This document shows, piece by piece, positions 1 through 64,000 of a stretch of DNA of 64,000 nucleotides. The position numbers and the translations under genes were made by a program. The notes beneath the pieces were generated by a model. It searched no databases, had not been told where the DNA came from, and saw only the letters and a list, made by a program, of their open reading frames with translations. Numbering within the stretch: position 1 is the first letter of the stretch; every line of letters begins with the position of its first letter. This stretch comes from an uncultured Clostridiaceae bacterium (GTDB lineage: Bacteria; Bacillota; Clostridia; TANB77; CAG-465), in contig CANCXL010000001.1 of the NCBI GenBank assembly GCA_947381905.1, positions 41,970-105,969 on the forward strand, written 5' to 3'.

Positions 1-1136
1 AGTTTGCTATCAGTAAACATGCATTTATTGTGCTAAATATATACATGAGCCCTGCACAGATAGATGTAAATGTTCATCCTGCAAAACTTGAAGTTAAATT
101 TGCTGATGAATCTAAGATTTTTGATGTTGTTTACCACGCAGTAAGAAATGCAATAGAAAATGATAATAAGCAAATGAGTCTGTTTACTAATGCAAGAGAA
201 GAAATAAATAAAATAAATACAACTATTGAAGAAATGGACAAGGCTTTGCCTAATGAAGTAGATACAGATAAAAAAATAGAACAAATTTCTAAGGATTTAA
301 TGAACAATGGTGTTATACCAAATAAAGAAGAGAAAAAATATAATTTTGAATCTGCTACAAGAAGGCTTTATCAAGAACCGAAAATTGAGCATACAAATGT
401 AAATAGTCTTATAGAGTCATTAAATGAGAAATTTGGAGATATAAATACTTCAAGTATGAAAGAGCAAGAAGAGTCATCTACCACTACATTAGACAACGAT
501 AATTTTGAACAAGCAAAATTTGATGTTCAAGAATATGAGGAAACCCAAGTTGAAAAAATGGATAATGTATATGAGTATATAGGACATGTATTTGATACTT
601 ATATTATAATTCGAATGAAAGATAAAATATACTTTGTAGATCAACATGCAGCTCATGAAAGATTTCTATTTGAACAAATAAAAGAAGCGTATTATGCTAA
701 AAATCAACAAACTCAAATGTTACTTATACCACTACTTATTGGATTATCAAATAAAGAGATGGATATTGTAAGAGAAAATATTGATATGTTTGAAAATGCT
801 GGATTTATTTTAGATGAATTCGATGATAATACGTATAAGGTGGCAGGTGTACCAAATGTTGGATACAATATTGATCATAAATCTATGTTTAAAGATATGA
901 TAACAGAATTATCTTCAACTGAAAAAACAGAAAGACAAACAAAAGAGCATAGATTTCTTGCAACTCTTGCATGTAAGGCAGCAGTAAAGGGTGGAATGAA
1001 ATTAGATATTGAGGAGCAAAAGAGATTGATAGATAATATGATAAATTTAGATAATCCTTTTACATGTCCACATGGTAGGCCAACAGCTGTGCCAATGACA
1101 AGATATGAAATTGAAAGAAAATTTATGAGAAAATAG
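1..1136 (+). CDS. mutL: DNA mismatch repair protein MutL, C-terminal portion (5' end lies outside window)
   Basis: Reading frame is open from the window edge. Translation has the MutL C-terminal dimerisation/endonuclease region (HAAHERFLFEQ, FTCPHGRP motifs). miaA follows directly, as in many Firmicutes. Confidence 0.85.
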   Translation, partial: FAISKHAFIVLNIYMSPAQIDVNVHPAKLEVKFADESKIFDVVYHAVRNAIENDNKQMSLFTNAREEINKINTTIEEMDKALPNEVDTDKKIEQISKDLMNNGVIPNKEEKKYNFESATRRLYQEPKIEHTNVNSLIESLNEKFGDINTSSMKEQEESSTTTLDNDNFEQAKFDVQEYEETQVEKMDNVYEYIGHVFDTYIIIRMKDKIYFVDQHAAHERFLFEQIKEAYYAKNQQTQMLLIPLLIGLSNKEMDIVRENIDMFENAGFILDEFDDNTYKVAGVPNVGYNIDHKSMFKDMITELSSTEKTERQTKEHRFLATLACKAAVKGGMKLDIEEQKRLIDNMINLDNPFTCPHGRPTAVPMTRYEIERKFMRK

Positions 1137-1145
1137 GAGAATAAG

Positions 1146-2072
1146 ATGTTAGATAAAATAATATGCATAGTAGGACCTACTGCTTCAGGGAAAACAGGAC
1201 TTGCAATTGAACTAGCAAAAAAGATAAATGCAGAAGTAATATCTGCAGATTCTATGCAAATATATAAAGATTTAGATGTAGGTACTGCTAAAGTTACAGA
1301 AGAAGAAGCACAAGGCATTAAACATCATATAATTGATGTTTGTAAAGTACAAGATAAGTTTAGCGTTGCAGATTTTAAGACTATGTGCTATGATAAAATT
1401 AAAGATATAAGATCTAGACGAAAAAATGTTATTATTGCTGGTGGAACAGGATTATATGTTAATGCAGTAGTATATAATATGAATTTTGATGAAGAAGAGA
1501 CTGACACAGAGCTTAGAAAAGAGCTACAAAGTATAGCAAATGAAAAGGGAAATGAATTTCTTCATAATATGTTAAAAGAAATTGATCCTGAATCAGCTTC
1601 AAGCATTCATATGAACAATGTTAAGAGAGTTATACGAGCTATTGAAATGGCTAAAAATGTTAAACTAAAATCTGTACATATGAATGAAGAAAAAGAACGA
1701 TTAAAACAAGAAAAGAGTATTTATAATTTTTCTGTATTTTGTATTGAGCAAGATAGAGAATATTTATATAATAGAATTAATCTTAGAGTAGATTTGATGG
1801 TAAAAGATGGAATATTAGAAGAGGCAAGAAAAGTATATGACATGAATCTTCCAAAAGATAATACATGCATGCAAGCTATTGGCTACAAAGAATTTTTCCC
1901 TTATTTTGATGGAAAAATAACTTTAGATGAAGCAATTGATAATTTAAAAAAAGAAACTAGACATTATGCTAAAAGACAAATGACATGGTTTAATAATAAA
2001 TTAGATTGTATTAAACTTGATGGAAGTAAGTCAAAAGATGAGTTAGTAGATGAAATTCTAAGAAATATATAA
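1146..2072 (+). CDS. miaA: tRNA dimethylallyltransferase
   Basis: P-loop IVGPTASGKT and overall MiaA-like sequence. RBS GGAGAA upstream. Conserved mutL-miaA order. Confidence 0.9.
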   Translation: MLDKIICIVGPTASGKTGLAIELAKKINAEVISADSMQIYKDLDVGTAKVTEEEAQGIKHHIIDVCKVQDKFSVADFKTMCYDKIKDIRSRRKNVIIAGGTGLYVNAVVYNMNFDEEETDTELRKELQSIANEKGNEFLHNMLKEIDPESASSIHMNNVKRVIRAIEMAKNVKLKSVHMNEEKERLKQEKSIYNFSVFCIEQDREYLYNRINLRVDLMVKDGILEEARKVYDMNLPKDNTCMQAIGYKEFFPYFDGKITLDEAIDNLKKETRHYAKRQMTWFNNKLDCIKLDGSKSKDELVDEILRNI

Positions 2073-2090
2073 CCAAAGTAGGAGAAATAT

Positions 2091-3305
2091 ATGGGAAAAG
2101 TAATTGATTTTATTAAGTCAAACATTATGATTATATTTTTAGTAATTATAGTTGTTGCTTTTGTTTCATTTTATATTATTAAAGATGAATTTAATAGAAA
2201 AACAACATATACTGTTGTACAAGGGCAAATAGAGCATGCTGAGGAGAGCAACCTTTATTTGATAAAAAAAGAAACTATAATTGACTATGATAAATCACAA
2301 CCAATTACCGCAATTGTTGAGCAGGGAAAGCGAGCTTCAAAATATGAAGCTGTAGCAATATATCAAAATGCAAGTTATGATGATTATTTAAAACAAATAG
2401 ATGATATAGACAAACAATTACAAACACTTGTTAAGGATTTACCAATCACTTATTCTGCTGATATTTCTAATATAGAGCAGAAAATATTAAAGTATTCAAG
2501 TGATGTTCAAAATACAACATCATATTTAAAGATGCAAGAATATAAAACTAAACTTGATGAACTTGCTTATAGAAAAATTGTAGTTTTATCAAATTCATCT
2601 CCAGATAGCTCTGCAATAAGAGATTTAGTAACAAAAAGAGAGGAACTTGTAAAGCTAAGCAAATTATCAGATAATAATATATTTGCACCAGTATCTGGAG
2701 TTGTAGCATATAAGATAGATTCAATTGAAGGTAAGTATAATTTTAACACTGTTGAAAGAATGTCTGCAAAAGATTTTGAAAATATTATTGGAACATATGA
2801 TAATAATAGTGTAAGTGAATTTGGAATAAAGATCATAGATAATTTTTCTGCTTATCTTTTAGTTAAAACTCAAAATAAAGATAATGAGCAATATATAAAT
2901 ATTGGTAGAACTTATAAAATAAGAATATCAGATTTAGAAAATAAAACATTAAATGCAAGACTTAAGGTTAATATAAAAGATGGAGAATATAATTATTCAT
3001 TATTTGAAATTGATAATGAAATTGACGACATATTAGATTATAGAAAACTATCTTGTGAAGTTGTATGGAAAACAGATTCTGGAATGGCTATACCGCTTAA
3101 TTCTATACATGAAGACGAAATAATGCATTATAAATATGTGTTAATGGTTTATGGAACAGACTATGTTAAAATACCAATTAGAATTATTACTCAAAGTGAT
3201 AGCATTGCTATAGTGGAAAATGTGGATAAAGAAGAATATAAAAAATATGATTTAGATGATAGCTTTAAGCTTGAACTATATGATGAGCTTATAATAGAAC
3301 AATAA
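2091..3305 (+). CDS. hypothetical membrane-anchored protein (N-terminal TM helix, 404 aa)
   Basis: ORF with RBS AGGAGAA. One N-terminal hydrophobic segment. No recognisable catalytic motif. Occupies the slot where hfq usually follows miaA. Confidence 0.6.
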   Translation: MGKVIDFIKSNIMIIFLVIIVVAFVSFYIIKDEFNRKTTYTVVQGQIEHAEESNLYLIKKETIIDYDKSQPITAIVEQGKRASKYEAVAIYQNASYDDYLKQIDDIDKQLQTLVKDLPITYSADISNIEQKILKYSSDVQNTTSYLKMQEYKTKLDELAYRKIVVLSNSSPDSSAIRDLVTKREELVKLSKLSDNNIFAPVSGVVAYKIDSIEGKYNFNTVERMSAKDFENIIGTYDNNSVSEFGIKIIDNFSAYLLVKTQNKDNEQYINIGRTYKIRISDLENKTLNARLKVNIKDGEYNYSLFEIDNEIDDILDYRKLSCEVVWKTDSGMAIPLNSIHEDEIMHYKYVLMVYGTDYVKIPIRIITQSDSIAIVENVDKEEYKKYDLDDSFKLELYDELIIEQ

Positions 3306-3376
3306 AAAGAAGTAACTAGGGTATGAAGTGAATCCAAATTGTTAGACAAAAAATTTAACAAGGAGGGTTCATTTTT

Positions 3377-3889
3377 ATGAGTAAATATTCAAACAAATTT
3401 AAATTAGAAGTTATTAAATATTATTTAAATCAGCATGTAGGATATAAAATAACAGCCCAACATTTTGGTATACCTGCTTTTGATACAGTGAAAAAATGGG
3501 TAAAAAAATATGAGAAAAACGGAATTAATGGATTGCTAAAGAATCAAAGAACATCTTATAGTGGAGAATATAAACAAAATGTGATAGAATATATGCATGC
3601 GAATCATTTATCATGTCAAGAAACAGCCTATCACTTTAATTTGGGCAATACAAATATAGTTGTTAGATGGGAACGCATATATTATGAGAAAGGACCACAA
3701 GCGCTTTATGAAGAGCAACGTGGAAGACGAAAAAAAATGAGTTCTAACCCCAAAAAGAGGAAATTAGATAAACAAGTTGAGGAAGATCTAATAGCAGAAA
3801 ATCAACGACTTCGAATGGAAAATGAATACTTAAAAAAATTAAATGCCTTAGTTCAGGAAAGAATCAAGCAAGAGAACAAGAAAAAGTAA
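3377..3889 (+). CDS. IS3-family transposase OrfA (HTH / leucine-zipper part)
   Basis: Helix-turn-helix-like N-terminus, basic region and leucine-zipper-like C-terminus. RBS AAGGAGGG. Frame overlaps orfB in the -1 frame. An A7 run at 3832-3838 (A AAA AAA) and GAAAAAG at 3880-3886 are candidate slippery sites. Confidence 0.85.
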   Translation: MSKYSNKFKLEVIKYYLNQHVGYKITAQHFGIPAFDTVKKWVKKYEKNGINGLLKNQRTSYSGEYKQNVIEYMHANHLSCQETAYHFNLGNTNIVVRWERIYYEKGPQALYEEQRGRRKKMSSNPKKRKLDKQVEEDLIAENQRLRMENEYLKKLNALVQERIKQENKKK

Positions 3890-3921
3890 TTGTTGTCGAT
3901 GAACTAAGGCAGAAATATAGC

Positions 3922-4743
3922 TTGAGAGAATTACTAAAATTAGCAGAAATGCCACGAAGCACATTCTATTATCATTTGAAGAACCTAAAAAGAGATGACA
4001 AATATAAAGTAGAAAAAGATGAGATTTTATCAATCTTTCATGAAAATAAGGGTCGCTATGGTTATAGAAGAATAACATTAGAAATGAGAAATCGTGGCTA
4101 TGTAATAAATCATAAAACAGTTGCAAGACTAATGAAAATAATGGGATTACAAAGTATTCAAAGACCAAAAAGAAAATATAATTCATATAGAGGAACAATT
4201 GGAAAAATTGCAGATAATTTATTGAATCGAGATTTTAATGCTACAAAACCAAATGAAAAATGGGCTACAGATGTAACAGAGCTTAAAGTAAATGATGAAA
4301 AATTATACTTATCTCCAATATTAGATTTATTTAATGGTGAAGTAATAAGCTTTAATTTATCTCGACATCCAGTATTTAATCAAGTAGTAGATATGTTAGA
4401 AAAAGCTTTTAAGAAAATACCAGACAATACAAATTTAATATTACATTCAGATCAAGGATGGCAGTATCAAATGAAACAATATCAATATCTTTTAGAGAAA
4501 AAAGGTATTAGACAAAGCATGTCAAGGGAAGGAAATTGTTTAGATAATGGCGTAGCAGAAAACTTTTTTGGAATTTTAAAATCAGAACTTTATTATATAA
4601 AAGAAAAAGAATATAAAAATATAGAAGAATTAGAGAAAGATATAATTGAATATATAGAATATTATAATAACAGAAGAATTAAGAGCAAACTAAAAGGAAT
4701 GTCCCCTGTTCAATACAGAGAACATTCCATGTTAGTAGCCTAA
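3922..4743 (+). CDS. IS3-family transposase OrfB (DDE integrase catalytic core); expressed as an OrfAB fusion by -1 frameshift
   Basis: rve-type integrase core (HSDQGWQY..., the D and E of the DDE triad downstream). The -1 frame is open from 3826, overlapping the end of orfA. Confidence 0.85.
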   Translation: MRELLKLAEMPRSTFYYHLKNLKRDDKYKVEKDEILSIFHENKGRYGYRRITLEMRNRGYVINHKTVARLMKIMGLQSIQRPKRKYNSYRGTIGKIADNLLNRDFNATKPNEKWATDVTELKVNDEKLYLSPILDLFNGEVISFNLSRHPVFNQVVDMLEKAFKKIPDNTNLILHSDQGWQYQMKQYQYLLEKKGIRQSMSREGNCLDNGVAENFFGILKSELYYIKEKEYKNIEELEKDIIEYIEYYNNRRIKSKLKGMSPVQYREHSMLVA

Positions 4744-4781
4744 TTTATGCTGTCCAACTTTTTGGGTTCAGTACAGTATCT

Positions 4782-5360
4782 CTAGTTACTTTTTTTAGTA
4801 TATTCTTTTCCACTTATTGGATCTGTATAGATCTTAACATTTTCATGTTTTTTTACATCTAATACTTTTTTTTGATCTCCTAATATTAAAAGAGTTTGAT
4901 ATAATTCATATTTTGAAAACATATCAGTTTCCATTATTTCATTAATACATTTTTCATAATAAAATTCTCTTGAATTTTGAACTAATAGAGGCTTGTCGAG
5001 TATCTTATTATATAGAGATAAATTATCTGGCAAGATAGAGGAGCAGATTATAGCTTCAGGTGACTCAAAATCACCTAATTTATAATCTTCAACATCTAGT
5101 ATATAATTATTTATTAATTGTGTATTTTCACATATTTTATTAAAAACAATGGCATTCAAATTTTTTGCAAGAACTCTTACACATTCAAAATTATCATTAA
5201 TATATAAATCAGAATCTTTTGGTGAAAGAAATGCTTGTATTCCTCTTTTATCTGAATCCATTAGTTTAAGTACTCTATTTTCGTATTCGGATAATTTAAT
5301 TCCATACTTAAGACAATCATCAACCTTTTCTTTTTCTATATAAATATATAGATCTTGCAT
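4782..5360 (-). CDS. hypothetical protein
   Basis: ORF with RBS AGGAG placed 8 nt upstream of the internal ATG (MQDLYIYIEK). No recognisable motifs. Stop codon lies 7 bp from the IS right end. Confidence 0.5.
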   Translation of the reverse strand: MQDLYIYIEKEKVDDCLKYGIKLSEYENRVLKLMDSDKRGIQAFLSPKDSDLYINDNFECVRVLAKNLNAIVFNKICENTQLINNYILDVEDYKLGDFESPEAIICSSILPDNLSLYNKILDKPLLVQNSREFYYEKCINEIMETDMFSKYELYQTLLILGDQKKVLDVKKHENVKIYTDPISGKEYTKKSN

Positions 5361-5445
5361 GATTATCACTCCTAAGTGTCTATATTATAACATAGATTAA
5401 ATAAAAAGTTAAGTAAAAATAAAATAAAAGTGACATAAGTCACTC

Positions 5446-6489
5446 TTATTTATTATATTCATCTAGAATATTACCTACTAGTTTTTCTACAATGTCTTCC
5501 ATTGTCACTAGCCCTTCAATAACGCCATTTGGATCTTTTATTATAGCTAAATGCTTGTTATTTAATTGCATATTTTTTAGTACTGTATCAACTTTTTCAT
5601 TTCTTGTTATAAATAAAGGTTCTCTTACTATAGACTTTATATTTATATTAATTTCTTTATCATCTAAAGAATTAAGAAGGATATCTTTTAAATTGATAAA
5701 ACCTATAATATTATCTTTTGTTTTAGAATAAATTGGTAATCTTGTATATTTATGCTTTTTTATAGTTTCTATTATTTTTTCACTAGAGCTATCTATATTT
5801 AAAGCAATTATTTTTTCTCTAGGCTGCATTATTTCTCGAACTTTTAGACTATCAAACTTAATTGCATTAAATAACAACTTTTTTTCTTCGTCATCAAATA
5901 GACCTTGAGAATTACTTTCTGCAATAATTAATTTTATTTCTTTTTCTGTAAGTTTTTCTTCAGGTTCATCTTTAATTCTTAAAATTTTAGAAAAGACTTT
6001 TTCTGACCATGTAAGAATACCTTCAAAAGGAATGTTAATTTTAGAAAATATTGTAAATAAATCCACATATCTATACACAGTTCTTTCTGGATGATTTCTT
6101 GCAGCTTTTTTAGGTAATAATTCTCCAAATACTAATGTAAGATAAGAAAGAATTAATGTTACTATAAATACAGTAATTATATAAGATAGTGTGTTATTAA
6201 AACCCCATATATTTAAAGTATTTACCATATGGTTTACAAATGCTTCTGCAGCAAATATAGATGCTAATTGTTCTGCAAGTGTCATTCCTATTCTTGTTGT
6301 AGTAAATGTTTTTATCTTATCATCTAGAAAAGCTTTTACTTTTAATATTTTTCGTCTTGACTTTAGTCTAGGATTTTTACTCATTTGTCTAAACTTTGCT
6401 TTATTTAAATAAGTTATAGCTGTTTCAAATGAAGAAAATACTGCTTTAATTGTTACAATTAATGCTAGTATTAAAAATTTTATAATCAT
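5446..6489 (-). CDS. CNNM/HlyC-CorC family membrane protein (DUF21 transmembrane domain plus CBS pair)
   Basis: N-terminal multi-TM DUF21-like region followed by CBS-pair-like sequence (…GLVTMEDIVEKLVG). Common 'hemolysin family protein' architecture. Confidence 0.7.
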   Translation of the reverse strand: MIIKFLILALIVTIKAVFSSFETAITYLNKAKFRQMSKNPRLKSRRKILKVKAFLDDKIKTFTTTRIGMTLAEQLASIFAAEAFVNHMVNTLNIWGFNNTLSYIITVFIVTLILSYLTLVFGELLPKKAARNHPERTVYRYVDLFTIFSKINIPFEGILTWSEKVFSKILRIKDEPEEKLTEKEIKLIIAESNSQGLFDDEEKKLLFNAIKFDSLKVREIMQPREKIIALNIDSSSEKIIETIKKHKYTRLPIYSKTKDNIIGFINLKDILLNSLDDKEININIKSIVREPLFITRNEKVDTVLKNMQLNNKHLAIIKDPNGVIEGLVTMEDIVEKLVGNILDEYNK

Positions 6490-6593
6490 ATTCGTCCCCT
6501 CTTAATATAAAATTATATATCAAAAGAAAAAAGCATGCAATAATATAAACAAAATAAAACAAAATCGAAAAAAAGATGCCAAAGCATCTTTTT

Positions 6594-7049
6594 CTATTTG
6601 TCTGTCGAACCAAATCCACCTTTTCTTGTTCCAGTAGCATTGTCATTATCTACAGTTAAATATTTTTGGAATATAACTTGTCCTATTACATCACCTTTTT
6701 TTACTTCAATGTCATGATCTGAACAATTAAAGTATGAAAAATAAAAGTGACCATCATTATCTGGATTTTGATAATAATCTGAATCAATTAAGCCAACACT
6801 ATTTGCCATTAAAAATCCTTTTTTTGGACCACTGCTACGATTTAGTAAAAGATAACATTCATCTTCCATACAATAAGCTTTAAGACCAGTTGGAATTAAT
6901 GTAGGTTTTATTCCAGGGTAATATTTAGGTATAATAATATCTTCTGCAGCTTCAACGTCATATCCTGCTGAATGTGCAGTTTTTCTAATAGGTAGGTTAA
7001 TATTTTTATCTTCCCAACCTTTTGCAATTTCAAATCCTCTTTGTCTCAT
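6594..7049 (-). CDS. dut: dUTP diphosphatase (trimeric dUTPase family)
   Basis: dUTPase motifs: AGYDV..., RSSG, GLIDSDY, and a Gly-rich C-terminal motif (RKGGFGSTD). Confidence 0.8.
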   Translation of the reverse strand: MRQRGFEIAKGWEDKNINLPIRKTAHSAGYDVEAAEDIIIPKYYPGIKPTLIPTGLKAYCMEDECYLLLNRSSGPKKGFLMANSVGLIDSDYYQNPDNDGHFYFSYFNCSDHDIEVKKGDVIGQVIFQKYLTVDNDNATGTRKGGFGSTDK

Positions 7050-7151
7050 TTTATGTGCCTCCTATTTTACAAAGAAATTATATCATAATATGTAAATTAA
7101 TTGAATAAAATTATCTAAAAATATATAAAAAATTAGCCTCATAATATGAGA

Positions 7152-8042
7152 CTAATGTATATGTTCAAGTCTTGCTATACGTTCACTAATAGGAGGATGT
7201 GTAGAAAATAAATCTTCTTTTTCTCTTTTCTTCTTATTAGGATTATTTATATACATATGTGCTGTTGCATTACTTACATTTTGCATTGATGAAGTATCAT
7301 TTTGTAGCTTTTTTAATGCAGATATAAGTCCGTTTGGATTTCTTGTGAATTCTATTGCTGTAGAATCTGCAAGATATTCTCTTTTTCTAGAAACAGCAAG
7401 TTGTATTAATTTTGTAAATATTGGTGATAAAATAACAAATATCATTCCAATAACTAATATAATAAGCTCTATTGGATTTTTATCATCATTATTTCTTGAA
7501 TTTCTACGTCTAAAACCATATCTAATGACAAAATCTGAAACCATTACAACAAATCCTGCAAAAACAGAGATAACTGTTGAAAGTAAAATATCATAATTTT
7601 TTATATGAGATAACTCGTGAGCTAGAACTCCTTCAAGCTCGTATTTATCCATTTTTTCAAGTAATCCAGTTGTCACACATATTACTGCGTGTTCTGGATT
7701 TCTTCCAGTTGCAAAAGCATTTGGACAAGAATCGTTTATTACATATAGTTTAGGTTTTGGAAGCCCAGAAGCTATACATAGCCCATCAAGTAAAGTAGTT
7801 AGCAATAGATTTTGTTCTTTTGTTGCAGGTCTTGCACCATTCATAGCAAGAACAAGTTTATCACAATTATAATAAGATACAATACATGATAAAACAGAAA
7901 ATCCAAATGCTATTATAACTGACCAAATGCCAAAATCTAATAAGTAACATACAAAGTATATAAATAAAGCAACGATTACTAAAAATCCTGCAATTATTGT
8001 ATAAGATTGTATCTTATTATCTCTTACAGCTTTTAAAATCAT
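7152..8042 (-). CDS. htpX: M48 family zinc metalloprotease HtpX
   Basis: HELSH zinc-binding motif and N-terminal TM helices. Sits immediately downstream of lemA, the conserved lemA-htpX pair. Confidence 0.85.
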   Translation of the reverse strand: MILKAVRDNKIQSYTIIAGFLVIVALFIYFVCYLLDFGIWSVIIAFGFSVLSCIVSYYNCDKLVLAMNGARPATKEQNLLLTTLLDGLCIASGLPKPKLYVINDSCPNAFATGRNPEHAVICVTTGLLEKMDKYELEGVLAHELSHIKNYDILLSTVISVFAGFVVMVSDFVIRYGFRRRNSRNNDDKNPIELIILVIGMIFVILSPIFTKLIQLAVSRKREYLADSTAIEFTRNPNGLISALKKLQNDTSSMQNVSNATAHMYINNPNKKKREKEDLFSTHPPISERIARLEHIH

Positions 8043-8055
8043 AATATCACCTTAA

Positions 8056-8607
8056 TTAAAATTGTACTTTTACTGGTTCTTTTTCTGCTTCGTCAATTTG
8101 GAAAAATGGTTCTTCAGTATAACCAAACATTCCTGCAATTAAATTTGCTGGAAATCTCATTATAGCAGTATTATACATTTGAACTGTATCATTATAAAAT
8201 TGTCTTGAATAAGTAATTTTATCTTCAGTTCCTGTTAATTCAGTTTGTAGTGCCATAAAGTTTTGATTTGCTTTTAAATCTGGATAAGATTCAGATAAAG
8301 CGAAAATACTTTTTAAAGTTTGGCTTAATGCATTATTTGCTGCTGCTTTATCTTCTACAGAAGATGCTGAAGCATAATTATTTCTTGCAGCAATAACTTT
8401 TTCTAAAGTATCTTGTTCATGAGCAGCATAACCTTTTACAGTTTCAACAAGATTTGGTATTAAATCAAATCTTCTTTTTAGTTGAGTATCAATTTGTGCC
8501 CACGCATTTTTAACTCTCATTTTTAAAGTTACTAGATTGTTGTACATTCCAATTACAAACATGGCAATTAGTGCTAGAACAACAACTAATACAATTACAA
8601 TCCACAT
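8056..8607 (-). CDS. lemA: LemA family protein
   Basis: N-terminal TM helix plus LemA-like sequence (NAWAQIDTQLKRRFDLIPNLVETVKGYAAHE). Confidence 0.85.
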   Translation of the reverse strand: MWIVIVLVVVLALIAMFVIGMYNNLVTLKMRVKNAWAQIDTQLKRRFDLIPNLVETVKGYAAHEQDTLEKVIAARNNYASASSVEDKAAANNALSQTLKSIFALSESYPDLKANQNFMALQTELTGTEDKITYSRQFYNDTVQMYNTAIMRFPANLIAGMFGYTEEPFFQIDEAEKEPVKVQF

Positions 8608-8772
8608 AAAACATACCTCCCTTTTTAATGTGATAATAATATTTTATCATTAATATAAAATATTTGCAATAATATATTATACTTGGGACAAAATTCGTAT
8701 ATTACCAGAAAATGCCTAAAAATAGCATAATTTGTAATATTTAGTTTTTTATCTAATTAAGTGTCATCAAAT

Positions 8773-8801
8773 TTGACAAAGGTTATATTATATAGTATAA
8801 T
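8773..8801 (+). promoter_or_regulatory. consensus sigma-A promoter TTGACA-N17-TATAAT
   Basis: TTGACA at 8773-8778, 17-nt spacer, TATAAT at 8796-8801. Upstream of the 8834 gene. Confidence 0.6.
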
Positions 8802-8833
8802 TATGTTGTTAAATTTTCTTAGGAGGAATTTTT

Positions 8834-9832
8834 GTGGAAGAAGATAAAGCATTTATATTGAGAAAAATTCTTACTGTTGTAAGTCTTATTCTTATATTTG
8901 CTACAGCTGGATTGCTTGCAATTACAACTCAACTTAAGACAATCACATTTAACTATTATGGTAATGTAAAAACTATAAAAACATTAGCAAGTTCAGTAGA
9001 CGCTTTTTTACTACAGAATAATATAAGTTTAAATGATACTGCAGTAATTGAGCCTGCTAAAAAGTCTAGAGTTATAAATGGTATGACAATATCTATATAC
9101 ACCGAAGAAGAAAAAGCTTTTGATATAGATAGTTTTAGAGAATCATATTCTCCTATTATAGCAAGTGTAAAAGAGGAGATACATGCTATACCATTTGAAG
9201 AAGAAACAGTAGATAATAATGAAAGAGATTCTGGTGAAACTGAAGTAATACAAGAAGGAGTAGAAGGATCAAAATCAGTAAGTTATATAGTAAAATCAAC
9301 TAAAGATAAAGTTATTCAAAAAGAAGAAGTTGGAACAGAGGTTATTGCACAAGTACAAAATAGAATTGTTGAGGTAGGTACTAAAGTAACACTTGCTTCA
9401 AGAAGTGGTGTTATATCATCTATAACAGCAACACCAGTAGGTGCAGGATTTGTTTCGTACAATGTTTCTTTACCTGTAGAACAACAACAGTATGCATATA
9501 AACTTTGCGAAAAATATGGAATAGATTATCCGCTATTTTTATCTATTATGTATCATGAAAGTAGATATGTTCCTACTGCAAATAATAATAATACATACAT
9601 AGGCTTATGCCAAGTTTGGAATGCACATTTAAACAATTTAGGACCAACTCTTGGTATATCAGATTTATATGATCCATATGATAATATGACAGCAGGTGCA
9701 TATTTACTATCATATTATATTAATAATAATGGAGGAGTTGAAGCTGGACTTGCATCATATGGTGGAGGATATTCTTATGTTCCTGATGTTATGGGCTTAC
9801 GAGATAAATTGATTGCAAATGGTGGATTATAA
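8834..9832 (+). CDS. membrane-anchored G5-domain protein with C-terminal SLT-type lytic transglycosylase domain (YabE/Rpf-like)
   Basis: GTG start 6 nt after AGGAGGA. N-terminal TM helix, G5-like middle region. C-terminal lytic-transglycosylase signatures (MYHESRY, GLCQV, AYL). Located upstream of rsmA as yabE is in Bacillus. Confidence 0.65.
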   Translation: MEEDKAFILRKILTVVSLILIFATAGLLAITTQLKTITFNYYGNVKTIKTLASSVDAFLLQNNISLNDTAVIEPAKKSRVINGMTISIYTEEEKAFDIDSFRESYSPIIASVKEEIHAIPFEEETVDNNERDSGETEVIQEGVEGSKSVSYIVKSTKDKVIQKEEVGTEVIAQVQNRIVEVGTKVTLASRSGVISSITATPVGAGFVSYNVSLPVEQQQYAYKLCEKYGIDYPLFLSIMYHESRYVPTANNNNTYIGLCQVWNAHLNNLGPTLGISDLYDPYDNMTAGAYLLSYYINNNGGVEAGLASYGGGYSYVPDVMGLRDKLIANGGL

Positions 9833-9891
9833 TAATTAGAAATCAAGGAATAGCAATAATTGCTATTCTTTTTTATATGGAGGAAAAATTT

Positions 9892-10749
9892 ATGAATACA
9901 TTATCTAAAACAAAAAGTATAATGAATAAATATAATATTGTTGCAAATAAAAGATATGGTCAAAATTTCTTAATTGATGATAATGTTTTGGAAAATATAG
10001 TAAATAGTGCAGATGTCACAAAAGAAGACCTAGTAATTGAAATTGGACCTGGTCTTGGAAATTTGACTCAATATTTACTAGAAGCGGCAAAATATGTTGT
10101 TTTAATTGAAATAGATCCCAAAATGATAAGTGTATTAAATGATAGATTAAGTAATGTAAATAATTATTCTTTATTAAATGAAGATATTCTTAAAGTAGAT
10201 ATAGATAAATTAGTAGAAGATATAAAAAATAAAGAAAATATAAATTTTAGAAAAGTAAAAGTAGTTGCTAACTTACCATACTATATTACTACACCAATAC
10301 TATTTAAGTTATTAGAGGCTGAAGATACAATATCAGATATAACAGTTATGGTACAAAAAGAAGTAGCAGAAAGAATGGTAGCGTCTCCAAAAAGTAAAGA
10401 GTATGGCATATTAACTTTAATGGTAGATTATTTTTCTAGTGCAAATATTCAAATAATAGTACCAAATTCTAGTTTTATACCAGAGCCTGGTGTTGTATCT
10501 GCGGTTATAAATTTAAATAAAAAAAGAAAATATGAAGTAAAAAACGAAAAATTATTTTTTGAACTAATTCATAAAGCATTTGCACAAAGAAGAAAGAAAA
10601 TGATAAACTCACTGGTATCTACTGGATTTAACAATATGTCTAAAGGGGAAATTGAAGAATTATTCTTAAAATGTGAATTAGATTTTAATACAAGGGCAGA
10701 AGAGCTATCTATAGATGAATTTATTAAGATAATAAATAATATAAATTAA
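9892..10749 (+). CDS. rsmA: 16S rRNA (adenine1518/1519-N6)-dimethyltransferase
   Basis: YGQNFL motif and SAM-binding LVIEIGPGLGNLT. ATG at 9892 preferred (RBS GGAGGAAAAA). Confidence 0.9.
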   Translation: MNTLSKTKSIMNKYNIVANKRYGQNFLIDDNVLENIVNSADVTKEDLVIEIGPGLGNLTQYLLEAAKYVVLIEIDPKMISVLNDRLSNVNNYSLLNEDILKVDIDKLVEDIKNKENINFRKVKVVANLPYYITTPILFKLLEAEDTISDITVMVQKEVAERMVASPKSKEYGILTLMVDYFSSANIQIIVPNSSFIPEPGVVSAVINLNKKRKYEVKNEKLFFELIHKAFAQRRKKMINSLVSTGFNNMSKGEIEELFLKCELDFNTRAEELSIDEFIKIINNIN

Positions 10750-10760
10750 TAGGTGATAAA

Positions 10761-11489
10761 ATGAATTGGAATAGATATAAATACATAGCTCACAGAGGAT
10801 TATATGATAGAATAGATACTCCAGAAAATTCTATAAAAGCGTTTGAAAATGCAATGGAAAAAGGATATGCTATAGAACTAGATATCAATATGTCAAAAGA
10901 TGGTTATTTAGTAGTTTTTCACGATAATAATCTAAAAAGGATGACAGGAATAAAGGCAGATATAACATCTTTAGAATTATCAGAAATAAAAAAGCAAAAG
11001 CTATTAGGTTCAGATAATAATATACCAACCTTTGAAGATGTATTATTACTTATAAATGGAAGAGTACCATTAATGATTGAAGTAAAAACAAATGAACGAT
11101 ATAAAGAATTGCTTTTAAAGCTTATGACTATTCTTGAAAAATATGATGGGGAATATGTTATTGAATCTTTTGACCCAAGAATTATATATTGGCTAAGGAA
11201 GAATTATCCGCAAGTAGTAAGAGGGCAGATTGCTGGAAGAAGAATAGTAGATGTTAAAAATAAAGCGTTAAGATGGCTTTTAGGTATTATGGCATTTAAT
11301 ATATTTACTAAACCACATTTTGTATCATATTTATTTACACAGATTGATGAGAAGTTTTATCAAAAACAAAAGAAGAAAGGTAGAAAAATTGCAGCTTGGA
11401 CTATAAAGGATAATAATGAATACGAAAAAATAAAAAAATATTGTGATATGGTTATATTTGAAAAAGAAGATACAATAAAAAAAGGGTAA
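10761..11489 (+). CDS. glycerophosphodiester phosphodiesterase family protein
   Basis: HRG...E...D (AHRGLYD..PENS..ELDINMSKDG..VFHD) GDPD signature. Confidence 0.8.
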   Translation: MNWNRYKYIAHRGLYDRIDTPENSIKAFENAMEKGYAIELDINMSKDGYLVVFHDNNLKRMTGIKADITSLELSEIKKQKLLGSDNNIPTFEDVLLLINGRVPLMIEVKTNERYKELLLKLMTILEKYDGEYVIESFDPRIIYWLRKNYPQVVRGQIAGRRIVDVKNKALRWLLGIMAFNIFTKPHFVSYLFTQIDEKFYQKQKKKGRKIAAWTIKDNNEYEKIKKYCDMVIFEKEDTIKKG

Positions 11490-11511
11490 ATCAGAAGATT
11501 TATCCTTTTTG

Positions 11512-12093
11512 TTATATTCCAGCAACATGATGCGTAAGCCTTTTATAGCATTTTCTACATACTGCTTTATATGAGTCATTTCCTCCAATTAGTATGTCTG
11601 GTCCATTTGTAACAGGTACACCATTTATCATACGCATATTAACAGTTGCTTTTCTACCACAATCACATATTGTTTTTATTTCTTCAATTTTATCTGCCAT
11701 TTCCATAAGAGGCTCTGAACCTTCAAAAAATCTCATTTTAAAGTTAGTTCTTAATCCATAACATATAACTGGAATTTCTAGTATATCAACAACATCTGTT
11801 AGCATAAGTACTTGCTTTCTTGTAAGAAACTGTGCTTCATCGACAAGTATACAGGCTGGCTTTTTATCCATAAGCTTTACTTGTCTATATATATTAGTAT
11901 CAGTATCAAATGTTAAAGCATCAGATTGAATGCCAATTCTTGTTGTTACTTTTCCAACTTCATATCTATCATCAATCTTTGCTGTATAAATAACTACGTC
12001 TTGTCCACGTTCTTTGTAATTATAGGCGACCTTTAATAAATCTATAGTTTTACCGCTACCCATTGCGCCATATCTAAAATATAATTTAGACAT
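11512..12093 (-). CDS. tdk: thymidine kinase
   Basis: P-loop GAMGSGKT plus a C-terminal zinc ribbon (CDCGRKA...CRKCY). Start chosen at MSKLYF with RBS AGGTGGA. Confidence 0.9.
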   Translation of the reverse strand: MSKLYFRYGAMGSGKTIDLLKVAYNYKERGQDVVIYTAKIDDRYEVGKVTTRIGIQSDALTFDTDTNIYRQVKLMDKKPACILVDEAQFLTRKQVLMLTDVVDILEIPVICYGLRTNFKMRFFEGSEPLMEMADKIEEIKTICDCGRKATVNMRMINGVPVTNGPDILIGGNDSYKAVCRKCYKRLTHHVAGI

Positions 12094-12183
12094 AAATATC
12101 CACCTCAATTTCAAAAAAATTATAGCATAAATAGTGCTATATGTTAAGACAATTTAATTAAAAAAATTAATCTTTTTTTAGTG

Positions 12184-12212
12184 TTGACAAGCCATATTTT
12201 TTAATATATAAT
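12184..12212 (+). promoter_or_regulatory. perfect consensus sigma-A promoter TTGACA-N17-TATAAT driving the metallophosphoesterase pair
   Basis: TTGACA at 12184-12189, 17-nt spacer, TATAAT at 12207-12212. Confidence 0.65.
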
Positions 12213-12245
12213 GAGGGCAGTTGTTAACACATGATGAGCTAAATG

Positions 12246-12275
12246 ATTATTTGCTTGAATTCCTGAACAAATAAT
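12246..12275 (+). promoter_or_regulatory. 8-bp inverted repeat (ATTATTTG ... CAAATAAT) in the 5' leader; hairpin or operator
   Basis: ATTATTTG at 12246-12253 and CAAATAAT at 12268-12275, with a 14-nt loop that contains GAATTC. Lies between the promoter and the RBS. Confidence 0.35.
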
Positions 12276-12294
12276 TTTAAGGAGGGGATTTTAT

Positions 12295-13251
12295 ATGAAA
12301 AATTATAGCAAAGTAGTTGAAAAAATGAAAAAAGAACAGCTCACGTTAAAGCAACTAAGATTAACTTTAGAAGATATTATTTATCTAAGAGATATTGGAT
12401 ACACTATAAAAGATCAATATGATCCTAGACAAGAGGATTATGTATATTATATAGTAACATCTGGAGATACTGCATATATTAAAATTTCTGATGCACCATC
12501 AAAAAATAAAGAGATAGTTTTAAAGCTACTCGAGATATCCGATTTACACACAGGTTGTAGAAATTTTGATAAAGCAGGCTTAGATAAAACTCTTCAAGAG
12601 GCAAAATTAAGAGGCGTGGAATTTGTTCATATTTCGGGCGACTTGCTCGATGGCTATGGCGTTTATAAGGGACATGAAAATAACCTTAAAAATAACAAGG
12701 CCATAGAGCAAGTCAATGAACTTATGTCTGTACTTGAAAAATATGATTTCTGGTACATTGTTAGTATGGGAAATCATGATCAGTCTTTCTGTATGAGAGG
12801 AGGACTTGACCCAATTAAATATTTGGAAGCTAAAATGGCAAAGAAAGGAAAGAAATTTACTTATCTTAATGCTTATGAAGGAAATATAATTCACGCAGGA
12901 ATTGTATTTAGACTTATACATTTACAAGGTGGAGCAGCAAGAGCAGCATCATATAAAGTACAAGTTTATCTTTCTAGAGTATTTGAAAGTAATTTAAATG
13001 ACGTAGAGGTTGGCGGAAAAATATACAATTTAAGAAGCATACAAGCGGGTCATTTTCATACTTTTTATGCACTCTCAATGAGTGGTGTTACAATTATTAT
13101 GCCAGGTAACTTTCAACATGATGGAGACTTAGAAAAAAGAATGGGAATTTCAGGAAAAACAGGTGGAGTATTTAGAGAGCTCACAATAGTTGGCGACAAA
13201 ATTGCCAAGGAAAAGATAGAGTTCTATCATCCTTGGGAAAAGGAGGGGTAA
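12295..13251 (+). CDS. calcineurin-like metallophosphoesterase (Mre11/SbcD-like motif set) with a roughly 80-aa N-terminal extension
   Basis: Motifs D-x-H (ISDLHTG), GDxxD (SGDLLDG), GNHD (SMGNHDQ), GHxH (QAGHFHT). RBS AAGGAGGGGA. Confidence 0.75.
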   Translation: MKNYSKVVEKMKKEQLTLKQLRLTLEDIIYLRDIGYTIKDQYDPRQEDYVYYIVTSGDTAYIKISDAPSKNKEIVLKLLEISDLHTGCRNFDKAGLDKTLQEAKLRGVEFVHISGDLLDGYGVYKGHENNLKNNKAIEQVNELMSVLEKYDFWYIVSMGNHDQSFCMRGGLDPIKYLEAKMAKKGKKFTYLNAYEGNIIHAGIVFRLIHLQGGAARAASYKVQVYLSRVFESNLNDVEVGGKIYNLRSIQAGHFHTFYALSMSGVTIIMPGNFQHDGDLEKRMGISGKTGGVFRELTIVGDKIAKEKIEFYHPWEKEG

Positions 13252-13255
13252 GATT

Positions 13256-14218
13256 ATGAATGAAGATTTTTTAACCTCACAAAAAGCAACTAATGCACTT
13301 TCAAAAATGCGTACAAAAGCATGTACACTTGAGGAACTTGAGTTAACACAAGAAGAGATTGATGAACTTGTTTCTGCAACGGGAAACATTCAATATAACG
13401 AGTTTAACAAGACATACTATATAACGAAATTTAATGAGAATAACTATGAAATAATTTCCTTTTTAAATAAAGAAGCAATAACAGAAAAATGGCTTGAACT
13501 TAGCGATATTTACCTTGGAAGTCAGTTTTGTGATATGGACACATTAAAGTATGTACTAAATCTTGCAAGAGAGAAAGGATACAATAATGTTCATATTTCT
13601 GGCGATTTATGTGCGGGACATCCAGCATATAAGAAGCAAGACTTATACTTGACAGCTAAAACTGCACAAGAGCAAGCAAATATTGCAATTGATTTGTTTT
13701 CACAGTATCCAGAATTTAAATTCTATTGTATAAATGGTGAACGTGATATTTCATTTGAAAAAGGTGATTCAATAAATCCTTTAATTTTAATCCAAAGAGG
13801 ACTATCTGAAAAGGGAATTGAGTTTCACCACATTAATGAGAATGTCGCAAATCTAGTTATACAAGGTGTTGTAAAAAGATTACAACATGGTACTGGAAGA
13901 CTTGCATATACAAAGTCATATAAAATAGAAAAGGAAATGTGGCAACAGTTTGAGAATATGAGTGATAATGTTATAATAAAAAATCGTAACTACGATATCA
14001 AATTTGTACAATTTGGACATTATCATGTAAATAGTTATCAAGAGCTAGGCGGAATAAGAATCACATCTACCGCAGGTATGGTATTTGATGATAAGGGTGT
14101 CTTAAATGAGAATACGTCTTATCCAACAGCAAAGTTTTCAGAGGCAACTATAAAAAGCGGTAAAGTTACTAGATTTATAACTGAAAATGTTATGAATCCT
14201 AAGAATGTAAAGATGTAG
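13256..14218 (+). CDS. paralogous metallophosphoesterase-like protein with degenerate catalytic motifs (likely inactive partner)
   Basis: Collinear with the upstream gene, including the N-terminal TL..L.LT.EEI region. D-x-H is replaced by D-I-Y, GDxxD by GDLCAG, GNHD by NGERD. GHYH is retained. Only a 4-nt gap from the upstream stop. Confidence 0.7.
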   Translation: MNEDFLTSQKATNALSKMRTKACTLEELELTQEEIDELVSATGNIQYNEFNKTYYITKFNENNYEIISFLNKEAITEKWLELSDIYLGSQFCDMDTLKYVLNLAREKGYNNVHISGDLCAGHPAYKKQDLYLTAKTAQEQANIAIDLFSQYPEFKFYCINGERDISFEKGDSINPLILIQRGLSEKGIEFHHINENVANLVIQGVVKRLQHGTGRLAYTKSYKIEKEMWQQFENMSDNVIIKNRNYDIKFVQFGHYHVNSYQELGGIRITSTAGMVFDDKGVLNENTSYPTAKFSEATIKSGKVTRFITENVMNPKNVKM

Positions 14219-14221
14219 AAT

Positions 14222-14254
14222 AAAACACTTCATTTGAAGTGTTTTTAATTTTTT
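14222..14254 (+). terminator. rho-independent terminator
   Basis: AAAACACTTC / GAAGTGTTTT stem with 4-nt loop, followed by a T-run. Confidence 0.6.
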
Positions 14255-14403
14255 CCTAAAAATTTAAAACTAATTTAATGTAAAACAACACAAAAGATTA
14301 CATAAGAATTGATTTTTCATTTTAAATAGTGTATAATGATAGAGATGTTTATAGTAAGCATTAATAATATGATTATATTATTTGGAAAGAGAGGATGGTT
14401 ATC

Positions 14404-14970
14404 ATGAAAAAAATGAGAATCGTAGACGGAAAACTTTTTTGCTACATTGAGGCACAGGATGTGGAGACATTAGTCTCTTGTAAGGAATTTGTTAGACCTG
14501 AAATTTTTGAGGAAAAGTCAATAAAAACAGGTAAAACAAATAAGGAAGGATTGTACAAAATCCGGGACATTAGTATGGTGCACTATATTAAATCATTGCC
14601 GTATATTCCCAATGCAGATTATTTTGCAGGATTAGAAGGCGGCGAGCATAGTGCAATCGCAAACAAAGCTACAAGAGATAACGAGCTTTTATACTATATC
14701 CTTGATGATGTATGTGAGCTTGGGAAGACGATAAGCGAAGAAGAAAAGCAGCTTCTTGTGGGAATGGAGCATGTAGACCAGAGTTTGGTTACTACTTTGC
14801 TTGGACTTGATCCGCAGGATAACGCACAGTGGCAGTTAGCATATAAGATTTCACATGCTTTAAAGCAACAGTCACTTAACTTCTTATATCCGGTTCTTAA
14901 CACGTTACATGATAAACAAGCAAGTCAAACAGATGGTAAAAACCATCAAAAAGGTTTGAAGCACAATTAG
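14404..14970 (+). CDS. hypothetical protein (locally elevated GC)
   Basis: ATG at 14404 sits 8 nt after AGAGAGGA. Own promoter TTGATT-N17-TATAAT (14309-14337). Stretches such as GGCGGCGAGCATAGTGCAATCGC are atypically GC-rich for this window. Confidence 0.5.
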   Translation: MKKMRIVDGKLFCYIEAQDVETLVSCKEFVRPEIFEEKSIKTGKTNKEGLYKIRDISMVHYIKSLPYIPNADYFAGLEGGEHSAIANKATRDNELLYYILDDVCELGKTISEEEKQLLVGMEHVDQSLVTTLLGLDPQDNAQWQLAYKISHALKQQSLNFLYPVLNTLHDKQASQTDGKNHQKGLKHN

Positions 14971-15014
14971 GGGGGAACTTTCCCTCTTTTTAATTTTGTT
15001 CATAAAAGGATAAA

Positions 15015-15043
15015 TTGACATAATATAGAAAAAGTAGTATAAT
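15015..15043 (+). promoter_or_regulatory. perfect consensus sigma-A promoter TTGACA-N17-TATAAT
   Basis: TTGACA at 15015-15020, TATAAT at 15038-15043. Confidence 0.6.
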
Positions 15044-15099
15044 TCTTATGACATTATATAGTTTTTCACGATGAATTAGAAAGTGAGGATTGGTATTAA

Positions 15100-15645
15100 A
15101 TGAAATTATTTAATCGGTTAGAAGAAATACTACAAAAAAGAAGAGAAAGGTATGAATTAGTTGAACATGAATTTTTAGATGATGGGCATGTTAATAATCA
15201 TGGGTATAATATACCTATTACTTTAAAGGTAAAATTATCTATTCCTAAATTTTATAAAGAGGCAGAAGATGATGCAGATTACATTAAAAAGAATGTTAGA
15301 AGATGGAATAGATATACTTCAAATGGTGAGTTAGTATCTTTTGTAGATGCATATTTGGAAAATTATAGTAAAGATAGATTTGGCTATATATTAAATCCAG
15401 ATAAGCATATCCCTACTGAGGAATACATTAAAGATAATTTTTCAATATTATCTAGAAAAGAACAATATTTTGGTATGTTAAGATATGAGGTAATAAAGCT
15501 AAGTAAATATCATACAATTTATATTACGTACCTTGCAAATGATATTGCATATATTGTAAATGTTTGTAATCTTAATTTGGATATTAAGATGAAAGAGATA
15601 AAAAAATTACTAGATATAGAATATGATTATGAAAATATAAAGTAG
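15100..15645 (+). CDS. hypothetical protein
   Basis: ORF with RBS GAGGA. Followed by a hairpin plus T-run terminator at about 15645-15675. Confidence 0.5.
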   Translation: MKLFNRLEEILQKRRERYELVEHEFLDDGHVNNHGYNIPITLKVKLSIPKFYKEAEDDADYIKKNVRRWNRYTSNGELVSFVDAYLENYSKDRFGYILNPDKHIPTEEYIKDNFSILSRKEQYFGMLRYEVIKLSKYHTIYITYLANDIAYIVNVCNLNLDIKMKEIKKLLDIEYDYENIK

Positions 15646-16072
15646 CAAAAAATAATGCTACTTTTATTTTTTATAAAATTTCATACAAAAAATATCTAAT
15701 TTTGTCGATAATCTTTACATATTATATATTTGTGGTATCTTATTATCAGTAGATTAAAAATATGATTTGGAAAAAGGGTTACTAAATTTTATATTTAGTA
15801 GCTCTTTTTATGTTTAATAATGTGACAAAAAATTATTCTTGCATGCCTATATAGTAGTAGATGTATTAATAATTGAAAATAAATAAAAACTATTTATTTA
15901 GATTTAAATATATCATAAGAATAAAAAAATATATTTTTTCACAAAAAATTGCAACCATTTTATGGAAAAATAGAGTCTTAATAGTGTAAGTTGATTACGT
16001 GATTAATTTAAATAATAAAAAACTATTAGCACATTTTTAATATAGACTTAAAAAATTGAAAGGAATAGAACT

Positions 16073-16591
16073 ATGGATGAACTTTTAAAAAGACTTAAAA
16101 TTGGAGATGAAGAAGCTTTTGAATATTTGGTAAAGTTTTATGAAAGACAATTGTTAATTATTGCTAAATTAAGGCTAAATGATGAGCATCTTGCAAGGGA
16201 TGCTGTACAAGAGACTTTTTTAAGTTTATTTTTGAATTCAATGAAAATAAGTAATTCTAAAAAAATAAAGCCTTGGCTTACTGCAGTTTTGATCAACAAA
16301 TGCAATGATTTGGCAAGAGAAAATAAGATAATGCAGGTATCATTTGAACAAAATGATTTTGAAAATTTTATTTATTCTGATGACGAATTTAAGAATATAA
16401 TAGACAAAATAGATTTCGTAAGTAAAATAAATTTGCTAGACGTTGATGAAAGAACAATAATTGCTATGTATTATGAGGGAGAATATACTACTAAAGAAAT
16501 ATCAGAAATTTTAAATATTAGCAATGGAACAATAAAAAGCAAGATATCTAGGGCAAAAGTAAAATTAAAAAATAAAATTGGAGGTAACTAA
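16073..16591 (+). CDS. ECF-type sigma-70 family RNA polymerase sigma factor
   Basis: Region-2-like (FLSLF...PWL) and region-4 HTH (TTKEISEILNISNGTIKSKISRAK). Confidence 0.8.
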   Translation: MDELLKRLKIGDEEAFEYLVKFYERQLLIIAKLRLNDEHLARDAVQETFLSLFLNSMKISNSKKIKPWLTAVLINKCNDLARENKIMQVSFEQNDFENFIYSDDEFKNIIDKIDFVSKINLLDVDERTIIAMYYEGEYTTKEISEILNISNGTIKSKISRAKVKLKNKIGGN

Positions 16592-16593
16592 TT

Positions 16594-17469
16594 TTGAATA
16601 GATATAATGATGAAATGGATAAAATATTACATGAACAAATAAGTAATATAAAAATAGAAGGATTTAGTAAAGATGAAATACAAGAAATGATTTTTAAAGC
16701 AAAACAAAGACAAAAAGTTAGAAAAATAAAATTATATAAAATGGCAGCTTGTTTTGTACTATTAATTTTAGCTTCTTTTGTGGGAATTGCTTCTTGTGTT
16801 ATTAATAAATCAGAAAATGCAAATACAATTATACAGGGAAATATAGATAATAATAACAAGGAAACTAAAGAATATGTGGTGTATTCTAAAATCGAACCTA
16901 ATGCTACTGCTTCTAGAGTTATACCTACTACCAAAGAAATATATGACCTATCTGAAGTTGTTGTAATAGCTAAAGTTGATAATGTTGATGTTATAAATTA
17001 TGATAATTTTTATAACAATGAAGAAAAGCAATATACATTTGTTAGAACAATTGGAAATGTTACAGTGTTAAATACAATAAAAGGAAATTTTAATAAAGGT
17101 GATAGCATAGAGCTCAGAAAAAAAGGCGGTAAAATTAAATATAAGAACATTTTAGATTATTACGAAGCCTGCCCTAATATTTCTAGAGATATAGAAATGA
17201 ATAAAGAATGTCAAGAATTAATAGATAGTGGAAAAAATATAAATGATATATATACCGATGTTTCAGTTGGATTTAAAAATATAAATATTGAAAAAGGAAA
17301 GACTTATTTAGTGCATTTAACTCAGAAAAGTTCAGGACAATGGTGGGTACAAGCAGACGAAAATGGAATTAGAGAATATAATGAAGAAAATGATACAGTT
17401 TTAAACAATAAAACTGGCGAATGGGAAAAATTAGATTATGTAAAAGATATTTGGGAAATGGGGGAGTAA
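16594..17469 (+). CDS. putative membrane-spanning anti-sigma factor (cognate to upstream ECF sigma)
   Basis: Start is 3 nt after the sigma-factor stop. Single TM helix (AACFVLLILASFVGIASCVI) separates a short cytoplasmic N-terminus from a roughly 220-aa extracytoplasmic domain. Confidence 0.6.
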   Translation: MNRYNDEMDKILHEQISNIKIEGFSKDEIQEMIFKAKQRQKVRKIKLYKMAACFVLLILASFVGIASCVINKSENANTIIQGNIDNNNKETKEYVVYSKIEPNATASRVIPTTKEIYDLSEVVVIAKVDNVDVINYDNFYNNEEKQYTFVRTIGNVTVLNTIKGNFNKGDSIELRKKGGKIKYKNILDYYEACPNISRDIEMNKECQELIDSGKNINDIYTDVSVGFKNINIEKGKTYLVHLTQKSSGQWWVQADENGIREYNEENDTVLNNKTGEWEKLDYVKDIWEMGE

Positions 17470-17501
17470 AAATAATAATAAAGAAGAATTTAACTATAAT
17501 A

Positions 17502-17759
17502 TTAGTTAAATTCTTCTTTTGCTTTTTCAAATAACATATCTAATGATATTCCTAGTATTTTGCAAAAGGCATATGCTTCGAAGTCTTTTACTATTCTTTC
17601 AAAATGTTCTATTTTATATATATCAGAACGATATAATGCAATGCCTAACAAACTCATTTTCGTACATATATCTTCTTGGGTTAGATTTTTTAAATTTCTA
17701 TATTTTTTTACATTATGTCCAATTATATTAAGTTTGTTGTTAAGTCTATTAGCTTTCAT
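17502..17759 (-). CDS. XRE-family helix-turn-helix transcriptional regulator (85 aa)
   Basis: HTH_3 signature (LKNLTQEDICTKMSLLGIALYRSDIYKIE). Confidence 0.75.
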   Translation of the reverse strand: MKANRLNNKLNIIGHNVKKYRNLKNLTQEDICTKMSLLGIALYRSDIYKIEHFERIVKDFEAYAFCKILGISLDMLFEKAKEEFN

Positions 17760-17842
17760 ATAATCACCTAAAATAATTCTATTATAAATTTTATGACTTG
17801 AAAATTATAAATATATTTTATCACATAAAATTATTTAAACAC

Positions 17843-17877
17843 AAAAAAATCAAGCATCTCTTACGAAATGCTTGATT
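17843..17877 (-). terminator. rho-independent terminator downstream of the tRNA cluster
   Basis: On the minus strand, GGTGCAATCAAGCAT...ATGCTTGATT forms a 10-bp stem followed by TTTTTTT. Confidence 0.6.
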
Positions 17878-17891
17878 GCACCATTTTTACA

Positions 17892-17967
17892 TGGAGCTGA
17901 AACCCAGATTCGAACTGGGGACCTACGGTTTACAAGACCGTTGCTCTACCAGCTGAGCTATTCCAGC
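17892..17967 (-). tRNA. tRNA-Thr (anticodon UGU)
   Basis: Minus-strand read GCTGGAATAGCTCAGCTGGTAGAGCAACGGTCTTGTAAACCGT...TTTCAGCTCCA. Cloverleaf with CTTGTAA anticodon loop and encoded CCA. Confidence 0.85.
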
Positions 17968-17982
17968 AAATATACTTTTAAA

Positions 17983-18057
17983 TGGTGACCCGTAGGAGAG
18001 TCGAACTCCTCACTCCGCCGTGAAAGGGCGATGTCTTAACCGATTGACCAACGGGCC
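17983..18057 (-). tRNA. tRNA-Glu (anticodon UUC)
   Basis: Minus-strand read GGCCCGTTGGTCAATCGGTTAAGACATCGCCCTTTCACGGCGG...CGGGTCACCA. Near-identical in form to Bacillus tRNA-Glu. Confidence 0.85.
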
Positions 18058-18064
18058 CCATTTG

Positions 18065-18140
18065 TGGTGAGCCATCGCAGATTCGAACTGCGGACAACTT
18101 GATTAAAAGTCAAGTGCTCTGCCAACTGAGCTAATGGCCC
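18065..18140 (-). tRNA. tRNA-Lys (anticodon UUU)
   Basis: Minus-strand read GGGCCATTAGCTCAGTTGGCAGAGCACTTGACTTTTAATCAAGT...GATGGCTCACCA. Confidence 0.85.
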
Positions 18141-18183
18141 ATCAAAGTATATTACAATCAGTTTTTCAACTGACTGCGCATAT

Positions 18184-18212
18184 ATAATACTACAAATTTG
18201 GCCCCTTGTCAA
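18184..18212 (-). promoter_or_regulatory. sigma-A promoter for the tRNA cluster (TTGACA-N17-TATTAT on minus strand)
   Basis: The reverse complement reads TTGACAaggggccaaatttgtagTATTAT, about 40 nt upstream of the tRNA-Lys 5' end. Confidence 0.55.
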
Positions 18213-18577
18213 TACATTTTTTTAAAAATATTGAAAAAAATCGAAAAAAGTTATTTACTGCTAATAAATCTACAAAATATTAAATTTAAATGCTCTAGTT
18301 TTATAACATGAGTCTTAAACTATTGTCATAGAAAAGATATGATGTTAGTATGTTTATGGACTTAAATAGTTTATTCTTTTAATAATTTTTTCATTTTATT
18401 TTATTCTAAAATATTATATGTTTTTTCATTCTTTTTTATTCCTAATGTATTTGTCTATTATAATAATTTGTTATAAGTGGAAGATAGTATAAGTTATTTA
18501 TGTAAGAATACATTGCAACTTAGTTTTACGATATAATAATTACTATTTAAGTCCAATAAAATTGAAAGGGTGGTTTT

Positions 18578-18901
18578 ATGAATAGAAAAGTTTTAATGTG
18601 TATTATATGGATAAGTTTTTTGATTTTTTCTATATCTTGTGTTTATGCTGCTACATCTACTCCAAGTTTAGTTACAAAAATAAATTCTGCTTTTAGTAAA
18701 ATACAAGGATATCTTGAAAAGATATCAACACCGATTGCAGGAGTATGTATTATTAGTGGTATTTTAGTAAGGAAATTAAGTTTTGGCGATGAAAAGAAAA
18801 TGATTATCGGAAAGAAAATTATAATAAACTCTGTTATTGGATATGCATCTATAAGACTTATTGATCTTATTATTAAATTTATAGAAACTGTAGTTAAGTA
18901 A
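18578..18901 (+). CDS. small secreted/membrane protein (signal peptide plus two hydrophobic helices; VirB2/TrbC-pilin-like architecture)
   Basis: RBS GAAAGGGTGG. Signal peptide ending VYA/ATST, then two hydrophobic helices separated by a basic loop. Extremely AT-rich. Confidence 0.5.
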   Translation: MNRKVLMCIIWISFLIFSISCVYAATSTPSLVTKINSAFSKIQGYLEKISTPIAGVCIISGILVRKLSFGDEKKMIIGKKIIINSVIGYASIRLIDLIIKFIETVVK

Positions 18902-19689
18902 TGAAAGATATCATAAATAATGTTAATAGTATTTTAGGAAAACTTTATTCTTCAATTATTAATGATGGTTTTGAGCTACTAGATAAAATTACAGGATTAA
19001 ATTCTAAAATATTAAATATTAACACGCTTAAATTATTTAAAGATAATATTGATTCTATAAATGCAATAGTTATGTGTTTAATTATTGGTCTTTTTATATT
19101 TTTTATTCTCAAATATATTATTTCATTATATAGTGATGTATACATATTAAGTATTTACAGCTTAATTATTAGGACTATTGTTGTTGCTATAATATGTACT
19201 AATAGTATATATATTTGTTCTACTATATTAGATATTCACTATGAACTTTATCAAGGAACTAAAAAATGTTTAGAAGAAATAAGTAAAGAAAATATACAAT
19301 ATAATTTTTTAAAAGAAGATATAAAAACTTTAGAAGACTTTTTTAAAAGTACAAATAAAATTGGACTAAAAGGAATAAAAGATAGTATATTATGTACATA
19401 TATTATTTTCTTGATTGTAAGCTTTTCATGTAGATATATAGTAGTTATACTATGCATTATTTTATCTCCGCTTTTTCTTATGTTTCTAATAAGTAATAAA
19501 ACAATAAAATATACTTTATTATGGTTTAAGACTTTTATAATTGCGTTGTTTTTAGAAACAGTAAATATAATTATTATCTTTATTCCTATTACAAGCAATA
19601 AAGATAAGGAATTGTATCCGGTTATATTACTTGGAAGTATGTTTATTATGTATAAAGTGAATAAAAAGATAGGAGATTTTACTAAATGA
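18901..19689 (+). CDS. polytopic integral membrane protein (262 aa)
   Basis: Start overlaps the upstream stop (TAATG). About 6 predicted TM segments with a charged central loop. Confidence 0.5.
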   Translation: MKDIINNVNSILGKLYSSIINDGFELLDKITGLNSKILNINTLKLFKDNIDSINAIVMCLIIGLFIFFILKYIISLYSDVYILSIYSLIIRTIVVAIICTNSIYICSTILDIHYELYQGTKKCLEEISKENIQYNFLKEDIKTLEDFFKSTNKIGLKGIKDSILCTYIIFLIVSFSCRYIVVILCIILSPLFLMFLISNKTIKYTLLWFKTFIIALFLETVNIIIIFIPITSNKDKELYPVILLGSMFIMYKVNKKIGDFTK

Positions 19690-20024
19690 TTAAAATTAAT
19701 AAACAAAGAGTATATAACTTTTATAATAAAAAGAAAAAGTGGCTAGGATTAGTAGATAACAAAACGTTATTCTATTTTGGTATATATGTATTTATAATAT
19801 TAAAAATAGTATCCATATTTAGTATGTCATATAGTATTAAAATATATATAATGGCAATTTTTATTTTACCCGTTATAATATTTGTGATATTAAATTTGCA
19901 AGAAGAAAGTATAATAGATAAATTTAAAGATATTATTTTATTTTATATTTTTAGAGGTTACTATTTAAAAACTATTCAAACATGTAAGGATAATATAGTA
20001 TATGTGAAAAATGTGGAAAAATAG
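19686..20024 (+). CDS. small integral membrane protein (112 aa)
   Basis: Overlaps the upstream stop by 4 nt. Two or three hydrophobic helices. Confidence 0.45.
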   Translation: MIKINKQRVYNFYNKKKKWLGLVDNKTLFYFGIYVFIILKIVSIFSMSYSIKIYIMAIFILPVIIFVILNLQEESIIDKFKDIILFYIFRGYYLKTIQTCKDNIVYVKNVEK

Positions 20025-20085
20025 CATATTGAAAAACTGAAATAAAAGTGATATAATGAACTCCAGTTGATTAGGAGATTTATTT

Positions 20086-21054
20086 ATGAAATTCGTTCAG
20101 AAAAACAAACTGGAACTAGGAGATACTTTAGTGCCAGATTTATTTATTTTAAATAATATGAAATTACTAAATGGAAATGATTTAAAAGTATATTTATATA
20201 TTTTATATCTTTTAAAGAAAGATGTTGATGTTGACTCAGATATGATAATGAAAGATCTTGAGCTAACAGACGAAGAAATGAAAACTTGTGTTGAGGTACT
20301 ACAGGCAGAAGGACTACTTCAAAAAACTACTAGAGGTATAATTGTTGTAGACGTGAAAGAAGCAGAAATAAATAAATCATATACTCCTAAATTTGATAGT
20401 AGCAAGAAAAAATATGAGACTGTTGTTGACCAAAAAAGAAAAGCCGCAGTTGCTGCAATTAACGAAAGTTTCTTTAATGCATGTATGACTTTTAGTTGGA
20501 ATACAGATATAGGAAATTTATACAATATGTATGGATTCTCTGATGAAGTTATGATTGCTCTTTTTCAGTATTGCAAAGAGAGAAAAGCATTAAACAGAAA
20601 ATATGTTTTTGCAGTTGCAGAAACTTGGTCAAATGGCGGAGTAAAGACTTTTGAAGACCTTGAGAATTTTTTAGATAATTGTGAAAGACTTAATAAAATT
20701 AAGCAAAAAATCTCTAGAGCATTAAGCTTAGGAAGAGCATTGTCTAAATATGAAGAGGTGTATGTAAGAAAATGGGTTGAAGAATATAATTATGATTTTG
20801 ATGTTATTGAAGAGGGACTAAAAAGGAGTACCTCTACAACTAATCCATCAATTAAATATATAGATGCAATAATTTCTAGTTGGTATAAAAAGGGATTTAA
20901 AACAGTTGATGATATACTTGAAGGAGAAAACCCTAAACAAGTAGAAAATACTAAAAGAGAGGTAAAAAGAATTACTGTAGAAAAGAAAAAAAGCTATCAG
21001 AGTTATTCTCAAAGAGAATATGATAGTTCAGACGATTTCTATGATGATATATAG
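20086..21054 (+). CDS. DnaD-domain replication initiation/membrane-attachment protein (Bacillus DnaB/DnaD-like)
   Basis: C-terminal DnaD-like domain including the YxxxIxxxW motif (KYIDAIISSWYKKG). RBS AGGAGA. Confidence 0.7.
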   Translation: MKFVQKNKLELGDTLVPDLFILNNMKLLNGNDLKVYLYILYLLKKDVDVDSDMIMKDLELTDEEMKTCVEVLQAEGLLQKTTRGIIVVDVKEAEINKSYTPKFDSSKKKYETVVDQKRKAAVAAINESFFNACMTFSWNTDIGNLYNMYGFSDEVMIALFQYCKERKALNRKYVFAVAETWSNGGVKTFEDLENFLDNCERLNKIKQKISRALSLGRALSKYEEVYVRKWVEEYNYDFDVIEEGLKRSTSTTNPSIKYIDAIISSWYKKGFKTVDDILEGENPKQVENTKREVKRITVEKKKSYQSYSQREYDSSDDFYDDI

Positions 21055-21069
21055 AGAGGAGGTTATCGT

Positions 21070-22074
21070 ATGCAAAGTGAAGCGTATAAAAAAGTTGAAA
21101 GAGATTTTAGTATAAAGAGGCAGCATGCTCAAAGTGATGCAAAACGCTTTAAAAAGAATGTATATGATGATAATCCAAAACTTGCTGAAATTGAAGATAA
21201 AATAAATAAAATATCTATTAAATCTATAAAATCTAGAATTTTTTCTGATGATTTAAGTCGTCAAATAGAGCAAGATAAACTCACATCACAGCTAGACAGA
21301 TTAAATAGAGAGTATGAGGAACAATTATCTATAATTGGATTAAGTAAAAGAGATTTTGAACCTAAATATGAGTGTTCAAAATGTGGCGATACTGGTTTTG
21401 TTGGAAATAAAATGTGTAGTTGTTTTAATCAACAATTAATAAACGAATCTTTTAAACAATCAAATATGTTTAAGGTAAAAGATGAAAATTTTGCAACTTT
21501 TGATTTTGGATATTATTCATCTTCAAATGATAAGGAAAAATATGGTATAGAGAAATCTCCTCTTGAAAATATAGATGCAATTAGAAAACTAGCATATAAC
21601 TTTTCACATAATTTAGAAGATCCAGCACAAAAAAATTTATTATTTACAGGAAGTACTGGACTAGGCAAGACATTTTTAGCAAATTGTGTCGCATCAGAAA
21701 CAATTAAACAAGGAAAGAGTGTTATATATCAAACAGCACCAATTCTTTTAGATAAAATGGTGGACTATAAATTTAAATTTAACAAAACAGATAGTGAAAG
21801 AGAAGAGTACGATAAAATCTTTGACGTAGATTTACTTATTATAGATGATTTGGGTACTGAATCTATGAATAGTGCAAAATTTAGTGAATTATTTAATATC
21901 CTTAATACACGATTATTAAAAAACAAAAAAATATTAATATCAACAAACTTAACACCACAGGAAATAAAAAGAGAATATGAAGAAAGAATTTTTTCTAGAT
22001 TTGTTGGTGATTTTATAATATGTAGGTTTGTTGGTGAGGATATAAGACTACTTAAAAAGAAATTGACAAGATAA
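21070..22074 (+). CDS. dnaI: DnaI/DnaC-like helicase loader (IstB-type AAA+ ATPase with N-terminal zinc-binding module)
   Basis: Zn module CSKCGDTGF...CSC. Walker A GSTGLGKT, Walker B LLIIDDLG. RBS GAGGAGG. Confidence 0.75.
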   Translation: MQSEAYKKVERDFSIKRQHAQSDAKRFKKNVYDDNPKLAEIEDKINKISIKSIKSRIFSDDLSRQIEQDKLTSQLDRLNREYEEQLSIIGLSKRDFEPKYECSKCGDTGFVGNKMCSCFNQQLINESFKQSNMFKVKDENFATFDFGYYSSSNDKEKYGIEKSPLENIDAIRKLAYNFSHNLEDPAQKNLLFTGSTGLGKTFLANCVASETIKQGKSVIYQTAPILLDKMVDYKFKFNKTDSEREEYDKIFDVDLLIIDDLGTESMNSAKFSELFNILNTRLLKNKKILISTNLTPQEIKREYEERIFSRFVGDFIICRFVGEDIRLLKKKLTR

Positions 22075-22090
22075 AAATCTTGTCAATTTT
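22055..22090 (+). terminator. rho-independent terminator after the dnaI-like gene
   Basis: TTGACAAGAT / ATCTTGTCAA stem followed by TTTTTCTT. Confidence 0.55.
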
Positions 22091-22175
22091 TCTTGCGTTT
22101 TTTTCAATAAGTGATATAATAATTTCGCATATTTTTTTAATATATTCAAAAAATAATTTTAAGGATGTGATTAAA

Positions 22176-22940
22176 GTGAATAATTTCAAATTTTATGTTT
22201 TAGGAAATTTTTCTCCAAATATAAGAACATTTGGAAAATGTAAAAGCACTTGCTATATGCTAATGGGATTTAAAAGAATAATGTTTTTAGATTTTGGAGC
22301 AGGAATATTTCATGATTTTAAACGTATTATTGAGGAAAAGAAAATTGATTTTAGCCAAATAATTATAATTATTTCTCATAATCATATAGACCATAATTTT
22401 TCACTACTGGAACTTTCATCATATCTTGAAAAATACAATAGAAAAAATGGTACAAAAGTGAAAGTTAAGGTTGTAATGCCTAAAAGAAGTATAATATATT
22501 CATTAGCTAATAAAAGTAGAGTACTTGATGTATATATTTTAAACGAAGAGTTTAAAATGAATATTGGTGGAGCGAAATTTTCTTTTTGCAAGACTATACA
22601 TAAAGGTGAATCTTATGCGACAAAGATAGAATATAAAAATAAAGTATTTGTATATACATCTGATATTGCAAGATACTCAAATAAACTTAAGGATTTTATT
22701 AAAAACAGTGATACTGTTTTAGTAGACGCTGGATATCCGAACAAAAAAATAGATAATTTTAGAAATTATCATGGAAGGACTAAAGATATCTTAAATGAAA
22801 CCGCAAAACAGAATGTAAAGAAAATATATGCAACGCATCTTAGATTCTTCTCAAAATACGAAGATTATAAAAAATGTTTTCCTATAAATCAAAATATAGA
22901 ATTGGTTTTAGAAAACAATGAATATGATCTTTTTAAATAA
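22176..22940 (+). CDS. MBL-fold metallo-hydrolase
   Basis: HxHxDH motif (SHNHIDH). GTG start chosen after the terminator, with AGGA RBS. Start is uncertain. Confidence 0.6.
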   Translation: MNNFKFYVLGNFSPNIRTFGKCKSTCYMLMGFKRIMFLDFGAGIFHDFKRIIEEKKIDFSQIIIIISHNHIDHNFSLLELSSYLEKYNRKNGTKVKVKVVMPKRSIIYSLANKSRVLDVYILNEEFKMNIGGAKFSFCKTIHKGESYATKIEYKNKVFVYTSDIARYSNKLKDFIKNSDTVLVDAGYPNKKIDNFRNYHGRTKDILNETAKQNVKKIYATHLRFFSKYEDYKKCFPINQNIELVLENNEYDLFK

Positions 22941-22975
22941 AAAAGCGAATACATGTAGTTTATGTATTCGCTTTT
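22941..22975. terminator. bidirectional hairpin terminator between convergent genes
   Basis: AAGCGAATACAT / ATGTATTCGCTT 12-bp stem with T-runs on both sides. Confidence 0.6.
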
Positions 22976-22980
22976 ATTTC

Positions 22981-23901
22981 TTAAAAATTATATTCTTCAC
23001 GTTTTCTTTCTATTTTAAGTAATTGCTCATAAAGTTTTTCTTCTCTTTCTGATATATCTTCTGGAAGATCGATATGTACTTTTAGATTTAAATCGCCACG
23101 TGATCCATTTTCTGTTATATATCCTTTATTTGGAACTGTTACCATCTCACCATCTCTTAGATGTTTTGGAAGAGAAACAAATAACTTTTCATCCATTATT
23201 TGAATTTTATATTTTCCTCCAAGTGCTGCTACAGCAGGTGTTATGTTGATTTCTTTGATAAAGTCAGAACCAGATATTTTAAGCTCATTGTCTTCTAGTA
23301 ATTTAACATGAATTATTAAATCACCATTCTTTCCGCCATTCTTTCCAGGATTTCCAAGAGCTGCAAGTCTAATTTTATCTCCATTTTTTATTCCTACAGG
23401 AACTTTTACAGAAAATGTTTTCATTCCTGTTTTATATGCTTTTATAGCAATTTTCTTTTCTGCACCGAAGAAACCTTCTTCAATACTTACATCTAAATGC
23501 GTAACTATATCTGTTCCTTTTATAGGCTTCACTTTTTTATCTGGAGAATCTATATCGCTATTTGTTGTGTCACCCTTTTTAAATCCAAGGATTTGATTTA
23601 AAATATCGTTAAACACATTTGCACCAGATTTTATTTCGTATTTTACGTCAGAAAGACCAGACTCGATATTTGCAAAACCATAACCGTATTTTGCAACTTG
23701 TCTATCATATTTTCTTCTTTTTTCTGCATCCATTAATACAGCATAAGCCTCGTTTATATCTTTAAATTTTTCTTCTGCTGCGGGTTCTTTATTTTTGTCT
23801 GGATGGTACTCTTTTGCAAGTCTTCTAAAGTTTAATTTTATATCTTGATCAGAACTTTTTCTGTTTACTTCTAATATGGCATAATAGTTTTTGTATTTCA
23901 T
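22981..23901 (-). CDS. J-domain co-chaperone, CbpA/DnaJ class II-like (no Cys-rich zinc finger)
   Basis: N-terminal J domain with HPD (YYAILEV...EYHPDKN) and a DnaJ C-terminal substrate-binding domain. Confidence 0.75.
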   Translation of the reverse strand: MKYKNYYAILEVNRKSSDQDIKLNFRRLAKEYHPDKNKEPAAEEKFKDINEAYAVLMDAEKRRKYDRQVAKYGYGFANIESGLSDVKYEIKSGANVFNDILNQILGFKKGDTTNSDIDSPDKKVKPIKGTDIVTHLDVSIEEGFFGAEKKIAIKAYKTGMKTFSVKVPVGIKNGDKIRLAALGNPGKNGGKNGDLIIHVKLLEDNELKISGSDFIKEINITPAVAALGGKYKIQIMDEKLFVSLPKHLRDGEMVTVPNKGYITENGSRGDLNLKVHIDLPEDISEREEKLYEQLLKIERKREEYNF

Positions 23902-24041
23902 ATAGTACCCCTTTAAAAACTAATTGTTTACTGATTTTTATTATATCATACTTTATATAAAATTCAAGAATATTAACTTGCTTTTTTATTTTTTTTTTAG
24001 TATAATATGGGAGTAAAAACACAAATGGAGGTATGAATATA

Positions 24042-26513
24042 ATGGACATTAATGATGAAAACTTTTTATCTGCACAAAAAATTGTACCGGTAAAAATTGA
24101 AGAAGAAATGAAAAGATCATACATAGATTACGCAATGAGTGTTATCGTTTCTCGTGCACTTCCAGATGTAAGAGATGGTTTAAAACCTGTTCATAGAAGA
24201 ATATTATATACAATGAATAATTTAACTTTATGGCCAGAAAAACCATACAGAAAATCTGCAAGTATTGTTGGAGACGCAATGGGTAATTACCATCCACATG
24301 GTGACGCTGCAATATATGACGCTTTAGTTCGTTTATCACAAAACTTTTCATTAAGATATCCTTTAGTTGATGGTCACGGAAACTTTGGATCTATGGATAA
24401 TGATCCACCAGCTGCAATGAGATATACAGAAGCTAAACTTGAAAAGATAGCTTTAGAAATGTTAGGAGACTTAGACAAGGATACAGTAGACTTCGTACCT
24501 AACTATGATGATAGATTAAAAGAGCCTTCTGTACTACCCGCAAAATTACCTTATCTTTTAATAAATGGAGCATATGGTATTGCTGTTGGTATGGCTTCAA
24601 ATATACCACCACATAACTTATCTGAAGTTGTAGATGGTACTATTGCTCAATTAGAAAATCCAGAAATTACAAATGAAGAATTGATGCAATATATTAAAGG
24701 ACCAGATTTTCCTACTGCTGGTATTATAGTTGGAAAAGAAGGAATTAAGGATGCATATACTACTGGACGTGGTAAGGTTTGTTTAAGAGCAAAGGCCGAA
24801 ATAGAAGAAGATAATAGAGGAAGATTTAGAATAATTGTCACTGAAATTCCATATCAAGTAAATAAAGCTGCACTTGTAGAAAACATTGCAAAACTTGTAC
24901 AAGCTAAAACTCTTGAAGGAATATCAGACTTAAGAGATGAAACAGATAGAGAATCTGGAATGGATTGTTCTGTTCGTATTGTAATCGAACTAAAAAGGGA
25001 TGCAAATCCAAACGTTGTTTTAAATCAGCTATATAAACATACTCAATTACAAAATACTCAAAGTATGTTAATGCTTGCAATTGTTGATGGTGTTCCTAAA
25101 GTATTAACTTTAAGAGAGATACTTGCCGAATACATTAAACATAGAGAAAATGTTGTAATTAGAAGAACAAAATTTGATCTTGCAAAAACAGAAGCAAGAA
25201 TTCATATTTTAGAAGGATTAAGAATTGCAATTGATCATATAGATGAAGTTATACATGTAATTAGAAATTCTTATGATAATGCATTGCAAAACTTAATGCA
25301 AACATTTGGACTTAGTGAAATTCAAGCTCAAGCTATATTAGATATGAGACTTGCAAGATTACAAGGACTTCAAAGAGATAAGATTGAAGAAGAATACAAT
25401 GAGCTATTAGCTCTTGCTAAACACTTAAGAGAGATTCTTGCATCAGAAGAGCTTGTAAGAAATATAATTAAAGATGAATTATTAGAATTAAAAGCAAAAT
25501 TTGGTGATGAGAGAAAAACTGAAATTACTCATGGTGAAGGGGATATTGACATTGAGTCTTTAATAAAAGAAGAAAATAATGTTGTTACACTTACTCACTT
25601 TGGATATATTAAGAGAGTATCTGCAGATACATATAAGAGTCAAAGACGTGGTGGAAAAGGATTAACTGGAATGAATACTCGTGAAGAGGATTTCGTTGAA
25701 CACATCTTTGTTACTTCAACGCATAATAGTCTTATGTTCTTTACTAATACTGGTAAAGTATTTAGACTTAAAACATATGAGCTTCCAGAGGCAAGTAGAA
25801 CTGCAAAAGGTACAGCTATAGTTAACTTATTGCAACTTTCACAAGGTGAAAAAGTTACAGCAGTTATGCCAGTTGAAGACTTTAATGATGAATCACTATA
25901 TGTATTAATGGCAACAGCAAACGGACTAATTAAGAAAACTAGTCTTTGCGAGTATTCTAATATTAGAAAGACTGGAATTCAAGCAATTACTTTAAAAGAA
26001 GATGATGAACTAATTGATGTAAGACTTACAGATGGTAATAATGATATAATAATGGTTACAAGAGAAGGATTATCAATTAGATTTAAAGAGGAAGAAGTAA
26101 GAGCAGTTGGAAGAACATCTATGGGTGTTAAAGGAATTGCTTTAGGTAAAGAGGATAAAGTAGTTGGAATGGAGCCAATAAAAGAAGATAATGGATATGT
26201 TCTTGCTATAACTGAAAATGGCTTTGGAAAGAGAACTGAACTTGAAGAATATAGATGTCAAGGCAGAGCAGGTAAAGGTGTTCTAACATATAAAGTAACA
26301 TCTAAAACTGGAAATATAGTTGGAGTAAAACTTGTTAATGATAATGATGAAGTAATGTTAATTACAGATACAGGAATAATAATAAGATTAAATGTAAATG
26401 ATATTAGTATTCTTGGTAGAAATACACAAGGTGTAACTCTTATGAGAACATCAGATGGTGGTAAAGTAATAAATATTGCAAAAGTTCCTCAAGAAGATGA
26501 AGAGGAAGAATAA
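24042..26513 (+). CDS. gyrA: type IIA topoisomerase subunit A of the gyrase type (GyrA box present)
   Basis: Catalytic-Tyr region AMRYTEA. GyrA-box QRRGGKG present in the C-terminal domain. Start at 24042 with GGAGGT placed 9 nt upstream. No gyrB adjacent. Confidence 0.85.
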
Positions 26514-26523
26514 AATATATAAT

Positions 26524-26555
26524 TTAAGAGTATAGAGAAATCTATACTCTTTTTT
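26524..26555 (+). terminator. rho-independent terminator after gyrA
   Basis: AGAGTATAG / CTATACTCT stem followed by a T7 run. Confidence 0.6.
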
Positions 26556-26701
26556 TAAAAAAAGATAAATTTGTGGTATAATATATTTCGTGTAATATAA
26601 ATCTATAATTTACTTTTATAATTAAGGTGAAGTTTAACATAATATGTTTTAAAAATCTATGATTTGTGTTATAATAATATTATTGTAAAGGAGGAATCTA
26701 T

Positions 26702-27865
26702 ATGTTTGAGTTTAACAAACAAAATATAAAAAAGATTCTATTAATTATTACTTATACAATTTTACTTTGTTTTGCTTTAATTAACTTTAAATTTGTACTT
26801 AATGTTATTGGATATATTTTAAATTTATTAAAACCATTTATCTTTGGCTTTTGTATAGCATTTATTTTAAATATTCCATTAAGTAAGATAGAAAATATAA
26901 TTTCAAAACTAAAGAAAAACAAGAAGAATAAAAAGAAAAAAGATATTCAAGGAGTAAATAAACCAAACAAAAAAGTTAGAGCATTTTCAATAATGATGTC
27001 TTTAATTATTTTTATTGGAATAATATTTTTCACTTTATTTTTAGTAATACCAGAATTTATTAATACAATTAGTATCTTAAAAGAAAATGTTCCTAATGCA
27101 TTTGATCAGGCAAAAGAATGGACGATGAATTTGATGGATAGTAATCCTAGAATTCTAGAGAAAATTAATGAAATAAAGCCCGATTGGAATAAAGTAGATG
27201 CTAGCGTAACTGAATTTGTAAAAAAAGCTGCAACTGGACTTATTGGATTTTCTATTGAATTTGTTGTAGGTGTATTTTCAGGATTAATTAATTTCTTTAT
27301 GGGAATTATTTTTGCTGTTTATATGCTATCACAAAAAGAAAAATTTTTGTCTCAAATTAAACGAATATGTGTAACTTATATTTCAAAAGAAAAATGTGAA
27401 AAAATATTTAAAATAGGAAGTATAACAAATGACACTTTTAAGAAGTTTTTTGGTGGTCAATTTATTGAAGCGATTCTTCTTGGCGTAATGTGTTTTATTG
27501 GAATGACAATATTTAAAATGCCTTATGCATTAACAATTTCAGTACTTATTGGAGTGACTGCATTAATACCAGTTTTTGGTGCATTCTTTGGTACAGGAAT
27601 TGGTGCAATTCTTATTCTTGCTGTTGATCCAGCAAAGGCATTTTGGTTTGTTATCTACATTTTAGTTATACAACAAATAGATGGAAATTTAATTTATCCT
27701 AAAGTAGTTGGTGATTCTGTAGGACTTCCAGCAATATGGGTAATGCTTGCGGTCTTAGTTGGAGGAAATAGTTTGGGAATAATTGGAATGCTTGTTGGTG
27801 TACCAATTGCATCTGTTATATATAAACTTATAAAAGAAAAAGTTAATAAAGGTGAAAAAGCATAA
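26702..27865 (+). CDS. AI-2E family transporter (PerM/YtvI-like, UPF0118)
   Basis: Eight-TM topology and the conserved C-terminal region of the AI-2E family. RBS AAGGAGGAA. Confidence 0.7.
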   Translation: MFEFNKQNIKKILLIITYTILLCFALINFKFVLNVIGYILNLLKPFIFGFCIAFILNIPLSKIENIISKLKKNKKNKKKKDIQGVNKPNKKVRAFSIMMSLIIFIGIIFFTLFLVIPEFINTISILKENVPNAFDQAKEWTMNLMDSNPRILEKINEIKPDWNKVDASVTEFVKKAATGLIGFSIEFVVGVFSGLINFFMGIIFAVYMLSQKEKFLSQIKRICVTYISKEKCEKIFKIGSITNDTFKKFFGGQFIEAILLGVMCFIGMTIFKMPYALTISVLIGVTALIPVFGAFFGTGIGAILILAVDPAKAFWFVIYILVIQQIDGNLIYPKVVGDSVGLPAIWVMLAVLVGGNSLGIIGMLVGVPIASVIYKLIKEKVNKGEKA

Positions 27866-27970
27866 AAAATAATACATTAATTTAGGTGAGTATATAAATT
27901 ATACTCACTTTTCTATTGAAAAAAGAATTTTTTTAAAATAAAATAAGAGTATAAGGTATGGAGGTAAAAT

Positions 27971-28675
27971 ATGAAAAATTCAAAATTTACAAGAGTTATA
28001 ATTATTTTATTGTTACTTATTATTTTGACTTTAGCAATAACAGCAATGGTATTTTTCTTTATGAATAAATCTAATGTTAATAAATTAAATGATATTACAC
28101 AAGCAAAAAATGATTGTGAAACACAAATCATGGAGAAGGATTTAAAAATTAGTGAATTAGAGACAACAAGAGATAATTTACAAAAATCATTAGATGATAT
28201 CAATAATGAAGAGTTTTCAAATTTTGTGTATGATTACAAGAAATATAGTACAGATACCGTAAGAATAACAGAACATGGAATTGATAAAATGGGAATGAGT
28301 GTAAGTAGAAATCTTGATGGTAATATTGAAATGTGTGTTTATGATAAAACATATATTTCTGGATATTCAGGAGAGGTTTCAAGAGAGAATAAACCTATTG
28401 ATGGACTATTTGGAAAAGTTTCTAAATGTTATATTTATAACTTAGGAAATGGAATTAATCCACAAGTATTATTTTTATTAGAAAATGGTAAAGTACAATA
28501 TATAGACACAAATGCTTTATCAAAGGGAAATTTTATAATAGGTGGAACACTAGATGTAGAGAAAGTTGTAGATATTATAGAAGTTAACGTAGGTTATTCT
28601 GGTGCTGGTGGACATATAGCCTTTGCTACAATTGATGTAAATGGAAATGTAAAAGTATTTAATGAATTAAAATAG
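27971..28675 (+). CDS. hypothetical membrane-anchored protein (N-terminal TM, coiled-coil, extracellular domain)
   Basis: ORF with RBS GGAGG. Followed by a hairpin plus T-run terminator at about 28711-28747. Confidence 0.5.
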   Translation: MKNSKFTRVIIILLLLIILTLAITAMVFFFMNKSNVNKLNDITQAKNDCETQIMEKDLKISELETTRDNLQKSLDDINNEEFSNFVYDYKKYSTDTVRITEHGIDKMGMSVSRNLDGNIEMCVYDKTYISGYSGEVSRENKPIDGLFGKVSKCYIYNLGNGINPQVLFLLENGKVQYIDTNALSKGNFIIGGTLDVEKVVDIIEVNVGYSGAGGHIAFATIDVNGNVKVFNELK

Positions 28676-28774
28676 TTTATATAAAATCTATAAAATTAAG
28701 TGAAAATACAAAAGAATAAGGAAAATAAGCCTTATTCTTTATTTTTTGCAAAAAGTATGATATAATAATTATGT

Positions 28775-29097
28775 TTAGTATACTATATGATCGCTGGTCT
28801 TATGACGAGAGGAAAGTCCGGACACTATAGAGCAGGGTGCTAGATAACGTCTAGTGGGAGTAATCCTAAGGAAAGTGCAACAGAAAATTACCGCTACATT
28901 TGTAGTAAGGGTGAAAACGTGAGGTAAGAGCTCACGAGCTTTTGTGGAGACATGAAAGCGGTGTAAACCCCACCTAGTGCAACTCCAGAAGAAAACGTTT
29001 GTAGGTTGCTCGCCAAGTTTTGAGTTGGAGGCTTGAAATATATAGCAATATATATTCTAGATAAATGATCATTTAATACAGAATCCGGCTTATTATA
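28775..29097 (+). ncRNA. rnpB: RNase P RNA, bacterial type B (Firmicutes)
   Basis: Conserved GAGGAAAGTCCGGAC near the 5' end and ACAGAATCCGGCTTA near the 3' end. Extended -10 TGaTATAAT at 28758-28766. Terminator hairpin at about 29113-29140. Not represented in the ORF track. Confidence 0.85.
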
Positions 29098-29216
29098 TGC
29101 TAAATATTAAAAAAAGCTCAACTTTGAGCTTTTTTTTGACAATAAAATAATATGATGTTATTATTTATACATAGAATATATATTTACTATTTTTTTAATA
29201 AAAAGGAGGAGTTGTT

Positions 29217-38738: not shown

Positions 38739-39440
38739 ATGAATGATAAAAAAATCTTAATAGTTGATGATGAAAAAGCAATAGTAGATATCTTAAAATT
38801 TAATCTTGAAAAAGAAGGATTTACTACTACTGTAGCATACGATGGAGAAGAGGCTATTAAAATAGCTTTATCTGTAAATCCAGATTTAATATTATTAGAT
38901 TTAATGTTACCTAAAATCGATGGATTTAATGTATGTAAAAAACTTAGAAAAAGTTTAGTTTGTCCAATTATTATGCTTACTGCTAAAGAAGAAGTAGTGG
39001 ACAAGATTATAGGTCTTGAACTTGGCGCAGATGATTATATGACTAAACCATTTAGCATAAGAGAAGTTATTGCTAGGGTTAAAGCTAACTTAAGAAAACA
39101 TACTTTACCAGAAGTAGAAGAAGATAAAAACTACGCTAAAAATAAAATTAAAGTTAAAGATATGATTATTGATCCAGAGAGATATATAGCAATTGTTGCT
39201 GGAAAAACAATTGATTTAACAATAAAAGAATTTGAACTTTTAAAACTATTATCTACAAATCCAAATCAAGTATTTACTAGAGAACAAATATTAAGAGGCG
39301 TTTGGGGATATGACTTTTATGGTGATGCAAGAACTGTTGATGTTACTGTAAGAAGATTAAGAGAAAAAATAGAAAAAAATTCAGCGGAACCACAATATGT
39401 TCAAACTAAAAGAGGAATGGGATACTACGTTTCAATATAA
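38739..39440 (+). CDS. OmpR/PhoB-family response regulator (WalR/YycF-like)
   Basis: Receiver domain (ILIVDDE...D) plus winged-helix C-terminus. ATG at 38739 after GAGGTG. Confidence 0.85.
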   Translation: MNDKKILIVDDEKAIVDILKFNLEKEGFTTTVAYDGEEAIKIALSVNPDLILLDLMLPKIDGFNVCKKLRKSLVCPIIMLTAKEEVVDKIIGLELGADDYMTKPFSIREVIARVKANLRKHTLPEVEEDKNYAKNKIKVKDMIIDPERYIAIVAGKTIDLTIKEFELLKLLSTNPNQVFTREQILRGVWGYDFYGDARTVDVTVRRLREKIEKNSAEPQYVQTKRGMGYYVSI

Positions 39441-39466
39441 TATAGAAAGAGAGCAAGATGTAAATA

Positions 39467-40849
39467 ATGAAATTTTCTATGAAGAAAATTATTAGGGCTA
39501 TGAGTATAATTATGGTAGTTATAGTATATATAACTACCATAATTTTATCCGGTTCAGTAATTGATACTAATAATATAATAAGTAAAAATAATATAATTGT
39601 TTTAGTTGTCTTTATATTACTTGCATATGTTTTGTCAGTAATTATTTCAAATAAGTTTATAGTGCCCTTAAAAAGGGTTGAAAAGGGATTAAAAGCTGTA
39701 AGTGAAGGAAAGTTACCAGATATATCACGAATTAAAAGCACAGAGGAATTTCCAGAATATCAAGAATTAATGAACTCATATGTATCAATGCTAAAGGTTA
39801 TTAAGAAAAATACTTTTGACTTAAATAGTCAAGAAAGTAAAACTGAAATAATACTTGAACATATGGCAGATGGAGTAATGGCTTTTTCTACTACTAAAGA
39901 GATTGTTCATATGAATAAGGCAGCTATGAGGATGTTAAATATTACAGAAGTTGAAGATAATTTTGATTCTATATGTAAAAAGCTAAACCTTGCAGCAGAT
40001 TATAGTAAGATAATGTATTTGCCTAATTATCAAAGTGTAGAAGCAAAATGTGAGATTGGAGATTTAGCATTAAGCGTTGTTTTTGCACCATTTTTTAGTG
40101 ATGAATTAAATCCTTTAGGTGTTATAATGATAATTAGAAATATTACAGATAGTGTTAAAACAGATAATGTTAGAAAAGAATTTGTGGCTAATGTATCACA
40201 CGAGTTAAAGACACCTCTTACATCTATTCGAGGATACTCTGAAACTATTATGAATGGAGACTTAACATATCAAGAAATTATGAGATTTTCTAAAGTAATA
40301 AATCAGGAAGCCAATAGGATGAGTAGAATGGTCTCTGATTTACTACAACTTTCTAGAATGGATTATAATAGAGTAAGCTTTAATCCAGTAACATTAAATA
40401 CAATAGATACACTTAAGAAAATATGTGAAAAAGTAAGATTTGAAGCTGAAGAAAAAGGACACAAACTAGAACTTATTTGTTCAGAAAATACACCTAATAT
40501 ATATGTAGATAAAAGCTCTATTGAACAAATTGTAATTAATATATTAACAAATAGTATAAAATATACTCCAGATAATGGATTAATTAGAATATATGCAGGA
40601 CCAATTGAAAACAGAGTGTATATTAAAGTAATAGATAACGGAATAGGTATTCCACAAAAAGACTTGGATAGAGTATTTGAAAGATTTTATAGAGTAGATA
40701 AAGCTAGATCTAGAAAAATGGGTGGAACAGGACTAGGTCTTTCAATTGTAAAAGAAATGGTAGAAGGAAATAACGGAACTATTGTAATGGATAGTAAACT
40801 TAACGAAGGAACAGAAGTGACTATGACTTTTCCTACTACAAAGGGATAG
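39467..40849 (+). CDS. sensor histidine kinase (TM, PAS-like, HisKA, HATPase_c)
   Basis: H-box SHELKTPLT, and N/G1/G2 boxes (IDNGIGIP, GGTGLGL). Confidence 0.85.
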   Translation: MKFSMKKIIRAMSIIMVVIVYITTIILSGSVIDTNNIISKNNIIVLVVFILLAYVLSVIISNKFIVPLKRVEKGLKAVSEGKLPDISRIKSTEEFPEYQELMNSYVSMLKVIKKNTFDLNSQESKTEIILEHMADGVMAFSTTKEIVHMNKAAMRMLNITEVEDNFDSICKKLNLAADYSKIMYLPNYQSVEAKCEIGDLALSVVFAPFFSDELNPLGVIMIIRNITDSVKTDNVRKEFVANVSHELKTPLTSIRGYSETIMNGDLTYQEIMRFSKVINQEANRMSRMVSDLLQLSRMDYNRVSFNPVTLNTIDTLKKICEKVRFEAEEKGHKLELICSENTPNIYVDKSSIEQIVINILTNSIKYTPDNGLIRIYAGPIENRVYIKVIDNGIGIPQKDLDRVFERFYRVDKARSRKMGGTGLGLSIVKEMVEGNNGTIVMDSKLNEGTEVTMTFPTTKG

Positions 40850-40857
40850 GTATTTTT

Positions 40858-41628
40858 ATGATAATTTATGATACACATGCGCATTATAATGATGAAAAAT
40901 TTGAAAACATTTTAAAGGAAACATTAACAGAAAATAAAAAAGCTGGTGTTGAGAAAATAAATGAAATAGGATATAACGTAGAAAGTTCAATTAAAGCAAT
41001 TGAACTTTCAAATAAATATGAGGGACATTATGCTGTTATTGGAATACATCCTAGCGATGTAGATAAATGTGATGTTAAACAGATTGAAGATGTTTATAAT
41101 AAATATAATAATGGTAAAATTGTAGCAATAGGTGAAATAGGACTTGATTATTACTGGGTAAAAGATAATAAAGAGGCACAAAAAGAACTATTTATTAAGC
41201 AAATAGATTTAGCAAATAAATTGAAATTACCTATAGTAGTACATTCAAGAGATGCATCTTTAGATACATATTTGACTCTTAAAGAGCATCCAGCGTTATA
41301 TGGAACTTTATTACATTGCTTTTCTCCTACAGAAGATTTAGTAAGACTTGTAATAGAGAACAATTATATGGTAGCATTTGGCGGAAATATAACATATAAT
41401 AGGGCTAAATCTTTCCAAAAGTATATGGATATGATACCTATAGAACAAATTGTTGTAGAGACAGATTCACCATATCTTCCGCCAGAACCATTAAGGGGAA
41501 CAATAAATAGTTCAAAAAATCTTCCTATTATTATAAATAAACTTGCAGAATATAAACATATGAATGTGGAAGATGTGGAAAAAATAGTATACCGAAATTC
41601 GCTTGAATTTTTCAATATTAAAGAGTAA
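40858..41628 (+). CDS. tatD: TatD family deoxyribonuclease/hydrolase
   Basis: IYDTHAHY start and conserved His/Glu/Asp metal ligands. Confidence 0.8.
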   Translation: MIIYDTHAHYNDEKFENILKETLTENKKAGVEKINEIGYNVESSIKAIELSNKYEGHYAVIGIHPSDVDKCDVKQIEDVYNKYNNGKIVAIGEIGLDYYWVKDNKEAQKELFIKQIDLANKLKLPIVVHSRDASLDTYLTLKEHPALYGTLLHCFSPTEDLVRLVIENNYMVAFGGNITYNRAKSFQKYMDMIPIEQIVVETDSPYLPPEPLRGTINSSKNLPIIINKLAEYKHMNVEDVEKIVYRNSLEFFNIKE

Positions 41629-41652
41629 GATTTAACTTACTCTTTTTTTCAT

Positions 41653-42129
41653 TTAAAAAATTGTTCTAAAATATAAATAAAAGTTAGATAAAATTAAATA
41701 GGTTAGAATTGCTATATGATAGTAGCAGAAAGTGCTTTTAAAGTATATACGAGATAATATAAAATCTATTATTATAGCCATAAGTAGAAGCCAGAATGAA
41801 AAAATAATATTTGCAACTTTAAAAAATAATATAGAAGATAAAATACATGATAATAATATTAATAGATACAGAAGAAGTATTATAGATATATTATTTGAAG
41901 AAGCAAGCTTATTTGTGTATATACATACATCTACACCAAGTATTATATAGAATATAGGATAAAGTATTTTAAATATAGTATAATTTCTTGTAATTTCATG
42001 TATTTCTATTTTTAAATTATTTATATTTAACGTTATAAGAATGCTTAGTATAATAGATAGTATTGTAAATGCTAACACTAAGTAGAATACTTTTGCATTG
42101 TAGCTTATTCTTTGCAATTTAATCACCAA
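41653..42129 (-). CDS. hypothetical integral membrane protein
   Basis: Four or five hydrophobic helices. No motif recognised. Confidence 0.45.
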   Translation of the reverse strand: MVIKLQRISYNAKVFYLVLAFTILSIILSILITLNINNLKIEIHEITRNYTIFKILYPIFYIILGVDVCIYTNKLASSNNISIILLLYLLILLSCILSSILFFKVANIIFSFWLLLMAIIIDFILSRIYFKSTFCYYHIAILTYLILSNFYLYFRTIF

Positions 42130-42167
42130 TAATATTATGGGTAAAAAAATAGAGTAATATAAAAATA

Positions 42168-42677
42168 TTACTCTATATATCCAATGTATGGTAAATTTCT
42201 GTATAATTCATCATAATCTAGTCCATAGCCAACAACAAATTTATCTGGTATTTCAAAACATGTATAATCAGGTTCTAAATCAAATTCTCGTCTTTCTTTC
42301 TTATCTAAAAGAGTACATATTTTTAGCTTTTTAGGATTTTTATTTAATAAGTATTCTTTTAAATAAGTAAGAGTTCTTCCTGTATCAATAATATCTTCAA
42401 CAATTAGTACATTTTTATTAGTTATATCAGTTGAAAGGTCTAGTTTTAAGTTTATTTTTCCTGTGCTTTGTGTTCCTTCATAGCTTGATACTTTCATGAA
42501 ATCTAAAATAACATTAGATGGTATTCTTTTAGCAAGATCTGCTGTAAAGAATAAAGAACCTTTAAGTATACATATTAGTATAATTTCCTCATTATTAAAA
42601 TCTTTTGTTATGGTTTTTGCAATTTCTTTTATACGGTCCTGGATTTTTATTTCATCAATTAAAGTTTTAATTTCCAT
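42168..42677 (-). CDS. hpt: hypoxanthine phosphoribosyltransferase
   Basis: PRPP-binding motif VLIVEDIIDTGRTL. Start at MEIKTL with RBS AGGAGGAA. Confidence 0.85.
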   Translation of the reverse strand: MEIKTLIDEIKIQDRIKEIAKTITKDFNNEEIILICILKGSLFFTADLAKRIPSNVILDFMKVSSYEGTQSTGKINLKLDLSTDITNKNVLIVEDIIDTGRTLTYLKEYLLNKNPKKLKICTLLDKKERREFDLEPDYTCFEIPDKFVVGYGLDYDELYRNLPYIGYIE

Positions 42678-42843
42678 AAAAAATTCCTCCTTATGTGTAG
42701 GATTATAACATATTTTGTCCTCAGATACAATATATTTTAAATAAATAGAAAAGTTGACATAACCATAAATGAGTGGTATAATTATAATAGACATTTTATG
42801 GAGATTAAATTAATTTAATTAAAGAAATTGGGAGGTGTGCGAA

Positions 42844-43734
42844 ATGAAGGATAAATTATCCAAAAGCATTTGGGTTTTGATCTGGATCATAGCTATAGCT
42901 GTATTGACTTATTTTTTTGTCTTTTACAGACTAGCAGATTCTCAAAAGGTGGAGCCTATTGATGAATCACAATATAGTGTTTATACAGGAAGAAACGTTT
43001 ATGAGTATTGGAGAGGAACTTTACCAGAAAATCAACAACAACTCTATGACGAATTAAAAGAGGCATATTTACAGTTCTTGCCTACTTTCTCAACACAAGT
43101 TGAGGGAAAAATCACTGTAAAACAAATGAGCGATGTGTATACAGCATTATATCAAGATCATCCCGAAATATTTTGGATGGATTCTTATCAAGCTGTTTCC
43201 ACATTGACAGATAATATTAATAAACACAAAAAAATCGAATTATATTATGCTTATACAGAAGCAGAATCTAAGGAGATAAAGTCGAGACTAGAAAAGAATT
43301 ATCTTAAAATCATTGAAGAAGCTAGAGAGCAAACTACTGATTTTAAGAAAATAAAATTAGTTCATGATAGGCTAATACAAACTACTACATATACAAAATA
43401 TGGTAAAGATGAAGTACATGAATATCAATCTATTGTAGAAATATTTGATACCGGAAATACTGTATGTGCAGGTTATAGTTTTGCATTTAAGTTTATAATG
43501 GACGAGTTAGGTATCGATTCTATTGTGTCAAGAGATGTATCTCATGCAAATAAGAGCAATAATCATAGTTGGAACATGGTTAAACTTAGCGGAACATGGT
43601 ATAATCTAGATATAACATGGGATGGTGAGAAATCTAAAGACGATGTTATTGCATACAATTATTTTCTTGAGAAAAATGATTCATTTTACAGAACCCATAA
43701 AATGCAGGAAGGAATTCCTACGAACGAAGAGTGA
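42844..43734 (+). CDS. transglutaminase-like superfamily protein, membrane-anchored
   Basis: N-terminal TM helix and a Cys-His-Asp core (VCAGYS ... HSWN ... DIT). Confidence 0.6.
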   Translation: MKDKLSKSIWVLIWIIAIAVLTYFFVFYRLADSQKVEPIDESQYSVYTGRNVYEYWRGTLPENQQQLYDELKEAYLQFLPTFSTQVEGKITVKQMSDVYTALYQDHPEIFWMDSYQAVSTLTDNINKHKKIELYYAYTEAESKEIKSRLEKNYLKIIEEAREQTTDFKKIKLVHDRLIQTTTYTKYGKDEVHEYQSIVEIFDTGNTVCAGYSFAFKFIMDELGIDSIVSRDVSHANKSNNHSWNMVKLSGTWYNLDITWDGEKSKDDVIAYNYFLEKNDSFYRTHKMQEGIPTNEE

Positions 43735-43830
43735 TTAATTTCACTCTTCTTTATTTTGTTAGATTACATAACTTTACTTTAATCGTAAATTATGGTATAA
43801 TATATACATGCGTGATTGGAGGATACTTTA

Positions 43831-44124
43831 ATGGAAGATGTAAAAATAAATGTACTTTTAAATGAAGAAAAATATGAAGATGCAATTGACTTAATGAAAG
43901 ATAAGTATGTAGAGCTATTTGAAGATATGCTAAATAAAAAGAATGTTGAAATACCAAAAAATCAAGATTTTTATTGTTATACTACAAGAATAATGAGTGA
44001 ATATCCAAAATTCATTAATCATATAGATATGTTAAGAAAAGGAATGATAAGCAAAGATTTTAGTTATTTAGATGAAATAGAGCTTTTGAAAAATACATAT
44101 AATTATTTAAAAGTAAATTATTAG
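43831..44124 (+). CDS. small hypothetical protein (98 aa)
   Basis: ATG sits 7 nt after GGAGGA. Followed by a terminator hairpin at 44124-44153. Confidence 0.45.
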   Translation: MEDVKINVLLNEEKYEDAIDLMKDKYVELFEDMLNKKNVEIPKNQDFYCYTTRIMSEYPKFINHIDMLRKGMISKDFSYLDEIELLKNTYNYLKVNY

Positions 44125-44224
44125 AGCTATGAGAGACATAGCTCTTTTTTCGTTCTATTTTTTCTTTATTTTTCTTGCAATATGGTGTATAATATACGAG
44201 AAATAAAAAGGAGAGATAAATAAA

Positions 44225-45409
44225 ATGGCAAATAAAATTGTTCCAATAACATTACTTACTGGATATTTAGGTTCAGGAAAAACAACATTAATAAATCATA
44301 TATTAAATAATCAAGAAGGCTATAAAGTAGCAGTAATAGTAAATGATATAGGTGAAGTAAATATTGACGCAGACCTAATTGCAAAAGGTGGAGTAGTAAA
44401 TCAGACAGATGATAGTTTAGTACCTTTAACAAATGGTTGTATATGTTGTACATTAAAAGTTGATTTAATGCAACAGATTGTAGATTTAATAAAGACACAA
44501 CAATTTGACTATATTTTAATTGAAGCTTCAGGGATATGTGAGCCAATTCCTATTGCTCAAACTATCACAGTGCTTTCTGAGTCTACAGCTCAATATGGAT
44601 TACCAAAAATCTGTAGATTAGATAATGTAGTATCTGTTGTTGATGCATTAAGACTTGCAACTGAGTTTGGATGTGGAGATAATCTGGTAAAAGAAAATAT
44701 AGACGATGAAGACATAGAAAATCTATTAATTCAACAAATTGAGTTTTGCAATACAATTATTCTTAATAAAATAGATGAAGTATCTAAAGAAGAACTTGAA
44801 AAAGTAAGAAGAATAATTAAGGTGTTACAACCTAATGCTCAAATAATTGAAACTAATTTTGGAAAAGTAGATACAGATAAAATATTAAATACTAACCTTT
44901 TTGATTTTGGCAAAGCTTCAGTAAGTGCTGGATGGGTTGCAGAATTAGAGAGTGATGTTGAAGAAGAACATGATGAACATCATCATGAAGAAAATCATGA
45001 ACATGGACATCATCATCACCATGACGAAAGTGAAACTGAAGAATATGGAATCAGCTCTTTTGTATATTATAGAAGAAAACCTTTTAGAGTAAAAAGATTT
45101 GAAGCGTTTTTGGATGAGTTTCCAAAGAGTGTAATTAGAGCAAAAGGATTGATTTGGCTTAGTGATGACGATTACATGTCATATTGCTTTGAACAAGCCG
45201 GAAAACAAAAAACTATATCTGAGGCTGGACAATGGATAGCTTCTGCACCTAAAAAAGAAATAGAGAAAATATTAATGTATAATCCAGATATAGAAAAGAT
45301 ATGGGATGTAGAGTATGGTGACAGAATGAATAAAATTGTATTTATTGGAAAAGATATGAATAAAGAGGAAATTATAAAAAAATTAGATGAATGTTTAGCA
45401 GATTTTTAA
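44225..45409 (+). CDS. CobW/COG0523-family GTPase (zinc-metallochaperone type) with His-rich insert
   Basis: P-loop GYLGSGKTT and a CxCC motif (GCICC). His-rich stretch HDEHHHEENHEHGHHHHHDE. Confidence 0.8.
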   Translation: MANKIVPITLLTGYLGSGKTTLINHILNNQEGYKVAVIVNDIGEVNIDADLIAKGGVVNQTDDSLVPLTNGCICCTLKVDLMQQIVDLIKTQQFDYILIEASGICEPIPIAQTITVLSESTAQYGLPKICRLDNVVSVVDALRLATEFGCGDNLVKENIDDEDIENLLIQQIEFCNTIILNKIDEVSKEELEKVRRIIKVLQPNAQIIETNFGKVDTDKILNTNLFDFGKASVSAGWVAELESDVEEEHDEHHHEENHEHGHHHHHDESETEEYGISSFVYYRRKPFRVKRFEAFLDEFPKSVIRAKGLIWLSDDDYMSYCFEQAGKQKTISEAGQWIASAPKKEIEKILMYNPDIEKIWDVEYGDRMNKIVFIGKDMNKEEIIKKLDECLADF

Positions 45410-45435
45410 GTAAAAAAGAAGAGTAGAAATTTTTT

Positions 45436-46695
45436 CTACTCTTCTTCACATTCACAAGGAATTCTTCCAAGGCATGTATTATCTTCTTTACGATTTCTTA
45501 AAACTTTAATTGGGTTTGGAGCTTTTTCGTATCTATAGTCTGTAGATAATCTATAGATAGTTTTACAAATTACATTATGGCTAGGAACACAGTCTACATC
45601 ATTGTTAACTATTGCTTGATATTTGAAAAAGTCACTATCTGCAGGTAGCATATTTACAGGGCAATAATCTTCTTTTGTAGAAGTTAAACATACTGTATTT
45701 TTTAATATATCTCTTACATATTCTACATTTGGACCAAGATTTAAAAGCTCAGGGAAAGTACCATCATTTCCTATTACACAACTCCAATGTTTTCCTTCAT
45801 ATTCTTCAAGAAGTTTAGATGCTACTTTTAAATTTGCTACTTCTTGATAGAAGCACTCTTTCCATACACATTTTACTTGTGGATCACATTCATCTTCAAG
45901 ACAAGAATAATATAGATAACAAGCTGTATACATATGCATTACTAGTTTTTCTAGATTTGTCATAGATGCGTTTAAAAGACTACCATAGTGTGTTACATGA
46001 TCTTCTTCAACCATTCCAATTTCTTGATATAATCTTCTTCCTAAATCTGATGGATATAAATTGCATACATTCATATAGAAATTCATAGTTTGTTGCTCTG
46101 CTGCAGTAATAATATTACAATGAAGTTTAGTAATAGTTGATACGTTATCACTATTAAACCTTCTTATTGTATCTACAGGACACCTATGATGTGCAATAGT
46201 AGGTCTTGCAGGCATTATTTCAGTATATCTACCAACAAGATATTCTGCATCTTGACCATATTCTAATTTCATTAAATTTGAATATCTATACAAATGGTCA
46301 AAGTCTTCAAGAAGAGCAAAATCTAGGGCAGCTTTTACATATTGATCTGGTTCCTTTTGAGCCATTCTTGCAGTTAAATCTACTGCTAGCAATTCATATA
46401 TTATAGTTTCCTCTAGAATATTTTCATTTATAGGTTTTAAACATTGTACTTTCTTTTGTTGTTGTTGCTCAATTCGTCTAAGCTTTGCAAGTTCTCTTCT
46501 TAGGTTGTTATCTGTACAGCTTCTGCTAAAATTGTGTAAGAAAAATACTTGCTCTGTTTCGCAGCCATTCATTAAAATTACACGTGTTTTAGTGTAAGGA
46601 CTTGTTTTATTTTTATCATATGCACAAGGATAAATTTCCTTCCAATTTAAATATTTTTGACCAGTAATGGGTGAATCGAATGTAAATGGATTCAT
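45436..46695 (-). CDS. hypothetical ferritin-like diiron-carboxylate-type protein with Cys-rich C-terminus (tentative)
   Basis: Several E...ExxH-like helix motifs (ELLAVDLTA, EDFDH, EEDH). Many Cys residues, including C-terminal CLGRIPCECEEE. Confidence 0.35.
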   Translation of the reverse strand: MNPFTFDSPITGQKYLNWKEIYPCAYDKNKTSPYTKTRVILMNGCETEQVFFLHNFSRSCTDNNLRRELAKLRRIEQQQQKKVQCLKPINENILEETIIYELLAVDLTARMAQKEPDQYVKAALDFALLEDFDHLYRYSNLMKLEYGQDAEYLVGRYTEIMPARPTIAHHRCPVDTIRRFNSDNVSTITKLHCNIITAAEQQTMNFYMNVCNLYPSDLGRRLYQEIGMVEEDHVTHYGSLLNASMTNLEKLVMHMYTACYLYYSCLEDECDPQVKCVWKECFYQEVANLKVASKLLEEYEGKHWSCVIGNDGTFPELLNLGPNVEYVRDILKNTVCLTSTKEDYCPVNMLPADSDFFKYQAIVNNDVDCVPSHNVICKTIYRLSTDYRYEKAPNPIKVLRNRKEDNTCLGRIPCECEEE

Positions 46696-46796
46696 TTTAA
46701 ACCTCCTTATATAGTTATTATATATGTATATTTATACTAAAAAATGATTAATAATATTTAAAATAGCTTGTATATATGATATAACAATAGAGAGGT

Positions 46797-47435
46797 ATGC
46801 CTATGAATTATTATGAAATATTAGAAGTTAGTGTTAATGCATCAAAGGAAGTTATAAAAAATGCATATAGAGCTTTAAGCAAAAAGTATCACCCAGATTC
46901 GTATAACGGAAATAAAGAATATGCTCAAAATAAGATGAAAGATATTAATACTGCTTATGAAACTCTTATAGATGATAATAAAAGACTACTATATGATTAT
47001 GATAATGGATTTAAGATTAATCCAGACGAACCTATTGAAGATGTGAATATTAATAAAGAGAAAAAAGAAGATTATAATAAAAATAATCAAAGTCTAAATA
47101 ACAAAGTAAGTAAATCAAAGATTAATAGTAAAATAATTATAATTGGAGGGATAATAACTGTAGTAATATTATTTTTTATAGCTTTTTATGTGGGAGGCAT
47201 TATTGCAGGAGATAATAACAAAGTAAATAAGGAAGATGATAACACATATATTGAGCAAAAAGAAGATAATGTAAAAAAGAAAGAAAACTATAATAACGTG
47301 AATACTAATAATGAAAATAAGGTGCCAAATATTAAAAATGAAGAGGAACCTATAAATGTAGATGAAAAAGAAGAAGAAAAAAACAATATTATTGTAAATG
47401 ATAATGAAAATGAATTAATAAATGGAGAGTCATAA
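46797..47435 (+). CDS. J-domain protein with a TM segment and Lys/Asn/Glu-rich low-complexity C-terminus
   Basis: J domain YYEILEV...KYHPD. TM helix [24 protein letters not shown]. Confidence 0.65.
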
Positions 47436-47491
47436 AAGAAGCCTATAAAATAGGCTTCTTTTTAATATTTAGAATTATATCTAATTATTAT

Positions 47492-48016
47492 TTATACTTT
47501 ATAGTGTATTGGTTCTGGAAACTTGACACCATGAGTGTCTACAGACACAGATTTCATTCTTTGATCATCTAATGGTCTATCTGATGAATCTGTTGGAACA
47601 TTTGCAATTTTATCTACAATATCCATTCCTTCTATTACTTTTCCAAAAGCTGCATATGATCCATCAAGACTTGGAGCATCTTTATGCATTATAAAAAATT
47701 GAGATCCTGCTGAATTTGGCATCATAGATCTTGCCATAGAAAGTACACCAGCTTCATGTTTTAAATCATTTTTAAATCCATTTCTTGAAAATTCGCCTTT
47801 AATTGAATATCCTGGACCACCAGTTCCTATTCCATTTGGATCTCCTCCTTGAATCATAAAGCCTGAGATTACTCTATGAAAAATTAAATCATCATAAAAT
47901 CCTTTATTTACTAAAGATATAAAATTATTAACAGTATTAGGAGCTATTGCAGGATATAGTTCTGCACGTATTATATCTCCATTTTCCATTTCTATTGTTA
48001 CTATTGGATTTGACAT
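47492..48016 (-). CDS. peptidyl-prolyl cis-trans isomerase, cyclophilin type
   Basis: Cyclophilin motifs (FHRVISGFMIQGGD, GVLSMARS...SAGSQFFI). Confidence 0.85.
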   Translation of the reverse strand: MSNPIVTIEMENGDIIRAELYPAIAPNTVNNFISLVNKGFYDDLIFHRVISGFMIQGGDPNGIGTGGPGYSIKGEFSRNGFKNDLKHEAGVLSMARSMMPNSAGSQFFIMHKDAPSLDGSYAAFGKVIEGMDIVDKIANVPTDSSDRPLDDQRMKSVSVDTHGVKFPEPIHYKV

Positions 48017-48067
48017 GTGTATTCTCCTTTCAAAGTCTATTATATTATATCATAAAATATATAAATC

Positions 48068-48589
48068 TTAAAGTGTATAATGTACAGTCTCTGTACATAT
48101 TGGCTTATCTATACCAGTAAGAGCATTGATAATCATACCATGTGTTACAACTATTACTTTAGAGTAATTAGTATAATTTTTTAATACATTATTTACTCTA
48201 GTAATTATTTCTTCTTTTTCTTCAAAGTTATCTTCTGGATATGTGTTTTTTCCATTATTTTCTTCGTAATGTTTTCTCCATTCTACTACTTTTGAGTATT
48301 CATCATACATATATGTTTTATCTGGAATCCATTCCATTAAATCTATTTCTACTTTAAAAGGGATATTTAACTCTTTAGACATTATTGCTGCAGTTTGTAA
48401 TGTTCTTGTATATGGAGAAACTAAAATTAAGTCAGCATCTTTAAGAAAATCTTTTTCACATACTTTTTGAGCTTCATTTTCTCCTTCTTTTGTAATTGGT
48501 GCAAGGTCATTTCCAAACGCTCTATAATGTCGTTTGTCTATTATTGAATAGTCTGGAGTTGCATGTCTTACTAAAATAAAATCTGTCAT
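48068..48589 (-). CDS. histidine phosphatase (phosphoglycerate mutase-like) family protein
   Basis: RHATPDYS (RHG-type catalytic motif). Start at MTDF with RBS GAGGTGA. Confidence 0.7.
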   Translation of the reverse strand: MTDFILVRHATPDYSIIDKRHYRAFGNDLAPITKEGENEAQKVCEKDFLKDADLILVSPYTRTLQTAAIMSKELNIPFKVEIDLMEWIPDKTYMYDEYSKVVEWRKHYEENNGKNTYPEDNFEEKEEIITRVNNVLKNYTNYSKVIVVTHGMIINALTGIDKPICTETVHYTL

Positions 48590-48709
48590 TATACTCACCT
48601 CAAAAATACTATATCATAAAAGATAGAAAATGTACATATACAATAATCTGTATATTTAAATTGGCTAAATTTATGATATAATACTTATTATGAATAATTG
48701 GAGGAAATT

Positions 48710-49411
48710 ATGGCATATATTGAGTTTAAAGATGTAGTTAAAAAATACAAAATGGGAGAAATGGAAATTAATGCATTAAATAATACATCATTTGAAATCG
48801 AAAAAGGAGAGCTTGTAGTAATTGTTGGAGCAAGTGGAGCTGGAAAAACAACTGCATTAAATATTTTAGGTGGAATGGATAGTGCAACAAGTGGAAAAGT
48901 TTTAGTAGCGGGGAAAGAAATTACAAAACTTCGTGGAAAAGAGCTTATAAAGTATAGAAGAGATGATATAGGTTTTGTATTTCAATTTTATAATTTAGTT
49001 CAAAACTTAACTGCAATAGAAAATGTTGAACTTGCAACTCAAATTTGTGATGACTCATTAGAGCCATATGATGTGATGAATAAAGTAGGACTAAAGGATA
49101 GAGTAAATAACTTTCCATCTCAACTTTCAGGTGGAGAGCAACAACGTGTAGCAATAGCACGTGCAATTGCTAAAAATCCTAAACTGCTACTTTGCGATGA
49201 GCCGACAGGTGCTTTAGACTATAACACTGGAAAGCAAATATTAAAGCTGCTTCAAGATACATCAAGAAAAGAAAATATGACTGTAGTTATAATTACACAT
49301 AATCAAGCAATAACACCTATGGCAGATAAAATAATACAATTTAAAAATGGTAAGGCAATAGAGGTTAGAAAAAATGATAATGTTATACCAATAGAAGAAA
49401 TTGAATGGTAG
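48710..49411 (+). CDS. ABC transporter ATP-binding protein (MacB/LolD-like)
   Basis: Walker [10 protein letters not shown], signature LSGGEQQR, Walker [13 protein letters not shown]. Confidence 0.85.
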
Positions 49412-49417
49412 GTAATT

Positions 49418-52400
49418 ATGAAAAAAGCGTTATTAAAAGATAGTATTAAAGAAATAAGAAATACATATAAAAGATTTTTATCTATAATGCTTATGGCAAT
49501 GCTTGGAGTAGGATTTTTTGCTGGAATTAGGGCAACAAGTCCAGATATGAACAAGACAATAGATAATTACTATGATGAAAACAACTTATATGATGTTGAA
49601 TTTATATCTACATTAGGACTTACAGATGATGACTTAGAGCTTATTAGAGAAAATGAGTATGTAGATGAAGTTGTAGGAACATATTCAAAAGATGTTGTGG
49701 CTAAGGTAAAGGAAAATGAAGAGCCAGTCATTAAACTTATGGCAATTGAGAATATAAATCAAGTAGTTTTAGTAGCAGGAGAGCTTCCAAAAAATTCTAA
49801 TGAATGTGCAGTAGAACAAAGCTTTATAAATGCAACTGGAAAAGCAATTGGAGATAATATTACTATTGAGGATAAAGATAATAATGTGCTAAATGATACA
49901 TTAAAAATTACTGCAATAGTAAATAGTCCTATGTATATCTCAAGAGACAGAGGAACTAGTAACCTCGGAGCAGGTAAAGTAAATTATTATATTTATATGG
50001 ATAAGTCTAACTTTGATATGGATGTATATACTCAAATATACATTAAAGTTAAAGACGCAGATAAATATATAACAGGCTCTAATGATTATATAGAGCTTAT
50101 CCATAAAGCAAAAGATAGTTTAAAGCAATATGAAGAAGAAATAAATACTAGAAGATATGATTCTCTTCGTTCTGATGCTACAGATGAAATAGAAAAGGCA
50201 GAACTTGAGTTAAATAATAATAGACAAGATAATGGAGTCAAACTTGATAATGCTCAAACAGAGATAGATAATAATAAGGTAAAAATTGAGAATGCTAAAA
50301 TAGAACTTGAAAATATGAAAGCATCAACATATTCCACTTTTGCTGAATATGAAAATCAATTATCCGATGGAAAATTTCAGATAGAGCAGGCAGAAATAAA
50401 GCTTGAACAAGCAAAAATTGATGCAGATACAAATATTAAATCTTTAAATGTGGCTATAGAAAGTATTAGAAGTAATATAGAAATGGTAGATGCTGGGCTT
50501 GCAGTTGCAAACCAAAAGCATGATGAAATTTTTTATACTTTAGAAAATCCTGGAGATTTATCTCAAAGCGATATAGAATATCTTTTAGGTCTAAAAATAG
50601 AGATTGAATCTGAAATAGAAAACTTGGAGAAAAATAAAATTGAACTAAATGAAAAAATATATAATTTAGAACAAACGATAAATCAGATTAATGAAAATAT
50701 TATTAATGCATCTAATGCAATTATAGATCAAAAGATAGTTTTGACTCAAAAAGAAGTTGAGCTTTCACAACAAAAAACTAATGCATATAATTTAATTGCA
50801 AATGCTGAAGATGAAATAAGCTCAAATGAGAGTTCTCTTAATCAAGCACAAGAAGAATTGGATCAAAACAGAGTAGAGTTTGAAGAAAAAATTAAAGAGG
50901 CGGAAGGCAAAATAATTGATGCAAAAGACAAATTAAATGATATAGAAGCTCCTAAACTATATATTTTAGAAAGAGAAGATAATTCAGGATATAGTGGTTT
51001 TATACAGGATGTTCAAAGTGTTGAAAATATAGGAAAAGTATTCCCAGTTGTATTCTTTGTTATTGCAACTTTAATTAGTTTAACTTCAATGACACGTATG
51101 GTCGAAGAACAAAGACAGCAAATTGGTACTATGAAAGCATTGGGATATACTAAAACTCAGATTTCAATGAAATATGTATTATATGCAAGTCTTGCTACTA
51201 TATTTGGTGGAATAATTGGTATGATAATTTGCTTTTATATTCTTCCTAAAATAATATGGATGATGTATTCAATGATGTATGTTATACCAAACTTTGTAAT
51301 TGAATTTAATATGAAATTTGGATTTATTGGTCTTGTAGTGGCAATAATTTGCATAGTTGGTGCAACTATTTATGCGTGTCTTAAAGAACTTATAGAAAAT
51401 CCAGCAACTTTAATGAGACCTAAAGCACCCAAAATTGGTAAAAGAGTATTGCTTGAAAAAATTCCATTTATATGGAAACATTTAAATTTTACTTCTAAAG
51501 TAACTGTAAGAAACATGTTTAGATATAAAAAAAGATTTCTTATGACAATAATTGGAATATTTGGTTGTACTTCACTTATATTATTTGGATTTTTGCTAAA
51601 AGATTCGGTTGCAAGTATTGTAGAAAGACAATACGGAAAGATATTTAATTATAATTTTATAGTAACTTTAAAATCTTCTTTAAGTCATGAAGAAATTGAT
51701 AGTGCAAGTAGAGAGATAGTAAACAATGACAATATAAAAGAAGGTGTAAAAGTAAGCTTATCTTCAGCAAGTATTTTAGCTAATGATAATGTTGAGGATG
51801 TTCAAATTATTGTTCCAGAGGAGTTAGATCAGATATATTCTGTTATAAATTTTATTGATACTAAAAACAATGATGTAAAGATACAAAATAGTGGCGTTGT
51901 GATTACAGATAAAGTCGCAAGCCTTTTAAAAGTAAAAATTGGAGATAAAATCATAATAAGAGATACAAGTGACAAAGAAGTTGAAGCAACAGTTCAAAAT
52001 ATAGTTAAAAATTATGTTTCTCATTATATGTATATGACAAAAGATACTTATGAGATGCTTTTTGGGGATTATAATGTAAATGGTATGTTAATAAATACTT
52101 ATGATATAGAAGATAACTTAAAAGATGATTTGGCAAGAGAAATAATGAACAATTCTAAAGTTTCATCAGTATCTAATATAGATAGTATGAAAGAAACTAT
52201 TGATGATATGATGGGACTTATGAAATATGTGGTTTGGGTTTTAATTGTATCTGCAGGACTTTTAGCTTTTGTTGTGTTATATAATTTAGCAACGGTAAAT
52301 ATAAGTGAACGAATAAGAGAACTTGCAACTATAAAAGTGTTAGGTTTTTATGATGATGAAGTGTATAAATATGTTTCAAAAGAGACTAGTATATTAACTG

Positions 52401-52621
52401 TAATTGGAATAATGCTTGGTATGATTGGAGGTATAATTTTAAATATATTTATACTTAAGACATGTGAAATTAATATATTAAGATTTGAGCAAGAACTAGA
52501 GCCATACGCATTCATTGTATCTGCTCTAATAACAATTGGATTTACAATTATAATTAATATAGCAACCTACTTTACATTAAAGAAAATAAATATGATTGAA
52601 TCATTAAAGAGTGTAGAGTAA
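49418..52621 (+). CDS. FtsX-family ABC transporter permease with two FtsX/MacB permease domains and a very long coiled-coil extracytoplasmic insert (1067 aa)
   Basis: Two four-TM FtsX-like bundles (around residues 540-700 and 930-1067). The roughly 300-aa segment between them is heptad-rich (NAKIELENMK..., LEQAKIDAD...). Confidence 0.75.
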   Translation: MKKALLKDSIKEIRNTYKRFLSIMLMAMLGVGFFAGIRATSPDMNKTIDNYYDENNLYDVEFISTLGLTDDDLELIRENEYVDEVVGTYSKDVVAKVKENEEPVIKLMAIENINQVVLVAGELPKNSNECAVEQSFINATGKAIGDNITIEDKDNNVLNDTLKITAIVNSPMYISRDRGTSNLGAGKVNYYIYMDKSNFDMDVYTQIYIKVKDADKYITGSNDYIELIHKAKDSLKQYEEEINTRRYDSLRSDATDEIEKAELELNNNRQDNGVKLDNAQTEIDNNKVKIENAKIELENMKASTYSTFAEYENQLSDGKFQIEQAEIKLEQAKIDADTNIKSLNVAIESIRSNIEMVDAGLAVANQKHDEIFYTLENPGDLSQSDIEYLLGLKIEIESEIENLEKNKIELNEKIYNLEQTINQINENIINASNAIIDQKIVLTQKEVELSQQKTNAYNLIANAEDEISSNESSLNQAQEELDQNRVEFEEKIKEAEGKIIDAKDKLNDIEAPKLYILEREDNSGYSGFIQDVQSVENIGKVFPVVFFVIATLISLTSMTRMVEEQRQQIGTMKALGYTKTQISMKYVLYASLATIFGGIIGMIICFYILPKIIWMMYSMMYVIPNFVIEFNMKFGFIGLVVAIICIVGATIYACLKELIENPATLMRPKAPKIGKRVLLEKIPFIWKHLNFTSKVTVRNMFRYKKRFLMTIIGIFGCTSLILFGFLLKDSVASIVERQYGKIFNYNFIVTLKSSLSHEEIDSASREIVNNDNIKEGVKVSLSSASILANDNVEDVQIIVPEELDQIYSVINFIDTKNNDVKIQNSGVVITDKVASLLKVKIGDKIIIRDTSDKEVEATVQNIVKNYVSHYMYMTKDTYEMLFGDYNVNGMLINTYDIEDNLKDDLAREIMNNSKVSSVSNIDSMKETIDDMMGLMKYVVWVLIVSAGLLAFVVLYNLATVNISERIRELATIKVLGFYDDEVYKYVSKETSILTVIGIMLGMIGGIILNIFILKTCEINILRFEQELEPYAFIVSALITIGFTIIINIATYFTLKKINMIESLKSVE

Positions 52622-52721
52622 AAATTAAAGACTAGATAAATTTATTATCTAGTCTTTAGTTATATTGCAAAAAGTTATTATTTTAGTATACAATTATATT
52701 TATAAAGTAAGAGGTAAACAA

Positions 52722-53747
52722 ATGATAAGATTTGATTGTGATTATTTAGAAGGAGCACATCCTAAAATTTTAAAGAGGCTAGTAGAAACAAACTATATTC
52801 AACAAGCTGGATATAGTAAAGATGATTATACAAAATCTGCAATAGAAAAAATTAAGAAAAGTTTAAATAATGATAATGTGGATATACACATATTAGCTGG
52901 TGGCACACAAACTAACATGATTGCTATATCTAGTGCATTAAGAAGCTATCAAGGAGTAATTTGCGCAGATACTGGTCATATTAACGTACATGAAACAGGA
53001 GCAATAGAATCTTTAGGAAATAAGATAATAACTATAGAGAATGAATTTGGAAAAATAAATGCAAACCAAATTGAAAAAATAGTAAAAGAACATTATCAAG
53101 AAGATGCTCCAGAACATATGGTTATGCCAAAGCTTGTATTTATTACGCTTCCAACAGAGTGCGGAACAAATTATACAAAATGTGAAATAGAAGAAATATA
53201 TAATGTATGTAAAAAATATGATATGTATTTATATATTGATGGAGCAAGACTTGGATATGGTCTTTGTGCTAAAGACACAGACATTGTTTTTGAAGATTTA
53301 CCAAATATATGTGATTTCTTTTATATTGGTGGAACAAAATGTGGAGCAATGTTTGGAGAAGCTTTAGTAATTGTAAATGATAAACTAAAAAAAGATTTTA
53401 GATATTATATAAAACAAAAAGGAGCTTTACTTGCCAAGGGAAGACTTCTTGGAATTCAATTTGATACTCTATTTACAAACGATTTATATTTTTGTATTTG
53501 TAGACAAGCTGTTGAACTGTCTTTAAAACTTAAAAATGCTTTTATAGAAAAAGGATATAAGCTTGCATATAATTCATTTACTAATCAGCAATTTATTATA
53601 ATGAGCAAAGAAAGGTATAATAAGTTAAGTGATAAATTTGTCTTTTTTAAATGGAAAAACATAGACGATGAAAGCCTAATAGTAAGAATATGTACATCAT
53701 GGGCAACTACTCAAGAAAATGTAGATGAACTTATATGTAATCTATAA
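52722..53747 (+). CDS. low-specificity L-threonine aldolase (beta-eliminating lyase family, PLP-dependent)
   Basis: MIRFDCDYLEGAHPKIL N-terminus and GGTKCG Lys motif, typical of the LtaE family. RBS AAGAGGTA. Confidence 0.7.
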   Translation: MIRFDCDYLEGAHPKILKRLVETNYIQQAGYSKDDYTKSAIEKIKKSLNNDNVDIHILAGGTQTNMIAISSALRSYQGVICADTGHINVHETGAIESLGNKIITIENEFGKINANQIEKIVKEHYQEDAPEHMVMPKLVFITLPTECGTNYTKCEIEEIYNVCKKYDMYLYIDGARLGYGLCAKDTDIVFEDLPNICDFFYIGGTKCGAMFGEALVIVNDKLKKDFRYYIKQKGALLAKGRLLGIQFDTLFTNDLYFCICRQAVELSLKLKNAFIEKGYKLAYNSFTNQQFIIMSKERYNKLSDKFVFFKWKNIDDESLIVRICTSWATTQENVDELICNL

Positions 53748-53751
53748 TATC

Positions 53752-53780
53752 TTGACATTTTACATAAAAACGAGTATAAT
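53752..53780 (+). promoter_or_regulatory. perfect consensus sigma-A promoter TTGACA-N17-TATAAT
   Basis: TTGACA at 53752-53757, TATAAT at 53775-53780. Confidence 0.6.
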
Positions 53781-53836
53781 TATATTCGTTCGCACATATA
53801 AAACCACGGATTTAATAATCGAAGGGAGTACTGGAA

Positions 53837-54160
53837 ATGTTAGAAACAATATATGTCTTTAAATTAGATAAGACATGTAGATTGCAATTGCCTGTTATGG
53901 TAAGAGAGGTGTACAGTTTTGAAAAAACTGTATATATGAAGCTTCTTGAAATAGAAGGAGAAAAGTATCTTCAGATATCTGGATCTGAGCTAGAGCTTTA
54001 TCAGTCTTATGCACAACTTGACAATAAGGGAAGGTTCTTTGTACCTAAGGAGGTAAAGGAAAAGTTTGATATTGGAGCAAATGACAGATTAGACTCGTAT
54101 GAGGGAGAAAGAGAAAATGGAGCACGTACACTTCTTCTAAAAAAACAATTGCACAGATAA
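53837..54160 (+). CDS. short MraZ-like protein (two tandem AbrB/MraZ-type swapped-hairpin motifs), orphan
   Basis: Two copies of the MraZ signature LDxxxRxxxP (LDKTCRLQLPVMVRE and LDNKGRFFVPKEVKE) within 107 aa. Not followed by rsmH/ftsL. Confidence 0.55.
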   Translation: MLETIYVFKLDKTCRLQLPVMVREVYSFEKTVYMKLLEIEGEKYLQISGSELELYQSYAQLDNKGRFFVPKEVKEKFDIGANDRLDSYEGERENGARTLLLKKQLHR

Positions 54161-54161
54161 T

Positions 54162-54192
54162 AAATCGGGGAAAATCCCCGATTTGTTTTTTT
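54162..54192 (+). terminator. rho-independent terminator
   Basis: AAATCGGGG / CCCCGATTT stem, AAAA loop, T7 run. Confidence 0.7.
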
Positions 54193-54244
54193 CTATATTG
54201 AACATTTTTATTAAAATGTGATATTATAAAATTGAGGTGGAATT

Positions 54245-55216
54245 ATGGAAAAATCAAAAAGAAAATCAATAATAACTATAGTAGTTGTAATAATTGCAAT
54301 TATATTAGTTTGTGTTGCTACATTTTTTGCGGTAACAAAAATTTATGAAAATAAGAAGAAAGCAGAACTAGAAAAACAAATACAAGAAAATACAATATCA
54401 ACAGAACCAATATATACAGTAGAAAATTATCCTAAGGTTGATGCATCTCTTGCAACACAACCATTAACAAATGCATTTATTAAAAATTTTACAGGAGTTG
54501 ATGTAGATGTTTCTACACTAGATTATACTAATACGCATCCTGGATACGTTAGACTAATAAATGATGAGGTAGATTTAATAGTTGTAACAGAGCCTTCTGA
54601 GGAAGAATTACAACTTGCTAAAGAAAAAGGAGTAGAACTAGAAGTTATTCCAGTAGTTAAGGAAGGATTTGTATTCTATGTTAATAGCTCTAATCCTGTA
54701 GATAGTTTAACAAGAGATCAAATTCAAGGTATATATTCTGGAGAGATTACAAACTGGAAAGAAGTTGGCGGAGATGATGAAGAAATATTGCCATATCAAA
54801 GACCAGTAAATTCAGGAAGTCAAACAGGAATGCTATCTCTTGTTATGAAAGATAAAAAGCTAATGGAACCATTAAAAGAAAATTTATTACAAACAATGGC
54901 ACAAATAATAAACTATGTATCATCTTATGATAATGGTAAAAATTCAATTGGATATTCATACTATTATTATGCAACAACTATGTTTCAAACTATAGATAGC
55001 GAAGTTGCAGGAAATATTAAACTACTTGGAATTGATGGCGTAAAACCTAATAACCAAACAATACAAGATGGAAGCTATCCATATAATACAGCATATTATA
55101 TAGTTATAAATAAGGCAGATGATGAAAATAGTGCTGCAAGAAAACTTGCAAATGAAATGTTATCTAAAAGAGGACAAAAAGTTGCACAGGAAGCAGGATA
55201 TGTACCTGTTAAGTAG
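54245..55216 (+). CDS. periplasmic-binding-protein (PBP2) family substrate-binding lipoprotein/anchored protein, PstS-like
   Basis: N-terminal TM/signal segment and PBP2-fold-like sequence (ATQPLTNAF..., GIDGVKP). Confidence 0.5.
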   Translation: MEKSKRKSIITIVVVIIAIILVCVATFFAVTKIYENKKKAELEKQIQENTISTEPIYTVENYPKVDASLATQPLTNAFIKNFTGVDVDVSTLDYTNTHPGYVRLINDEVDLIVVTEPSEEELQLAKEKGVELEVIPVVKEGFVFYVNSSNPVDSLTRDQIQGIYSGEITNWKEVGGDDEEILPYQRPVNSGSQTGMLSLVMKDKKLMEPLKENLLQTMAQIINYVSSYDNGKNSIGYSYYYYATTMFQTIDSEVAGNIKLLGIDGVKPNNQTIQDGSYPYNTAYYIVINKADDENSAARKLANEMLSKRGQKVAQEAGYVPVK

Positions 55217-55224
55217 GTGAGTGT

Positions 55225-56988
55225 ATGGAAGAGGATAAAAAAAGAAAAGGTAGCATTGTCGCAGGAGAAGAAGTAAAAGTAAATGAAAACGAAAATAAGG
55301 AAAAAATAGGTGTATCAGATACTATTGAGATTGCTACTATTAATGAAAAGGAATCAGATAAAATACTTGATGAAAATGTAAATAAAGATAATATAAATGG
55401 TATTAAAGATGAGGATAAAAAAGAAATTAAAGAGGATAAAAATGCTAAAAAGGAATTAAAAAAGAATAAAGACGGTAAAAAGAAAATTAATAAGCAATTA
55501 CTTGCAGTAGTACTTATAGGTATTGCATGTATTGTATTTACTATTGCCTTAATTGTTATTCAAATAAATAATCTTAATGAAAAGTATAAATTAGATGAAC
55601 CTACAAATGTTTTTGAATCTAAAGATAAAAAGGAAGATGAAGATAAAAAATATGTAGTTGGAGAAAATGATACATTAGATTTTAATGACTTAGAGGTTGA
55701 AAGATACTATATTATTGATGGAGTGGAATATGAATATTCAGATACCATTGGTAATGATATTACAAGCAACTATACTAATTCTTTATATATTGCACAAAGA
55801 ATAAAAGGATTAAAAAATAAAGAGCTAGAAAATAGAATTAATAATGAAATTGTTCAAAAGCTAAAGGACTATGCAAAGACAGATGAAAGTGGAAGAAGAT
55901 TTGCGGGAAGTAATTTGGTTGGCAATTTTAATGATATTCTTTCTATATGTATATATATAAATTTTGAAAGATATCAAGATGCTTATGGATATAATATAGA
56001 TTTAAATACTGGAAACGAAATAGCTTTTGAAGATGTATTTACAAAGTCTGCGCCTATTGCATCGCTACTTTCAAATGGGTTTACTAAAAACTTAGCATGG
56101 GATTTTGAAGTAGATGTAGATTATAATTCTGTAAGTGATAGTGAGTATTTTCAAAGACGAGATTATTTTTTGAATATGAATAATAGAGATACTTCGGAAT
56201 ATGAAGATATGGGGTTAGAAGTAGCAAATTGGTATATGGAAAACAAAGGTAACATTGGTTTTACTATTAGTCCATTTGTAATAAATGTATATGGAGTGAA
56301 AACCAAAGATAAAAAATATAATATATCTATTCCTTTGTACGATAATAATTATTGTATAGCAATATATAAGAGATTTAAATCTCAAAATTCAATATATGAA
56401 AAAGATTTATATGGTAGTGGTTATATTCCATTTTCAATGCCTATGTCATATTTTTCAAATTGTAAGATAGAAAATCAAATTGAACATGGCAAGGCTTTAA
56501 GTAACTTATATATTGATATGTGTTTTTCTACATATAGTTCAACAGATAATGAAAAAGTTAAAAATATGGCAAAAACACTAGCACAAAATCTTATACAAGA
56601 AGAAAAAAAGAAAGCAATGAATAATACTTCTAAGTGTTATACTTTACAAGGAGAGGTAATTCTTCGTGATAATACAAAATATGTAGAATATTATAATGAA
56701 GAGATAAAAGGGTATTTTCTTCCACATTATACAGTAACAATAGCTTATGGAGATATGGAATTAGATAACTTTGATAATCTAATGAATGATTTAGCTAAAA
56801 CTGCCCTATTACCTAGAGCATCAGCAGATTCATATACATTAAAGTATTATAATGAAGTTTATATAAACAAAGATTATTATAAAGGTGAAGAAAGAAAAAC
56901 ATACTATTTCGACAAAGATGGTAATTACTTAGGAGACGATATTATGGTAGTAAAAGATACATCAAGAGATGGATACAATCCAAGTTAA
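55225..56988 (+). CDS. hypothetical membrane-anchored protein with Lys/Glu-rich N-terminal region (587 aa)
   Basis: ATG after AGGTGAG. Charged N-terminus, single TM (LLAVVLIGIACIVFTIALIVI), large extracytoplasmic domain. Confidence 0.5.
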   Translation: MEEDKKRKGSIVAGEEVKVNENENKEKIGVSDTIEIATINEKESDKILDENVNKDNINGIKDEDKKEIKEDKNAKKELKKNKDGKKKINKQLLAVVLIGIACIVFTIALIVIQINNLNEKYKLDEPTNVFESKDKKEDEDKKYVVGENDTLDFNDLEVERYYIIDGVEYEYSDTIGNDITSNYTNSLYIAQRIKGLKNKELENRINNEIVQKLKDYAKTDESGRRFAGSNLVGNFNDILSICIYINFERYQDAYGYNIDLNTGNEIAFEDVFTKSAPIASLLSNGFTKNLAWDFEVDVDYNSVSDSEYFQRRDYFLNMNNRDTSEYEDMGLEVANWYMENKGNIGFTISPFVINVYGVKTKDKKYNISIPLYDNNYCIAIYKRFKSQNSIYEKDLYGSGYIPFSMPMSYFSNCKIENQIEHGKALSNLYIDMCFSTYSSTDNEKVKNMAKTLAQNLIQEEKKKAMNNTSKCYTLQGEVILRDNTKYVEYYNEEIKGYFLPHYTVTIAYGDMELDNFDNLMNDLAKTALLPRASADSYTLKYYNEVYINKDYYKGEERKTYYFDKDGNYLGDDIMVVKDTSRDGYNPS

Positions 56989-57122
56989 TAAAGAAGAGCT
57001 TAGGCTCTTCTTTTGTTTTACATAAGAATTGAAAAAATTGCTAAATTATGGTATAATTATAATAGTTGATATATATTTTATTTTTATATTAATATATCAA
57101 AATATAGGAAGGAGACATTAAT

Positions 57123-57785
57123 ATGTCAAAAAGAGGTTTAGTCAGTACTATTTTCACTATTATATGTTGCGTTGTATTTGTAGGTGTTTATACATATGGA
57201 TATTTTCAAGACAAAAAGTTACTTGAGGAATGCGAAAAATATGATTTGAATGGACAAAATGCAGTAGATGTTATAAATTCATCAGAAAGAGTAGAGGTTG
57301 TAAAAAAGACAACTAGTCTTAGAAGAACATACTATATTTTTGTTGAAGACAAACTTATTGCAACTGTTACAGGCAAATTTATTCATCCACTTGGAGATAC
57401 TTTTACAATGAAAGATCTTGAAGGAAATGAGATTATATCTGAAAAAGAACATATTCAATTAACAAGTGTTACTAAAAGTGCAACTGTTTCTGATGGAACA
57501 AAAGTAAAACAAGATGTTTTTAAAGATTTTGCTAGAAGATTTAAATATCATTTACTAGATAAAGATAACAATGAATATGCATACACAGATGGTAATATCT
57601 TTGGAGTTCCAGCTCAAGTATTTGTATATAACTCAAATGATGAAAAAATCTTTGTTATAAATGGAGATTACGAAATCGTAAATAGAGGATATACTGTTGT
57701 TAAATATCAAGATAGCGATTGCTCAATGGCAAAAGCTGTATTACTTACAACAATGATAGACACTATAAGAGATGATACTGACTAA
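57123..57785 (+). CDS. hypothetical membrane-anchored protein
   Basis: RBS AGGAAGGAGA. N-terminal TM helix. Confidence 0.45.
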   Translation: MSKRGLVSTIFTIICCVVFVGVYTYGYFQDKKLLEECEKYDLNGQNAVDVINSSERVEVVKKTTSLRRTYYIFVEDKLIATVTGKFIHPLGDTFTMKDLEGNEIISEKEHIQLTSVTKSATVSDGTKVKQDVFKDFARRFKYHLLDKDNNEYAYTDGNIFGVPAQVFVYNSNDEKIFVINGDYEIVNRGYTVVKYQDSDCSMAKAVLLTTMIDTIRDDTD

Positions 57786-57859
57786 TTTAAGAAAGAAGAA
57801 TTTCTTTCTTTTTTTCTTTATATATGGTATAATTATCCTCAAATGTAGGAGGAATAATT

Positions 57860-58285
57860 ATGAAGTGGAATCAGATGATACCAGAATTTGATGTTTTTAA
57901 TCTTGAAGATAGTCTTCACTTTTATGTGGATTTGATTGGATTTCATGTTGAGTATGATAGACCAGAAGATAAATTTGCATTTTTGCAGTTTGGAGATGTT
58001 CAATTTATGATACAAGAAATTGACTCTGAAAATATGAAATGGAATACAGGAGAACTTAAGTATCCTTTGGGCATAGGAATTAATTTTCAAATAGATGTTA
58101 CTAATATAGATGAGATTTATGATAGATTAAAGAAAGACGATTATGAGATTTTTGTTCAAATGGAAGATCATTGGTATAGAAAAGATAATGTTTTAATGGG
58201 ATGCAGAGAATTTTTAGTACAAGATCCAAATGGTTTTGTATTAAGATTTAGTCAAGACCTAGAAAGTAAACAAATAGGTGAATAA
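57860..58285 (+). CDS. VOC (glyoxalase/bleomycin-resistance/dioxygenase) family protein
   Basis: Paired beta-alpha-beta-beta-beta module signature (HFYVDLIGFHV...). RBS GTAGGAGGAA. Confidence 0.65.
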   Translation: MKWNQMIPEFDVFNLEDSLHFYVDLIGFHVEYDRPEDKFAFLQFGDVQFMIQEIDSENMKWNTGELKYPLGIGINFQIDVTNIDEIYDRLKKDDYEIFVQMEDHWYRKDNVLMGCREFLVQDPNGFVLRFSQDLESKQIGE

Positions 58286-58380
58286 TTAGAATTTTATCTA
58301 AATAAAAACTGGATTTTTATCCAGTTTTTTATTTTTTACATAATATTGCAAACGATTTGCAATAAAAAACTGCCAAAAGC

Positions 58381-58409
58381 TTGACTTTGAGCCTTTTGGA
58401 TAATATAAT
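58381..58409 (+). promoter_or_regulatory. consensus sigma-A promoter TTGACT-N17-TATAAT for the downstream biosynthetic cluster
   Basis: TTGACT at 58381-58386, TATAAT at 58404-58409. A 17-bp dyad TTGCAAAcgaTTTGCAA at 58346-58362 and a perfect 14-bp palindrome TGTGTAATTACACA at 58468-58481 flank it. Confidence 0.6.
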
Positions 58410-58538
58410 GGTAACGATTATCAAATTTTATATCCGCTTTTTAATGATTTTAGCGGAAGATAATGCGTGTGTAATTACACAGCAGATACAGATAGTCAAA
58501 CAATATTAGTAGATGGACTTTTAAAGGAGGAGTTTACC

Positions 58539-64000: not shown

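What the first reader, a model, noticed from the sequence alone, without database searches (positions are those of the whole stretch)
12184..14254. Two-gene operon: an Mre11/SbcD-like metallophosphoesterase followed by its own catalytically degenerate paralog
Gene 1 carries all five calcineurin-like phosphoesterase motifs, including the nuclease-type GHxH. Gene 2, 4 nt downstream, is collinear with gene 1, including a shared roughly 80-aa N-terminal domain (TL..L.LT.EEI). It has mutated three metal-binding motifs (DxH to DIY, GDxxD to GDLCAG, GNHD to NGERD) while keeping GHYH. That pattern fits an active enzyme paired with a pseudo-enzyme, as in heterodimeric nuclease/phosphatase systems. Along with a perfect promoter, a leader hairpin and a location in a likely island, this makes it a candidate for an undescribed two-component nuclease module, for example phage defence or DNA processing. 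No ATPase partner such as SbcC is present.
Basis: partly seen in the sequence, partly recalled or inferred. Interest (0 to 1): 0.7.

Follow-up and report, generated by a model that had tools for sequence, protein, structure and literature searches.

The report
Active plus dead DP1-like phosphoesterase pair
Two adjacent genes in an uncultured gut Clostridia genome encode a probable nuclease and a catalytically dead copy of it; the pair is kept together (sometimes fused) as a conserved core chromosomal unit with no signs of phage defence, and its closest solved relative is the proofreading subunit of the archaeal replicative DNA polymerase.

Summary
Gene 1 (12295-13251) and gene 2 (13256-14218) are paralogs (29% identity, E 6e-27), 4 nt apart, between a perfect conserved sigma-A promoter and a terminator. 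Gene 1 keeps all nine metallophosphoesterase catalytic residues. Gene 2 always lacks at least three.

- **Obligate pairing.** Gene 2 directly follows gene 1 in every bacterial locus examined. A sister lineage carries both as one ~700-aa fusion (active N half, dead C half). Both genes are under strong purifying selection (dN/dS about 0.05).
- **Not an island or defence module.** About 18 related species share the synteny dut...rsmA-GDPD-(tdk)-pair-...-dnaB-dnaI. Distant lineages place the pair among housekeeping genes. PADLOC and the plasmid collection give nothing.
- **Viral relatives.** Single active relatives occur in phage and archaeal-virus contigs, and some carry inteins.

Best reading: a two-subunit (catalytic plus scaffold) ssDNA 3'-end nuclease for DNA processing. 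The substrate is untested. I rate it a new variant of a known kind, of moderate interest.

The parts
12184..12212 (+). Sigma-A type promoter TTGACA-17 nt-TATAAT
   Evidence: 12/12 consensus match, the only one in 12000-14500. Both hexamers are invariant in 13 orthologous loci (A4).
12213..12294 (+). 5' leader with conserved sequence blocks (CAGTTG, ATGAGC, GCTTG, TTTCCT) and the gene 1 Shine-Dalgarno sequence (AGGAGGGG, 12280-12287)
   Evidence: The blocks are conserved in 13 loci. A weak anti-SD pairing TTTCCT/AGGAGG is predicted. The fold is no more stable than shuffles (z +0.57). No Rfam match. Function unknown.
12295..13251 (+). Gene 1: catalytic subunit, 318 aa. N-terminal winged-helix-like domain (about aa 1-68) plus a DP1-like metallophosphoesterase domain (about aa 74-318) with all nine catalytic residues.
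13240..13255 (+). Coupling junction: gene 2 Shine-Dalgarno sequence (13240-13248) inside the end of gene 1, TAA stop at 13249-13251, 4-nt spacer
   Evidence: Read directly from the sequence. Gene 2 follows gene 1 at this position in all 29 bacterial loci.
13256..14218 (+). Gene 2: non-catalytic paralog, 320 aa, with the same two-domain architecture. Catalytic residues read DY / DA / ER / H / HH in this clade and are eroded further in distant orthologs.
14222..14255 (+). Intrinsic terminator: 10-bp stem, 4-nt loop, T-run

Best explanation
The locus is a self-contained, vertically inherited bicistronic operon in a clade of uncultured animal-gut Clostridia. It encodes a two-subunit metallophosphoesterase.

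Gene 1 is the catalytic subunit: a winged-helix N-domain followed by a binuclear-metal phosphodiesterase domain. That domain's closest relative is the 3'-5' proofreading exonuclease DP1 of archaeal PolD. Gene 2 is an ancient duplicate that lost catalysis but is maintained as an obligate non-catalytic partner, acting as scaffold, regulator or DNA-binding subunit.

The two are made in a coupled manner from one sigma-A transcript and most likely form a pseudo-symmetric heterodimer. In a sister lineage the same two modules are joined in one polypeptide.

The most likely activity is metal-dependent hydrolysis of single-stranded DNA 3' ends (or flaps and ends) during DNA repair, recombination or replication-associated processing. 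The ancestor was probably a single-gene winged-helix-phosphoesterase of the kind now found in phage and archaeal-virus genomes.

Shown: paralogy, inactivation of gene 2, obligate linkage and fusion, purifying selection, core chromosomal location, and DP1-like fold and loops.

Inferred: physical heterodimer, DNA as substrate, 3'-end specificity, cellular role.
For: Paralogy and inactivation:
- Gene 1 and gene 2 are paralogs.
- Gene 1 has 9/9 catalytic residues in every locus where it reads through intact. Gene 2 always lacks D119, N160 and H161, and loses nearly all ligands in distant lineages.

Linkage:
- Gene 2 directly follows gene 1 in all 29 bacterial loci. No third gene is conserved.
- Fusion proteins form a genuine family of 21 clusters, on contigs up to 197 kb. 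The N half is intact and the C half dead.
- An NJ tree puts gene 1 with the fused N halves, sister to gene 2 with the fused C halves. This indicates one old duplication and parallel divergence.

Selection and location:
- dN/dS is 0.04-0.07 for both genes.
- Core synteny holds in about 18 species.

Nuclease affinity:
- Profile search gives DP1 3e-12 and Mre11 2e-4. NCBIfam DP1 models give 1.8e-16. Both genes match PHROG 7339, 'DNA repair exonuclease'.
- Gene 1 residues 115-135 (GDLLDGYGVYKGHENNL...) align without gaps to DP1 403-423. PMC10721889 describes that stretch as an exonuclease selectivity loop restricting the site to ssDNA; Y412 of DP1, which stacks on base -2, aligns with the near-invariant Y124.

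Other:
- The N-domain is a winged helix: relatives hit HTH_5, TrmB and HTH_11.
- Relatives sit in viral genomes and next to replication genes (L037, L039), and some host inteins at catalytic motifs.
Against: - No biochemical data exist for any member, and every database name is 'hypothetical protein'.
- No heterodimer model could be computed.
- Neighbouring genes give no consistent functional theme.
- The second DP1 selectivity loop aligns only weakly, and DP1 F586 corresponds to Leu in gene 1.
- DP1 needs DP2 to build its exo channel, and no DP2 exists here.
- In this clade the winged helix has an 8-residue deletion relative to other family members, so DNA binding by it is uncertain.
Confidence: 0.5

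Rival explanations
1. Anti-phage defence or other conflict module. The active nuclease is kept in check or targeted by its dead paralog and attacks invading DNA.
For: Active/inactive nuclease pairs and phage-derived nucleases are common in defence systems. Relatives occur in phage genomes. NCBIfam gives a very weak match to the DS9_1 anti-phage phosphoesterase (E 0.049). A variable region with tRNA genes lies just downstream.
Against: PADLOC gives no match at E <= 0.01 for the pair, its neighbours, the fusion or the phage relatives; only a weak Cas3a2 listing (E 0.019) appears for gene 1 at the E <= 1 cut-off. Position is syntenic in about 18 species, with core-gene-like identity. Distant lineages place the pair next to ackA, spoIVA, pyruvate kinase, deoC and similar genes. 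dN/dS of about 0.05 shows no sign of arms-race diversification. No plasmid copies. The promoter is a constitutive-type consensus.
Confidence: 0.1
2. A phosphodiesterase that is not a nuclease (nucleotide, cyclic or oligo-nucleotide, or another phosphoester). The winged-helix domains would serve regulation, possibly autoregulating the conserved promoter and leader.
Against: By both sequence and structure the nearest relatives are the two nuclease clades, DP1 and then Mre11. The DP1 ssDNA loop is shared. Viral relatives sit in replication modules. Inteins occur in relatives; by my own knowledge inteins are strongly biased to DNA-metabolism proteins.
Confidence: 0.2
3. Polymerase accessory complex. 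This would be a bacterial counterpart of DP1 and the eukaryotic B-subunits, in which the active subunit proofreads and the dead one scaffolds a DNA polymerase.
Against: There is no OB fold, no DP1 N-domain, and no DP2 or other polymerase gene conserved nearby. NCBIfam DP1 scores are far below cut-off: 60 bits against 445. The neighbourhood link to replication genes is confined to one clade.
Confidence: 0.07
4. Decaying remnant of a prophage gene duplication with no current cellular role.
For: The family has viral relatives. Gene 2 has lost catalytic residues. Two MAG loci (L025, L026) show an interrupted gene 1.
Against: dN/dS is 0.04-0.07 for both genes. ORFs are intact in the other 27 loci. 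The promoter, Shine-Dalgarno sequences and terminator are conserved. Fused versions are conserved across 47-72% identity.
Confidence: 0.03

Closest known systems
Archaeal PolD small subunit DP1 (3'-5' proofreading exonuclease; PDB 5IHE, 6KNB, 8PPT)
   Different: There is no OB-fold domain and no DP1 N-terminal helical domain; a winged helix takes their place. No DP2 partner or any polymerase is linked. The host is bacterial. The protein is about 320 aa, against 475-660 aa for the solved DP1 chains. It pairs with a dead paralog instead of a polymerase. NCBIfam DP1 scores are far below the family cut-offs.
Eukaryotic B-subunits of Pol alpha/delta/epsilon (inactivated DP1 homologs)
   Different: The inactivation here is independent and lineage-specific. 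The active paralog is retained alongside. There is no polymerase C-terminal-domain partner and no OB fold.
Mre11/SbcD nucleases
   Different: There is no capping domain and no Rad50/SbcC ATPase gene. Motif II has Asp (GDLLDG) rather than the Mre11 His (my own knowledge). The selectivity loops are long as in DP1, whereas in Mre11 they are shortened (PMC10721889).
Phage metallophosphoesterases such as Bxb1 gp47 (recombination directionality factor, needed for replication) and mycobacteriophage gp48 (DNase)
   Same: DP1/Mre11-like phosphoesterases of viral origin with DNA-directed activities (PMC11795197, PMC12287305). Relatives of gene 1 occur in phage contigs, some within replication modules.
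   Different: Similarity to Bxb1 gp47 is only generic to the superfamily (hhalign probability 18%). Those proteins are single and lack the winged helix and the dead partner.
Pseudomonas putida MPE (Mn-dependent ssDNA endonuclease of a DNA-repair operon; PMC7826289)
   Same: A bacterial stand-alone metallophosphoesterase nuclease acting on ssDNA without an SMC ATPase.
   Different: [quoted passage not shown] No such repair genes flank this pair. It was not compared by sequence here.

Membership tests
Calcineurin-like metallophosphoesterase superfamily | Five motifs: DxH, GDxxD, GNH[D/E], H, GHxH | tested here: met
   Gene 1 has all of them in every locus. Gene 2 fails motifs I-III, so it belongs by fold only.
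Calcineurin-like metallophosphoesterase superfamily | Beta-sandwich phosphoesterase fold | tested here: met
PolD DP1 / polymerase B-subunit family | Phosphodiesterase domain closer to DP1 than to other metallophosphoesterases | tested here: met
PolD DP1 / polymerase B-subunit family | OB-fold domain preceding the phosphodiesterase domain | tested here: not met
   Only about 70 residues precede the phosphodiesterase domain. They fold as three helices plus three strands, and in relatives they match wHTH families.
PolD DP1 / polymerase B-subunit family | Linked polymerase catalytic subunit (DP2 or a PolB C-terminal domain) | tested here: not met
   No polymerase gene is conserved next to the pair in any of about 30 loci.
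PolD DP1 / polymerase B-subunit family | Score above the curated family cut-off | tested here: not met
   NCBIfam NF003118 gives 60 bits against a cut-off of 445. Pfam gives no DNA_pol_E_B hit.
PolD DP1 / polymerase B-subunit family | ssDNA-selectivity loops with stacking aromatics | tested here: inconclusive
   Loop 1 aligns without gaps, with Y124 opposite Y412. Loop 2 aligns weakly, with Leu opposite F586.
Mre11/SbcD | C-terminal capping domain | tested here: not met
Mre11/SbcD | Adjacent Rad50/SbcC SMC-type ATPase | tested here: not met
   None in the window neighbourhood or in related loci.
Known anti-phage defence systems (PADLOC-DB v2) | Match to a defence protein model | tested here: not met
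   Nothing at E <= 0.01. At E <= 1 the only listing is Cas3a2 for gene 1, residues 2-99 (the N-domain), E 0.019, 13 bits; gene 2 has none.
Known anti-phage defence systems | Variable, island-like genomic location | tested here: not met
   Syntenic core position in about 18 species. Variability begins downstream of gene 2.
Bxb1 gp47-type phage phosphoesterase / RDF | Specific sequence similarity | tested here: not met
   hhalign probability 18%, confined to motifs II-III.

The most novel reading that the evidence does not exclude
The pair is a bacterial analogue of the DP1 / B-subunit system. An active DP1-like exonuclease and its dead paralog would dock onto a Clostridial DNA polymerase, replicative or repair, as a trans-acting proofreader plus scaffold. 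That would put a PolD-type proofreading module into Bacteria and replay, within one operon, the DP1-to-B-subunit inactivation seen between Archaea and Eukarya.
Probability: 0.07. Interest if true: 0.85.

Novelty: new variant of a known kind. Interest (0 to 1): 0.45.

Why it matters
The locus defines an unannotated protein family: a winged helix plus a DP1-like phosphoesterase. No Pfam or NCBIfam model reaches its curated cut-off, and every database name is 'hypothetical protein'.

An enzyme / pseudo-enzyme partnership has been fixed in this family, both as an operon and as a gene fusion. I found no description of this for bacterial metallophosphoesterases in the literature searched.

It also shows that the DP1-type branch of the Mre11-like fold, usually treated as archaeal and eukaryotic, has bacterial and viral members. 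It gives a second, independent case of the 'active exonuclease becomes structural subunit' trajectory.

Practically, it is a candidate ATPase-independent ssDNA-end nuclease in abundant but uncultured gut Clostridia.

The limits are real. Distribution is narrow: 22 of 185,579 species representatives carry the unfused pair. There is no experimental handle and no clear cellular role.

Tried and rejected
- **Defence hypothesis.** PADLOC scans of the pair, four neighbouring ORFs, a fusion protein and two phage relatives gave nothing at E <= 0.01; at E <= 1 gene 1 had one weak Cas3a2 listing (E 0.019). The plasmid collection gave no match.
- **Leader RNA.** Rfam found nothing in the operon region at E <= 1. 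RNAalifold gave only a 4-bp and a 6-bp helix with negligible covariation. The single-sequence fold had z +0.57. The 'leader hairpin' was therefore dropped.
- **LexA (Cheo) box.** Looked for by eye in the promoter and leader; none seen.
- **Viral contig scans.** Family alignments failed for lack of usable conserved patterns or confirmed hits. Single-protein queries found only two loci.
- **Phage record search.** It found only Halorubrum virus BLv36 ORF43. Its neighbours are head-morphogenesis genes, which says nothing about function.
- **Bxb1 gp47.** The comparison showed superfamily-level similarity only.
- **afdb50 fold search.** The library was unavailable.
- **Third conserved gene.** Clustering the neighbours of distant loci found none.
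- **Sporulation link.** spoIVA, ypeB, the cotJ operon and spoIID recur near the pair or the fusion in several lineages. I judged this not distinguishable from chance in spore-former genomes.
Full report
**Observation**

The window is AT-rich (about 27-28% GC) and carries two same-strand ORFs. Gene 1 is 12295-13251 (318 aa) and gene 2 is 13256-14218 (320 aa).

They are separated by 4 nt. The gene 2 Shine-Dalgarno sequence (AAGGAGGGG, 13240-13248) lies inside the last codons of gene 1, an arrangement typical of translational coupling.

Upstream is a perfect TTGACA-17-TATAAT promoter (12184-12212), the only 12/12 match in the region. Downstream is a hairpin plus T-run terminator (14222-14245). 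The unit is therefore an isolated bicistronic operon, divergent from thymidine kinase.

BLASTP of the two products gives 29% identity over 258 residues, E 6e-27. Multiple alignment extends the similarity into the N-terminal 70-80 residues.

Gene 1 has D83-x-H85, G-D116-x-x-D119, G-N160-H161-D, H209 and G-H253-x-H255.

**How general is the pattern**

Searches of 5.8 billion proteins found only 55 clusters for gene 1 and 37 for gene 2, all unnamed or 'hypothetical'.

A scan of one genome per GTDB species found 22 species of 185,579. All are uncultured Clostridia MAGs from animal and human guts.

In every bacterial locus recovered (29, including metagenomic contigs), tblastn finds the gene 2 ortholog directly after gene 1.

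A motif table over these loci shows gene 1 with 9/9 catalytic residues wherever it is intact. Gene 2 always lacks D119, N160 and H161. In the more distant lineages (35-47% identity) gene 2 has also lost most remaining ligands, for example SL/DA/IN/Y/G- or DW/NF/SR/S/NL. The inactivation is therefore ancient and progressive, not an alignment artefact.

Gene 2 diverges faster at depth: 35% identity where gene 1 keeps 50%. Yet it is under purifying selection as strong as gene 1. Nei-Gojobori dN/dS is 0.04-0.07 for both genes in pairs with unsaturated dS. It is a maintained pseudo-enzyme, not a pseudogene.

**Evidence that the two act together**

A profile search of 1.84 billion cluster representatives recovered proteins of 600-710 aa with two matched stretches. 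Domain scoring and motif extraction show an N half that scores as gene 1 and has all nine residues. The C half scores as gene 2 and is dead, for example NQ/DW/DC/H/SR.

A follow-up search shows this is a genuine family. It has 21 clusters at 47-72% identity, on contigs up to 197 kb. It is encoded as a single gene in ordinary chromosomal contexts of spore-forming Clostridia.

A neighbour-joining tree places gene 1 with the fused N halves, sister to gene 2 with the fused C halves. Both together are sister to a group of single, active ~300-320-aa proteins with the same architecture (no bootstrap).

One duplication followed by inactivation of the second copy, then fusion or fission, explains this topology. 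Invariable adjacency, a natural fusion, parallel divergence and coupled translation together make an obligate two-subunit protein the best reading. The physical heterodimer itself remains an inference.

**Not an island, and no defence signature**

Window proteins were mapped onto the related loci. The order dut-M48 peptidase-LemA-G5/SLT-rsmA-GDPD-(tdk)-gene 1-gene 2-[variable]-orf262-dnaB(DnaB_2)-dnaI-MBL-dnaJ-gyrA-like recurs in about 18 species. Gene 1 identities (77-89%) match or exceed those of rsmA, tdk and dnaI.

The variable stretch begins after gene 2. In the window it comprises two unknown ORFs, an ECF sigma/anti-sigma pair and three tRNA genes (14395-18140). The pair sits on the conserved side of that stretch.

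In lineages at 44-55% identity the pair has moved. It lies beside ackA, spoIVA, pyruvate kinase, deoC/lexA or a 3D-domain protein, and no third gene travels with it.

PADLOC gave nothing at E <= 0.01 for the pair, four neighbouring ORFs, a fusion or two phage relatives; at E <= 1 it listed one weak Cas3a2 match to gene 1's N-terminal region, E 0.019. The plasmid collection has no copy.

**What kind of phosphoesterase**

Pfam does not recognise the window proteins. Relatives hit only generic Metallophos/Metallophos_2.

The specific signals all point to the archaeal PolD small subunit DP1:
- NCBIfam DP1 models, E 1.8e-16, though far below cut-off.
- phmmer against PDB finds only DP1 chains.
- The family profile gives DP1 at 3e-12, against Mre11 at 2e-4.

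Gene 1 residues 115-135 (GDLLDGYGVYKGHENNLKNNK) align without gaps to DP1 403-423 (GDVVDGIGIYPGQYSDL...). PMC10721889 identifies that stretch as one of two 'exonuclease selectivity loops' that restrict the DP1 site to ssDNA and are shortened in Mre11. DP1 Y412, which stacks on base -2 of the primer, corresponds to Y124, which is nearly invariant across the wider family. The second loop aligns only weakly.

Defining DP1 features are missing. There is no OB fold, no DP1 N-domain and no DP2 or other linked polymerase. The pair therefore resembles DP1 in its active site but is not a DP1 ortholog. 'Mre11/SbcD-like' is correct only at superfamily level.

**N-terminal domain**

Both models show three helices followed by three strands. 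Family members with a fuller version hit winged-helix families (HTH_5/ArsR, TrmB, PF0610-like_N and HTH_11).

The window clade has an 8-residue deletion in the helix-turn-helix region relative to those members. The domain is thus a winged helix, but its role here (DNA binding or protein contact) is open.

**Wider family and origin**

The profile search found 1,856 representatives at E <= 1e-3, and most listed ones have intact motifs. The nearest single-gene members occur in virus-like contexts:
- P0091 follows tail genes and precedes an M23 endolysin (L010).
- P0095 is on an IMG/VR contig, at the junction of the tail module and a convergent replication module with a polymerase exonuclease subunit, a dNMP kinase and a primase (L037).
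- P0054 lies next to a portal gene (L009).
- ORF43 of Halorubrum tailed virus BLv36 is a full-length homolog, N-domain included.
- A more distant ~390-aa relative sits between primase-polymerase and helicase, exonuclease and DNA polymerase genes on another viral contig (L039).
- BFVD fold matches include phage proteins labelled DNA polymerase II small subunit, SbcD and DNA repair exonuclease.

Six representatives are interrupted by inteins with canonical junctions. Two different insertion sites are used: GNHDY|CIS...GN|S, and AYAK|CFD...GN|S. By my own knowledge this is typical of DNA-metabolism proteins of mobile elements.

A plausible history is capture of a viral winged-helix-phosphoesterase gene by a Clostridial ancestor, followed by duplication, inactivation of one copy, and fixation.

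**Mechanism proposed**

One sigma-A transcript yields the two subunits through coupled translation. They assemble into a pseudo-symmetric heterodimer, which is covalently joined in the fused lineage. Gene 1 supplies a binuclear-metal site with a DP1-like narrow entrance that accepts single-stranded 3' ends. Gene 2 supplies a second, inert copy of the fold and a second winged helix, for DNA or partner binding, stability or regulation.

The cellular role is most likely DNA-end or flap processing in repair, recombination or replication.

Confidence by step:
- High (about 0.85) for 'obligate catalytic + non-catalytic pair'.
- Moderate (about 0.5) for 'DNA nuclease'.
- Low for the precise substrate and pathway.

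Rivals are a small-molecule phosphodiesterase with regulatory winged helices (0.2), a defence module (0.1), a polymerase accessory complex (0.07) and a decaying remnant (0.03).

**Leader**

The promoter and several leader blocks are conserved in 13 loci. However, there is no Rfam match, the consensus fold is marginal and the single-sequence fold is no better than shuffles. The conservation is real but unexplained. An operator for one of the winged-helix domains is one possibility.

**Verdict**

The defence/island framing is not supported, and the family assignment shifts from Mre11/SbcD to DP1-like. It is an undescribed variant within a known superfamily, narrowly distributed in uncultured gut Clostridia. 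Interest is moderate (0.45).

Noticed in passing
Proteins P0102, P0124, P0135, P0142 (site 1) and P0121, P0162 (site 2): Relatives of gene 1 are split by inteins of about 310-400 aa that carry LAGLIDADG homing-endonuclease domains. Two independent insertion sites are used: directly after motif III (GNHDY|CIS...GN|S) and before the conserved SYxxQ motif (AYAK|CFD...GN|S).
   Followed up: partly
window 12213-12294, and alignment A4/A5 of 13 loci: The 5' leader has sequence blocks conserved across species (GAGGnCAGTTG, ATGATGAGC, GCTTG, TTTCCT), including a three-codon mini-ORF ATG-ATG-AGC-TAA in several species. There is no supported RNA structure and no Rfam match, so the reason for the conservation is unexplained.
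   Followed up: partly
window 14395-18140: This is a variable block immediately downstream of the operon. It holds two ORFs with no family match (191 and 181 aa), an ECF sigma factor with a putative anti-sigma (172 and 291 aa), and a tRNA-Thr/Glu/Lys cluster on the minus strand. The block is absent or replaced in related species (L006 lacks it; L011 and L025 carry other inserts of 6-8 kb). It looks like an integration or variability hot spot.
   Followed up: partly
window 3377-4743: Two consecutive ORFs with HTH_Tnp_1/HTH_28 and rve integrase domains, consistent with an IS3-family insertion sequence with the usual two-ORF layout. They are present in the identical metagenomic contigs L001 and L002.
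   Followed up: no
L025 10001-10940 and L026 10001-10955: In two MAGs, gene 1 is interrupted: tblastn splits the match into two pieces in different frames. This could be an assembly error or a genuine pseudogenisation. Gene 2 is intact in both.
   Followed up: no
L036 (Halorubrum tailed virus BLv36, OQ850970.1) 7749-8909: ORF43 of a haloarchaeal tailed virus is a full-length homolog (27% identity over residues 5-315, including the N-domain). It lies between the portal and capsid genes rather than in a replication module, an odd location for a nuclease.
   Followed up: partly
L008, L030, L031, L033, L034, L035: Sporulation genes recur close to the pair or the fusion in independent lineages: spoIVA immediately upstream, ypeB immediately downstream, the cotJA-cotJB-Mn-catalase operon within about 2 kb in two lineages, and spoIID and spoIIIAA nearby. 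I could not distinguish this from chance in spore-former genomes.
   Followed up: no
window 18600-19689 and the orthologous positions in L006 and L014-L027: A conserved trio sits upstream of dnaB(DnaB_2)-dnaI across the clade: a small protein with a weak T4SS_pilin/TrbC match, a 262-aa protein and a ~112-aa protein, none with a family assignment.
   Followed up: no
window 28775-29107 and 35162-35247: RNase P RNA (class A, 270 bits) and small SRP RNA (67 bits) confirm that the window is core chromosome.
   Followed up: yes
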